In this document: positions 1-64,000 of the stretch, in pieces
How positions within the stretch are numbered: position 1 is the stretch's first letter
Layout of the letters: the number at the start of each line of letters is the position of its first letter
NCBI GenBank assembly: GCA_012026655.1
Contig: JAAILG010000874.1
Coordinates: 1 to 64,000 of the forward strand
DNA: 64,000 nucleotides
Direction: 5' to 3'
Origin: Hydrolagus affinis
Lineage: Eukaryota
Notes under the pieces: model-generated
Database searches by the model: none
What the model saw: the letters and a program-made list of their open reading frames with translations, nothing else
Told to the model about the DNA's origin: nothing
Program-made: the position numbers and the translations under genes

Positions 1-240
1 ACCTCGTATATGTAGGTTAAAATTCCACCTGAGTCTTCATTTATTCCACGAAGGTAACATTTCAGAGAATCCAGAGCTTGGCACATTCTTAAACAATCTT
101 TGATTCCAAAGCCAGTTTTCTGTAACACGTTAAAACTGAATTCAACAATTGTCCTAATTCCACACCTCTGAGGTATCAAGTTGATAGAGTGAATCTAGCT
201 CCAGGTGGAAATTTATCCCATGATTAAATATTTAAACTAT

Positions 241-357
241 TTGTGGGGCATTTCGCCCACAAATATACAATCAATTCATTTTACGGTATATTCTGTGAAG
301 CCTTTGAGATATCTAGAAAGTATGAAAAGCACTGTATCAAATGCAATTATTATTTTT
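241..357 (+). mobile_element. 3' fragment of young tRNA/Deu SINE
   Basis: Matches the 3' half of the full-length copies (tttcgcccacaaatata...tcaattca...tattctgtgaag...atcaaatgcaa(tta)n). Confidence 0.85.
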
Positions 358-553
358 TATTTAGTTCATTTGAAATGGTGTTTCAAGTCATCAGCTGAGA
401 TTTTTATATAAATGAAGTATCACATGTATCAAAACTAAAGCCTCATATTTCTCTGTTCTTCCATTTATACTTAATTTTTTTTACAACAAATCCATCTGCC
501 CTCAGCAGTTGCAATAATAATTAGCTCTTATGGCCATTTTTAGGTGGCTGTAT

Positions 554-1046
554 AACAACAACAACAAAGTAACATTTGTACAGTGCCTTTCACGGCGGGA
601 GAACAACCCAACGTGCTGGACGGTCGATGTGTCAAACCCGAGCTGGGGTCGGGATCAGGTCGGATGGAGGGAAAGGAAGGAATTTGGGGTCACCCATGGA
701 ACCGTCGAAGAGGAGAGTTTTGAGGCGGGACTTGAAGGAGCCAAGGGAGGGGGTGAGACAGAGGGACTCAGGGATGGAATTCCAGAGATATGGGGCAGAG
801 TGGCTGAAGGCTTTCCTGCCGATGGTGATGCGAGTGGGTGGACATGGAGCAGGCTGGAGTCTGCTGAATGGAGGGAGTAGACAGATTCGTAAGGGGTTTA
901 GGAAGCCGCAGAGGTTGGGTGGGGTGAGGCCATGGAGGACTTTGAATGTGAGGACCAGGATCTTGAATTGAATCCTCTGAGTGATGGGGAGCCAGTGGAG
1001 TCAGGCAAGAATGGGGGAGATGGCGTCACAGAACTTGGAGCACAGA
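554..1046 (-). mobile_element. L2-clade LINE 3' fragment
   Basis: (AAC)n tail at 554-567. Minus strand encodes an LHWLPI.QRIQFKILVLTFKVLHGL-type L2 ORF2 C-terminus, homologous to 61951-62873. Confidence 0.9.
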
Positions 1047-2618
1047 GTCTTGTAATATGAAGTCATCCAAAAGCCGATTAGCATTTCCAGATCTTTGACT
1101 GAGAATGATAAATATCGAAAGCCACAGGGAATTTAATGTAAAAAAAGCACAACTGATGTACAATTACTGCTGCATTGGGCAGTGTTTAACACGATTGGAC
1201 TATGTGCAAACAATAGGATTGTATGTGGCATGTAAACCAAACCATGCAAACCCAAGGTTCGGACCTTGTTATTTTAGCTCGTCAATTATCTTATCAGGGA
1301 ATGTGATGAAAGTCAGCAAGCAGAGAGCAAGGTTTCAAATGTAAAGTTAATGGCCTTGAAACCGCTGTAACAGCATATTTCATGCACCCTTGGAGAACCT
1401 TAGTCATGCATTTTTAGCAACAGAATGTGCTGAACTCCATTACTGGACTGTAACAAATAGTTCTCTACTTCCTTGAACGTGTTTGTTCAAATTACATGTG
1501 AATTAAAAAAATCATTCTATGGGGAAGCAGTACACAAAGTGTATTGATAAAGTATTCATGCATATCAGAGACATGACCAGCTATAATATAGTTGCAGCTT
1601 CATTGCTCAGATATGATACGGTAGAACCGCCTGTTGTGTAAGAAATAATAATGATAATAACATAATAAGAATCTTTGCATTTGGTACAGTGCCTTTCACA
1701 TTTGAGAGAATGTTTCAAAGCACCACAAATAATTTACTGTCACATGGAGCAGATATTTTTGTTCTTTAACATATGTCTAATATTTTATCCGATAAGGATA
1801 TTAATACGGGAAACTTGCATGTATAAAAGCAAACAAAAATGTAATGTAGTTATTAAAGTCAGCTCCAGGAAAAAAAAAACACATACATGATCTTACGATA
1901 GAAGTAACAAAGCAAATTGTCTTCTATTTGCATCAACTATATTGAATTGTTAATCCTACCATAACATAAAATGTTCAATTCAAGCATAAAATGTTCCCCA
2001 ATTATAAAGTGTTAATGCTTAGAATGCTACTTCTAGTTATTCTGCTGCCAAATTACACCCGGAGATGATAGTTCACTGAAGAAGTCTAATTATCTTTGTA
2101 TGAAAGTACTGCATCTGTTTCTGTTGAGTGTTTTCAGTTTTGTTCCAGATTAAATTGCTGAATGGCTGATTGCATTCCTTGTGAGATGAAGATTTAATAT
2201 CTGAATATTGGAACCTGCAGCATACAGAAAGCCTGATCCAAGCACAGTTGCTCATCAAACTTTTGAAGAGTCTTCAGATAACAGGTTGAATGGTTGAAGA
2301 ATAGATATAATAATAATTCCATCCATTTGATATAGTGCCTTACCATACTGTCAAAACATCTCAAAGGATTTATTGCAAAGTGGAGTGACTGGTTATTTTT
2401 AGTGAAATGCAACTGTCAATTTAGTAACGGCATAGACACAAAAAGCCATGAAGTGAAGGAATAATAATAAAAAATAATAATGGAGGTAAAATGGATTGTT
2501 AGTTAGGACATCCCAGGAGAAACTGGGATAGGATACTTAATGTCCATCTGAGCTAGCAGGTGGTTATAGGATAGACATACTCAGCTTAACATCATATCCA
2601 AAGGATAGCACCTCTGCC

Positions 2619-2944
2619 AATAATAATAATCCTTGCATTTGATATAGCACTTTTCATATCTTATCGACGTCCCAAAGCACTTCACAGAATACACTGTAAA
2701 GTGAATTGACTGTATAGTTGTGGGCGAATCGCGGCAGCCAATTGTGCACAGCAATGTCCCACAAACAGTCGTGGATTGAAATGACTAATTTTGTTATTGT
2801 GTTTTTTTGGGGATGGATTATTATTAGGCGTGTTGAGTAAGGAAACTTGCCCAAGGTTTCGCCCTGACCTGCCTGGATTCGAACACAGCTTGGTCTCCCT
2901 AGCTTGCAAGACAAGTGCTCTAACCACTAAGCCACAGGAACTCC
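2619..2944 (-). mobile_element. Young tRNA/Deu SINE, full length
   Basis: On the minus strand: A-box-like head, B-box GTTCGAATCC, Deu core ttggctgccgcg and a (TTA)n tail. Confidence 0.95.
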
Positions 2945-2945
2945 A

Positions 2946-3258
2946 TAATAAAAATAAGAAGAATCCTTGTATTTGATATAGTGCTTCTCATGTCTTCTTG
3001 ACGTATCACAGAATATACTGTAAAGTGAATTGACTGTATATATGTGGGCGAAACACAGCAGCCAATTGCGCATAGCAGTGTCCCACAAACAGTTGTGGAT
3101 TGAAATGACCAATTTATTACTGTTTTTTTTTCGAGGGTTTATTATCAAGCGTATGGAGTAAGGAAACTTGCCCAAGGTTTCGCCCTGACCTGCCGGGAAT
3201 TAAATCCAGGTCTCTCACTTGTGAGGTGAGTGATCTAACCACTGAGCTACAGGACTCC
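2946..3258 (-). mobile_element. Young tRNA/Deu SINE, full length (tandem with previous copy)
   Basis: Same structure as 2619-2944, directly adjacent in head-to-tail orientation. Confidence 0.95.
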
Positions 3259-4239
3259 GTTGGACAATGCAGCATTACACTGGACTGCAACTTAGACAAT
3301 GAGCTCAAATTTCCATTGTGGGGCTTGAGCCGACAACCTCCAACACAATGGTGAGGTAGGTGTCAACTGAGCCAGACCAATACCTTGTTGCATTTTCGTC
3401 AGGCATAAGAGCTTCTGCTGCAGAGACCCAGGGTTTCAGCATTTTCATTGAGTTGTTAATAAATAATAATAAATATGTTCATGTAATGCATGTGTCTTGG
3501 TTAAATATAGGGACTATGCCAGGATTAGAACAAAACGGAAAAACAGAACAAATGGCGATCAGCAAAAAAATAACTATCAAAGAGATAAAAGCTATTGAAA
3601 GTATATCCTTATCTGGCTACTCGTGTTCATTTTCCAAGATACTTTTCCAAAAATCATCCATAATGTTTGCTTGTGTTTTTCTTTTTATCAAGAGCGGACT
3701 TTTTCTGGGTAATCGCACAGACTCTCTGCAAACACTGGATATGAAGGCAGTCACGCACTCCAACGGCTTTAGTTTACTTGAAGCTTATTTCCATTTCGCT
3801 GTATTTGCCAAATCTGTTGCTGAACATTGACAGCGGAAACTTCGTAGGCACTAAGAAATTTGATTTTCACGCAGTTACTGCGATCGCAGGACATGAGAAA
3901 GGAGAAAATTTCATGCATCTGGTAATCTTGAAGTCTGTTATGCAGGATTTCTGAAAGATTCAACAAACACTGCTTGGAGGTGGGGGAAATAAACTGCAGT
4001 CACTACTCACCCTTTTCTGAAGGGATGTTATCGGAGCATTTCAGGCTCATGAAAGATGCAGAAATAAATCAGTAGAATCATTGTCGCCCTAAACCACCAC
4101 CCAGTATCTCTGCTCGACTGGCACAGACTTCCCGTTAATCCCTCGCACCCTCTGCCCCACCTCGGTGGTCATGTTTTCAGCCACTTTGCCCCCAAACTCT
4201 GAAAATACTCCCTCAATCTTTTTGCCTTGCTCCCTCTCT

Positions 4240-4432
4240 CCCCTTGTTCAAGTCCTGCCCGAAGACGAGAAAGGTCTTCAGGCAGGACTTGAACAAGGGG
4301 AGAGAGGGAGCAAGGCAGAAAGATTGTGTACAGCTCCCCCCACCCCACCGAGCTCGGAGTCAGCGTCTGTCACTGTTAAACGCTCTGAGACACAACCCTG
4401 AGTGGAGGGCGCTATATAAATGCAAGTTGTTG
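4240..4432. mobile_element. L2-clade 3' end with inverted upstream segment
   Basis: 4240-4325 resembles the L2 ORF2 end on the minus strand. 4330-4432 is an L2 3' tail on plus (cgctctgag...gggcgctatataaatgcaagttgttg), similar to 46950-47046. Confidence 0.6.
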
Positions 4433-4435
4433 TGT

Positions 4436-4542
4436 GAGGAAAGGGAAGGCAAGTGGGACTAAAATGATTGTTTGATGGAGACGGCTTAGACATATGGGCT
4501 GAACGGACTTCGCCATGAATTTCTATTGTTCCATGTTCCTAT
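4436..4542 (+). mobile_element. CR1-clade LINE 3' end relic
   Basis: ggcaagtgggactaa...tgggctgaacgg...tttctattgttccatgttccta resembles 60590-60740. Confidence 0.55.
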
Positions 4543-5799
4543 TTGTGATCTATTTAACGATCCTCATACAATCATTTCCAGCTGAGCTCACCAGTATCAA
4601 TCAGTAATGGGGCATTAGCTGAGTTCTAACCCAAGACATGCTGAGGCCCCCAACTCCGACCTAACGGAGAACTATCTGAATGCAGACCAAGGATCAAACC
4701 TAGCACCTTCAAATTATTTTTTGACCACCGCAGAAGTAAAATAACTTCTCTTTATTGATTTAAACATAAGAAATTATACCGTGTTGTTCTCATCGATTGT
4801 GTGTGGTGAGGTTTCAAGTTGCTGGCCATGTACATCAATAGAGAGCTGAGGGTATGCTCATAGGATACAGAGCAGAGAATTTAAGGCCCTTCAGTTATGT
4901 CTGTAATCCCACAGTTCAATTGATTTTGTTAATCAAGAACGCGTCTCTTTATTTTAGTAACATGAATCCTCGCTGCTTGTATCAGCAAATGTACATGGAG
5001 GTTGAATGACCATCCCGATTAATCTTCCTCACTTCTGGAACAAATTGATGGTTCCAATGCATCCAGATGTGGAATTGCTTAAAATCTGATATGTAATGGG
5101 AAAGAAATGAAGGGTAAATTATACCCTATATCTACATTATATAAAGGTCTAGGGCTGAGCATAATGACAAAAATAACATTAAAATAGAAAACAGGGGGGC
5201 AAATAACAACAGAAACATGTGCAAATAAAACTAGATGTTAAAAAGCAAAGGTTTCATTTTATTAAACATCTTGCTGCTTGTTTTCTGTTGCAACTATGGA
5301 TGTGAAAGATATAAATTTTGATCTTTCTCAGAAAGTCACATAAACAGAGTGGAGTGTGTTGATAATAGAGCACAGTACATCCTGTGAAATCCTCCTGATG
5401 TGAAATGCAGGACTATTATTATTAGTAGTAACAAAGCCAAGGCAGTAGTGGTTCACATTTGTTGTTACATTTTCTTTTGCAAAATTGAATGCAACATTGC
5501 TAAATTGAGCCATTTTAATCTCCTTGGTCTCTGCTACAGGAAGCTCTGATTCAAACAGCCTGTTTATTCACAAGGGATATTAATAATTATCCTATTAATA
5601 AATATTATATTATCTCTGAACCCACTTGCATCTAACACAATTTGTTTGTTCACATCTAACATCTAACATCTAACACAATTTGTTTTGTTCCTAAACCCAT
5701 TCATTGTGTTAACAGAAGGAATGAGTAACAATAAATGCACAAATTTACAAATTCCTTAATTGAATCCTTGGTTGAAATTTCTCCCAAGTCTAGATTTAC

Positions 5800-6210
5800 T
5801 CTGGTTCAGTATTGCATTCTCGCCTCTGACTCTGAAACCCCACTTTGAAATTTGGAATCATCGTCTAAAATGACACTTCAATGCAGTGTTGAGGGTGCGT
5901 TGCATTGTCGGAGGTGCTTTCCTTATCCACAGTAAGTTTCCTTATCCACAGTAAGTTTCCTTACTCCACACTCCCCTGCTTACCTAGCAGTAAGTAGGAG
6001 CCTTGTTTTCAGTCAGTTGGCAGGTCGCTTTTCTGGAGAGAATAATAATTTGGTCACTCAATCCATGATTGTTTGAGTGACACTGCTATGAGCAATTGGC
6101 TGCCGCGTTTCACTCATAAAATATAGTCACTTTACAATATAATCTGTGCAGCGCTTTGAGACGTCTAAAAGGCGTGAAAAGTGCAGTATCAAATGCAAGA
6201 AATATTACTG
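5800..6210 (+). mobile_element. Old DeuSINE head (5800-5920) joined to a 5'-truncated tRNA/Deu SINE
   Basis: ctcgcctctgactc...tgacacttcaatgcagtgttgaggg...tgtcggaggtgc, then a 19-bp tandem duplication (tttccttatccacagtaag x2) and the SINE body/tail. Confidence 0.7.
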
Positions 6211-8129
6211 TAGCTTGTGAAATGCATTGAGATTCTCAACGATGGGATGAAGTGTGACATGAGATACAAGGATTAATATTACAGATTATGCAGACTTTAA
6301 ATACTTCTTAAATACAGTCAACAGAAACTGTAGACATAAGCTACCAACAGCACCAAAAAACATAGGACAATATCAGGGTCATTAGATCTCAAATAGTGAC
6401 ACACATTTCCAAACTGTCTGAAGAAGTAAATGCCTTATTAAAGCTTAGAAAGACAACGGAAGTAAAAAAAAATATGATTTCCATCTAAAATGAATAAACC
6501 AATTTCTGCTAAGTGGATAAGAGTTCTGACCAAGATTAATGAAAGAGAGAACGTTAGACTGCAGGAAGTGGAATGGCAAATGAGTGATGAACGAGAGGAT
6601 AACACCGAAGAGGAAGAGAATTTACTTACATACTTCCTTTCGTCCGATCCATGATCAAAGAAGCTTTGCATCTAAAATTAGGAAAAGCAAGTCGATGAAA
6701 GACTTTCACCAACTGATTGATGATGCAGAAAGGAGTGTTAATGAACACAGGAGTAAAAGATCCATATGTGATGTCTTTGCAACTTTGGAAGACAACAGCT
6801 TTTGAAATGTTTTGCCAATGGAAGTAATATTTAAAAAAGGACTTTTTAAAGGAGATGCTAAATAAGAGATAAAGGAGGAACAGCATGCCAAAAGATAGTT
6901 AGCTAAAACACATATTTAAGGAGATAGACCAGCCAATTTGTTGAAACAAAAAATCATGGTCCAATCTATGGAAGAAAGGATCAAATGTCTAAGTTTAAGG
7001 TTTTAATTGTTTAATTTATGTATAAAGCCTCTCTGACTGACAGATAGTACTAGGGAATTCTAGAGCATCCTGGAAAATGATTTTGAACACGTTTGATAAT
7101 CTCCCAGGCATTATTTTATATCTGATTGAAAATAAGTTTAATGTTCAGATATAACTGAGGAATGGAGACAAATAGGAGCTGCATCAGAACTACTATTTCT
7201 ATCCTCAAGTCAAATTAGTATCATTTTAAGTGCAACCAACAGAAAATGTTCAAACTAGTCATTTTGACCCTCAAAATATACACAGTCACATCAGTTTACG
7301 GTATATCCTGTGAAATCCAGATGAAGGATACACTTTGCAATATATCCTAACATCCGTCAATAGTTCATTAGGCTTAACAATGCATGCATTTAAGTCTCAT
7401 ACTTGGAGAATGTGTCAAAGTGCTTCTCAGAATTTACTGTAAAATGCAGTGACTGTCCTCTCTTCCTCAAGATATATTCAGTGATTAAGCAAAGTATTTT
7501 TTTAAAAAAACAAAGCAAACAGATGGTAGACAACTACACACCTCAGTGGGAGCATCGGATATTCATCACAATCTGTGCTGTTGAAGTTAAGGTCTCATCA
7601 GCTTATTCTCACCTTTTATGAACAGGTTATTAGCATTCTAAGGCATTTTATTGTGTGATTTTGAATCATTATGAAGCTATTAATTATGTAAACAACATGA
7701 CAAAAGGTTACAGATCACTGAGGTGGATTGCAGTTTAATAAATGTGTGTACAGTGAAACATGTTGGACTTACTAAGGCACCTGACAAAGATCTAAACACG
7801 AACAAATTGTTACATGGATCCAGCTCGCCCTTATCTGTTCTCCTTTTGCGGACCAGTGTTGCTCCGAACATAAAATCAGTGCACCGTCAATGAAAGATAA
7901 ACTCACAGCAAATGTTGGGTTTCAGTACACCCGCAGTGTAAGTTTAGTGGCCATTAAAAAAAATTACTAGGAATGATGTTGCTTCAGCAAAGAAGGTTTA
8001 ATGTTTAACGATGTAATGTCTTCCTCTTACACATCCCCAAACAAGCAGATGTTCCGATAACTCAATGGAATAAAAGTATTTATTTTTGGAACAGCAATAA
8101 TTCCTGAAACAATGCAGGGCTTATGCATT

Positions 8130-8259
8130 TGTTGCCGCGTTTCGCCCACAAATATACGGTCAATTCACTTTACAGTACATTCTGTGAAGCTCTTTGAGAA
8201 GGTCGATAAGATGTGAAAAGTGGTATATCAAATGCAAGGATTATTATTATTATTATAAT
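8130..8259 (+). mobile_element. Young SINE 3' fragment
   Basis: Deu core end to (TTA)n tail. Confidence 0.9.
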
Positions 8260-10448
8260 ACAGTACCCGGTAAACAGGTCACATCCACTCGTGCGCTTTA
8301 TGTATCTAGATCCTTCAGGTAACCTGCTTCAGCCAGATTTGACAAATATGCAGAAACATGCAGCTCCAGGGTTATAGTAAAGGGCACCACAGTCTGCACA
8401 GAATATGACTCGCTGGACGGTGTCTTCATGCAGAGGTTAACATCTTAAATGTTATTCACTGCAGGGCCTCAGTGAAATAGACTCTGTCTATTTTTAAATT
8501 CAAGGTAAATATTTGCTTCTCAAGGAATTCAGAAGCTATTCATCCTGATGACTGCAATCAGCTTGTCAATCAGAATATGATTCACATTTTAGCCTTTCAA
8601 ATTCTACCCATTTTATGTTTCTACAATGAAATTGCAGGAATTATCAGATTTTTTTGTCAGTCATATTTGGCTCATTAGCCAGGAAAAGCTTGGGAGAAAG
8701 AGAGGTGTGTAATGTTCTTGATTAAGCTTAAACTGACTATAATTGAGTTGATCTGTGAAATGCTTTATTCATCTGTTCGTCTGAGAATGACAGTCCAATA
8801 GAATCTCCTAATAAATCTTCACACTATTCTACTTGATATATGAAGATGACAGACAGTAATAAAGCTGTGTTTGCAAATAGGTACTTGAACCCTGTAGCTA
8901 AATATTTAGTATAATTAGATCATGTACAATTACCAAATGTGCAATATCTTCTGAAACTATTCACTTCAGTGGGTAAGAACAATAATGCTTGAGTGAAAGA
9001 GTTAAATTGACACCACATGCCTTTCAAAGTTAATTGAATCCCATCTCATCAGATCAAATGAGCTAGATTAGTGGAAGCATCTGATCAATCAAAACAAACA
9101 TGTTATTTGTTGATAACATAAAAAGCAAACCATTCTACAACTCTGACAGAGAGATATGGTGCGTTACTTTATGCCTCCAGTCTGACAGATATTTTCTGTA
9201 CATCTTTTCAAAATAAAATAAACAGATTTCAGAGATAGATGCCGTATGCTGTAGGTTTTATTTCCCATGAATCTACATTTTTATCTAAAGGTAAGGTCAT
9301 CCAGTCAAATTTCCTCGACTTTGTAAAGTTAAGTGGGATTATTTGTGTCATCAACCGGCATCAAATTAATAATGTAATACATGCAAGTATAAGGTGAACT
9401 GTAACAAACTTTTACAGATCACATATGTAATATGGCTTTGTTAACTTTGACAGATTTAGATATGTAACATGGCTTCATTGCAAACCAGTTTACAATATAT
9501 CCTGTGCTTTGGAAAATCCTCCTGACCTGAAACGTGCTATGCCAAATGCAAGGAATATTATATTATTATTACTTACATATCTTATAATAATACTATTATA
9601 TAATCAGGCTATTATGGTACAGGGGTCATGCATATAATATGTATGATGTTACCTTTGTGCTCCAAATGGGTTCAAACTGCATCCTTTAAGTACCATCGGC
9701 AGAGTCTGAAATTGAGTTATAATGTCCCTGACCCCACACTTGTGGACAATATGGGTTCTGTCATTTTGAGTTTTCTAATCATGAGTCCAAGTGTTTTGTT
9801 TCATTCCAGGCCTGGTCTTGTTTTGGAATAAACTGGGTGAGTCAGTCTAGCTGTGGGTTTGTCAATCCATCTACATCAGGTTATCACACCTTTGGTTCCT
9901 ATTGCTTATCATTGTCCTACCACTGTTGCCAAATTGAGAGAAGTCGTTTTGAGCTGAATGATCACTCCAAATACACGATTCCCCATTTATAACTTGGAAC
10001 AACGGTATGGCCTTTGTTGGACTACTGGAACCGTAACAACGCAGTCAATCTTGAAATGTGATTCTGGGTAACAACAAGGCTAAACCCCAAAGCCACCTGG
10101 TTTCCCATAAACCCAATACAAACAGATCATTGGATAGCAAGCGAGGCCACAAATGTGGTTGACTTTCTCCTAGTCTTTAGACAAAAAGACAGTCTTTCTT
10201 TGCTGTCACATATGGTGTCACCTAAATCAGCACAGTGAATTTGAGGCTTTTTTTGGTCTTGGGGTGTCCTTCCGATGTGAAAGGCTTTATACAAATGTAA
10301 TTTTGTGGTTGTTGTATAGCTCACATACAACACTGACCTGACCTGTATTTATCCTTTTTGTTTGCAGGCATGTCCATGCATTGTCTATCAACACAATGTA
10401 CAATTCCAAAGAATAACTCTGTCTGCTTAAATGTAATCATACCATTTA

Positions 10449-10714
10449 GAAATCCTGTTAGAGTGGTTAGAGCACTCGCCTTGCAAACAAGAGATCTGGG
10501 TTCGATTCCTGGCAGGATAAAGCCTTGGGAAAGTTTCCTTATGCCACACACCTAATAATAATCCCGAAAAAAAAAAAAAAAATTTGATAACTCAATCCAT
10601 GGATTGGCTGCCGCGGTTCGCCCACAACTATACAGTCAATTCATTTTACAGCACTTTGAGACACCTAGAAGACATGAAAAGCGCTATATCAAATACAAGG
10701 ATTATTATTATTAT
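10449..10714 (+). mobile_element. Young tRNA/Deu SINE, near full length with small internal deletions
   Basis: gtggttagagcactcgccttgcaa...ggttcgattcc head, Deu core, (TTA)n tail. Confidence 0.92.
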
Positions 10715-11809
10715 ATAGGTATCATAATCTATGGTTTGCAAGAAGGAAGAAACTCCCACCAAAATATTCTTTGCATTTTTAACATGCTGACATGACTGGA
10801 TGAAATTAGTATTATTATGAATACACATTTCAACACACTGAGAAATATTTTACATGGATGGCAAAAAATACAGATCACTTTGGTACATCTTTATCAAGCA
10901 AAAATCACAATGGGAAATTGCACAAGTATAGTGAAAATCACCAGTTCCATTTAGCTATTAGTTAAGATCCTACAGTATACTGCCTCAGAATGGTATCATT
11001 ATCTGGAAAGTTGAAGTGACAGATTTACTGGCATCCATTCTACTGTTTAATGAGTATCAAAACAAAACTTACACATTTTCTCTTTAATTGTGGCCAAAAC
11101 AGTGCTCCGAGCATTTTTTTTAAAAAAAGTGACTGTTTTCATTACATTGCTTTAACCAGTGACAGTGTTACCTTTCCTCAATGCACATAGCATCACAAAC
11201 AAAAAAAACAAGACATTTTAAATTGCCGAGTTTCTTTCATCCATTATTTATGATTTATGAATATTTCAGTTCTAATGTTATTCCCTATCAATCATCTGTA
11301 CCATATCCGATTTTGTAAAATATTGCAGTAATATGTTTATGTGCATGATATCACGTAATAACGCTTTGAACTAGAAATGATGGAACTGGGAATGAATTGA
11401 CCATTGCATTGTTTGAACAATTTGGGGAGAATTAAGTTTTTTTTATATATAATCTTACACCGATGTTTAGTTTGAGGTCACTCACATACACTTTTATGAG
11501 ACTTGTCATTAAGTGTTGTATTTTGGGGGGCACATGCGGATAATTATTCATTTATATACAATTATTTTTGAGGAACGTTTTACTGTGTGGCACATGGTGA
11601 AAACGCTCAACAATTGCAAAACTAATTTAGCGATTATGAGGTAACTCAACTGAATCCATCCCAATGTCACTGATGAGGTCTCAGAGTTTGTTGCTTGGCA
11701 GCAAGTCTATGGATGCCCAAATATTAGTGATCAACAGCAATAATCCTTGCATTGAATATAAAGCTTTTCACGTCTTTTAGAAGTCTTGAAGCGCTTCACG
11801 GAATAAACT

Positions 11810-11937
11810 AGAAAAAATGAGTCAACGTTTCGGGTCCACGACCCTTTGTCAGACCCGAAACGTTGACTCACTTTCTTTTCTTCATAGAGGCTGCCTGACC
11901 CGCTGAGTGTTCCCAGCGATCTCTGTTTTTGTTTCAC
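11810..11937. mobile_element. Penelope-like element end fragment (inverted plus direct terminal segment)
   Basis: Perfect 19-bp inverted repeat at 11818-11836 / 11852-11870, followed by gctgcctgacccgctgagtgttcccagc, which I recognise as a shark Penelope-type terminal repeat. Confidence 0.7.
11821..11852 (-). ncRNA. Minimal type-I hammerhead ribozyme-like motif (probably degenerate)
   Basis: Minus strand reads CUGACAA-A-GGGUC-GUG-GACCC-GAAA-CG-UU-GAC. This gives the CUGANGA core with one G>A change, a 5-bp stem II, GAAA and a palindromic ACGU. Confidence 0.6.
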
Positions 11938-14064
11938 ACTGTGAAGTGAATTGACTGCATATATGTGGAGGAGTCACAGCAGCCAATTGAGCACAGCAGT
12001 GAGTGTACCACAAACTGTCGTGGATTGAGTGACCAAATTATTATTGTTTTTATTCAGGATTATTATCCCAGAAAAAGCGACCCGCCCAACATTTCACCCA
12101 GGAATAGAACGCATGTTTCTTGCTTGTGAGGCGAGCGCTCCGACCACTGAGCTGCAGGACTCCACAATGGAGTTGTACCATACATGAGCTCTGCATTGTC
12201 AGGAGCTTCTAAAAATACATGACTCTCCAGTGTAGGTAGAACTTACTCCAAGACTATAGTCAATAATTGAAAAGTCTTTACATGTCAGGATGACAACTCA
12301 TGCACGTTGTGAATTACCCTCACCATGGATTTAACAGCATAATGTTTTGGGACTGAGAAGTGAAATAGCCCTATACATACAAAACTCTTCTGGTTTGGCT
12401 GCGACTGGCTCTTCAGCCAATCTCTGTATGTCATTTTCTACCTGCATGCAAGTAAATGGCTGCTATTTAAACGCAAGTAGTTGTGATGTGAACCATTTTG
12501 GAAGTTATTAACTAATGCAGTGCATTTTCAGGATGCCTGGAGTCACCTTGCAGTGTGGAAACCACACCTTCCAGTATTCGTATATGTTACATCAATATCA
12601 GATTCAAAACCATGAGATCCATGAGTCCAGTTTAGGTGCAACAAGCTTGGCACTTCAACATTTTGTGCAGTTGGAAACAAAGCTGGACAAACAGAACTCC
12701 AGGCAATGCCTCATTATTTAATTATTAACCACACAACATTTGTTACTGGTTATATAATCAGCCTTCAGTGCATCTGTGCAGATAGACTCTGATGACTCAA
12801 TTTTATTGCAACAAATTCCATAGACTTTACAACAGTATCCATCCCTCCTAATCCCCTCTTTCACTCTATTCCTTCAAGTTACAGTGTTAAAAGAGATTTA
12901 TCTTGGTAGGCACAACAGAACCTCCTCATTCAAAGTCAATTATTGCATGGGTTTCACAAGAATACAAAGCATCAAAAGAGAGGAAAATACATCCCAAACT
13001 GCCACATCGCTGGGAAAGAATGCACAGTTTCAAACTGAAGATTCCTTGCCTTAGGGTTCAGAGCTTAATTTTGCGAGTGAACAATCTTTTGGGGCTGGTG
13101 ATAACATAAGACGAATGGAAATGTTACCTGAAAATCTTTCAGCAAACAGCTGTTCATTATAGATGTTTTGCTTGCCTAATGCAGAATCATATCTGGATAC
13201 CTATGTGCATCCTGTTCAGTCCACAGGAACAGAGAAATAACAAAGTATTTTGCTGAAATGGAAATGGAACAATATTGCTCAATGTTGAACTGTTATCTAT
13301 TGATAACTATGATACACTGTATTAAAAAAAGCGCCTTTCACACCCCGAAGCACGTGATAAATCTATTCCATCTTGTATCTGTTATTTATGTATGTTTCTT
13401 ATATATAAGAAAAATCTCAAGTGAGTATACACCAAATAAACTGTTAAAACTTGAACTAGCAATTAAAAAATTGCAGGTGCCATGATTAACACGATTTTTC
13501 AGCAGTGTTAAGTACACTGCAGGATATAACACGCAAATGTAACACTTAGCCAAACAGTCAGGATTACTGAAACAAGTAAAGACATCATAAGAAACAGGAA
13601 AGCACAATGAATATAAAGAAAGTTTGTTTAATGATTGGTCTTATATACTTTATCTAAATGGGTGTCATGTAGATTAATAGGACCAAATAATGCCCACATG
13701 TCCTACGAAAGTAAGTTTGCCTTTAAATGGATGTCCATATGTTGATCAACTTGTTAACCTGTTGCTTTTATTCACAGATTTACATAGGGCAAACCATGCT
13801 TCTTCTACTGTCTCAGCAGGTAACGCTTGCAATCTGGCTAACCTCAAGTAGCTACACTCTGATGGTCTTCAGTCCATTTCTTCTTCTGACACATCTCTAC
13901 CAGGAAGTAAATTCATTTTAAAATATCCATCCATCTGTCACTTCCTTTTGCTCAGGGTGATGATTTTAACATGACATTGTTACGCAGTGATAGCACAACT
14001 GCATATGTAAGAAGCGAATTCGCTGTTCTCTATTTTATTTGGCTCATAACATTAACACAAAGTA

Positions 14065-14266
14065 CAGTAAAAGCCCGTTTATCCGGCACACTTGAGACCT
14101 GGCCAATGCCGGTTAAAGCGTCTGCCGGATATTCGGCCAAAAATGCAAAAAAAAGTCGATGCATTTTTCTGGATAAATTCCGGTTAATCGAACGCGGACC
14201 TTTTTTGTGATGCCAGTTATATGAAAGTTATGGTTGATCAGGTGCCGGATAAACGGGCTTTTACTG
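14065..14266. mobile_element. Tc1/mariner (Tigger/pogo-like) MITE, 202 bp
   Basis: Perfect 25-bp TIR cagtaaaagcccgtttatccggcac (14065-14089 / 14242-14266), flanked by TA on both sides. Confidence 0.95.
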
Positions 14267-16417
14267 TAAAAAGGAAGGGGAAATTAAAAAAAATGACTGC
14301 ATATGTTTCTTCAAAACCAACTTCACTTGTGGCTTTCTAATGAAATAGAAACACGTGAGCTAAAATTCGACTTGGATTTACATTATTAACATATTAATTT
14401 TCGAGTGTCCAGAATTTAAATTCAGTTTTGAATCCCATTTTCTGAAGTCCGTTTTTGTAGAGGTGAAAGGCGCTATACAAATGTAATTTTTGTTGTTGTT
14501 GTTGTAGATGGTGTGTCGCAGATATCCTTGTCCTAACATTATTACAGTACTAAATTTATTAATGCTTTTCTTTTACATTGAGAAATATAATTCCAAGTGC
14601 AAATCAAAAGATTTACAACTGGTGGACTTCCTGTGGTTTCTACCTACAATATCTCCACCTGATGTTCCAGTGGACACTAAATTCTTCCCACACTAATAGT
14701 AATTAAACCAAAAAGTAATTATTTGACAAAAAAAAAGGGCCAGAATCAACTGATAATATTTAGAATTATGTACACATGAATAATATGGTGATGTAGTTTG
14801 AAAAATGCAATGATAAAATTAATGAACTGGAGATCAGCAGAGCTGATTTCAAGGCAAATGTGAAGAGGATACATTGAAAGAAAGGCGAGATCAAAAAATA
14901 TTAAGCGAAACCGGAAAGCTATTGAGAAATATGTTAAAGAGGATGTAAATTATACACTTACCATTTATATGTCAGAGGTGCCCATCAAAACCAAGAACAA
15001 ATTGGTAAAGTAGGAAGATTAAAGATAGCATCAGAAGGAAAGAAATTAAAATTGAATGAAAAGAGGAAGGAGGAATATTGGAGAATACATAACATAAAAT
15101 GATATGAGAGACTAACCTAGGCTGAAATTAGTTAAAGGGAAAAAGTGGCCATTGGAGGAAATAACACTTCTGATTTCTTCAATGTGACATAAAGGAAGGC
15201 AATGAAATACACCTCACATCATACATATGGTAGGAGATTGCTGACAAAGAGAATATCAAAGCCAGAAAGCGTGGGACTCAAATCTAAAATAAAGCAAGAA
15301 ATTAACGTTTTCTTAACCCCATTCAATATTCTCTCCCATTCTCCAGCTCAGCCTGGATTAATTTCAAGAAGGCACTGATTGCCCACTGGCATCTTCTTCA
15401 TGTCTAGTGGACATGCATTTATTATAGCATCTTATTGTGTTGAAACATCTCAAAGCTAATTTGACATGCTGTGACTATTAGGAAAATGACCAAAGCAGCT
15501 AATCTGCACCAGAAACGTCCCACAACAGGTGATAAAATGAATCGCCCATTCATCTGCATGGTGTGTGAATTTAAACTTTAAACAATAAAAGGCACAGGAG
15601 TGAGAACCCTGGGTGATTTTTGTCCTTTCTTAAATACAGTTCTAATATTGAAGCCAGTTTTCTGTAAATTATTTTAAGAGAACTTTAGAAAACTAACTTA
15701 AAAGTTGAGATTGAATTGAATGATTTTTCAGGAAATTCTAAAATATTGTATCAATAGAATAAAATTACTCAGGTGGAATTTCTCCCTATTAATAATCCAT
15801 CAGTACTTTTCAATCAGATGAAATTGGAGGTAAAGTACAGATAGCCAGTAATTTGCACTCTAAGAAGATGTTTGCATATGACTGCTCAGCCTTTGATCAT
15901 CCTTTCTAAAGTACCACTGAAAGACAGTAAGTGTACCTTGCTATTTCAAGCTCACATTACTGTAATAAACGGTTCTATTAGAGGCTGAAAGAAACAGTAA
16001 GAAAAAGAAGGAGTGAGTTGAAAGAGAGTTTGAAAGCAAAGTAACAGCATCCCGGAGATATAATGATTTGATATCAAGAGATAAAGGTGAGAGAGACACA
16101 GCAAGATAAACACTGAGTGATATAAATAGTACAGTACTTTGTTTTACCCCTTGGAGTGATACACTTGAATGTGTCTAACACAAGAAAAGATCTCTATTTG
16201 TATTTATGATAAAGTATGTTTGGTACACAGGAAATTTATGAACCCTAAAACATATTTTATGTACAGCACAGAGGAATAAAACTGCATTGCATTTGTGCCA
16301 TTGCATGCCCAGTAAGTTCCATCATCCATTTTCATTTGTCCTCTATGGCCCCATGTGGGAAGGGAAGGGAAGGCATTCAACTGGAAAAAGAATCGCAGAA
16401 ATACCCATCCCCTAAAG

Positions 16418-16898
16418 CAGTGGTTTCCAAACTTTGAATAGCAGCGCCCCACCTAATTCAGCAACGTTTTCGTGGCTCGCCCCACTCCTTCACACTCGGG
16501 TCCTCGGCTCCACCGCAGCTCCACCCATGACCGCTGGGTCGGGAGGCCCTCTGGCAAGGGTGGAACCAACTGACTGACTGACTCCAAAAAAACAAAACTT
16601 GCACAATAGTTTTCACAAAGAATAGTTCTTTTTTGTTCAACAAACAAGCTCTGCCTCTGTACATTCCCTACCTCTGAACATTCCCTACCTCCGAACATTC
16701 CCTACCTCCGAACATTCCCTACCTCTGTACGTTCACCTTCTCTCCACTTTCCTTTCACATTACCAAGTCCCCCAACTTTATATTTGTGCTCAATTATGCC
16801 TGAGGCCTGGTGCCCAATTATCACAATCGTCAATCCAGCTGTCGTGCAGCCCTCGTTAGCTCCCAAGGGAGGTGCGCCCGACCGTCTGGAAACCACTG
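16418..16898. mobile_element. hAT (Charlie-like) non-autonomous element, 481 bp
   Basis: TIR cagtggtttccaaac / gtctggaaaccactg. 8-bp TSD ccctaaag / cccaaaag (7/8). Confidence 0.9.
16661..16727 (+). repeat. 17-bp minisatellite x4 inside hAT element
   Basis: Unit acattccctacctc(t/c)ga repeated four times. Confidence 0.9.
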
Positions 16899-17142
16899 CC
16901 CAAAAGAGACCCTTTTCAGCCAATATCATCTTCCTTTCCTGTGCCATACAAGAGCAATTTCTTATCTAGCCGTTTTCAGATGTTTTGACCCTATGCAGAC
17001 AGGCAGACACTGACTTTGAATTAATCTATCTGATGACCTAGTCACTGTCATATCAGTAAACAATTGGCTGCAATTGCTATCGAATATTTTCCTGAACAAT
17101 GGCCTAGAAATATATATGTATATTTTTAAATTGTATCGAGTA

Positions 17143-17500
17143 CAATAAAACCTCGATAATCCGGCACGGTTGGGTCCTGGATTTTGGAGTTTGCCGGTGT
17201 TTAGTACCTAGAGATGGCTGGTGAAGCCATGCCCCATAAACCACGTGTGCTGCAAACTCAGCACTGAAGCCAAACGATAGCCGAGCTCCACCCACAGCTA
17301 CAGATGACAGAGTGGCCACACCGGGAACAACAACAACAAAATTATAGCTCGCCTTTCACGTCGGGAGGTTCAAGCAGCTGTTCCAAACTTCGGGAGATTT
17401 GCCAACGTCAGAAAAAATATAATACTGTATATATTCTGAAACCTCGCCAGTTTTAAGGAGTTGCCAGCTTTCGGATTGTTGGATTCTCGAGATTTTACTG
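17143..17500. mobile_element. Older Tigger/pogo-like MITE containing a short L2 tail
   Basis: Imperfect 24-bp TIR (caataaaacctcgataatccggca vs cagtaaaatctcgagaatccaaca) with TA flanks. (AAC)n-led L2 tail on minus at ~17326-17368. Confidence 0.75.
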
Positions 17501-20500
17501 TATTCCTAAAATATTTATAGAAAGTGATCGAAACAATTTTCCCCCCAAAATTGAAATTATATTTTAAAATGACCTTCCATTTGGGAAAAAAGAACCCAAA
17601 AAGTACGACACAAAAATGTTGTAGGTGGTTACGATAGAATGTTAAGTACTGAACATATTTTAATGCATTCAAAAGCTCATAGAAGTTTTATCTCGTCCTC
17701 TAAAAATGCAATGTTTGCAGTCCAAGGACAGTTTTTATACTTAATTTATTTTTCATCAACATTTTTGCATCTGTCAAAAAGGCCAAGTAAGAAAGAGATT
17801 GCATGTGCATCAAAAGCACAAAAATAGCTGTAGTATTAAACACAGAAAGGCTGCGTGGTTCCACCCCAGCTCCATTTTTCAGGCTTACTGCCATGTACCA
17901 ATGAACCAATAATATACTGAAGAGGCAGGGTATTTGAGAAGATAGGAAATGTCATCTCTTTATAAATAGGGTTACTTTTTTTTTTGCATTTTACACATCA
18001 TATGAGCCTTCCTTTACTTTTACCCTGGTGCCAGAAGTCTGGAATACATCTTACTTATCCAAACTGCTCCTACTATTTTCAGATGCTGTCTTTGCTCTCC
18101 TGTTTTCTCTCACAGGAAATCATTCCATTATTTATAGTCACTGTCTCACTCTTAACTTCTCTACTTCTTCTCTACTTGCTGTCGTTCTTTATTGGTATCC
18201 TTTTTCTCGTAGCCGTTATCTCTCATTCTCCTGCCCCACAGTTATTGAGTTACTGTGTTTGTGTGTGTGTGAGTGCTTGCATTGGGTGTGATTTTCTAAT
18301 TTCCCACTGGATTGTGAGAGCTTCGCATCTCTGGCCTTTTCCTGCCCATCGTTTTTTCCATTCCTAATTCCATGTGACCATAGGTAGTGCCCATATCCAC
18401 ACCTCAGAACTGCAGAATGAAAATCTTGCATTTTGTTTCTTCTGTGAAAGTTTGAGTGCATCAAACTGCAAGTGGAGAGGAAATCACAATCCAGCAAAAC
18501 AGCAGAATGAGCATGTCCAAAAATGAACATCTAAAATCAAGGCTGCAAACCTGTGCCCTGTTGCAATATTCCTAAGCACGGTATTCTTGTGTCGAGGCGT
18601 GTTGCGCTCCCATCTTGCTAAGAAATCGAACTGTTCTAGTTAACTTTGAGTTGTCCACTTTGTGAATTGTTGGGTGAAGTAAACTCACATCCTAAATCCA
18701 GATAGTGATGTATTTTTGTGAAGCTTCAATGTTAGAATCATCCTGTGATTGTTAAGGGCATTGAGCAGCTAATGCAGGGTATAAACAAACAATTACCAGC
18801 CAAGCAGCAACATGCAATTTACCAGTGTTTTATCATACTGATTTATCATTGCTGATATTTAAGTTACCTAATGAAGACAGATGTAATTATGCAAATTAAT
18901 CAGTTTAACAACTGAAAATTAACCTCTTGAACTTTATAATGTTATGGCTTGATTACCATTTTTTTCCATAACACTATGGAAGAAAAATAACAGGCAGAAA
19001 CCTATGGCTGTGGCTGCCCAGCAGAGTTAACTTGTTCTGTTACTGACAGCTGCCTAAGATGGGAGGGTTAAGCTACGGATGGGATGGGGAGAGCACAAAC
19101 AGCTTTCCAGTAAGCTTTATAATGTGTAACCCTCCCCCCACCCGCAAGTATACAATTTGTATTGCTTATTTTTCCTTGCAAATTACAGTCATTGTATCTC
19201 ATCCAATACATGCTGTAAAGCGCTTTGAGATATCCTCTCACTGTGAAAGGCGTGATATCAAATGCAAGGATTTTTTTTTAATAATATTAATATTCACAGC
19301 AAAAGACCAAATGATGTTCAAGAGACATTTTTTGAAAAATGATTACAAGCTATGCAAGTTATGATTAATTGATTGTCTGCAACAAGTAATTATCTGAAAA
19401 TGATTATTTGCAGGTGATTAATTGCTTAATGGTTGTGTCCATATAATTCATTTAATAAATACCTAACACCAGTATAAATCATTCACAGCTATCCATAATC
19501 CAAGTAGTCTTTTTATTAAATTGCAAATGATTTTCATGTGGGTGGAAAAATTTGACTAATGGTCCATTGTTGAATAATTTTGCATTAGTTGAAACATTGA
19601 GAATAAATCAATTAGCAGCCAATTAGTCAGAATTTTCTTTGATGAATATTTTTCTTACCCAGAAAAAAGTTCTGTTGTTGAGATGTGCACACAGCTTCAA
19701 CACCTTTGTCACTCAGAATTATCAAACAGTTAAGGTGTGAATCTATTGGAAAGTACACAGATATATCAGGTTATCAACACCAGCTTTTAAATGCAGTGGA
19801 GATGTGAATGTGTCTTTTGCGCCATTTTAATATTGTTTAACCCAAATTAGAATATCATGCATGCAACTGCGAGTTGACTATATTAAAAATAAATGGTATT
19901 TTGACTGGTAAACATAGAGTCAATATTTTGCTGCACTCACTACAATCCAGAGCGAGGACCTTTCAACAGACAGTGGTGGTGAATCTTTCAGAAGATTCAA
20001 GTATTCATTTTATCCAAAATGAAATCCAGAACATAAAATGACATGAGAGGTGATTGAAGTCCAATGCTGGATAGCAGAGAAATTGAATGCCATCGATGGA
20101 TAGCCCCCACCTCACCAGATTGGCAGGGAATCACACAAAGCGTAGACAGACAGGCCTGTGGACCACTGCAGAATTATACTACAGATGGTTACTCCTTGAA
20201 GCAATAGGGAATGCCATGGACTTCAGGGAAATCAAGTGTATCAATCCAAAATTGTAAGACAGCAAAGGATAGATCAAAACTGATAGGAGATTATAATAAA
20301 TACTCTATAGAAATGTCAATTTCTCCAGCATCTGAAACAATGAACTTCAATGAACACAGTGAATAAAAATGTGCTTCACAATTCAGCAAGTCTACAGAAA
20401 CTCTATGGTCCAAGTACTTATGTACATTATCAACTCATGCCACTGTCACACAAATAAAGCCACAAACATGCACCTCCTGATATCAAAAACACAATTTAAA

Positions 20501-20944
20501 GTATAAATGGGACATTTTAAAAATGTTCTGAAACAATTTATCTTCCTCTTCCATTCAACTTTCCTCCTTAGTGTTTTGCTTTTATATGTTCCATGATTAC
20601 TTCCGACTGAACTACCGACTGCACTATCAAACTATTTTGTTCCCAATATTATTCATTCAAAGTTTTACTCCAAATTTCTTATTTTATTCCCATTGTCCAC
20701 TTTGAAAGGCAAGTAACTTTTTTTAAAAAAAATTGACAGACCAAAACCCAAAGCTTTAAAAACCAGTTTTGCAGGCAATGTAAAGTGGAAGCATTGAAGA
20801 CTGATTGAACCAGATCATCGTAAAAATATTCCCCAAAATTATTCCCGACAACATGATAAGGCACTATATCAAATGAAAGGATTATTCTAATTATTAATGA
20901 ACATTAATTGTACAAAGCTTAAATATATTTTTGTATTGTTTGCT

Positions 20945-21028
20945 TAAATGCTTTGAAGCGCTCTGAGAAGCCGTCCGGCATGGAGGGCGATATATAAATC
21001 GAAGTTGTTGTTGTTGTTGTTGTTGTTG
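20945..21028 (+). mobile_element. L2-type 3' tail with (GTT)n
   Basis: gaagcgctctgag...ggagggcgatatataaatcgaa(gtt)n. Confidence 0.75.
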
Positions 21029-21296
21029 TAAATGTGTTGCATTTTTTAGTGGTGAATGGCAGTGACCACGCTGTAAATTTGCTGGAGATGGTATGTTGCT
21101 TAAGTTGTAGCTTGGTGAAGAATTGAATCGAGTATTTGGTCATTCTGTCAAAAGCCGATGGAGACAGCCAGTTTCATAAGTACAACACATGAGGCGCTAT
21201 CATCTTTCTGCATATCTATGGGTTTCAGAGGCAAATTCCAGTACAACAATATTTGGTCCAAGAGAATGCCATCAACTGAGCCAGCCTAACACCTTA

Positions 21297-21485
21297 TGAT
21301 AATAATCGTTGCATTTGATATTGTACTTTACGTCTTCGAGACGTCTCAAAGTGATTCACAGAATATATTGTAAAATTAATTGACTGAAATTTTTGGGCAA
21401 AACGCAGCAGCCAATTGCGCACAGCAGTATCCCCCAAAGAGTCATAGATTGAATGAAAACTAATTATTTTATTGGAAGGAATTAT
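21297..21485 (-). mobile_element. tRNA/Deu SINE 3' part
   Basis: Tail plus Deu core (cagccaattgcgcacagcag) on minus. Confidence 0.85.
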
Positions 21486-22234
21486 TGCAGAAAGCAATCC
21501 TCCATTCGATTAACAACCAGGTTCCTACTTACATCTTGGTGAACCGATTCGCGTGAAGTAAGGAAACCCTGCTGAAGATTTCCCCTTGATGTCACATCCA
21601 AGAATTCTCAAAGCTCTGCATAGAAATCTTACTGTGAAGTGCAGAGACTGTGTTTGTGGATGAACCAGCACAATTGAGCACAGCAATACCCCACAAATCA
21701 GCGGTGAAATGAATGACAAACTTTATTTTTACTTGAATTTCTTGGTCAAGGGTTGGATTTGCAATGAGCACTAAATCTGGAAAAATAATTGCTTAATTAA
21801 AGTATTAATAATAATCATTGCAAGTGCATTAGCACCTGCAATGCTATAGCATCTGAAAGAACTTCATGGATCACTGTTTTTAAGGGTAATGAATGACTGC
21901 ATACTTTGGGAAAATACTGTATATATGCAGTATCTAGATTTGTTAGCAGAAAGAAAACTGTGTAAAATAGTCACACTACTAATTATGTTTTCAGACATTG
22001 TTTTCAGACATTTATTTTCAGACATAGCAGATGTTGGGAAATTCCAAAATGGATTGGTAATTTTGGTTTATGAACATAAGTTTGCAGACATTCTTGATGG
22101 AAAAATTGTTAAGAGATTCTTGGATGTACATAAGTGAGCAAGAATAAGACTTTTAAATAGAGCATTCAATATAAGATTTTAAAAGTATTATAATTTTTTT
22201 CACTCACAAAATATATAGTCAATTCACTTTACAG

Positions 22235-22973
22235 CAGTGGTTTTCAAACTTTAAATAGCAGCGTCCCCCTAACTCAGCTAAGTTTTCATTGCGTCCCCCT
22301 CCTTCACATTGAATAATTTTCACAAATGATAACAGCAAATTCAATATGTTCTTTACTTGTTTTTATTTGTTAAAGCATTAACAAAAAACATTAAATTGTT
22401 AAAAAATTTAATTAAATGAGAAAAATTATTAAAATTGTGAAACCAATTAGTATTTACATTTCCAATTCCAAGCGCTAGGTACTGTATTTCCTATCGTATT
22501 TTCTGTATTTTGTTTTTTTACATGCCATTTCTCTACTATCTTTACTTGAACTTATTTCACTAACTCTATCTTTCCTCTTGAAACCAGTTAAGAACTTCTT
22601 CATCTCTACAAGGGTTCTCAGCACAGGTAAACCCCGTTTAACATCATAGTTTGGTTCTTGACAAGTGCGACTTTAATTGAAACGACGTTAAGCGAATACA
22701 TTTTTCCCATAAAAATGAATGTAAAATGGAGTTAGGTTCTTTTGGTCCTTTCGACAAAATTGTCTTAAAAAAACGTAATACTCTCTCCCTGAGTGCCAAG
22801 CTCACTCACTCGCTCCCTGACACTGCCTGCCCAGCTCACTCACTCACTCACTGCTGGTCTGACTCCCTGCCTGCCTGCCTCACTCTCTCCCTGGAGGCTT
22901 TGCTCACTCCCAGGTCCTAGCGCCATCACTCCCACCAGCCAATGGTGCACGCCCCACAGTTTGGAAACCACTG
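22235..22973. mobile_element. hAT (Charlie-like) non-autonomous element, 739 bp
   Basis: TIR cagtggttttcaaact / agtttggaaaccactg. Perfect 8-bp TSD ctttacag (22227-22234, 22974-22981). Confidence 0.95.
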
Positions 22974-23034
22974 CTTTACAGTACAGTATATTCTGTGAAG
23001 CGCTTTGAGACATCTCGAAGATGTGATAAGGCGC

Positions 23035-23751
23035 TAGGGTCCATCGATATGGAAATTTTCCGATTTAGATATATCGATGGGCTCACATCGAGATATACCG
23101 AAATATCGATATTTTCGGGTTTTTCGTACTGCGCATGCGTGCATTCCCGGTACACGCGCATTCCTGGTGTGCGCACATTCCCGGTGCGCGCGCATTCGGG
23201 GCCTATCTCCTCAGGAGGTAAATATCTTTCTCTCTCTGTGTCTCTCACACTCACTCTCTCCATCTCTGTGTTTTTCTGTCTGTGTCTCTGTGTCTCTCTC
23301 CTCTCTCACATCCCCTTCATCTCTATCTATCTGTATATTATCACATCCACCCCGTCTCTCCCCCACCCCACCCCTGCTGCCATCCCTCTCTCCTCCGCCC
23401 TCCCGCCGCCGTCCCTCTCGCCCCCCCTGTCGTCTCTCTCCACCCCCCCACCCCCCAGCCATCTCTCTCCCCCTCCCAACCCCCAGCCGTCTCTCTCCCC
23501 TCACCCCTTGCATACCTGTATATTGTATTCAAGGACTATGAATACAATATGGCGGCTTTGCACCTCGGTCTGTGCATTGTGTATAGAGATGAGCATTCTG
23601 GGTCTTGTAGTTCAGTATGCGCACATTTCAATTTTTTCCCTCGATATATTGATTTTTCGATATATCAATACTTTTGAAATGCCTATATCAGCGTATCGAT
23701 ATGAAAATTATATTGGATTTTAGCAATATATCGATATATCGCCGGACCCTA
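23035..23751 (+). mobile_element. hAT (Ac-like, TAGGG-ended) MITE with CGATAT subterminal repeats, 717 bp
   Basis: Ends tagggtcc...ggacccta. 8-bp TSD taaggcgc / taaggctc. Many ATATCG/CGATAT motifs at both ends and a CT/C-rich core. Confidence 0.92.
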
Positions 23752-26700
23752 TAAGGCTCTATATTCAAATGCAAGGATTACTATTATTATTATGTACAAA
23801 TCAATTATCACGAGATAGGAAAATAGATGGAGTTCCAGTTTCCTACCTGGAATTGCACTGCACACAGTAGTGAGACACATCCTTGTAAAGATAGCTCGAT
23901 ACAGGCGAGCAACAGCCCTGGGACTTGAATTAGTGATCTTCTTAATGAGAAAGCCAAGTGGGAGTTAAAAGACCGTTAAAAAGAGGTCCTATTCAGCCCA
24001 GTTATTGAAAAGTATAATGTTTCTGGAGGACCAGGGCCACTGGGGATATCAGTGCAATTCATCTGAAAGACAATTTCTGCTGTAACATAGTGGTTCCAAT
24101 TTCGATAGACTTCACACCTACTTTCTCATGGTCTGCCTTGATGCTATTCTGCTCATTCTGTAAATGCACAAGTTGGCAGGTGATTTGTAGGAATGGCTCA
24201 TGTGTAAAAATCTGACATTATTACTGTAACCACAAGAAATATTCCAAATATCTAGTGTCTCACAGTTTGCTGCCTACTGTGCACAAAAACAGCTCCTTGT
24301 GGCTAACATCTAGGCACTGGAGACCAATCCATGCTGTTACAAATCTGTAAACACTCTAATTAAAATTTAATCTAAATACCTTTCATCCCAATTCCATCAT
24401 CTACACTTCCCATACTATTTACTACACACCCAACCTTTCACCATTGCTCAGTGTAAGAATTTGGGAGACTTACGGCACCTTTTGCTTTGGGTAATTATCT
24501 CAAAGAGATTGTCTCACAGAGCTTTACAGACAGTGTGGGGGCACAACCTGGGGGTAGGCAAGGTGACATCCTGATGTGAAAAGCCCGATACTGGATTATT
24601 TATTTTTATTAAACTCAATTTTTTTTTAAGTTATGTCAAAATCATTTACTAATTTACGATTTGACTGCTGACGATAGACTTCAATCTGAAGGACACCGCC
24701 ATTGATCTTCACCTACCAGTGCTTTTTTCCTAAGTTATCCTTTCTTAATTTCCTTTTTTGTTGTTGATCTATTTAGTGAACAGTTATAAAAGGGAAAGAT
24801 GAATCTTTGTTGGCAGCACTGGACTCAGCTACACAATTCAGTCTTGAACCCAATCAACAGGATTAGTGTTGACCTGCATGGATCAGGATGGAAAAGATTC
24901 ACTGCACTGGATGGTAAATCAGCTCTCCTTTGCTCTGTTGGGAGGGTGAGTCTCCAACAAAGAACATTAAAATATAATTGATTCATAGAGGTATCGATTT
25001 AGCCTTTCTCAGACAAGTTGTTTCTCATCTTTAATAATCACAGCTATAGATGTACAGCTATTCATCTCCACTTGTGGCAATGACCAAAGTTCAGATGTCA
25101 AATCCAGCAAGGAGTAGGTGAGAAAAGAAAACAAACTGCTCCTGAATCGAATGAACATTAAAATTTCATCAAAGCTGTAACCGCTCTCAAAGCTGTTTAA
25201 GCAGTAGTTAGTTCAGAGTCAATAAGCCTCTAGGTAATCGTGCAACTCTACTTTGCTCTGAAAAAAAGACTAATGCAAAAATGTATTATTTTCTTGAAGT
25301 AAAATAAATGTTCCTCTTAAAGTAGACGCAGATAGAAAAAACACCATTGTTAATGGTGGCAGAAGATCACCTTGACATTATCTACAAAATGCAGAAAGCT
25401 TCCCAAAACCCATTCAAGGACAAAGAGAAAAGGTAATGCAACATTTACACCGAGTATTTCCACACAAGTGGGGGAGAACTATACCATTCATAAAATATTG
25501 CATAAACTCTGCAATCACAGTGGATGTTGATGGAAAAATTCCCCCGGCATGCCATCGGTTTAGCACACGTTGATCTAAAATTTTGGTTGATAACAACCAT
25601 GTAATGTAAGCTTAGGTCAGATTCATCAAAATATAATCATTTTCTGGTAAGAAATTTCGGGCAGCACCAGAGAAGCACATCATCATCCAGCTGCCAGATG
25701 TACCCATGGAGATGTATTACATTGTACTGTGTGCTTCAGTCACAATTCGATGAGAAGCTGATAAGAAACTACCATCCTTTTTGAAGATAATGGAAGTCTG
25801 AAAGATTGCCATTTAAGAAAATGTGCTGCATGAATATTACTTTGAGGAAACAGTCTACTTCCAATAGATTATTTTATTTCAACAATCTTTGAATCATCTT
25901 GAAACTTGACTGCCCCTGTATTCATTTTACTTAAATGCAAAAAGATGCTGACACCTTGATTATTTGTAGAACTTTTCATGTAAAGACTATTCAAAGTACT
26001 GCAAATTGTTCCAGAGAGAGTTGCCAAGGCCCTAGAGCTAACACAGAGCCTGATCCCCAGCAACAGATGGATGCAATATGAGGAAAGACAACGTAAATTA
26101 AGGCTTTTTAAAGAGCCTTAAATGATGCTTCAAATGGAGGCATCTTGAGGAATGCTTTAGAAATAATTAAGATGTTAAATGTGATTAAGAAAATAGAGTC
26201 AGAACAATGCTTTCAGATAAGGCAGCATAGTGCTGCGGTGAGAAGATGCTCAGGCAGGTATCTTGGAGGAATTAGATCAATAGTCTGAAAGATCTTTTTC
26301 TTCTGTACCTCCTTTTGGATTCTTTAAAAATAGTTGTTTTCTAATTATGTAGCACATTCAGGAAAACAAACAAAGGACAAACACAGGATCCAGTTTTACC
26401 AATATAATGTTGTTGCTTCACTCCCTTTTTCCTTTACTCAAGCTTGATGGCTTATGATGAGATACAGTTCCACTGGCCTAAACAAGATAGTGGTTGTCTA
26501 TGTGCTATCTCACCATGAAGAGGATGACAACCAGCCTTTCAACAAAGACAAATATTGCTTTCACCCATTGTGTAGCTATGCACAACACAGTACTTTACAG
26601 CACAGAATACCCATTTACGTTATCATGTCTGTGTCGTTCGTTTGAAAGTGGTGCTAGTGGTCTCAGCAGTAGACCCTTAAAATTAATAGAAACACATTCA

Positions 26701-26942
26701 AAGAGGGATCGTGAGATAATGTGATGATTATACAGACAGAGAAACCTGCCTGTCTGATCTAAGACCATCACATCATTTACAATTATTTATGAGAAAATCT
26801 CATTGCTAATCTAGAGAATCTATTTATTTAATCATTTTGATCGTTAATCCAGTGTGTGAGTTGGACATCAATGCCTTGTTTTGTGCAGAGACAATGACAA
26901 CTTTTGAAATAGAGTCTGTCTGCAGCTCGAGGTACATGGATT

Positions 26943-28078
26943 ACAATACAACAAATACAAACAACAATAAAATTACATTTTTAGAGCACCTTTCACATCA
27001 GGAGGACATCCCAAGGTCCCAAACAGTCAGGTTGGGACCCAAGCAAAGGGGAGGGGCAGTAGGGGGGAGGGGAGGGAGAGAGTTGGGAGGGCAGCATAAT
27101 CATTCATAATGATTCATAATCGAAGAGGAGGATGCCTTGAAGGAGGAAAGGGAGGAAGCGAGGCAAAGAAACTGTGGGATAGAGTTCCAGAGTGTGCAGG
27201 CAGAGAGGCTGAAAGCTCGTCCACCGATGGTAGGGTGGGTTGGGCATTAGACATGGAGCAGCCCGCTGAACAGAGGGGTCGGTCAGGTTTATTGGGGGAC
27301 AACAGGCCAGAGACATAGGAGGGGTAAAAGCCGTGAATGGCCTTGAAAGTTAGGACGAGGATCTTGAATTCAATCCTCTGGGGGATGTGGAGCCAAAGGA
27401 GCCACGCGAGGGTGGGAGTGATGTGGCCAGGGAGCTAGTTGCAGGAGAGGACACGAGCTGCAGAGTTCTAGATCATCTGTAACTTGAAAAGGGAAGAGCC
27501 AGGAAGTGGAAAGGTAGAGTTGGATGTCATCCGCAAACATGTGGAAATTTACCCCATGTCTGTGGGTGATGTCAACGAGGAGGAGCATGTAGAGGGTGAA
27601 GAGGAGGAGAACCAAGGACAGAGCCTTGAAGAATGCTGCACGAGACTGTGTGGGGGTTGGAGAAAAAGCCATTGGCGGTCACAAATTGGAGGCGGTGTGA
27701 AAGATAGGACCGGAACCATTCAAAGACAGAACCTTGAAAGTTGAGTTGAGAGGAGAGGCGGTGGAGGAGGATTGAGTGTCGAAGGCAGCAGATACGTCAA
27801 AGAGGATGAGGATGCAGGGGGAGCCTAAGTCACAAATGTTCAGGAAATAATTTGTGACCTTGACCAGAGCAGTTGGAGGGACTCATGGAGGGAGTGGGAT
27901 GAGAGGAAAGAGGAAAGCTGGGAGGCAACGACTCTTTTAAGGACCTTTGACAGAATAGGGAGTTTGTAGATGGGCCAGTAGCTTGAAACCTGCTATGCAT
28001 CAAGGGAAGGTTTCTTAATGGTGGAGGTGATGGTGGCTGTTTTGAATAGGATGGGATCGATGCCTGATGAAAGCGACA
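26943..28078 (-). mobile_element. L2-clade LINE fragment with RT domain remnant and 3' tail
   Basis: Minus strand encodes LLFTLYM...HGVNFHMFADDIQLYLS (RT YADD region). It carries internal deletions and an AAC-rich tail at the left. Confidence 0.92.
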
Positions 28079-30189
28079 ATAATCAGAGACGAGATCAGAA
28101 TGGGTTGCTCACACAGGATGGATACCCAGGATATATATAATTTAATCCATGAACAAATACAATTATTTATATCCCAGGGGTTTTCAGTTCTGTATTATTA
28201 CAGTTACAGTAATATCTGCAAATTGAATACTTATCCCCTGTGATCTTGGAAGCTGTACTTATGATGCTCATCAGCCCATGCTGAGATTTACTATGTTGAC
28301 TGGAATTTATAAAGTTGTGTAAGATGTTATCGAACTCTCTCCACGTGGCAGGTATTACCACACAGGTATTACCACTCCCAAACAGTAACTGCATTGATAA
28401 TATACCAAAGATAAAGTTATTAGCGCATAAGTAATGTCTCAAGTGTTTTTAAGTCAGCTGCAATTTTTTGGCTCAAATAAATATTATCAAACATGCAGAA
28501 ATGTCATTTTTGATGTTTATGTTGAGATGAATTGTATCTAAAATGTACAGTATGGGACGTTCTCCCGATGTGAAAGGCACTATACAAATGTAAATTGTGT
28601 TAAGCAGCCCTCCTAAGCAGCCCAGTGTATGAGCAATGATCAACAGCCTGTAATTGTAGACCTCATTTTGATGGCTCATCAGACTGAGCAAATTGTTCAG
28701 CTCAATTCTGACCAATTAATGTTCATTTATATTCATATGACTACCAATCTAACTTCCATTGAATATTAATCAACAATGAAACAAAATGATTCAAAGCCAT
28801 ATCTAAGTCACCACTGCATGAAAGGGCTGCACATGGCCAAGAAGCAGTGTAGAGGAGAGCAAAGATGCTGATCCTCAATGCTAGAGGAACGAGTTATAAC
28901 AAAGGATTAGCTAGCATTCCTACTTGTCAAATACAGATGAATTCTAGGGTGTATGGGTGGCTAGTTATTTGCTGGCATAGTACATTCATGATCTGAAGTT
29001 TGCTTTCTTAACTCGAGGATTAGCTGTTTCACATCCTTGCGTATCTGTAGTATCTATGTTCAAAGTTCAAAATCTTACAACACACAAACTCATTTAAGAA
29101 TCCCCTAAAAAACAACTATACTATTATTCACCTTGCTTGTATTTATTCCTTGTACATTTGCTATCATTCACTATACAAATGTAAATTTGTTGTTGTTGAA
29201 CTACTTTAGTGGATAGGGCTATATTCATTACCTTCTCAAATGCTCTTATATAATTAGATTGGTTCATCCAATCTTTCTATATATTTTCAAACTGTAAAAT
29301 AGTAAACTTATTGCATTCATATGGTGCCTTCTAAAAAAAAACAAGGCACTTACAGAATTACAATTTCAAATTGTGATGTGCACATAAAGAAAGAAAAAGC
29401 CTTTGAGAATATTCTGGGTTATTTACAAAAAACAAAACAAAGATATTTACTGAAAGTAAGGATGGTTCTGCATAAATCAACGGGAAAAAAAGGAGGGCAG
29501 AGAATGTTTGCAGTTTGAATTTGCTTAGTCCGACCTGTAAATTAATGCAATGCCATTCAGAAGAAAACATGCTCTAAGGTTTAACTGTGAAATCATGAAA
29601 ATATATTTTAATCCTCAAACGCGATAAAAGATTTCAGATGGCTTTGCTTTCGCCTCTTCAGTAGCAAAAGGCCTTTGGTTCACTCATCACATATAAGGAT
29701 ACATCCAATGTTTGAAACACTCAACACTTGAGAGTCCATTCTTTCAATACAGAGCAATTGTGTTTATGATTTTGTGCAATAAAAGAACAAAAGTCCCATT
29801 TTTAATCTTGGTTAGTTAAAAGAAATAGAAAATCAATGGCAAACACAAGTAAATAGAGAAATGCTTTGCATTAACCACTTGTATATCAACTTGCTTTGCT
29901 GCTTTCATTATGTAACAATAACAATAATCCTTGCATTTGATACAAGGCCTTCATGCTGGGAAGATGGCCCAAAGTGCTTCATTTGCTGTGAAATGGATTA
30001 CCGTCTATTTTTAGGTGAATGTGGCAGCCCAATTGTGCAGAGCAGTGTCCCACAGACAGGCATGAAATGAATGACCAATTTGATTTGGGGGCTTGCTGGC
30101 CAGTACACCAAGAGAAACTCAGTTCTCTTTTTCAATTCTACGATTAGATCTTTACTAGAACAGGCAGACAGGACCTTGGTTTGACATCT

Positions 30190-30741
30190 GGAATCCTGTA
30201 GCTGAGTGGTTAGAGTCGGCTTTCCTGCTCTCCTTCCCCGACCCCTCCCCTTCCATCTTTCCCCCGTTTTCCCTGAATCCCACTTCCATGACTGTTTGTG
30301 GGACACTGCTGTGTGCAATTTGGCTGCCGCATTTCGTCCACAAATATACAGTCCATTTTCCTACTTTTCTTCATCTTGCCCCGACCCCTCCCCCACAAGT
30401 CCCTACCTAACTGTACAGCGCTTTGGGACGTCCTCTCGACGTGAAAGACGCGATATAAATATAAGGATTGATTGATTGATTTGGGTTCAATTCCCAGCAA
30501 GGCAAATCCTTGGGCAAGTTTCCTTACTCCACGCGCCTGGTAATAACCCCTCAAATAAAAACAATAAGTAATTGGTCAGTTCAATCTATGACTGTTTATG
30601 GGACCTGCTGTGTACAATGGCTGTCACGTTTTGCCCACAAATATACAGTCAATTCACTTTACAGCATATGCTGTGAAGTGTTTTGAGACATCTAGAAGAT
30701 GTCAAAAGCGCCAAATCAAATGTAAGGATTATTATAATTAT
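30190..30741 (+). mobile_element. Young tRNA/Deu SINE interrupted in its tRNA head
   Basis: Head ggaatcctgtagctgagtggttagag stops at ~30215 and resumes at 30481 (ttgggttcaattcc). Confidence 0.9.
30214..30480 (+). mobile_element. Deu-domain retroelement with (GATT)n tail, copy 1
   Basis: Closely similar to 45240-45587: C-rich segment, Deu core, L2-type stem-loop and GATT repeats. Confidence 0.88.
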
Positions 30742-31028
30742 CATCTCATACAAAGGATTGTACCTTCAAAAATGCAACACATCCCCAGCACTGAATCAGA
30801 GTGTCATCTTAACAATGAGTCCAAGACCTGAAATGAAGCTTGAACCCCACCCACCCTTCTGATTCAGAAATGAGAGTAATACCATTGAGCCAGGCTGACT
30901 AACAAAAGATGCTATATTAAACATAGGGTGGGATCTAATTTGAGGTATTTCTAAATGGGATTCTTGGAATTCCCATTGAACTGCCGGAGTAAGTCATTAC
31001 AGTATTTGGAATACTAGCTCAATGTGCA

Positions 31029-31109
31029 GTCCTGTAGCTCAGTGGTTGGAGCACTTGTCTCACAAGGAGTGATAAGGCACTATATCAAATGCAAGGATTA
31101 TCATTATTA
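31029..31109 (+). mobile_element. Internally deleted SINE (head fused to tail)
   Basis: gtcctgtagctcagtggttggagcacttgtctcacaagg joined directly to gtgataaggcactatatcaaatgcaaggatta. Confidence 0.85.
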
Positions 31110-31129
31110 CTGCCACTCAGATCCCATTA

Positions 31130-31950
31130 TCTGTCAAAATATATAGAAATTAACAATATGATTACATAATAAAAAAGAGGTAATGCTACAGTTATATAGA
31201 ATTTTGTTCAGAAGAAACTTGTACAACTGTGTTCAGTTCTGGGTACTCGTTCTCAGGAATGGTCGTTATCCTTGAAGGCACCCAGCACAATTCATTAGAT
31301 CAACAACAACAACAAAATTACATTTATAGAGCGCCTTTCACTTCGGGAGGATGTCCCAAGGCGTTGAACCGTTAGGTCGGGACTCGAGCGAGTGTGGGGG
31401 GGTGGGTCGGGGTAGGGGGAAGGAGAGTAGGAAAGGATGGAGAGTTAGGAGGGAAGCAGAAGGCACAGTCGAAGAGGAAGGTCATGAGACCGGACTTAAA
31501 GGAGGAAAGGGAGGCAGCAAGGTTAAAGGGATTGCGGGATGGAGTTCCAGAGTGTGCGGGCAGAGAGGCTGAAAGCCCGGCCACCAATGGTAAAACGGTT
31601 TAAGTGGGGGACATGGAGCAGGCCAGATCCCACTGAATGAAGGGGATGGGCAGGCTAATAGGGAGACAGTAGGTCGGAGAGATAGGCAGTGGCAAGACCT
31701 TGAATGGCCTTGAAAGTGAGGACGAAGTACTTGAATTCGACCTTCTGGGAGATGGGGACCCAGTGGAGATGGGTGAGGTGAAAGTGATGTGGTCAAAGAT
31801 CAATATTTGAGCTAAAGGGGTTTAAGTATGAGAAGCTGGGTAAACTGGAATTATATTTCCTAGAGTTGAGGAGGTTAGGAAGTGTTCTGGTGGAGGTGTT
31901 TAAAATAATAAAATGCCAAGAGATAGGGAAGAACATGGTCCACTATGGTA
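31130..31950 (+). mobile_element. CR1-clade LINE ORF2 relic split by L2 insertion
   Basis: ...CVQFW... before the insertion and LKGFKYEKLGKLELY...RRLGSVLVEVFKIIK after it, resembling the CR1 ORF2 C-terminus. Confidence 0.7.
31304..31796 (-). mobile_element. L2-clade LINE 3' fragment with TSD
   Basis: (AAC)n tail, LHWVPISQKVEFK motif on minus, and 7-bp TSD agatcaa (31297-31303, 31797-31803). Confidence 0.92.
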
Positions 31951-34900
31951 CTAAATTGTATATTTCTACTATTTCGGAATTATGAATGTTAATGTGGCTG
32001 GGGGATAGAGTGAACACTTATTGCGTTTACCTTGGTGTAAAACTGTTCCCTTGGAGGATGCTTAACAGGCAATATAATTATATTTCTATCTCAATGATCA
32101 GGCAATTAATATCACATTTACATGCTAGAAATATATAACAGAAGATGTGGTGAGGATGATTGGTGCTTAGGTGTTCCTTTCCACAGGCTGAGCACTATTC
32201 TCCAGTTCTGCCTGGACATAATGTTGGTTTTCAGCCAGGGCGATGGTGCTAAGGTTCTCAGTGGAAGAAATGCTGACAGGGCCCCAGGTCAATGCAAATT
32301 ATCCACTGAACAGCTTTACGAGCAGCAAATCAGTCTACTATTCATTCCATTGCTTGGTATCTTTGTGGAATGACTCCAAATACAAATAAACAGAATCAAT
32401 CAAGCATTGTACACAGATTGAGTAAATATTTATTAAGGTGAACACTTGAACATGGTTGGCACCAACACAAAGCATATCAAGTACTGGAACATCATTTAGT
32501 GCCTGAAGTCCACCTAACTGCCGACTTCTTGAACTGGCCTACATCAATGAGAAGCACTGAACTTGGCTCAGCTTCACAGGAATGTGCAGAGCACCAGACA
32601 TAGAACCAATCGCTAGGCAGCTCTCAACCACCTCCTAGTGACTGGTTCAGGAGATGATTGGCAAAAAGAACTGATAGAGTGACCTTTTTGGCTGCTTCCA
32701 GTGGATAGGGAACAAAATAATAGTTTGCCAAGAATGTACAAAGATTAATTCCAGATAACTACAAAATTCACACTCGGGAACTGTGCTGAATCCCAGAAAA
32801 GATATTTTCACAAATCTTGTACAAAAAGTACAATTGCAGCAAATCTTGTGGTACAACACTAAAATAATAAGAGCTTTCAATGCACCAGCTGAATGTGTCA
32901 GAAAATCCAAATCTAAAGTTGTTTTGAGCTTTGGACTCTTATCGCAAGGATAAAATCACACTAAACGAGTGAGAGATTTAAGCTGGAGACGGGTATAGAA
33001 CCAGAGTCAAATCAAGCTGTATCTTAATAATAAACAAATCAAATTGAAGGAACAGCCTAAGGAGAGTGGACAGATGTTTACATATGATTTATTCGCTCCC
33101 TTGCTGATCAAAATCGCCTCAAGTATATGTCAGACAACCATTTTATCATATCAAGAGGAAGATCAAGAGCAAGCCTACCATTCGAGTTATTGCCCTGATT
33201 CCAGGCACTTTCAGAGGTTAATTCCCTTTGGCTCACCTTTACGGCTCCAAGCTACCACTAAAACTATCCATCAACTGTGTACAGCAGCCAGAGATACTAA
33301 CAGAAGTGCATTAAACTGAAGAGCAGTGGCCTGAATGGAAACCACATATAAACCCATAGGGTGTGGTTTCAAGAGAAAATAACAAATCAAGCAAATCTCC
33401 TTAGGGCAATGATCAATGCAGAAAATAATGGTTTTTAGCACTGCCCTATATCCAGAATCATATATCAACCTCATCAGCATACAGACTGTTCTGGTTGTGG
33501 AGTTTCTGCAGGTAGATACATCCTTTACCATATGGATAACATAGGCTAATGAAAGATTACCTTAAAGCCATTCAGATCATCACTTGTCGCAGAAGTCGCC
33601 TTTCACCCACATGGTAAAAATGAAATGGGAAAATTAAATTTTTTTAATTAAATTTAAAATTTATTACAACAACCAGTTGTATGGTGTCCTACACGCGGGG
33701 TTGCATTTCAGAGTGCTTATAATCACTTATGCCGTTACATTAGAACAGTTAGGCAAAAATAAAACGCAACACCAGGATTATATTATAAGAAAATTGGGAA
33801 ATTTTTGGAAAGATTCATCCATATTTAATAAGCTTGTTCCCATCAATATATTTTATTGAGTTATTAATATTTTAGGTTACAACGCTCCGCTCCACACTGC
33901 CACTGTGAATTGCAAGGAGGAATAAACCCTTCACTGATCACCTGAAAGGTCAATTAACAACAAAATTACATTTGTATAACGCCTTTCACAGGAAACTTCA
34001 GCAGCATGTGTTTTAAAATGACTTCACTCCATTCAAACAGGTCCAAATATTTCCCAAATGAGCAGAATAAAGGGGATTGGGTCAGGCAATTAGAAGGGTG
34101 GAAACCCATGTGAAATATAAGCTAGTGGGCTCAATGTCTTCTCTCGTCACTGTAATTTTCCATGTAATACTATGTCCATGTACTCTCATTTTAATTCTAC
34201 CTATATTCGTGATAAAGTGTGCATCATGAAAAATGACCTTTTAGTCCATTCCTAAAAATATACATACATTTAGCAGATTCATAATGAGGGTAATAATACA
34301 GGCTTTAATCTTAGAAACAAGATCACCAAGTATTATTCGCTCATAGATCACATTGACAGTTGAGTGCATTTCAAGTGACTGCTCCAAAATAAATTATTCA
34401 TGGTATAATTGTTGCTTCAAAAATTAGGTCTTGCTTTTTTAATATCACATTTTACCAAACCGATGAAATAGTTCTGAACATTATTTCTTTAAAGAAAGCC
34501 AATGACAAAGGAGGATCAGGGGGGAAAAAAAGTTCAACCAGGGATTTCCCCACAGCAGAAAAGTGCACAAAATTTTCCCCAACTCCCTCTGACTCAATTC
34601 CTTCCCTCCCCTCATTCGAAGTCCCTTTCACTTTTGGTCATCTTTCCCCTTCCTCGTCTCCCACCACTAGCTCTGGTGCCAGAGCATTGGCAAGCATTTT
34701 GAAACATCCTCCAACATGAAAGGTGCTAAATAAATATAAATTGCATTCCATTTGGAAGAGCAAGTTTGCAGTATTGATCCCAAATATTTGGTTAATAATT
34801 TTTGTGATAAAAACAAGCACCAGGGAAACATCTTGTTTCCCAATAGGATTCCAGTTTCCAAATTATTTTGTTCTCTATCCCCTCTCCCAACCCCAATAAG

Positions 34901-35474
34901 CTCATGCATAAAGAGAAAATCAATACACCATTATTAGACTGGCAATATCATGCACATATACATATTTTATTATTATTGAAAGTGGTTAGTGGATGTACTC
35001 ACATCCAATCGATGTGTACCAAAGAACAAGTCCAATTTTCTACCAGCGAATTATTTTCTCCCCAACCATTATTTACACTGAGGCAGAAGCATAGTTATTA
35101 ACTCTGTTTTGAGAAAGTGGACTGCCTGTACACAGCTCTTCATTCTAGGTACTCAAACCAATCAATAGCAATGCATAAGAAATATAAGTGCCAGTGTCTA
35201 CATTGAAAAGATGTACACTAACGAGACCATTGTCTGCTGTGTTTACTATTGTGGAAGTTTCAAAGGGAACATTAACTGCACAATGGAACCACAAATGCCC
35301 CTCAACTAAATCACACTATTATTATAATGCAGAATCATGTATTTATTTTTGGTTGTGATGGAGACAAGTAGGTGTACATAGTGAAATACTACATGTACAA
35401 CATGGTGCAGGAAGTTTTAAAAAAAACTGTCCTTACTAATATAGAGATGCAAGAACAGGCTTTATAACAGGCAT

Positions 35475-35581
35475 TCCACCCACAAAAATACAGTCAATTC
35501 ACTTTACAGTATATTCTGTGAAGCGCTTTGAGACATCTTTGTGAAAAGTGCTATATCAAAATGTACGGATTATTATTATTA
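35475..35581 (+). mobile_element. Young SINE 3' fragment
   Basis: cccacaaaaatacagtcaattcactttacag...ggattattattatt. Confidence 0.9.
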
Positions 35582-35979
35582 CAACTGTTCTACAGGATGC
35601 ATGCCCTGTTGGGATTCACTGTGCCTGATGGTTGGGTTCCCAGAATTGAGTCCAATAATTCTTACTCAAAGCATAGTTTCTAAGGTTGAGAAGATTCAGA
35701 TAACATCCCTTTCACATCCAAAATATCACACTCCAATAAAGTGAAAAGAGTAACTCTATATTCCACATGGATCAACTCTGAAACCAATGTCCCAGAAATA
35801 GATTGGCTGTAGAAAGTGATTAGGAATGTGAAGTCTCCACAGTGCTAGAATGGAACTTTTTTTTTGTTAGTTGAGAGATGTATTCATGTTGAGATCATAT
35901 TGGAATATGTATTAGGGAATACTTAAAACCGAAAAACTTCCTTCCCCTTCAATCATATCACCTGAGAAATACTCTTGCT

Positions 35980-36720
35980 CATAGAAATCAGAAAATGCTA
36001 CAGCACAGAAATAGGCCATTCAGCCCATTAGGTCTGTTCTGGTGATATATTGTGACATAAACCAATCTAATAGGAACCAAGGAACAGGAATAGGCCATTC
36101 AGTCCTTCCAGCCTGTTCTGCCATTTAACTAGTTCATGGCTGACCTGTACTTGAACTAAGCCTTGTAATTCCAATTTCACTCTTTCTCTCCATACCCATT
36201 AATACAATCCAAGTTTATGCAGCCTTTCCTCGTAGCTTAATCCTTTTAGGCCTGGTAAAATTCTGGTGAACTTAGGCTGCACCCCCTATGGAGCCAATAT
36301 ATCTTTCCTGAGGTGTGGTGCCCAAAACTGAATGCATTAAGTAACTCCAGATAGGGTCTGACTAATGCTCTATACAACTGAAGCATCATTTCTTACCCTT
36401 TGTTTTCAAGGCCCTTCAAGATAAAGGCCAACATTCCATTCGCCTTTTTGATTACTTTTTGTACCAAGGAACAATTTTTTTTGCGATTTGTGGACATGGG
36501 CACCCGAATCTTTTTGCTCCTCCATAGTTCTTAATTTCCCCCATTAAGAGATCTCCTGTTCACTTCTCACAGTTTTTTGGCATGTTTTCAAGAATGTATC
36601 CAATTCCTTTTTAAGAAATGTAATAGACTCTGCCTCAACTATCATGTGTAACAAAGAAATCCATATTCTCACTACCCGCTCCATTAAGAAATTCTTGCTA
36701 ACTTGTCTGCAATAAGTTCT
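35980..36720 (-). mobile_element. Cluster of CR1-clade LINE fragments
   Basis: Two 3' ends (aggccattcagcc/tcc at ~36014 and ~36092) plus ORF2-like pieces (gtgtggtgcccaaaactg = QFWAPH; FLMERVVRIW). Confidence 0.75.
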
Positions 36721-39045
36721 GTTCACAAACTCCAGCAAAATAGCAATAGGAAATATTTTCAACGAAGAAAATATGGAGAAATTTCAACTGCATGGGAATA
36801 TTCTGCTCATTTCATTTGTCATCACAAATAATTATTTCTTTTAAATGTCAATTCATAACCTAATCATACAGAATTGTATTCCAATTCATCTGCTGTCATT
36901 CACGGAAAATGTCACCCAGTAGATTTTAATAAAGCAATTATACCTACATTTAAAATGCTGCAAAAGCTGCCAAAGACAATTGTAACATGTTAGTAGCAGT
37001 TTTAATTAAGTGTTCTTTCCAATTATATAAGCAGATATAAAAATTCCTTTCTATGAATTATTCAAGCAGTGACCAGACCAATGCTTCAGGCTTGTCCATG
37101 TTTCACCCTTTACAATAGATGAGGAGGTCAGCATTGACCTCTGGATGTGTATTCAGAAGCCGAGGTGAAGCAAACCAGGACACTACCAAGGTTGAAAAGG
37201 GTTGGAGAAGTGGGTCAAGCAATGGTTAACTGACACCAAAATTCTAGGAGTTTAAAAATAAGCTTGTGGAAAGCAGGAATAAAATTGCTTATGAGACTAA
37301 CATTCATTAAAGTAACATAAGGATTCCGATAAATGAAACTTCACATTAATATCTCTAAACTCACATAACATCGCGTTGCTGCCAATAGCTCTGCATATGA
37401 ATTTCTTCACCAATAGGAATTCTATTCAGCAAACTTTGTGTTGTAAACTGAAAGTTAAAATAGATGTCCTAGATCTATATGATGAAGAACTGCACGGTTT
37501 TAACGTTTTATTTCATGTTTCTTCTACACAACCAGTTTAAAGGTGGTGGAATGTGCCACTGTACCTTTATTGTTCAATTTGTCTTTCCAATTAGAATGGT
37601 TTAAAAAGTTCATCATGAACTGATAAACTAAAACTGATCAAACAAAATGAATCGCTGGAGTTACAAAATATTTCATAGAGACAAAAAATCTGTTCCAAGC
37701 AAATCAAAAGTTCATGCTACCTTTTATACATCCATCATTCATTCTCTTCAAATATTAATTTATCAGTGACTTAAAGAAAGACCAGCAAACTAATGTATAA
37801 CTACATCAAACTTTTGTAAACGATCCTGAACAAACCCCAAAAATATATAGTTAACCTGAGAATTCAAAGAGCATTGGAGAAAGTTCTGACATTCTGTCTC
37901 AATTTTTGAAGCTGGTATTTTGTTGTTCTCAGGAACTACTGAAGTGAGCTTTACCTGCTGAACTGTTACTCCAACTAACTCACCGAGAGCCTGGGTGCAA
38001 GCCTGTAGTCTTCCAGTCAGAATGGATTGGTATTACACTGGACGTCACTTGCCTTTATCCATCGGCTCATCAGTACTGGCATTTCTAAAATATTACTAGA
38101 GTATTTAGTTTTACTGTTGGTGTAGTTATTTTGTCTTTTAATCACTGTTGTGCAGAGGGGGCTGGCATTCACTCAATAATGTCAGGCAGCAGAGCTAAAC
38201 GAGCAATCACTGTTGCAGTGGTCTCAGCTGTTGAGGCAGGGCCATAACCATGGAAGAAAGCATAACAGCAGTATCATAGGACTGACAGAGTCTGGTTGCC
38301 AAGGAAACACTAATCAGTTGGACCGGGTTGTGTGATGTCCAAGTATGCTGTTAAATTATATTTCCACAATACTGTGGTTAAAAACATTTGTCAGCAAAAT
38401 CGATGGGGAAACTAGGATGCTCTGGGTTAAGGTTGATGTCAGAACTTGAGAGAGAAATTGAGAGATCAGATCAAAACTGAGCAATAAAGAAAAAGCACAG
38501 AACAGATCTGTTCCCTGAACGCATTTTAACATTATGCAAATGACACTGGAATAATAAAGAATGGTTATTACAAAGTCATCACACATCTTAAGAAAATTAA
38601 GTTGCTTTTAATACAGATGCTTTTCGTCTTGGGAGGAGAATAAATATCAAGAATAACAAGATGTCAAGTAGAAATGTATTCATGTAGAAATTTACAAATT
38701 ATATAATACAATAATATTTTTTCAAGTTTTTTTCAGTAATTTTACAAAACTCATGAAAACTTTTGTTTTATTTTTTATTCGAGTGAGGAATGCAATGCCT
38801 TTCTGCCACTAATATCAGATATACACTGACTATATGTTCATTTAAATCTCAAAGATCTCACAATTTTAATTTTGTACTGATTTGCCGATTTTGTCAAGTT
38901 TGCTTCCTCTATCCTGTTAAGCCTCATACTTGCCATGGTCTATATAATGTCTCCTCCAAGACATCGCTTTCAGAGATTGAAATTGCCCAGCCTAGCTCAT
39001 CTCTTCATTTTCCATAGCGCATCCCATTGAAACTCATTTATTTTA

Positions 39046-39366
39046 GGAGTCCTGGAGCTCAGTGGTTAGAGCATTCGCCTTACAAGCGTGAAACCTATGT
39101 TTGATTCTAGCCAGGGCGAAACATCGGGAAAGTTTCCTTACCCCACATGTCCAATAATAATCCCTCAAAAAAAATTGGTCGTTTCGATCCATGACTGTTT
39201 GTGGGACACTGCTGTGCACAAATGGCTACCGTGTTTAATAGTCAATTCATTTTACAGTATATTCTGTGAAGCGCTTTGAGACATTTGGAAGATGTGAAAA
39301 GCGCTTTATCAAACGCAAGATTATTATTATTATTATTATTATTAATATTATTATTATTATTATTAT
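39046..39366 (+). mobile_element. Young tRNA/Deu SINE, full length, long (TTA)n tail
   Basis: ggagtcctggagctcagtggttagagc head through ~45 bp of TTA repeats. Confidence 0.95.
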
Positions 39367-39562
39367 TTCACCACCTGTGGTGTTTGCTCAGACTATGGCA
39401 AGACTTACATAAGGAACTCCAGCTGTGTCCTGACCTGACCTGGAGCATAACTGGTCTGAACTTAACTGATTTGTCAATGTACGCCACTATCCTACTTACC
39501 TTATAAACAAACTGTTTGTATCAGGGGGGAGTGACAAGTCGCCCGAGCAACTCTTTGTAATG

Positions 39563-39873
39563 AATAATTATAATAATCCTTGCATTTGATATAATGCTTT
39601 TCACATCTTCTAGACGTCTCAAAGCGCTTCACAGAATGGACTGTAAAGTGAATTGACTGTATGTATGTGGGCGAAACACGGCAGCCAATTGTGCACAGCA
39701 ATGTCCCACAAACAGTCATGGATCGAAATGAACAATTTTCTATTGTTTTATTTGAGGGATTATTATAGGCGTGTGGAGTAAGGAAACTTGCCCAAGGTTT
39801 CTCCCTCCCTGGAATTCAACCCAGATCTCTCGCTTGTGAGGTGAGTGCTCTAACCACTGAGCTACAGGTCTCC
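39563..39873 (-). mobile_element. Young tRNA/Deu SINE, full length
   Basis: Complete head, Deu core and tail on minus. Confidence 0.95.
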
Positions 39874-40832
39874 ATTTAATGAGTTGGAACACTGGATGCA
39901 CTCACTTAAAATAAACAGTTCGATGAGAGGACAATGGAATGGATCTTCTGAAGAATGAGTTCAGATAGGCTGAAGGACATTTTTCATCCAAGCCAATCCT
40001 TTGATATCTCTGTTAAGTGTCTAGTTCAGCCCTTCGATAAAGTACAAGCAGCTGAGCAGGCTATGCTGGCCAATGCTGAGAATAAATAGATTGTTTCTGA
40101 AATATTCAATATATTCGCTTTAACAAGTCCGCAAAATATTAAACAATAGATATTCTTCAATGAGGTGAATGAGGTAATTTCAATTAGTTAAGCTTATTTT
40201 TAAAAAATATTTTAATGTTCTGCTTTGAAGAGACTGAACTTCGACTTAATTCCCAACCCTCAGAAGGTTTTATCTACAAAAAGGTTTAAGCTTCCATTAA
40301 TCATAATCAAATAATATGTCATAGCTTAATTTACCCATGTTTACTTTTCACTTAATCCAATATTTCTACCTTAGTTCTTCCAATGCATACACCAATGCTG
40401 ATAGCTGCTTGACTGAAAATAATATCAATGACTTATTATTCTCTAAGTTAATTTACATAGCTAAGGATTTGTTGATGCCCAACTGAATTCCTGAGCAGAT
40501 TAGCATAAACAATTTGAACAACATCTTGACAAAAGTATACCATGCATCACAATGTCAGATGTGGCAGTTGATCTCTGATTTTTTTAAAAAAGAAAGTTGC
40601 AGGCAGCATTGAAATTAGCATTTTTTTACTCTTACAAGTTTAACGTTGTGACAAATTGCTTAATTTTTTTTCAAAATAATAGTATTTGTTTTCGATTAGT
40701 TTGGCAGCACGTAAGTATGCTTAAGCACCTTGAAGAAAATCTCCCAACCATGGATTGATGTCACAGAATAAATGATGACAGCCATTTAAAGGGGAGAAAC
40801 AACAAGCATTATGTACAGTTTTACTTCCTTAA

Positions 40833-41041
40833 TGGTGTGGAACGCAGCACTCACAAATGGCGATGCACTTTGTGCCAAAAAGAACACTAATCACAGATAT
40901 TTTGGCAACAGCAGAGAGAAAAAAAATTCCAAAGGAAATATTGAATGCACCTTTATTTGTTGCTGGTGTCAAAATATCTGTGATTACTTTGTTTTTGGCA
41001 CAAAATGCAACACCATTCATGAGTGCTGTGTTCTCTCACCA
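40833..41041. repeat. Long inverted repeat / fold-back element
   Basis: Arms 40833-40913 and 40961-41041 are reverse complements at roughly 80% identity by eye, around a 47-nt spacer. Confidence 0.9.
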
Positions 41042-41328
41042 CAAGACCTAGGGCAGGTCAGGGCGAAACCTTGGGCAAGTTTCCTTACTCAACACGTCTA
41101 ATAACAATCCGTCCAAAAAAAAACCACAATAATAAAATTGGTCATTTCAATCCACGACTGTGTGTGGGACACTGCTGTGCGCAATTGGCTGCCGCAATTC
41201 GCCCCCAAATATACAGTCAATTCACTTTACAGTATATTCTGTGAAGCGCTTTGGGACGTTGATAAGATGTGAAAAGCGCTATATCAAATGCAAGGATTAT
41301 ATTATTATAATATTATTATTACTATTAT
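41042..41328 (+). mobile_element. Young tRNA/Deu SINE, 5' damaged
   Basis: gggcaggtcagggcgaaaccttggg...Deu core...(TTA)n. Confidence 0.93.
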
Positions 41329-41710
41329 AAGACCCTCCACTGTGTTGCCTCCTCCTACATCTCTGACCTGCTGGCCCTCTATCAACCTGCCCATTCCCTC
41401 TGCGCAGCAGGCTCCACTCTGCTTCATGTCTCCCGGCCCTGACCATCCATATCATCAGCTTCTCTGCCCCCACCCTCATGATCCCACAATCCCTTCACCT
41501 TGCTCCCTCTGTTGCCTCCTTCAGGGCACAAACTCAATACCCTCATTTTCAACCGTGCCTTCAGCCGCACTTCTTCCTCTCTGCCTGCCCTCCCTCACCC
41601 CAACTCTGCACCGCCCCACGCTGGATCCTTGTCCCTGACTGTTCAGCCCCTCGGGACTTCCACCCAGGCGCTTTACAAATATAATTTTGTTGTTGCTTGC
41701 TGTTGCTGTT
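41329..41710 (+). mobile_element. L2-clade LINE 3' fragment
   Basis: Homologous to ~62450-62873, ending in aattttgttgttg. Confidence 0.85.
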
Positions 41711-42435
41711 AGCTGCTCTCATGCACAGGAACCGAGAGCTGACCGTTCTTAAGAATTATCACCTGTTATGCTCTGCACCAACAGTTGATATTTCAACACA
41801 AACATGTTATGCATCCATTGTCGCAATAAACCAATTTACAGTGCTAGTTTTCTGCTGGCTTATCTATCAATAACAGAATACAGTATTTGTCACTAATTAT
41901 TGATATTTCTAAGGTTGCACAGGTCAATCTGTATTGCTGGGGAAAATACTCTACATTACAAAATCATGTCAGGTTTCTGAGCAAAATCAATGCATTGGCT
42001 GTCTCAGCAAAGACACCATAATGAAAAGGACAAACAATATGAAAACAAAATGGTATTTTTCTCACAAAAACAAATCGTCTGAAATTATTTTTGGTCCTTT
42101 CAATGAAATATTAAAACCAGATCCTGTCCGGGTAGTAAAGATTGTATGGTACGTTTGGAAAAGAGAAGGTAGTTTCTCCTGGTGTTCTGGCCAAAAATCC
42201 ATATGTTGTTGGTCATTCACGTCTTGACTGTGTGTGGGGCACAACCATATACAAATTGGCTGCAATGTTCATCTACAAAATGGCACAGACACTAAACATG
42301 ACATGACATGACGTGACGAGGTACTACATCAAATGCAATGGAATGTTAGTGGATCATCACCCACTATGATTCCAAGCTACGTGAATCACACCCAGATCAA
42401 ATCTTAGGAGTAAGCTATGTGATCTATGTGACAAG

Positions 42436-42831
42436 TAGTGTCGGGCGATATATCGATGTATCGGTTATATCGGTATAATTTTTCATATCGATATGCCGAT
42501 ATTGGAAATTTTAATATATCGGTATATCGAAAAATTCGATATATTAAAAAAAATTGGTATATCGCAAATATTGGTATATCGTGTCCGGCGATATATCGAT
42601 ATATTGGTTATATCGGTATAATGCGAACTTTTTCAACTTATCTTGTCGCCGGCATTGCAAACCTCCTGGACCTAGAGCACGGAATGCGCGCGTACCTCCG
42701 AATGCGTGCGCACCTCCGAATGCACGTGCATACACAGGATTAAAAAACCCGGCATATCGACATATCAGTATATATCGATATGAGCCTACCGATATATCGA
42801 TATCGGAAAATTTCCATATCGACAGACCTTA
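42436..42831 (-). mobile_element. hAT (Ac-like) CGATAT-rich MITE, 396 bp, same family as 23035-23751
   Basis: Perfect 8-bp TSD gtgacaag (42428-42435, 42832-42839). The right end is the reverse complement of the 23035 end (tcgatatggaaattttccgat). Confidence 0.93.
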
Positions 42832-44039
42832 GTGACAAGGAACAATAATGGATGGATGGGAATCTTTTATAACGGAGCTTATTACACTTTTGGTATTCAT
42901 GTATTAATTATTTCAGTTACAGTTATACTGCACACGGCCATTGGAATATTACAATATTGGTTTCAGTTATTTGCCCGTTAAAAAAAACATTGGCCACAAA
43001 ATATACAGTCACACAATGTTACAGTGTAGCCTGAGAAGTACATTGATTTATTGATGATGTGGTAAGGTGCTACATATCAAATGTGAGAGTTAGTATTAAT
43101 ACAAGGGCATTATTGATCGGCTAGTACCAGGTGAAAGCACATCTGTGAAGACAAGCAAAGATAAACAGCATCAATATTTTATTGTAGAAAACAAGAGAGT
43201 ACAGTGGACTGGCAATACAGGGCAAATGCTGCATTAAAGCTCCATCAACTTGTTTAGGGGATGGTAAAGTTCTCCTAATGCTATTTTAAAAGAAGAGGGG
43301 AGGTTTCCTCTTCCCCACACAGTGTTCTGACCATCAACAACCCCCAGATTAATTGGTTGTGTCTCGTGGCTGTTGTCTCAGACCTTGCAAATGGCTATCT
43401 ACTGACGCTGCACTCGATAATAATTAACTGTGAACTGCTTGAGAGATTTCGAGGCGATAAAATGCTGAAAAAATGTGAAGTTATTTAAGCTGAGCGGATG
43501 ACTGTATTTTGAACTTTCTCTCTCTGTTTAGGTAACCATCAGCTGGTAAATACATCAAACATTTCCCATTGAAGCATTTTTATGGCAAATGACTTTCATT
43601 AGGAAAAGGGTTTCATTGTAATGAGGGGAAAAATGCTCCTATCAGGTTCAATAATTGGCAATTACTATTAGAAAATGCTTTAGCGCATGCTTTTGTAAAC
43701 AAGTTGATTGAATGAACGTTCATCTGTCATATTGACACAATATTGTCTTCAGCACAATGATGCACTATTGATGCGAAAACTACCTTGGACTCTGCACACG
43801 TTTAATCCTTGCCTCTTAAAATGATGGTATGTATTGATTATAGTATCTATCTGTGCTTTGTAATTTCACCATTGCAAACTTTCTATGGTAGTAATCACAG
43901 AAATTACTCTTAAAGTCACTTTCTTCAGCAGCTGCCTTTGCACGAGTCAGTTAGCTTGCTATTGAATCCCATTTAATGACACTTCATTTCCAGCCCAGAA
44001 TTCTCCCTGCTTTAATATCTATGCAGCATCACTGCCCAA

Positions 44040-44349
44040 GGTATCCTGTAGCTCAGTGGTTAGAGCACTCGCCTTCAAGCGAGAGCCCTGGGTTCAATTC
44101 CAGGCAGGGCGAAACCTTGGGCAAGATTCCTTACTCCACACACCTGATAATAACCTCTCCAAAAATAAACAATAATAATTTGGTCACTCAATTCACGACA
44201 ATTTGTGGGATACTTCTGTACGCAATTGGCTGCCGCGTTTCGCCCACAAATATACAGTCAATTCATTTTACAGTATATTCTTTGAAGTGCTTTGAGACAT
44301 GCAGAAAACATGAAAAGCGTTATATCAAATGCAAGGATAATTATTATTA
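44040..44349 (+). mobile_element. Young tRNA/Deu SINE, full length
   Basis: tcctgtagctcagtggttagagcactcgcc...ggttcaattcc head, Deu core, tail. Confidence 0.95.
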
Positions 44350-45174
44350 ATAGTAATATCAACTCAGTAGATCCACATAATCAACTCCCCCTACCCCCTA
44401 CTGCCCCCCTCCCTCCCCCACCCCCACCCCAACTCCCACACAAAACTGACATGAAAGTGAGCTTGCACGCTAGAACTTGTCAATTCAGTGACTTTCACAT
44501 AATTTGCACCATTCTGAATTATTACTTCAACTCCTCCGTGTGCCCCCTCAAGTACCCTCAATCACCACATCTAACGCCAACTACGAAGAGGTCATATTCA
44601 AAAATTTAGAACATCCGCCTGCAGCCTCAACCTTCTGCCCCATATCGCCCACCACCATTCTGTCTCCGTAACCCATCCTGCCCTCAGCTCTTACCAAGAC
44701 CACCATCCTGCATTAATTTGTCCCCATCTCTCTTTCTTTCCTCTTATCTACCATCATCACAATGAAAGCCACCACCTGCTGCCTTGACTCCCTCCCCACC
44801 CAACTGCTGAACACCCAGCTCCCCCTCTGTTCGCTGCTGGCAGACACCATTAACCAGTCTCTCTCCTTAGCATCAGTCCCACTCCCCCTCAAAACCACAG
44901 TCATCACCCTCCTCCTTAAAAATCCTCGCCTTGATCCCTCCAACCTGGGCGACTACCTTCCTATCTCAAACCTGCCCTTCCTTGCCAAAGCTCTGGAATG
45001 CATTTACAACCAACTTTGAGCACACCTCTCTCTCCACATCCGACTCGTACTCCTCCAGTCCAGTTTCTGCCCCGCCCACAGTACAGTGACATCGTTGTGA
45101 AAGTCACAAAGGATATCCTCTCTACCGGAGCTCCATCTGCCTCCTCATCCACCTGGAACAGTCGGATCACTGTT

Positions 45175-45539
45175 CGCCGACAGTACACAGGATGATCACA
45201 GGAAAGCCGACTGTACACAGGATGTACCATCCTGAGTACAGTCGGCTTTCCTGCTCTCCTTTCCCCTACCCCGACCCCTCCCCTTGCCACCTTTCCCCCC
45301 TTTTCCCCAAATTCCACTTCCATAACTGTTTGTGGGACACTGCTGTGCGCAATTTGGCTGCCGCGTTTTGCCCACAAATATACAGTCAATTTTTGCCCAC
45401 AAATATACTCTTCTTCATTATGCCCTGAACCTTCCCCTCCTGCTCTTGTCCCTACCTAACTGTACAGCACCTTGGGAAGTCTTCTTGACATGAAAGGCGC
45501 TATATAAATGTAAGTTTTGATTGATTGACTGACCGACCG

Positions 45540-45582
<43 letters not shown>

Positions 45583-45587
45583 AATTG
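45175..45587 (+). mobile_element. Deu-domain retroelement with (GATT)n tail, copy 2, with fold-back 5' junction
   Basis: Interrupts the host L2 between TVDH-like and ILFHHL codons. Long GATT array at 45542-45587. Confidence 0.88.
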
Positions 45588-46481
45588 ATCCTATTCCACC
45601 ACCTGTTTTCCATTATCCATCTCAAAGGGACCGCATTCACTTGGTTCGAGACCTACCTCACAAACCACCAGCAATATATCTCTGCAAATGCATTTTTTTC
45701 TCACTTCCATCCAGTCACCTGCGAGGTACCCTAAGAATCCAACCTAGGACCCCTTCTCTTCCTCATTTACATGTTCCCTCTCGGTGATGTCTTTTGCAGA
45801 CACATGGTTAATGTCCACATATATATGGATGACACCCAAATCTACTGTTCCAGCTGCAACTCCTAGTTCAGTGATGTTCTGTCAGCTTGTCTGTTGGACA
45901 TCAAGAGCTGGATGAGTGCAAATTTCCTGCAGTTGAATGTCAACAAGTTGCAAGACTTTGCCTCCCATCATCATCTTTTCTCCCACAGTTCCGACCTCCT
46001 CAACCTTCCCAACCTGTCCTTAAAACTCTCTGAACTCATGTGTAACTTAGGCATCAGGTTCAATCTCCAGTTATCTTTCATCCCCCACATCCAGTCCCTG
46101 ACCAGCACCGCTTTCTTCCAAATCCACTACATTTCCCATCTCTGAAAATACCTCACTCTAAAAGCTGCCGAAACTCTTGTACATCCCCTTGTTGGATTGA
46201 CTTGTCCATGCTTGGCTGGACTACTCTAACTCCCTCCTTGCCGATATCCCATCCTCCACCATTCACAAATTTAGTTCATTCAAAACTCGGCCACCCACAT
46301 TCTCACCCGTGCTAAGCTTCATACCTCGATTACCCCATTCCTTGCCAAACTCCACTGGCTCCCTATCACAGAGTGGATCAACTTCAGAATCCTCACTCTA
46401 GTGCTTAAATCTCTCCATTCCTTAGTACCCCTATATCTCTCTAACCTCTTCTCTCTTCACAACAGTACCAACTACCTCTGC

Positions 46482-46762
46482 TCACTGTGGAACTCCATCC
46501 CGTAGCCCTTCCGCCTTGCTTCCTCCCTTTCCTCCTTCAAGACTGGTCTCGAGACCTTCCTCGTTGACTGCGCCTTTGGCTGCCCCACTAACTCTTCCCC
46601 CTCTCCCATTCTCCTTCCCTTTCCCCCTACCCCGATCACCCCTCCCCCACCATCTCCCCCTCACCCCCCCCGGCTCGGGCCCGACCAGACTGTTCAGCGC
46701 TTTGGGACATCCTCCCGACATGAAAGATGTTATATAAGTGCAATTTTGTTGTTGTTGTTGTG
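46482..46762 (+). mobile_element. Younger L2 3' end nested in the older L2
   Basis: Highly similar to 62607-62873 (ctcac..tgtggaactccatcccg...aattttgttgttg). Confidence 0.9.
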
Positions 46763-49700
46763 TTACTGGGTCCAGCCTTCTCCTTGATCCCCGAATCCTC
46801 CACTCCACTATCGGCAGCCATGCTTCAGTCACCATGCTCTAAAACTTTGTAATTCTCTCTCTCAACCCCTTTGCCTTGTTTCCCTCCTTTCCCATCTTCA
46901 GTGTGCACCTGAAGATCTTCCTTTTCAACCACACCTACGGTAATCTTCCCCCTACCCCAGGTTCGGCCTTAGACTCCGCCATTGTTAAGCGCTCTGAGAT
47001 GCTGCCTGTCGTGGCAGGTATATAAATGCAAATTGTTGTTGTTATTGAATGAGAAAAGTATAGGTAAGGTGTTCCATACTTACTTGCAATCCACACTGAT
47101 AAAAATTCTGTTGTGTTTTTTCTCGATCGCACGTTTCTGTTCCAAACACTGCTATGCACAATTGACTGCCGCATTTCACTCCCAAAACAAGAACGGGTAC
47201 TGCACTTTAAAACATAATCCGTGAACGCTTATCATTAAATCTGTGCAGAAATCCTGTGTGGAATGGCACAGTTGTGCTATTGTGTGGAGAACAAGAGGTT
47301 TGCCTGACTAGTCATTTTTTTTCTGTATATGTGTTTTCTACATGGAAACACAGTCCACCAGGTATTGTACACGAACAAGCAGGTAGGTGAAGGCTCATGA
47401 CATATTAAATACAAATTGCACAAATAGCTGGGATCAGCTCACTTGGTTTGTTTTAGCGTTTCCGGATGGCCAGGTCTCGTTTGAAAAGAAACAAAATTCT
47501 TCAAACCAACAGGATTATGACTGCAATATTTGAAACAAATATAAAGTGAGGTAAATAGATCATGAATGTTTCAGTTCACAGTGAAAGCATAATGCCATAT
47601 GCCTGGTTCTAAACATTTTCCCCTCAAGTGGAATGATTGCTAAGGAAGCTTTCCTTGGGAAATGTTTCAAGCCACTAAGCACCAGTACATTGACAGCTCA
47701 AATCAGTCAACAATAGACCACGAGTTGTTCAGAACGCATCACGCAGGATTGTCTTTTTCTTCTGCTGGACAATGAATTCTGGAAAGACCATGCAGAGAAC
47801 AATCATAAAAGCAGATTTTTTTTAAAAAAAAAGGTTTACATTAAGACAACAGATTGTACAAGAGTCCAGCAATTATCCCGCTCCTATGGTTCTTTTTAAA
47901 AATGAGTATATTTGGGAAAACATGGGACTAAAATAACTTAAATCCAAATTGATTATGTCAAAATAGCAGCGGAAGCACGAATGAGGCTTGTTAGATCATT
48001 AGCAACAAAATCACAGACACTGAGAAGATATCACGTATTGTCAGTTGACAATAATACATCTAGAATTGTAGTTATTCTAATTCAAACAAAGCTGTGAGCA
48101 CGATGAAGAGAAAATCAGAGGCATAATAGAATTATTTGGGATTTGCATCACGTAATCTTTGAAAAGCAACAAAAATCTTTGTTTTACAAAAGCTTGTTAA
48201 GTTTCTCCTCAACTCGAAGCGATTGGTTCGCAGTACGATAGTCATATTTGAAGGAATTGTGTGTTTTGCTTACGCCACTCAATCTTCTTAAAATTAACGG
48301 ATTTTTTATTGAAGGGAAAAAATAGTTCTGAGAAAAATAATGAGTAGACAGGTTCTTGTGATAAGTGATATAATTCTTGAAACTTGTTTTCTTCAAGTAA
48401 TGTATTAAAATATTCCCTTGTAGAACTTTGACATCAAAATATACCAAGCACGTCAGAGACGAAGTGAGCAGGAGATGGAGTGAAAACAGATGGAAAATCC
48501 CATCGGTCTATATGTCAGTTAACTCAAAGGTGCTTTTAGCTCCTCTGGAGCAAGGTTGCAGGTGTATTTTGATGAGCACACTGTCCGATAAAGGGATAAT
48601 GATATGGTGAATGCCACCATCATTAAATCACTGGAGAGCAATAATGGAAGCGACATTGCCAAGGTTTGCTTGTGATGAATTTGTTCACTTTTCAAGCAGC
48701 CTGAACAGAGAGTCAATCTTAATAGGAAAGGAAAACAATTCTGCAACTTGCCAAAGAAATAATCTTAGCCTAACACCAATGAATGGAGCCGTTCAATACT
48801 ACCATGTTATGTCTGCTTCAGCTGGTTGCTTCGCACGACAGCATTCATTTAAGCACAGGGAGAAATCTCTTTATCTGGAAAATATTGGATACGAGTTCTG
48901 TTTACATTGCTTCAACAATATGCTCATGTTTTAATAATGAAAATGGATCGCACTGATTAGCTATTTATTTAACTGTTTATGAACAAAATGGCCGATAAGC
49001 CTGAACGATGGGTTCTAAAATGTAGGCACATGATGTCATGCATTGTGGACAATCATTCTTTCTTCTACAAACTGGCAACAATAGAAGCCCAATTACACAG
49101 GAATTCAACTCATACTGCATTTAATTTTGCATGTCAAGTGACGTTACTTGCCGAAAGACTGTAAGATTCAACACGATGACAGTCTTCAATGTCACACTTA
49201 TAAATCTATTTTCGCAATCTTTACATCACAGTTTCTTCACATGTTGCAAAAGGTTATTCGCAGCTCAACTTTCTTTTTTTTGATCCAATCTTCCACCCAT
49301 TTAATTTTAATTTTAATGTTTCATTTCATTCCATTTGTATCTATTCCGAATGGTAATACTGCCACCTGCAGCCCAAGTGAGAGCTTTATGTATACGCCAC
49401 TCCTCATAACATTCAATGTGTAAGATAATTCTTGTTTTGTGTTGAAAACTCGCACCACTTGGAACATAAGATTGACTTTAAATGCATTCAAGAGATAATT
49501 TCACTTAAGCAAATGCCTGATCAGGGAATAATACTGCTCAGCAAATAGATTTTTTTCCAAATACCTTAAACCACTTTCCAGGCTGCCTACACTAATTACA
49601 GCCACTCCTGTTAACAGAATCCAATATGCTGATAATTTCTGCTAAATGAAGGGATTCACCATTTTCAATTGTTCAAAATTCAAATTACATTCAGCTACAT

Positions 49701-49884
49701 TTTCAATCATCTCCAAACAGCAGTTTTGTTCTCTTGGTTTCATCATTTGCATTTGATCTATCTTTTCTCTAAGGTCACCCATTTACCGGCTGATAGGTAA
49801 AGCCATGGTCATCATGGTTCAGCGGTTCTGGACACAAAATCAATCAATAAAAGCACAACTCAAGGGTCTAATTTATGGTATTTA

Positions 49885-50293
49885 GAATAATATATAGCAT
49901 CTTTCACATCACGAGGTCATCTCAAAGTACTTTACAAGATTTTACGTACAGTGACCATGTATTTTGTAGGCAAAATCAGCAGCCAATCTATGCACAGCAA
50001 TGTTCAACAAACAGCCATTTTGTAACCAATTTTATTTGGAGGACTGTTGGCCAGCACACTGGAAGAAACTCTGTTTTCTTTTCAACCAGTACCATGGAGT
50101 TAGTTATGGCCACCTGAACAGGCATATAGAAACTCAGGCTTCGTTTTTATTATTGTCTGCAGGACAGCACCTGGCAATGCAGCACTCCCACCGCACTGAA
50201 TTGGAGTGTCAGTCCAGACTGTATGTTCAAATTCCCAACATGTGCCTTGAACCCATAACGTTCTGACTTAAGAGGCAAAAGCCAACTGAGCCA
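49885..50293 (-). mobile_element. Old SacSINE1/AmnSINE-like DeuSINE, near full length
   Basis: Minus strand reads tggctcagttgg...tgggttcaag...ctgacactccaattcagtgcggtgggagtgctgcattg...gctgtgcatagattggctgc...tgtaaagtactttgagatg. Confidence 0.8.
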
Positions 50294-51802
50294 GACTTTG
50301 TAACGTGATTCGGAATTCTAATCAACCTATAAGTACATTGTGTCAATCAACACTGCACACAGTAGGTTCATAGAGAAATGTATATATTTTTGGATATAAT
50401 GGAAATGAATCAAACTGGATTGGAGCACAAACCTATGAAGGGACTGTTTCTCTAACACAATAACAGAGTTCAAAACAGCCCATTGCCAAAGTTCAGGTGT
50501 TAGTGATATGTGAACTTCAAAAGGTAAATATAGCCAGAATTAATCCAATTTATTAAATCAATATTATACAAAGGGATCTCAGGATTTTCTCCAATTGACC
50601 TTATTCTGGGATAGATATCTGTTCGGAATCCTTCTTCTGGGTTCACATTCACATTTCCATTGCTTCTCACCCTTTAATTTTGTTGGAAGATGGACTGTTG
50701 TTAGATATCTCTTGATCATTGCAGAAAAATGGTACGTAACTGTTTCATAAAAATGGTCTTTCAGTTCTGAAGTGTGTCATTTATGTGTCATTTAGACCAC
50801 TTCCATCGTGATGTTTCTTTTCAGAAATGGAAGTGCTGGATTATTGTCTTGTTGTTGCTCACAGTGAAAACTAATGCATATATTACCAATGTGATAGTTA
50901 CTGAAACTAACCCATGAACTCACATTTCAACTGCTATTTCAGCTCAAAGTTTACGTTATTCATAATAAAGGATAGGTCTTGAGTTTTTTTTAGCAATATA
51001 GCATGTTGTCTCAAATGCTTCTTTAAACTCTGATTTCAAACGCAGGTGTTTAGGTTGCATTAATGAAAATCTCAGTCGTAACTGATAGTGATATGTTTCG
51101 TCATGTGTCAGAAATCCAACTGACGAAATGAAACCTTAGCTTTGTCAACATTGATTTGGTTTGTTGCTTTGAACTAATCTCTCTATCATAACCCCACCCT
51201 ACCCACTCTGTCACCCAACCGTAAATAGTTGCAAAACATCTTTTAATGTTATTTTCCTACAAAATATATTGCCTCAGCTTGACCAATGTCACTGTGTCAA
51301 CTTTGTATTTGGTGGCTATCAGAGCCGACTGAAGATGTAATGTGACTGATCTGGAAATCAATCATATGCTGAATACAGATTCAAAATCCAGGTCTAGTTC
51401 AGTTTGTTGTTCTATGTAGGCATTCATTTGTGCAAACAAATTGCCCTGTAAAATAAATAAATTATAGGAAAAACATTAAAAATGTCCAATTTGATAAAAA
51501 AAAACTTTATGTGATCCATCTTAAAAGGCATTCATTACAAAATAGATTTGCCCATAATCTTCCAAATTAAGTCTATTTTCCACAAATGTAGTTTGCAAAG
51601 GTTATTTATGAAATATTCAAATATTTTGAGACAAGCATGGCTCATAGACATGGCTTTTGTTTACAAATTGAAGGATTCATTTTCTCTGTATGTCAAATCA
51701 TTCAAAGTGGTCTCAGAATGAGATTTCCCATTCTATGAATGTATATTGAAAGAAAGATTCACTACACAAAGCTAATAGAGCAGAATAGACCTGTTAGCAA
51801 CA

Positions 51803-52112
51803 TAATAATAATCCTTGCATTTAATATAGCACTTTTCACATCTTCTAAATGTCTCAAAGCGGTTCACAGAATATACTGTAAAGTGAATTGACTGTATATT
51901 TGTGAGCGAAACATGGCAACCAATTGCGTACAGTAGTGTCCTTCAAACAGTCGTGGATTGAAATGACCAATTTATTATTAATTTATATTGACGGATTATT
52001 ATTAGGCATGTGGATTATGGAAATGTGCCCAAGGTTCCGCCCTCTGCCTGGATTTGAACACAGGTCTCACGCTTGTAACGCGAGTGCTCTAACCACTGAG
52101 CTACAGGGCTCC
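51803..52112 (-). mobile_element. Young tRNA/Deu SINE, full length
   Basis: Complete head, core and tail on minus. Confidence 0.95.
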
Positions 52113-53771
52113 ATCGGGCTTATAATAAAGCTTTGGCTACATAATGATCGAAGAACTTTGAAATGGTGACCTTCCCAGCAAAAGATAACAGAAAAATGAA
52201 TTCCGAATTTCTTTAAATTCAACATATTACATTACGTGAGATCATTGCACTATTTTAAATGCTGAATTTCAGAAAACAGCAGCAACACATACTAAAAGCC
52301 AACATGTATCATAGTCAGATTAATGGGAGACAAATAGCATAATGAGTGTTTTCTTCACAAAAAATTAAATAGTTTGGCTGTGTGACCCGAAAAGTATTTC
52401 ACCTCCAAAATACATAATCATTACACTTTACAGAGTATCTTTTGCAGTATTTAGAAACATCCTCCTGACATAAAGGGTTGAGTTATCAGATGTTTGAAAA
52501 ACATATTCATACTTCTATACAGTATATATGAATTTGCAATGTTTCTATGGAAGGCTCATGGTTTTTCCCTTTCTGAGCAACACTTTGCGAACATCGCAAG
52601 AGTACAGTTAGAAATTAGCACTTTAAAGGGAATGACAAGAGTACTTAAAGACCAATACAAGTACTGTAGTTGGAAAAAAGTATTAAATTACCATTAATGG
52701 AATTAATACATTGACAGCAATTAGTCGATCAAAATTCAATTTGGACTAATGATTCATCAATCTCAATTTGTCAAGCACATAGCTGCTTCATGTATATTCT
52801 CTGTCCTCACTCTTACTTTACTGTAGAAATCATGTATCACTCGAATTCCTTGGGTTTTTGTGTGACATTAATTGTATCCTAATTTAGGACAGTCTTTTGT
52901 GCCATGTTTTAATGCCAGATTACAGTTTGGGGCAATAATAATGTATGTCATGTAAAGCTTTAGAGGTATGTCATGGTGACTGAGGCAGCAGAGCAAGCAT
53001 AGAAAATTAAACTGAACAAACAATGGTGATTTTGTCACACTGGAGTAATATTGAGCTACAGTTTTGCCTGTCTTTATGTCGCATCTTTGCCCTTAATACT
53101 CTCAATTGTCATCCTTATACAATTGACCTTAACTTGGATCGGAAAAAAAAATCAGGAATATTGCAAAATAAAAATGAAGGGTGTAGCAGGAAATCTAAAG
53201 GTTTTTTTTAAAAACGAATCTCAGTTATGTGAAAAAAATTGTGCATATTTTGAAAGCTGATACAGACTTCCAGTACCGGGATAACATAACACTTTATTCT
53301 GCGAGCTTGCTTTACTTCCATCTACAAATCCAAATCATGCCAGATCCAAGTTTCAGTCCTCTTGAGTCGCAACCAAACTTTTCAGTATTTGGAACACAGA
53401 ATAACATTATGTCAATAATAAATTTCACGTGCACTAATCTTTACAAACTGGACATCTTTATCCATATGCCTCATCAAATATTTATTAAGCAATCCCACTC
53501 CAAAAGAAAATGTGCCAATCTCCTGCCAGTAAGGATTACAGTCAGATTGGAGCACTAATCCAAAACAGTTCAAATTATACTAAATTTGATTTCTTCAAAA
53601 GCAGCTGTAATTGTTCCAATTGAGCCCAAGTTGAGGTTTATTTTATTTTTGATGAAGTGTCACATGCGGAATTATAAAATGCTATATTACTTTGTAGTGG
53701 ATAGCAATATTGTTGCAATATTGTACTTCAATCCAGCCAAATAGTGCAGAGAGAAAAAAGAAGGAGAAACG

Positions 53772-53940
53772 AATAATAATAATCCTTAGCACTTTTCACG
53801 ACTTCTGGACGTCTCAAAGCGCTTCACAGAATATACAATAAAGTGAATTGACTGTATCTTAATGGGGGAAAAGTCATTTGGGCAAAGCAGTGTCCCACAA
53901 ATAGCTATGCGTGGACTGAAGTGACCAATTTATTATTATT
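53772..53940 (-). mobile_element. SINE 3' fragment
   Basis: Tail and partial Deu core. Confidence 0.85.
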
Positions 53941-56900
53941 TTTTAAATAGAAAGGAATGAAGGAATAACAGGGAGAAAATAGTTGTTTTAAAAAAAAGAT
54001 TATCTGTTAGGCTTTATTAAATAAAACTTTCCAAATATTTGAACAGCTTTATTGTTATAATGTTAGTATTTCTCAGCAAAATAGTGTGCACACTGGAAAA
54101 TTTGTGTGTGTATGTTCAGATCAAGCTTAGACTGCAATGCTCCCAACAAATAGGTTCAGAAATAAGCAAGATAACAAAGAATTATGCCCAAAGAGGCATT
54201 CAGAAGAGGAAAAGCAGAGAACATTTTAAGAACATAATTAAAAAAGAACAATACTAGAGATGGACCACATTAACTCCAAGGTGAACAAATTACTCCTGTG
54301 CCTATTTACACACGTATTCAACAATTCATTTGTAATAATTAGCACACACTTAGCATTCTTGGGCATCACACAAAATTGCCATATTTTAATTATGTGGCTT
54401 TGTAATTTTATTTATTTCAAAAAATGTTTTACACAAACAGGGTCTATAATATGAGCTGACTTGGTTGTATTCATTGGGAAGTCATTCAGGCGACTGCCTA
54501 TCAGGTCACTCCATGAAGTCGATATTAAAGGTAATTTATTCTCTTTCTTAAGTCCAAGTTGACACTGCAATAGGATTTGGAAGTTATTGTACAAAAGCTG
54601 TCATCAGAAGCAAAAGGTTGTGTACACCCTTCTGCCAGAAAAAGTGACAGCCTCAGTACATAACCTTCTGTTGCTTAATAATTTCATTAAAATCTGCAGT
54701 TTATTCTTTATGGAGCTTGTGCAGCTTGCACTTCAGAGTTACTAAATAAAAAAAAGTGTCTCACAGACAATTACTTCCCTGAATATATCAGAGAACTTAA
54801 TTTCCGTGATGACATTGATTGACTACACATAAGGGTGGGGGGAATATGAACTTCAGAGTAAACTGAATACATTAAGAGAAACTTAAACTTCAAATAGTAT
54901 AACTAACCACAGGCAGGACTTGGGAAATGAGAGAAAAGGCTACAAGGGTAATTAGAGATGGAGACTACGGAAAATGGACTGGGACACTTAACCACATATA
55001 AAATATTGAAAGTTTTACCAATATTATTTAGAGTGTAGGTAACATATCTGAATACTGTATATTTCTTTAAATACAAGAGTAATATACCAGAAGACACATG
55101 TTATATATGTCACGTTTAAATCAGGTGAATCCAGGTCCAGCACGAAGGCAACATGTTCAGCATTTCAACTAATACCATATCTGATGCAGTTATTGATCTA
55201 ATTATAATGAGTTTCCAGCATTTCAGAGACAGAGTAATTATACTCCATCGTCCAACTAGAGATGGAACAACTTCCTGTATATTGGGCGGGTGGGGTGCAG
55301 CAAAGACGCAGTAAACAGATGTTGTTACTCAGTTCACACTGAGAAATCTGTGAATTTGTGTGCACAAGAAGGCATTTTTCAGCACATTCAATGTTTTCTT
55401 ACATCAATGATTTCACAATTATTCTTACAAAATGTGTTCTCTCTAGAATATTTTTAGCAGCTTCTATACCCATTGCTCTCTGATCATAATGTTTTCTTGT
55501 AGTTTCTCTTGCTTCACATAAAATTGCCATTTGGTACAGTGCTGTACATTACACAGTGGCTCATTCCAAACAAGCACAGCCCAGCAAGTTTAATTCTTCC
55601 ATTCCTCTAGATTCCAGCAATGCATCCTGCACACTGAGTTAGAAATCTTTTATGATACAGTTGTCATGTCCAATTTAACCTTACAGTTTAAAGATACTGC
55701 AACTCACATGAAAATCTGCATCACCTTGACATATTGCAGTGAATTGGAAATTCAAAAAAATGCAAGAACTGTCAAACCAACTACACTAAAAGGCCAGACA
55801 GAAAGCCATCCTATGCAAATATATATAGATACAGTATTTATAATAAAAAAAGAAAATCTGAATAAGCTCGGCAAATTTGACATGTCAAAAATTGACAAGT
55901 GACACTTTTGATGCATTAATGGTGGAAAATATCTAGGAATAAAATAATCTGGATGATAGTGAAAGTTAGTAAAACTGCAGGGTTAACTATGGATTAGCAT
56001 GTCTGACAATAGTTAGCACTTCTATAACCTTCAGATCTGTGGAAGAGTAAGCCCAGTAGTATTAACTATAGGATGTACAATCACAGGTAGCTGGAAAGAC
56101 AGAAAGTATGCCTCAGCACAATGACAATTAAACTTCTATAGTTACATATAAATTATATATACAGTATATGTAAAAATCTCAACCTCAAAATTATCACTCC
56201 CATGTACAGTTTCCAGTACACCAGTATTTCTCCTTCTACTGCAATTTATTTAATTTGAAGGTGTTCAAAAAACAAATGTCAATGAGTGAACATTCATGAA
56301 AAACATCTGGGATTTAAACCAAATGCATCAATTTTATATCACAAACCAGAGCACTTTTAAAGTGTGATGGGGGTTGTGGTGAGGGGTAGGGGGTTAGGGA
56401 GAAAGTGATGAAAAAGAAGGGGCTAAGCTCTTAGAGGGTTAAATAAGCATACAGCCATTCAAAGAGTTTGAGCTCACATAAATAAATTATTTTAGAAACA
56501 AAAACTGACCAGTTTGGCTTTTCAATCAAAACCAACCCACCTCTGTGTTAAACAATATACTGTATATATATTTTTAAATGAGGAATGTGTTTAATATAAT
56601 GTTGCCTTTCGCCTGAAACAGAATGCAAAGTTATGCTGCGATTCTAAAAATTTAACAGTACAATATATTATGCAGATTGTTTATTTTCTAATTGGACGGG
56701 CATTCATAAAATTGTGTGTATTGACTTCAGAATGATTTACAGAGGAAAATTCTGAAAATAGTAAAAAGCAAATTAATCAAGCTTATACTTGTCAGTTCTG
56801 CACAACTATGATAAATGACAACATGGCCCTTGATGGATGCTGAATCAGCCAATAAATTGTTTGCAATAGTTTGTGTCCAGATATTTGCTGACCTTCAGTG

Positions 56901-58518
56901 TGTTCTTGACAGGCTCAGTTATCAAATTCCGGCAGTCCAGCCGATCTGCACATTAATTCAGCTCTCACGCTGTGTTGGCTTTTTGGATCCATAAGAAAGG
57001 GTAATCGGACAGGTCAGCCAGCGGTGCCACAATCTGTCAGTGCTGCTGTGACCCATCTGAAGAAAGATTTCTACCTGAACTTCAATTACTATCTTAAGAG
57101 ACAGGAACCCAGTTTCAATAGTTTGAAGCAAGTTATTCCCAGAATGTATTATTCAGGACAAAAAATATTTGGGGCAATTTACACTTTATGAATACAATCT
57201 GGCAAAGCAATTGTTTCCCACTGAATAGCAATTTTCCATTATTATTTTGAGGAACCTTCGGTAATATCAATGTGGAATTAGTGAAAGAAATATCCAGGAG
57301 AATTGATATTCTTTAGCCAACCAACACAATGCTTTTGTTAAGAAAAATGGCGATGTCTCGTGGGTGGTTGCAGCTGTAATGAACCTAATAACACTTCAAG
57401 AAAGTGTTGCAGAACAAAGCACGCAGCATCGTGTCTTCATATTAATCACAGAAAGTGACTTCTTTATAATGATGGAAGAGAACAGTTAATTTGGCAATCA
57501 GTCATTACTTTATTTTCCCCTGTGGCAAATTTGGTCATCGGATTCACGAACAAAAAATTGTCGGTACCATTTTAGAAACTGCATTCAGCGTAGGTGACCG
57601 GCAAATAGTCTGACATAGTCATCAGCACCTCCGGAAAATGCATAATTTTGTTTCAGTCAGGTCACCGGGTAAAAAAAATAATTTTGGTAGGCACCTCAAA
57701 CGACTCAGAGTGCTTCACAGAGTTTTCTGTCGCTGCCTGTTTTTAAAGGCAAATGGACTGCGTAAGGAAACAACTGCAAAATAAAAACATTTTCTTACAA
57801 AAGCAGCCACTACATTTAAAAAAAACTCTGCGAAGAACTCTGAGACGTTCTATATGTGATTAAGGCACTATTTAAAATCCTAGGGTTATTATTCGGAATG
57901 TGTTTAAAATTGACGAGAACACCCAATAAAGTATTATGGTATTCTTAGGCAGGAATGAAATTTAAAATTGACTTCCCAGTAGTTATAGAAATATATTTTT
58001 TTAAACTTTTAGGTCCAGGAACAAGGAAAAAATGTGATTGCCCCTGAAACCTAGAGCAGAACCAGTTATGATCCTGAAGATAAGATAGCAATTAATTACA
58101 TTAATGTAGTCTAATTGATATATGCAGATTAGAAGATACTGATAGTTTAATGAGCTGCTCAAATAAACCTCCTATTTTTATTAAGCTCGTCATTAGGGGA
58201 AAAATTAATTAATGGCACCAATTATACAACATTAAATCTGCAAAATATGTAAATTTAAGACAATTTCTTACCATATTACTTTTACAACTTAAACATGATT
58301 CTTACTAAACTGTGGACTATAATTTTGCACCACCAGCTGGATCTACTAGTGAATTATATTAAGATTCAACTTATCTAGAAAAGAAACCTCTTAAAAATGC
58401 ATGATTGGAAATTTCCATCATTACCAATTTTACAGCTCATTCGAATTAAATGTATCTTTTGTAAACTATTCTGCCGAAGAATCAAGTTTAAATCAACAAA
58501 GTTTAAATGCATGTTACA

Positions 58519-58630
58519 TAATGATAATAATCCTTGTGTTTGATATAGCTCTTTATCATGTCTTCTAGACGTCTCAAAGCGCTTCACAGAATATACTGCA
58601 AAGTGAATTGATTGTATATTTGTGGGCGAA
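58519..58630 (-). mobile_element. SINE 3' fragment
   Basis: Tail to gtgggcgaaa. Confidence 0.9.
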
Positions 58631-59127
58631 AGTTCCTATATTGACGAAGGAACTGTAACTGCAGTATTTCCATCTGTCATGTTGTTATCAAAAATATACA
58701 CTCTGCCAATTACTGAATCAAAAGGATATTACTGCCAAGTGTTAATAACCATCATGCTTTAACAGCAATGACATTTGGGTTTGGATTCATCTGTTTACTT
58801 ACCTTCCCATTAAAATGTAAAATAAAAATTTGGAACGTCAAAGCAGAAACAAGAAACCAAGAAAACAGATGCTGTAGTTGAGGTTTTTGTAATTGGACTG
58901 GATGGGAATCAATTCTCTACCCTTGGGCACACATAAACCCAAAGAAATAAACCTCAAAACATATTGAAATGACCAACATGCACACAAGCTGAAACTCACA
59001 GAATATATAATGTATAAAAATGTCTTCATTGATTATCCCAAAGCTCATTATACCAAAGCTACAAAAAATGTCTGCACTACAAAAGTACTGGAATACGATA
59101 GTTTACATTTCTGTCAATCATTGTGCA

Positions 59128-59240
59128 TTCACCCACAAAATATACAGTCAATTCACTTTACAGTATATTCTGTGAAACCTTTGAGATGTCTAGAATATGT
59201 GAAAAGTGCTTTATCAAACGCAAGGATTCTTATTATTATC
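59128..59240 (+). mobile_element. SINE 3' fragment
   Basis: cacccacaaaatatacagtcaattc...caaggattcttattatt. Confidence 0.9.
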
Positions 59241-59574
59241 ATAAGGTTTTTATATTTACGTTACTATGTTCTCACATTTAATTCAATGTTGCTGTAACCA
59301 TTGGAAAGATGTTGACAACTTTGAGAACACTAGATTAACAAAATGAAATCCATGTCTTTTCCGTCCCATGCCTCATTTCCTACAGCTTTGTACTGCCAGT
59401 GAAAGTGTATTTTTATTTATCATTGTCCGAAAAATTCACTGTACTGCAAAACATTATCCAGAGGAAAACATACATTCAAAAATATATTCAGAAATGGCAT
59501 TTGTTTCACTATTGTCACATGTCAACATCCATGTTTGTTTTGTACAAATTAGCATTTTGTATTGCTGTAGGAGG

Positions 59575-59858
59575 AATAATAATAATCCTTGCATTTGATA
59601 CAGCACTTTTCATGTCTTCTGGACATCTAAAGTGCTTCACAGAATATCTATAAAGTAAATTGACTGTATATTCGTGGGCAAAACACGGCAGCCAATTTCA
59701 TACAGGAGTGTCCTACAAACAGTCGGGGATTGAAATGACCAATTTTTTAATTTGGGGGGGAGGGATTATTATTAGGTGTGTGGAGTAAGGAAACGTGCCC
59801 AAGGTTTTGCCCTGACCTACCTGGATTTGAACACAGGTCACACTGAGCTATAGGACTC
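59575..59858 (-). mobile_element. Young tRNA/Deu SINE with deletion in head
   Basis: Tail, Deu core and both ends of the tRNA head are present. Confidence 0.92.
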
Positions 59859-60589
59859 TACAGAGTAGAAAGACCTAACAGAGGACAAAGAAAAACAATA
59901 TAACTGATCCACAAGAATGTAAAAGCTCAAAACAGATAGTCGCAATGAAACAAAGTGTACTTATCCTGCTCTACAACACTGGCGTTTAACTGGTTTATAA
60001 CCTGCTTACTCTGGGGGATCAATCGAACAAGATCTGAAAAATGCAATTCAATTCTTCACACCCCAGTAAATATCTTTAAACTTTTATTGTTTTGTTTTGA
60101 ACAGATGAATTTATAATCACACCAATAACCAGAATACAAAGTACGATTTTTCAACTTGTCAAACGAGAGGACGTTATGAACTTGTGAAAAAATGAAGAAA
60201 ACAAGAAAGGTGTCCAATCGATAGTCCAACACTGTCCCAAGAATGCCATATCTTGTGGAAATATAAAGCACAATTGCTATGGCAAAGTGAATTGCAAGAT
60301 AGTAATCCAATCGAGAGATTCCCAACATGTCATGAGACATAAGAGCAAGGCTCTCAAACAGTTGCCTCTGGTTCCTGTGAAAGACTTTTCATCTCATTCT
60401 TCACCCATTGTTATAGCTTTAATGCAATTCTCAAGCAGAAAAGCATCCAGTACTTTTTTTTAAAAGGAGGTATCATCAGGTAGAGTTTCAACAATGATTT
60501 TTTAGGTGGGGTGTGTGAGGGTGAGTGTTCCCCATATCCATTTATGCTCAATCAAATTATGTCTTATAGTTTTGCTCTTGCTATCTGCA

Positions 60590-60740
60590 TCGTATGGATG
60601 GTTATTTGGAGAGGACGGGCTTTGCGGGGTTACAGGGAGAGAGCCGGGGAGTGGAACTGACTTTGATTAGCTCTTTTCAAAAAGCCGGCACAGACTCGAT
60701 GGGCCAAATTTGTGCTGTAACATTCTATGATTCCATGATG
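60590..60740 (+). mobile_element. CR1-clade LINE 3' end
   Basis: ggggttacagggagagagccggggagtgg...gccggcacagactcgatgggcc...gtgctgtaacattctatgattccatg. Confidence 0.8.
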
Positions 60741-61950
60741 TAGCCTGGTTACACCTTCAATCATTTTCGCTCATCACTACAGTGTATACAACACAAGCTG
60801 ACTGGTGCTGGAGTGCTCATAGTCTCCATTTAAAATGCGAGATGGCATTTGACAATAAAAACACTTCTTGTGGATGATGGAAATGCTGCAATAAACACAA
60901 CATTACAGCCATGAAATAATTTAATTAAATTATGGTGCAAGTTGGCGGACTGTCTGTCTTTCATTTGTACTAATAAGGTCTCGAGGTAAATCAGCTCATG
61001 CGGGTAATGTTCCAAGATTTAAGAACATTCATTAGCTGGTCTTCCTTGCAAAGCAGCAGGTTGTACCTGACCAAACTATTTAATAACACACACTAAAGTG
61101 TTGCATGTAAGGTGAAGGATTCTATCAGCATACATTTGTCAAAATAGAACAAGTGTAAACCTAACAAGTCAATACTTTCACCAGCTTCCTGAAAAGAGAG
61201 GCAATGTTTTTTATTTAATTATTTAGTTGCAGTGATTTTTCTACCAATGTTTTTGAGCATTGTGAAAACACAGCCAACCTTGATGTGTGTGGCAAATTGT
61301 GCAAAATCATTGAATCAATGAGTTGAAAAAAAAATTCCAAGGAGCTGAATGATGAGCCTAGGTTCATGAGGGGAAACTTTCCGCGATGAAGAAATGCGAG
61401 TTGTTTAACATTCCTACATTGTCATCCAGTGATATAGTATCATAAAAAGACACCTTTGGATGTTTTTTACACATGGGTAAATGCTGAAGTACACACCATG
61501 GAGTCGAGTCTAATTAAAACAATGGATTTAAATTTTACAGAGTTCTGAGTCCCATCTCTGACCACATTAGCCATTCCAGAGGTTGTTAGCATGTCCTTGG
61601 AGCCTTGCATGAGCTTGATGTGCTGCCATACACCAGTAGTTTCAGTAACTGCAATTCTGTTGAAGGCTGATAATCAGACACAAAAGTTACAAGGGAGATT
61701 AAAAAGAAATAGAAGTCTGTATTATGTTTTCATTCTGAAAACACATAGCCATAACTGAAACCCGGGGAGATATCAAGCCAGGAGTATTTAAAAAAATCTT
61801 ACACCACCTAATTCCACCACTTTTAAGAGTGATATTTCATTGAAACCATAGATAAAGCGTAATTTTACATATTGTTGAACGTATACATTCTGTTTGCACA
61901 TTAAGTGCAGTGAGAGTAAGTGCATAGATATGGTGACTATGACACCCTAT

Positions 61951-62873
61951 GACATTGAGTACTGGACAAGGGCAAATTTCCTACAACTCAACGTCAACAA
62001 GATGGAAGCCCTTCTGATTGGCTCACGTCAGCGCCTTTGCACCTCAGGCGCTGACAACATCAGCGTTCAAGGCTGCTCTCTTCACCTCTCGAAGCCAATC
62101 AGGAATCTGGGCATCTTGTTCGACCCTGAACTATCCTTCCTCGCCCACATCTGCTCCATGACCAGCACAGCCTTCCATCACTTCTGCAATATTGCCAGAC
62201 TCCGTCACTACCTCAACCCCCACGCCGCCGAAACTCTCATCCACGCTTTCATCACTTCCAGGCTCGACTACAGGAATTCTCTCCTCATCGGCCTCCCCAG
62301 CTCCTCCCTTTACAGGCTGCAGAACATTCAGAACTCTGCAGCTCGTGTACTCTCCCGCACCAGACTTTACGATCACATCACTCCCACCCTCGCCCGTCTC
62401 CACTGGCTCCCCGTCACCCAGAGGATCGAATTCAAGATCCTTGTTCTCACTTTCAAGGCCATTCACGGGCTTGCCCTGCCTATCTCTTTGACCTACTGTC
62501 TCCCAATCAACCCGCCCATCCCCTCCGTTCAGCAAACTCAGGCCTGCTCCGCATCCACCGCCCGAACCGCCCAACCATCAGCGGCCAGGCTTTCAGCCGC
62601 TCTGGTCTCACACTGTGGAACTCCATCCCGCAGCCCCTCCGCCTTGCTTCCTCCCTTTCCTCTTTCAAGGCTAGTCTCAAGAACTTCCTCTTCGACCGCG
62701 CCTTCGGCTGCCCACTAACTCTTCCCCCTCTCCCACTCTCCTTCCCCTTCCCCCTATCCCAACCCTCCCTCCCCCGCCCCCGCTCAGGTCCCGACCTGAC
62801 TGTTCAGCACTTTGGGACGTCATTCCGATGTGAAAGGCTTTATATAAGTACAATTTTGTTGTTGTTGTTGTTG
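61951..62873 (+). mobile_element. 5'-truncated young L2-clade LINE (ORF2 C-terminus + 3' UTR)
   Basis: ORF 61894-62718 contains NFLQLNVNK, NLGILFD, LIHAFITSRLDY.NSLL and LHWLPVTQRIEFKIL. One frameshift near 62476. (GTT)n tail. Confidence 0.96.
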
Positions 62874-63419
62874 ACTGTCTCTCTAGTGACTTTTGGGTAT
62901 ATGAATGATGCCTTTTCAAGCTTATTACTCCATATTAATTGCATGCATGCTGGTGATTGCTTGAAATGGATTTACATAAAATCCCAATTATATTCGGCTG
63001 TGGTTGCAAGCTTGTGCGGGTGGTCGGAGGGGCACGGGGAAATGTATGAAGATCAACATTGTTGGGGCCCACAACACAACCCAATACCCAGCTGGCTGGC
63101 ACTGTAGCACCACAAAGCACTCATTATCTTCCCCCAATTGCAAAACCTGGCTCTGCCACTGACACATTGACTCATTAAGTCTGTTGGATTTCTTGGAGAG
63201 TGGGTGAGAATGTTTCATACTTGGAGATCAACACATTTAATAAGGTTCTTCATTCTGCAAATATCAATGCAATTGCCGATCTTGAGGAATTGCCGATTCA
63301 GGATTAGAGCAATTGTTTGGCACTTGTAGTATGAATGGTTTCAATTCCCTTAATTTATGATCAAGTGTTATGTTTTCACAGTAAAGACAGATGGAGGCCT
63401 TGGAGTAGATAGATGATAT

Positions 63420-63720
63420 TCCTTCCATGTGATAAAGTGCCTCATCGCATCAAAAGCATCTCTAAGCGCTTCGCACAGTTTTCTGTAAGTTTAGTGATTG
63501 GACACTTGTAGGAAAACTCAATAGCCAATTTATGTACAACCATTTTCCATAAACAACTATGAAGTGAATGGCCAATTTATTACCTGGGTGATTGTCGGCC
63601 AGTTTCCAGGAAAAACTACCTCAGTTTTGTGTCAAATCTGAAGGACAGAATGTCGAATTCAGCGCTCCTTAACTATTACTATGAATTCCATATGCTTAGT
63701 ATCTGAGATGGACAAGTGTA
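63420..63720 (-). mobile_element. Degenerate old DeuSINE
   Basis: ctctaagcgcttc...tagccaatttatgtacaac...ggccagtttccagga...tctgaaggacag, collinear with 49885-50293. Confidence 0.55.
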
Positions 63721-64000
63721 TGCACTATAACAACAACTTGCAGTTATATAGTGCCCTTCACATGCCTTGGAGCGTTTAACAGTGGTGGAGTCTAATGCTG
63801 AGCTGGGGAGGAAAAGGTTGACTCCTCTGGCGAGATAACAAGCTGACTATTTATTTTGATCTTGAAACAGGGGCTGCAATTCCCAAAAGCTGTCCCCTGA
63901 CTACACTTCTGTCAATAGCAATATTCGAGGCTAGAGAAATGCAATAAATTGGTATTTTTTTTCCAAACCGTAAGTAGCAAAGCATGCCGTCAATATTTGC

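What the first reader, a model, noticed from the sequence alone, without database searches (positions are those of the whole stretch)
11810..11937. Penelope-type inverted insertion carrying a minimal hammerhead-ribozyme motif, inside a SINE
Seen: a ~128-bp insert interrupts a SINE. It has a perfect 19-bp inverted repeat, and its minus strand reads CUGACAA-A-GGGUC(GUG)GACCC-GAAA-CG-UU. Established: Penelope-like retroelements carry minimal type-I hammerheads with a nearly absent stem III and a palindromic loop (proposed to cleave as dimers), and they often insert with an inverted terminal segment. Inference: this is such an end. The core G8>A change (CG>CA, consistent with CpG decay) probably inactivates this copy, but the source family may encode an active ribozyme. 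It is younger than the SINE it interrupts.
Basis: partly seen in the sequence, partly recalled or inferred. Interest (0 to 1): 0.7.

Follow-up and report, generated by a model that had tools for sequence, protein, structure and literature searches.

The report
Dead mirror-image Penelope stub in SINE
This 128-base insert is a broken, back-to-back pair of end pieces of a very common Penelope-type jumping gene, and its small self-cutting RNA motif is predicted to be dead, so it is ordinary, although its many sister copies suggest that the element's RNA likely starts right at that motif and was likely copied uncut.

Summary
Observation confirmed. The insert (11810-11937) splits a tRNA-headed SINE and consists of two head-to-head pieces of one pseudo-LTR (pLTR) that overlap by 2 nt. 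The parent is in the same genome: a Penelope-like element with RT, a Neptune-type Zn-finger linker and a GIY-YIG nuclease. The hammerhead motif follows its stop codon in 38 of 43 informative loci. Three subfamilies give 6,732 exact 23-mer hits. In 144 copies picked by a downstream motif, 70 are inverted; 57 of 62 classifiable pairs join a tail-less arm to a tailed arm, the published Penelope pattern. This copy is predicted dead: G8>A (CpG decay at the neutral rate), no 5' strand of stem I, and a long hairpin that buries the core. Family-level extra: 5' ends pile up at the hammerhead's first bases (89 of 207 arms), not at its cut site (9), often behind an untemplated G. That likely marks a capped transcription start and uncleaved templates. 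This scan reported such stubs before, in this genome and others, and the start-site reading once on other DNA. Ribozyme activity was not tested. New member of a known kind.

The parts
11810..11853 (-). Inverted pLTR arm, element positions -1 to +42 (C3 of the hammerhead = 0); carries the hammerhead core; outer end cut short
   Evidence: Alignment to natural copy L066 (L001)
11820..11852 (-). Minimal type-I hammerhead remnant: CUGACAA core (G8>A at 11847), unpaired A, 5-bp stem II with 3-nt loop, GAAA, palindromic ACGU in place of stem III, predicted cut 11824/11823, stem I 3' strand; stem I 5' strand missing
   Evidence: Sequence
11852..11936 (+). Forward pLTR arm, element positions +16 to +101; tail-less 3' end class; no CUGANGA
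   Evidence: L001; 3' end classes
11852..11853 (.). 2-nt overlap (microhomology) that joins the two arms; the same junction recurs in other loci, in both polarities
   Evidence: L003, L005, L006, L010, L021, L027
11818..11870 (.). Perfect 19-bp inverted repeat with 15-nt spacer, a by-product of the two overlapping arms
11739..11809 (-). 3' part of the interrupted tRNA-headed SINE; ends in ACT (11807-11809), the only duplicated bases
   Evidence: BLASTN to other window copies
11938..12164 (-). 5' part of the interrupted SINE with tRNA-like head
   Evidence: weak Rfam tRNA match 12094-12161

Best explanation
The insert is two head-to-head fragments of the pseudo-LTR of an abundant Penelope-like retroelement (RT plus GIY-YIG, Neptune-type linker) inside an older SINE, likely made by priming reverse transcription on both cut target strands, and its minimal hammerhead is predicted to be inactive. 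Shown: identity of the arms, link to the ORF, family anatomy, three lesions in this copy's hammerhead. Inferred: (1) the nuclease nicks both strands about 12-16 nt apart; (2) each nick primes cDNA at one of two internal start sites about 33 nt apart, giving one tail-less and one tailed arm; (3) the template is an uncleaved RNA that likely begins, capped, at the first base of hammerhead stem I, so both cDNAs stop within about 100-140 nt; (4) the two cDNA 3' ends join through 2 nt of microhomology; (5) one later deletion likely removed the outer part of the left arm and most of one target duplication; (6) CpG decay gave G8>A. The intact family motif would cleave only as a dimer or with protein help, by analogy with tested relatives.
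For: ORF link: hammerhead 186-316 nt after the stop codon in 38 of 47 distinct ORF-anchored loci, 38 of 43 with enough downstream DNA (3 duplicates of 50 dropped). RT motifs and GIY-YIG; Pfam GIY-YIG 25.3 bits, above cut-off; RVT_1 22.1 and 27.5 bits, below the 29.6 cut-off; 796 homologues at E <= 1e-20, best named ones from sharks and rays at 60-64%, most listed with RVT_1. pLTR end runs straight into the ORF's 5' end in L166. Copy number: 2442 + 2752 + 1538 exact 23-mer hits, controls 0 (inverted loci can count twice). In 144 loci picked by that downstream motif: 70 inverted; tail-less + tailed in 57 of 62 classifiable pairs (8 pairs with a shortened arm set aside); for the largest set 36 of 40 against 20 expected, p = 9e-8. 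Target duplications of 12-19 nt in 22 of 89 loci. Neutral decay: non-CpG divergence 6.1% in the hammerhead, 6.0% downstream; a fully intact motif in 8 of 144 loci. Start site: 89 of 120 arms that reach +3 end within -7..+3, while 6 of the 31 that pass end in the next 11 nt; 9 of 176 end at the cut site +26..+32. G precedes A(-4) in 55 of the first 100 of 663 matches, against 26 of 100 one base further out, and in 8 of 14 against 36 of 154 other starts (p = 0.01; samples partly overlap). Literature: inverted 5'-truncated copy and one-sided 30-40 bp tail (PMC8557442, PMC3846280); both strands nicked and extended, two internal RT starts, uncleaved RNA the main substrate (PMC11167929).
Against: This copy is atypical: only 3 nt are duplicated, and a tail-less arm paired with a shortened arm was seen in 0 of 70 inverted loci, so step 5 is an assumption. 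No intact full-length ORF was found; all copies read have stops or frameshifts. Pfam RVT_1 stays below cut-off. No Rfam hammerhead hit. Covariation is inconclusive. G is also frequent before starts at -3 (44 of the first 100 of 786), part of it explained by inversion microhomology, so the cap signal is not unique to one base. RNA reads from a related organism show no pile-up of starts or ends at either site, in a library not suited to show them. No Neptune reference sequence was aligned; the clade call rests on motifs.
Confidence: 0.92

Rival explanations
1. The mirror arm is made by fold-back self-priming of a single cDNA (or of an antisense template, as proposed for rotifer Penelopes), not by priming on both target strands.
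For: Arms of one locus share subfamily letters: 18 of 19 informative pairs at one diagnostic site; shared non-CpG variants 6.6% against 3.1% in permuted pairs, 0 of 500 permutations as high. Junctions cluster around stem II and its loop. PMC3846280 argues for self-priming.
Against: Fold-back does not by itself explain why the two arms end at two different fixed sites (57 of 62). The same junction occurs with either arm carrying the tail (L003 against L021). Clear stem-I fold-back junctions are rare (L390, L422: 2 of 55). Sharing of subfamily letters is also expected from one active source at a time.
Confidence: 0.2
2. The pile-up of 5' ends at the hammerhead's start reflects an RT stop at a structure or bound protein, or a 3' splice site (CAG|TT), not a transcription start.
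For: A pyrimidine tract and CAG lie directly before the motif. In D. virilis Penelope an intron ends at the 5' end of helix I (PMC4209133). The ends spread over about 10 nt.
Against: Target duplications or a few unrelated bases abut the 5' end, with no shared upstream exon. An extra G before A(-4) fits a read cap (known for L1: PMC4038843, citing Gilbert 2005). The pile-up is seen in all three subfamilies (55 of 130, 14 of 42, 18 of 37 arms).
Confidence: 0.3
3. The hairpin is a self-spreading non-autonomous fold-back element (MITE-like or retrozyme) that moves as a unit.
For: 40 scored genome candidates match most of the 128-nt query including the inversion; the same junction recurs.
Against: The query selects for that junction. 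Outer ends differ from locus to locus, the junction occurs in several subfamilies and both polarities, and unbiased junctions vary widely. Head-to-tail arrays, which define retrozymes (bioRxiv 10.64898/2026.07.22.740005), were not a feature of the 144 loci.
Confidence: 0.04
4. This copy has been kept by the host as a working ribozyme or RNA hairpin.
For: The hairpin is strong (-49.5 and -56 kcal/mol).
Against: C3-G8 is broken without the compensating U3 (the U3-A8 variant of PMC4209133); stem I has a G-A mismatch; the core is buried in the hairpin; the family decays at the neutral rate.
Confidence: 0.02

Closest known systems
Minimal type-I hammerheads in pLTRs of metazoan PLEs (Cervera and De la Pena 2014, PMC4209133)
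   Same: Short stem I (4 bp), unpaired base between positions 9 and 10.1, G10.1-C11.1 pair, no stem III with palindromic 15.2-16.2, thousands of lone copies, reported in fish Xena, Poseidon and Neptune elements.
   Different: Stem II is 5 bp (7-8 bp in Schistosoma). This copy has G8>A and lacks the 5' strand of stem I. Whether this family is among the paper's supplementary sets was not seen.
Insertion units of EN+ PLEs with inverted pLTR, one-sided tail and TSD (PMC8557442 Fig. 2; Adineta Pen2a, PMC3846280)
   Same: Adjacent inverted 5'-truncated copy, about 33-nt tail on one arm only, target duplication, overlap at the inverted junction.
   Different: Here both arms are only 44 and 85 nt with no ORF; the window copy has lost most of its duplication. 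The one-tail rule is counted here (57 of 62).
Poseidon_Ac of the green anole (Frangieh et al. 2024, PMC11167929)
   Same: Two internal RT start sites that delimit the tail; both strands nicked and extended; uncleaved RNA used as template; C3 and G8 needed for cleavage.
   Different: This family has the CxxxxCxxC linker that Penelope/Poseidon lacks, and its likely start codon lies after the tail, whereas the anole ORF begins in stem II. No biochemistry exists here.
Neptune clade PLEs (features as given in PMC8557442)
   Same: [quoted passage not shown]
   Different: No tree with named Neptune, Nematis or Poseidon references was built.
Non-LTR retrozymes (bioRxiv 10.64898/2026.07.22.740005)
   Same: Short non-coding, type-I hammerhead, PLE-derived.
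   Different: Retrozymes are head-to-tail tandem units; this is a single head-to-head pair.

Membership tests
EN+ Penelope-like element (parent family) | Single ORF with RT followed by GIY-YIG endonuclease | tested here: met
   read in broken copies, RVT_1 below cut-off, GIY-YIG above in 1 of 3 C-terminal fragments scanned
EN+ Penelope-like element (parent family) | pLTR both after the ORF and directly before its start (partial tandem) | tested here: met
   After: 38 of 43 informative loci. Before: L166, one locus
EN+ Penelope-like element (parent family) | Inverted 5'-truncated copy, optional 30-40 nt tail on one arm, target duplication | tested here: met
   70 of 144 inverted; 57 of 62 one-tail pairs; TSD 12-19 nt in 22 of 89
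EN+ Penelope-like element (window copy) | Full target-site duplication around this insert | tested here: not met
   Only ACT is duplicated. This is a feature of the insertion event, read here as later loss; copies without a TSD are also described (PMC3846280)
Neptune clade | CX2-5CxxC linker Zn-finger and CCHH motif in the nuclease | tested here: met
   CxxxxCxxC before the nuclease and CxxC between the two catalytic motifs, with downstream His residues
Neptune clade | RT phylogeny with named references | not tested
   No labelled reference sequences were on hand
Minimal type-I hammerhead (family motif) | Core CUGANGA / GAAA / NUH, stems I and II, palindrome at stem III | tested here: met
   stems I+II -8.2 kcal/mol in L066; AACGUU palindrome
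Minimal type-I hammerhead (family motif) | Compensatory changes in stems | tested here: inconclusive
   Subfamily variants keep pairs by one-sided change. Of 24 double changes at one stem II pair, 14 are Watson-Crick, but several are duplicates and many are two transitions
Minimal type-I hammerhead (family motif) | Self-cleavage as dimer or with protein | not testable with these tools
   Needs transcription in vitro. Plain cofolding of two copies did not give the active dimer as the lowest-energy form
Minimal type-I hammerhead (window copy) | C3-G8 pair and stem I | tested here: not met
   C3-A8; G-A mismatch in stem I; core buried in hairpin. Filed as a remnant, not as a ribozyme
Rfam hammerhead families | Covariance-model match | tested here: not met
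   No hit
Non-LTR retrozyme | Head-to-tail units, each with a hammerhead | tested here: not met
   Single head-to-head pair, one core

The most novel reading that the evidence does not exclude
The hammerhead is the very first structure of a capped Penelope mRNA: transcription starts at the first base of stem I, in an initiator-like site. The thousands of 100-140 nt stubs are then complete copies of the RNA leader, made by internal priming just downstream, with the cap read as an extra G. Templates were uncleaved, so self-cleavage would cut off a capped 33-nt leader and work as an off-switch or translation control, not as the step that makes the template. The genome would hold a readable map of start site, both RT starts and both nicks for a vertebrate Neptune element.
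Probability: 0.55. Interest if true: 0.5.

Novelty: new member of a known kind. Interest (0 to 1): 0.22.

Why it matters
The insert itself matters little: a decayed stub of a known class. The family statistics matter more. The role of the hammerhead in Penelope elements is open, and only one element has been run in vitro. Here natural insertions show one tail-less and one tailed arm per event, cDNAs that pass the cut site, and 5' ends that stop at the ribozyme's first base behind an extra G. If that is a capped start, it gives a direct test of when the ribozyme cuts and what it removes.

Tried and rejected
Rfam at gathering score and at E <= 10: no hammerhead. Pfam on the 71-aa ORF end: nothing; 2 of 3 longer C-terminal fragments also missed GIY-YIG. 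Targeting of the SINE: 11 of 89 insertions touch the SINE against 35 of 400 random window positions, no clear enrichment. Covariation search for other hammerhead families: 24 hits, nearly all of the 20 inspected were mutated copies of the same family; inconclusive. Fold-back on stem I as the source of the extra TG before the 5' end: rejected, since T at -6 does not follow the +34 base (25 of 37 with A, 6 of 10 with T) and the next base is G in 2 of 35. A shared upstream exon spliced to the hammerhead: none seen. Sequencing runs: no RNA holder listed. Raw RNA reads of one sample of a related organism gave no pile-up of starts or ends; a poly(A) single-cell library cannot settle this. Horizontal transfer from sharks was considered because and dropped: the host may itself be a cartilaginous fish. 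Lunse et al. on dimer cleavage is not held; recalled only. Ten literature searches found no paper that names this family or reports a capped start at the hammerhead's first base; the library is incomplete and no supplements were read. Look-up by sequence in earlier findings: nothing.

Full report
1. Observation. The described sequence is there. A perfect 19-bp inverted repeat spans 11818-11836 and 11852-11870. The minus strand carries the hammerhead-like string, with C3 at 11852, position 8 at 11847 and the predicted cut between 11824 and 11823. The flanks are the two halves of one tRNA-headed SINE, which has 33 BLAST hits covering about 8% of the window; only ACT is duplicated. Rfam finds five tRNA-like SINE heads in the window and no hammerhead, even at E <= 10 around the insert.

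2. A family. The insert has 3,738 first-look candidates in the 1.11-Gb own genome, of which 40 were scored. A 32-nt intact form of the motif has 111 exact matches, control 0. Three 23-nt downstream variants have 2,442, 2,752 and 1,538 exact matches, controls 0; these are lower bounds, and inverted loci can count twice.

3. The parent. Walking upstream from motif-bearing loci led through a pyrimidine-rich stretch to an ORF end, which has 2,947 candidates, 150 scored. In 50 ORF-anchored loci (47 distinct) the hammerhead lies 186-316 nt after the stop in 38; of the 9 without it, 4 had under 300 nt of downstream DNA. Longer copies show the RT motifs typical of Penelope-like elements (DKG, PKIHK, MDVQSLY, YIDD; motif names recalled, the DKG motif is also in PMC8557442), a CxxxxCxxC linker and a nuclease with CxxC between its catalytic motifs. 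Pfam gives GIY-YIG above cut-off in one fragment and RVT_1 just below. A 420-aa RT piece has 796 homologues at E <= 1e-20; the best named ones are from sharks and rays (60-64%), then marine invertebrates (about 50%). In L166 the pLTR end runs directly into the 5' end of the ORF, the partial-tandem layout of Penelope elements. The linker points to the Neptune type (PMC8557442); no tree was built. All copies read are broken. The host is a fish, likely cartilaginous (inference; earlier notes say chimaera, unchecked).

4. Anatomy of insertions. With C3 = 0, I mapped arms in 144 loci picked only by a motif at +59..+81: the first 100 listed places (90 fetched, 89 distinct) and the first 30 loci each (26 and 29 distinct). 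Seventy are head-to-head pairs. 3' ends fall in two classes, about +94..+104 and about +132. Of 62 pairs with both arms in a class, 57 have one of each, 3 two short, 2 two long; 8 pairs with a shortened arm were set aside. Target duplications of 12-19 nt were recovered in 22 of 89 loci. This is the published pattern of an inverted copy with a one-sided 30-40 nt tail (PMC8557442, PMC3846280), and it fits the anole element, which nicks and extends both strands and starts RT at two internal sites (PMC11167929).

5. The window copy. Left arm -1..+42 on the minus strand, right arm +16..+101 on the plus strand, overlapping by 2 nt. The same junction recurs in L003, L005, L006, L010, L021 and L027, with different outer ends, different subfamily letters and either arm tailed, so it is a recurrent joint and not one amplified hairpin. 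The copy is unusual in having 3 duplicated bases and a short-plus-shortened pair (0 of 70). Three other insertions at the same SINE site have 12-14 nt duplications (L017, L039, L059). One later deletion of the outer left arm and most of one duplication would explain both oddities; this is inference. Insertions are not clearly enriched in the SINE (11 of 89 against 35 of 400).

6. The hammerhead. The family motif has the features of the minimal type-I form of PMC4209133: 4-bp stem I, an extra A before a 5-bp stem II, G10.1-C11.1, and a palindrome in place of stem III. In this copy G8 is A, the 5' strand of stem I is replaced by the other arm (G-A mismatch), and the RNA folds into a long hairpin over the core (z = -6.7). 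G8>A occurs in 18 of 81 arms, like the other CpG positions, and non-CpG divergence is the same inside and outside the motif, 6.1% and 6.0%; 8 of 144 loci keep a fully intact motif. Covariation was inconclusive. Activity was not tested.

7. Where the copies begin. 5' ends do not spread evenly. Of 207 arms, 89 end within -7..+3; 89 of the 120 that reach +3 stop there, while 6 of the 31 that pass stop in the next 11 nt; 9 of 176 end at the cut site. All three subfamilies show it. The site matches an initiator consensus (recalled) with A at -4. G precedes that A in 55 of the first 100 of 663 matches, against 26 of 100 one base further out (counts by hand from the listing), and in 8 of 14 against 36 of 154 in the unbiased set (overlapping samples). 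In seven loci a few unrelated bases ending in G lie between the duplication and the A. Fold-back on stem I and a shared upstream exon did not fit. An extra G from a read cap is known for L1 (PMC4038843, citing Gilbert 2005). Against: G is also common before starts at -3 (44 of 100), and RNA reads show no start or end peak. In one sample of a related organism the ORF and 3' UTR are covered mostly on one strand, likely sense, and the pLTR on both. I put the capped-start reading at 55%. A promoter inside the pLTR is known for D. virilis Penelope (PMC2377424) and Chlamys-3 (PMC8557442), but there the start lies upstream of an intron.

8. What I read. PMC4209133: parts 1-2 of 4 of the text. PMC11167929: parts 1-2 of 4. 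bioRxiv 10.64898/2026.07.22.740005: part 1 of 5 and passages. PMC8557442, PMC3846280, PMC2377424, PMC4038843: passages (39, 67; 53; 90). No supplements; those of PMC4209133 and PMC11167929 may list this family or its 5' ends. Ten searches found no paper on this family or on a capped start at the hammerhead.

9. Earlier notes. The scan lists 674 findings with these words in at least 42 genomes, four related ones in this genome, and one with the start-site reading on other DNA. I saw them after my tests; they are not support.

10. Verdict. This is a dead, mirror-image pLTR stub of a known class; new member of a known kind; interest 0.22. The family-level start-site and cap signal is the only part worth bench time.

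Noticed in passing
window 11895-11937 (+); family positions about +58 to +102: The tail-less 3' end coincides with a strong 3' splice-site look-alike (branch-point-like CTGAC, pyrimidine run, CAG in the family). Penelope elements often have a 5' UTR intron. No spliced read was seen, but the test was weak.
   Followed up: partly
L277 (G000:C4178:1934-1967, -): A hammerhead-like core with a longer stem II region and flanks unlike this family; possibly a second Penelope family in the genome.
   Followed up: no
L354-L423: The unrelated bases before the family's 5' end are most often TG (36 of 55 G-preceded matches); several other copies carry a short repeat of the element's own first bases in front.
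   Followed up: partly
L184-L273: A small second group of 5' ends lies at about -26 to -50, just past a C-rich run (10 of 130 arms).
   Followed up: no
window, whole: The host SINE is very abundant: 33 hits, about 8% of the window; five heads pass the Rfam tRNA cut-off (3185, 39049, 39809, 44042, 52044). Family not identified.
   Followed up: partly
window 632-1000 (-) and 61879-63107 (+): Open frames that look like the 3' end of a LINE reverse transcriptase (CR1/L2 type, resemblance recalled, not tested).
   Followed up: no
L129:1396-2757 (-): A 453-aa open frame that looks like a host membrane-protein exon lies just upstream of a long Penelope copy.
   Followed up: no
L017, L039, L059, L064, L084, L130, L201: Several insertions hit the same 13-nt SINE segment as the window copy, though SINE contact overall is not enriched.
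   Followed up: partly
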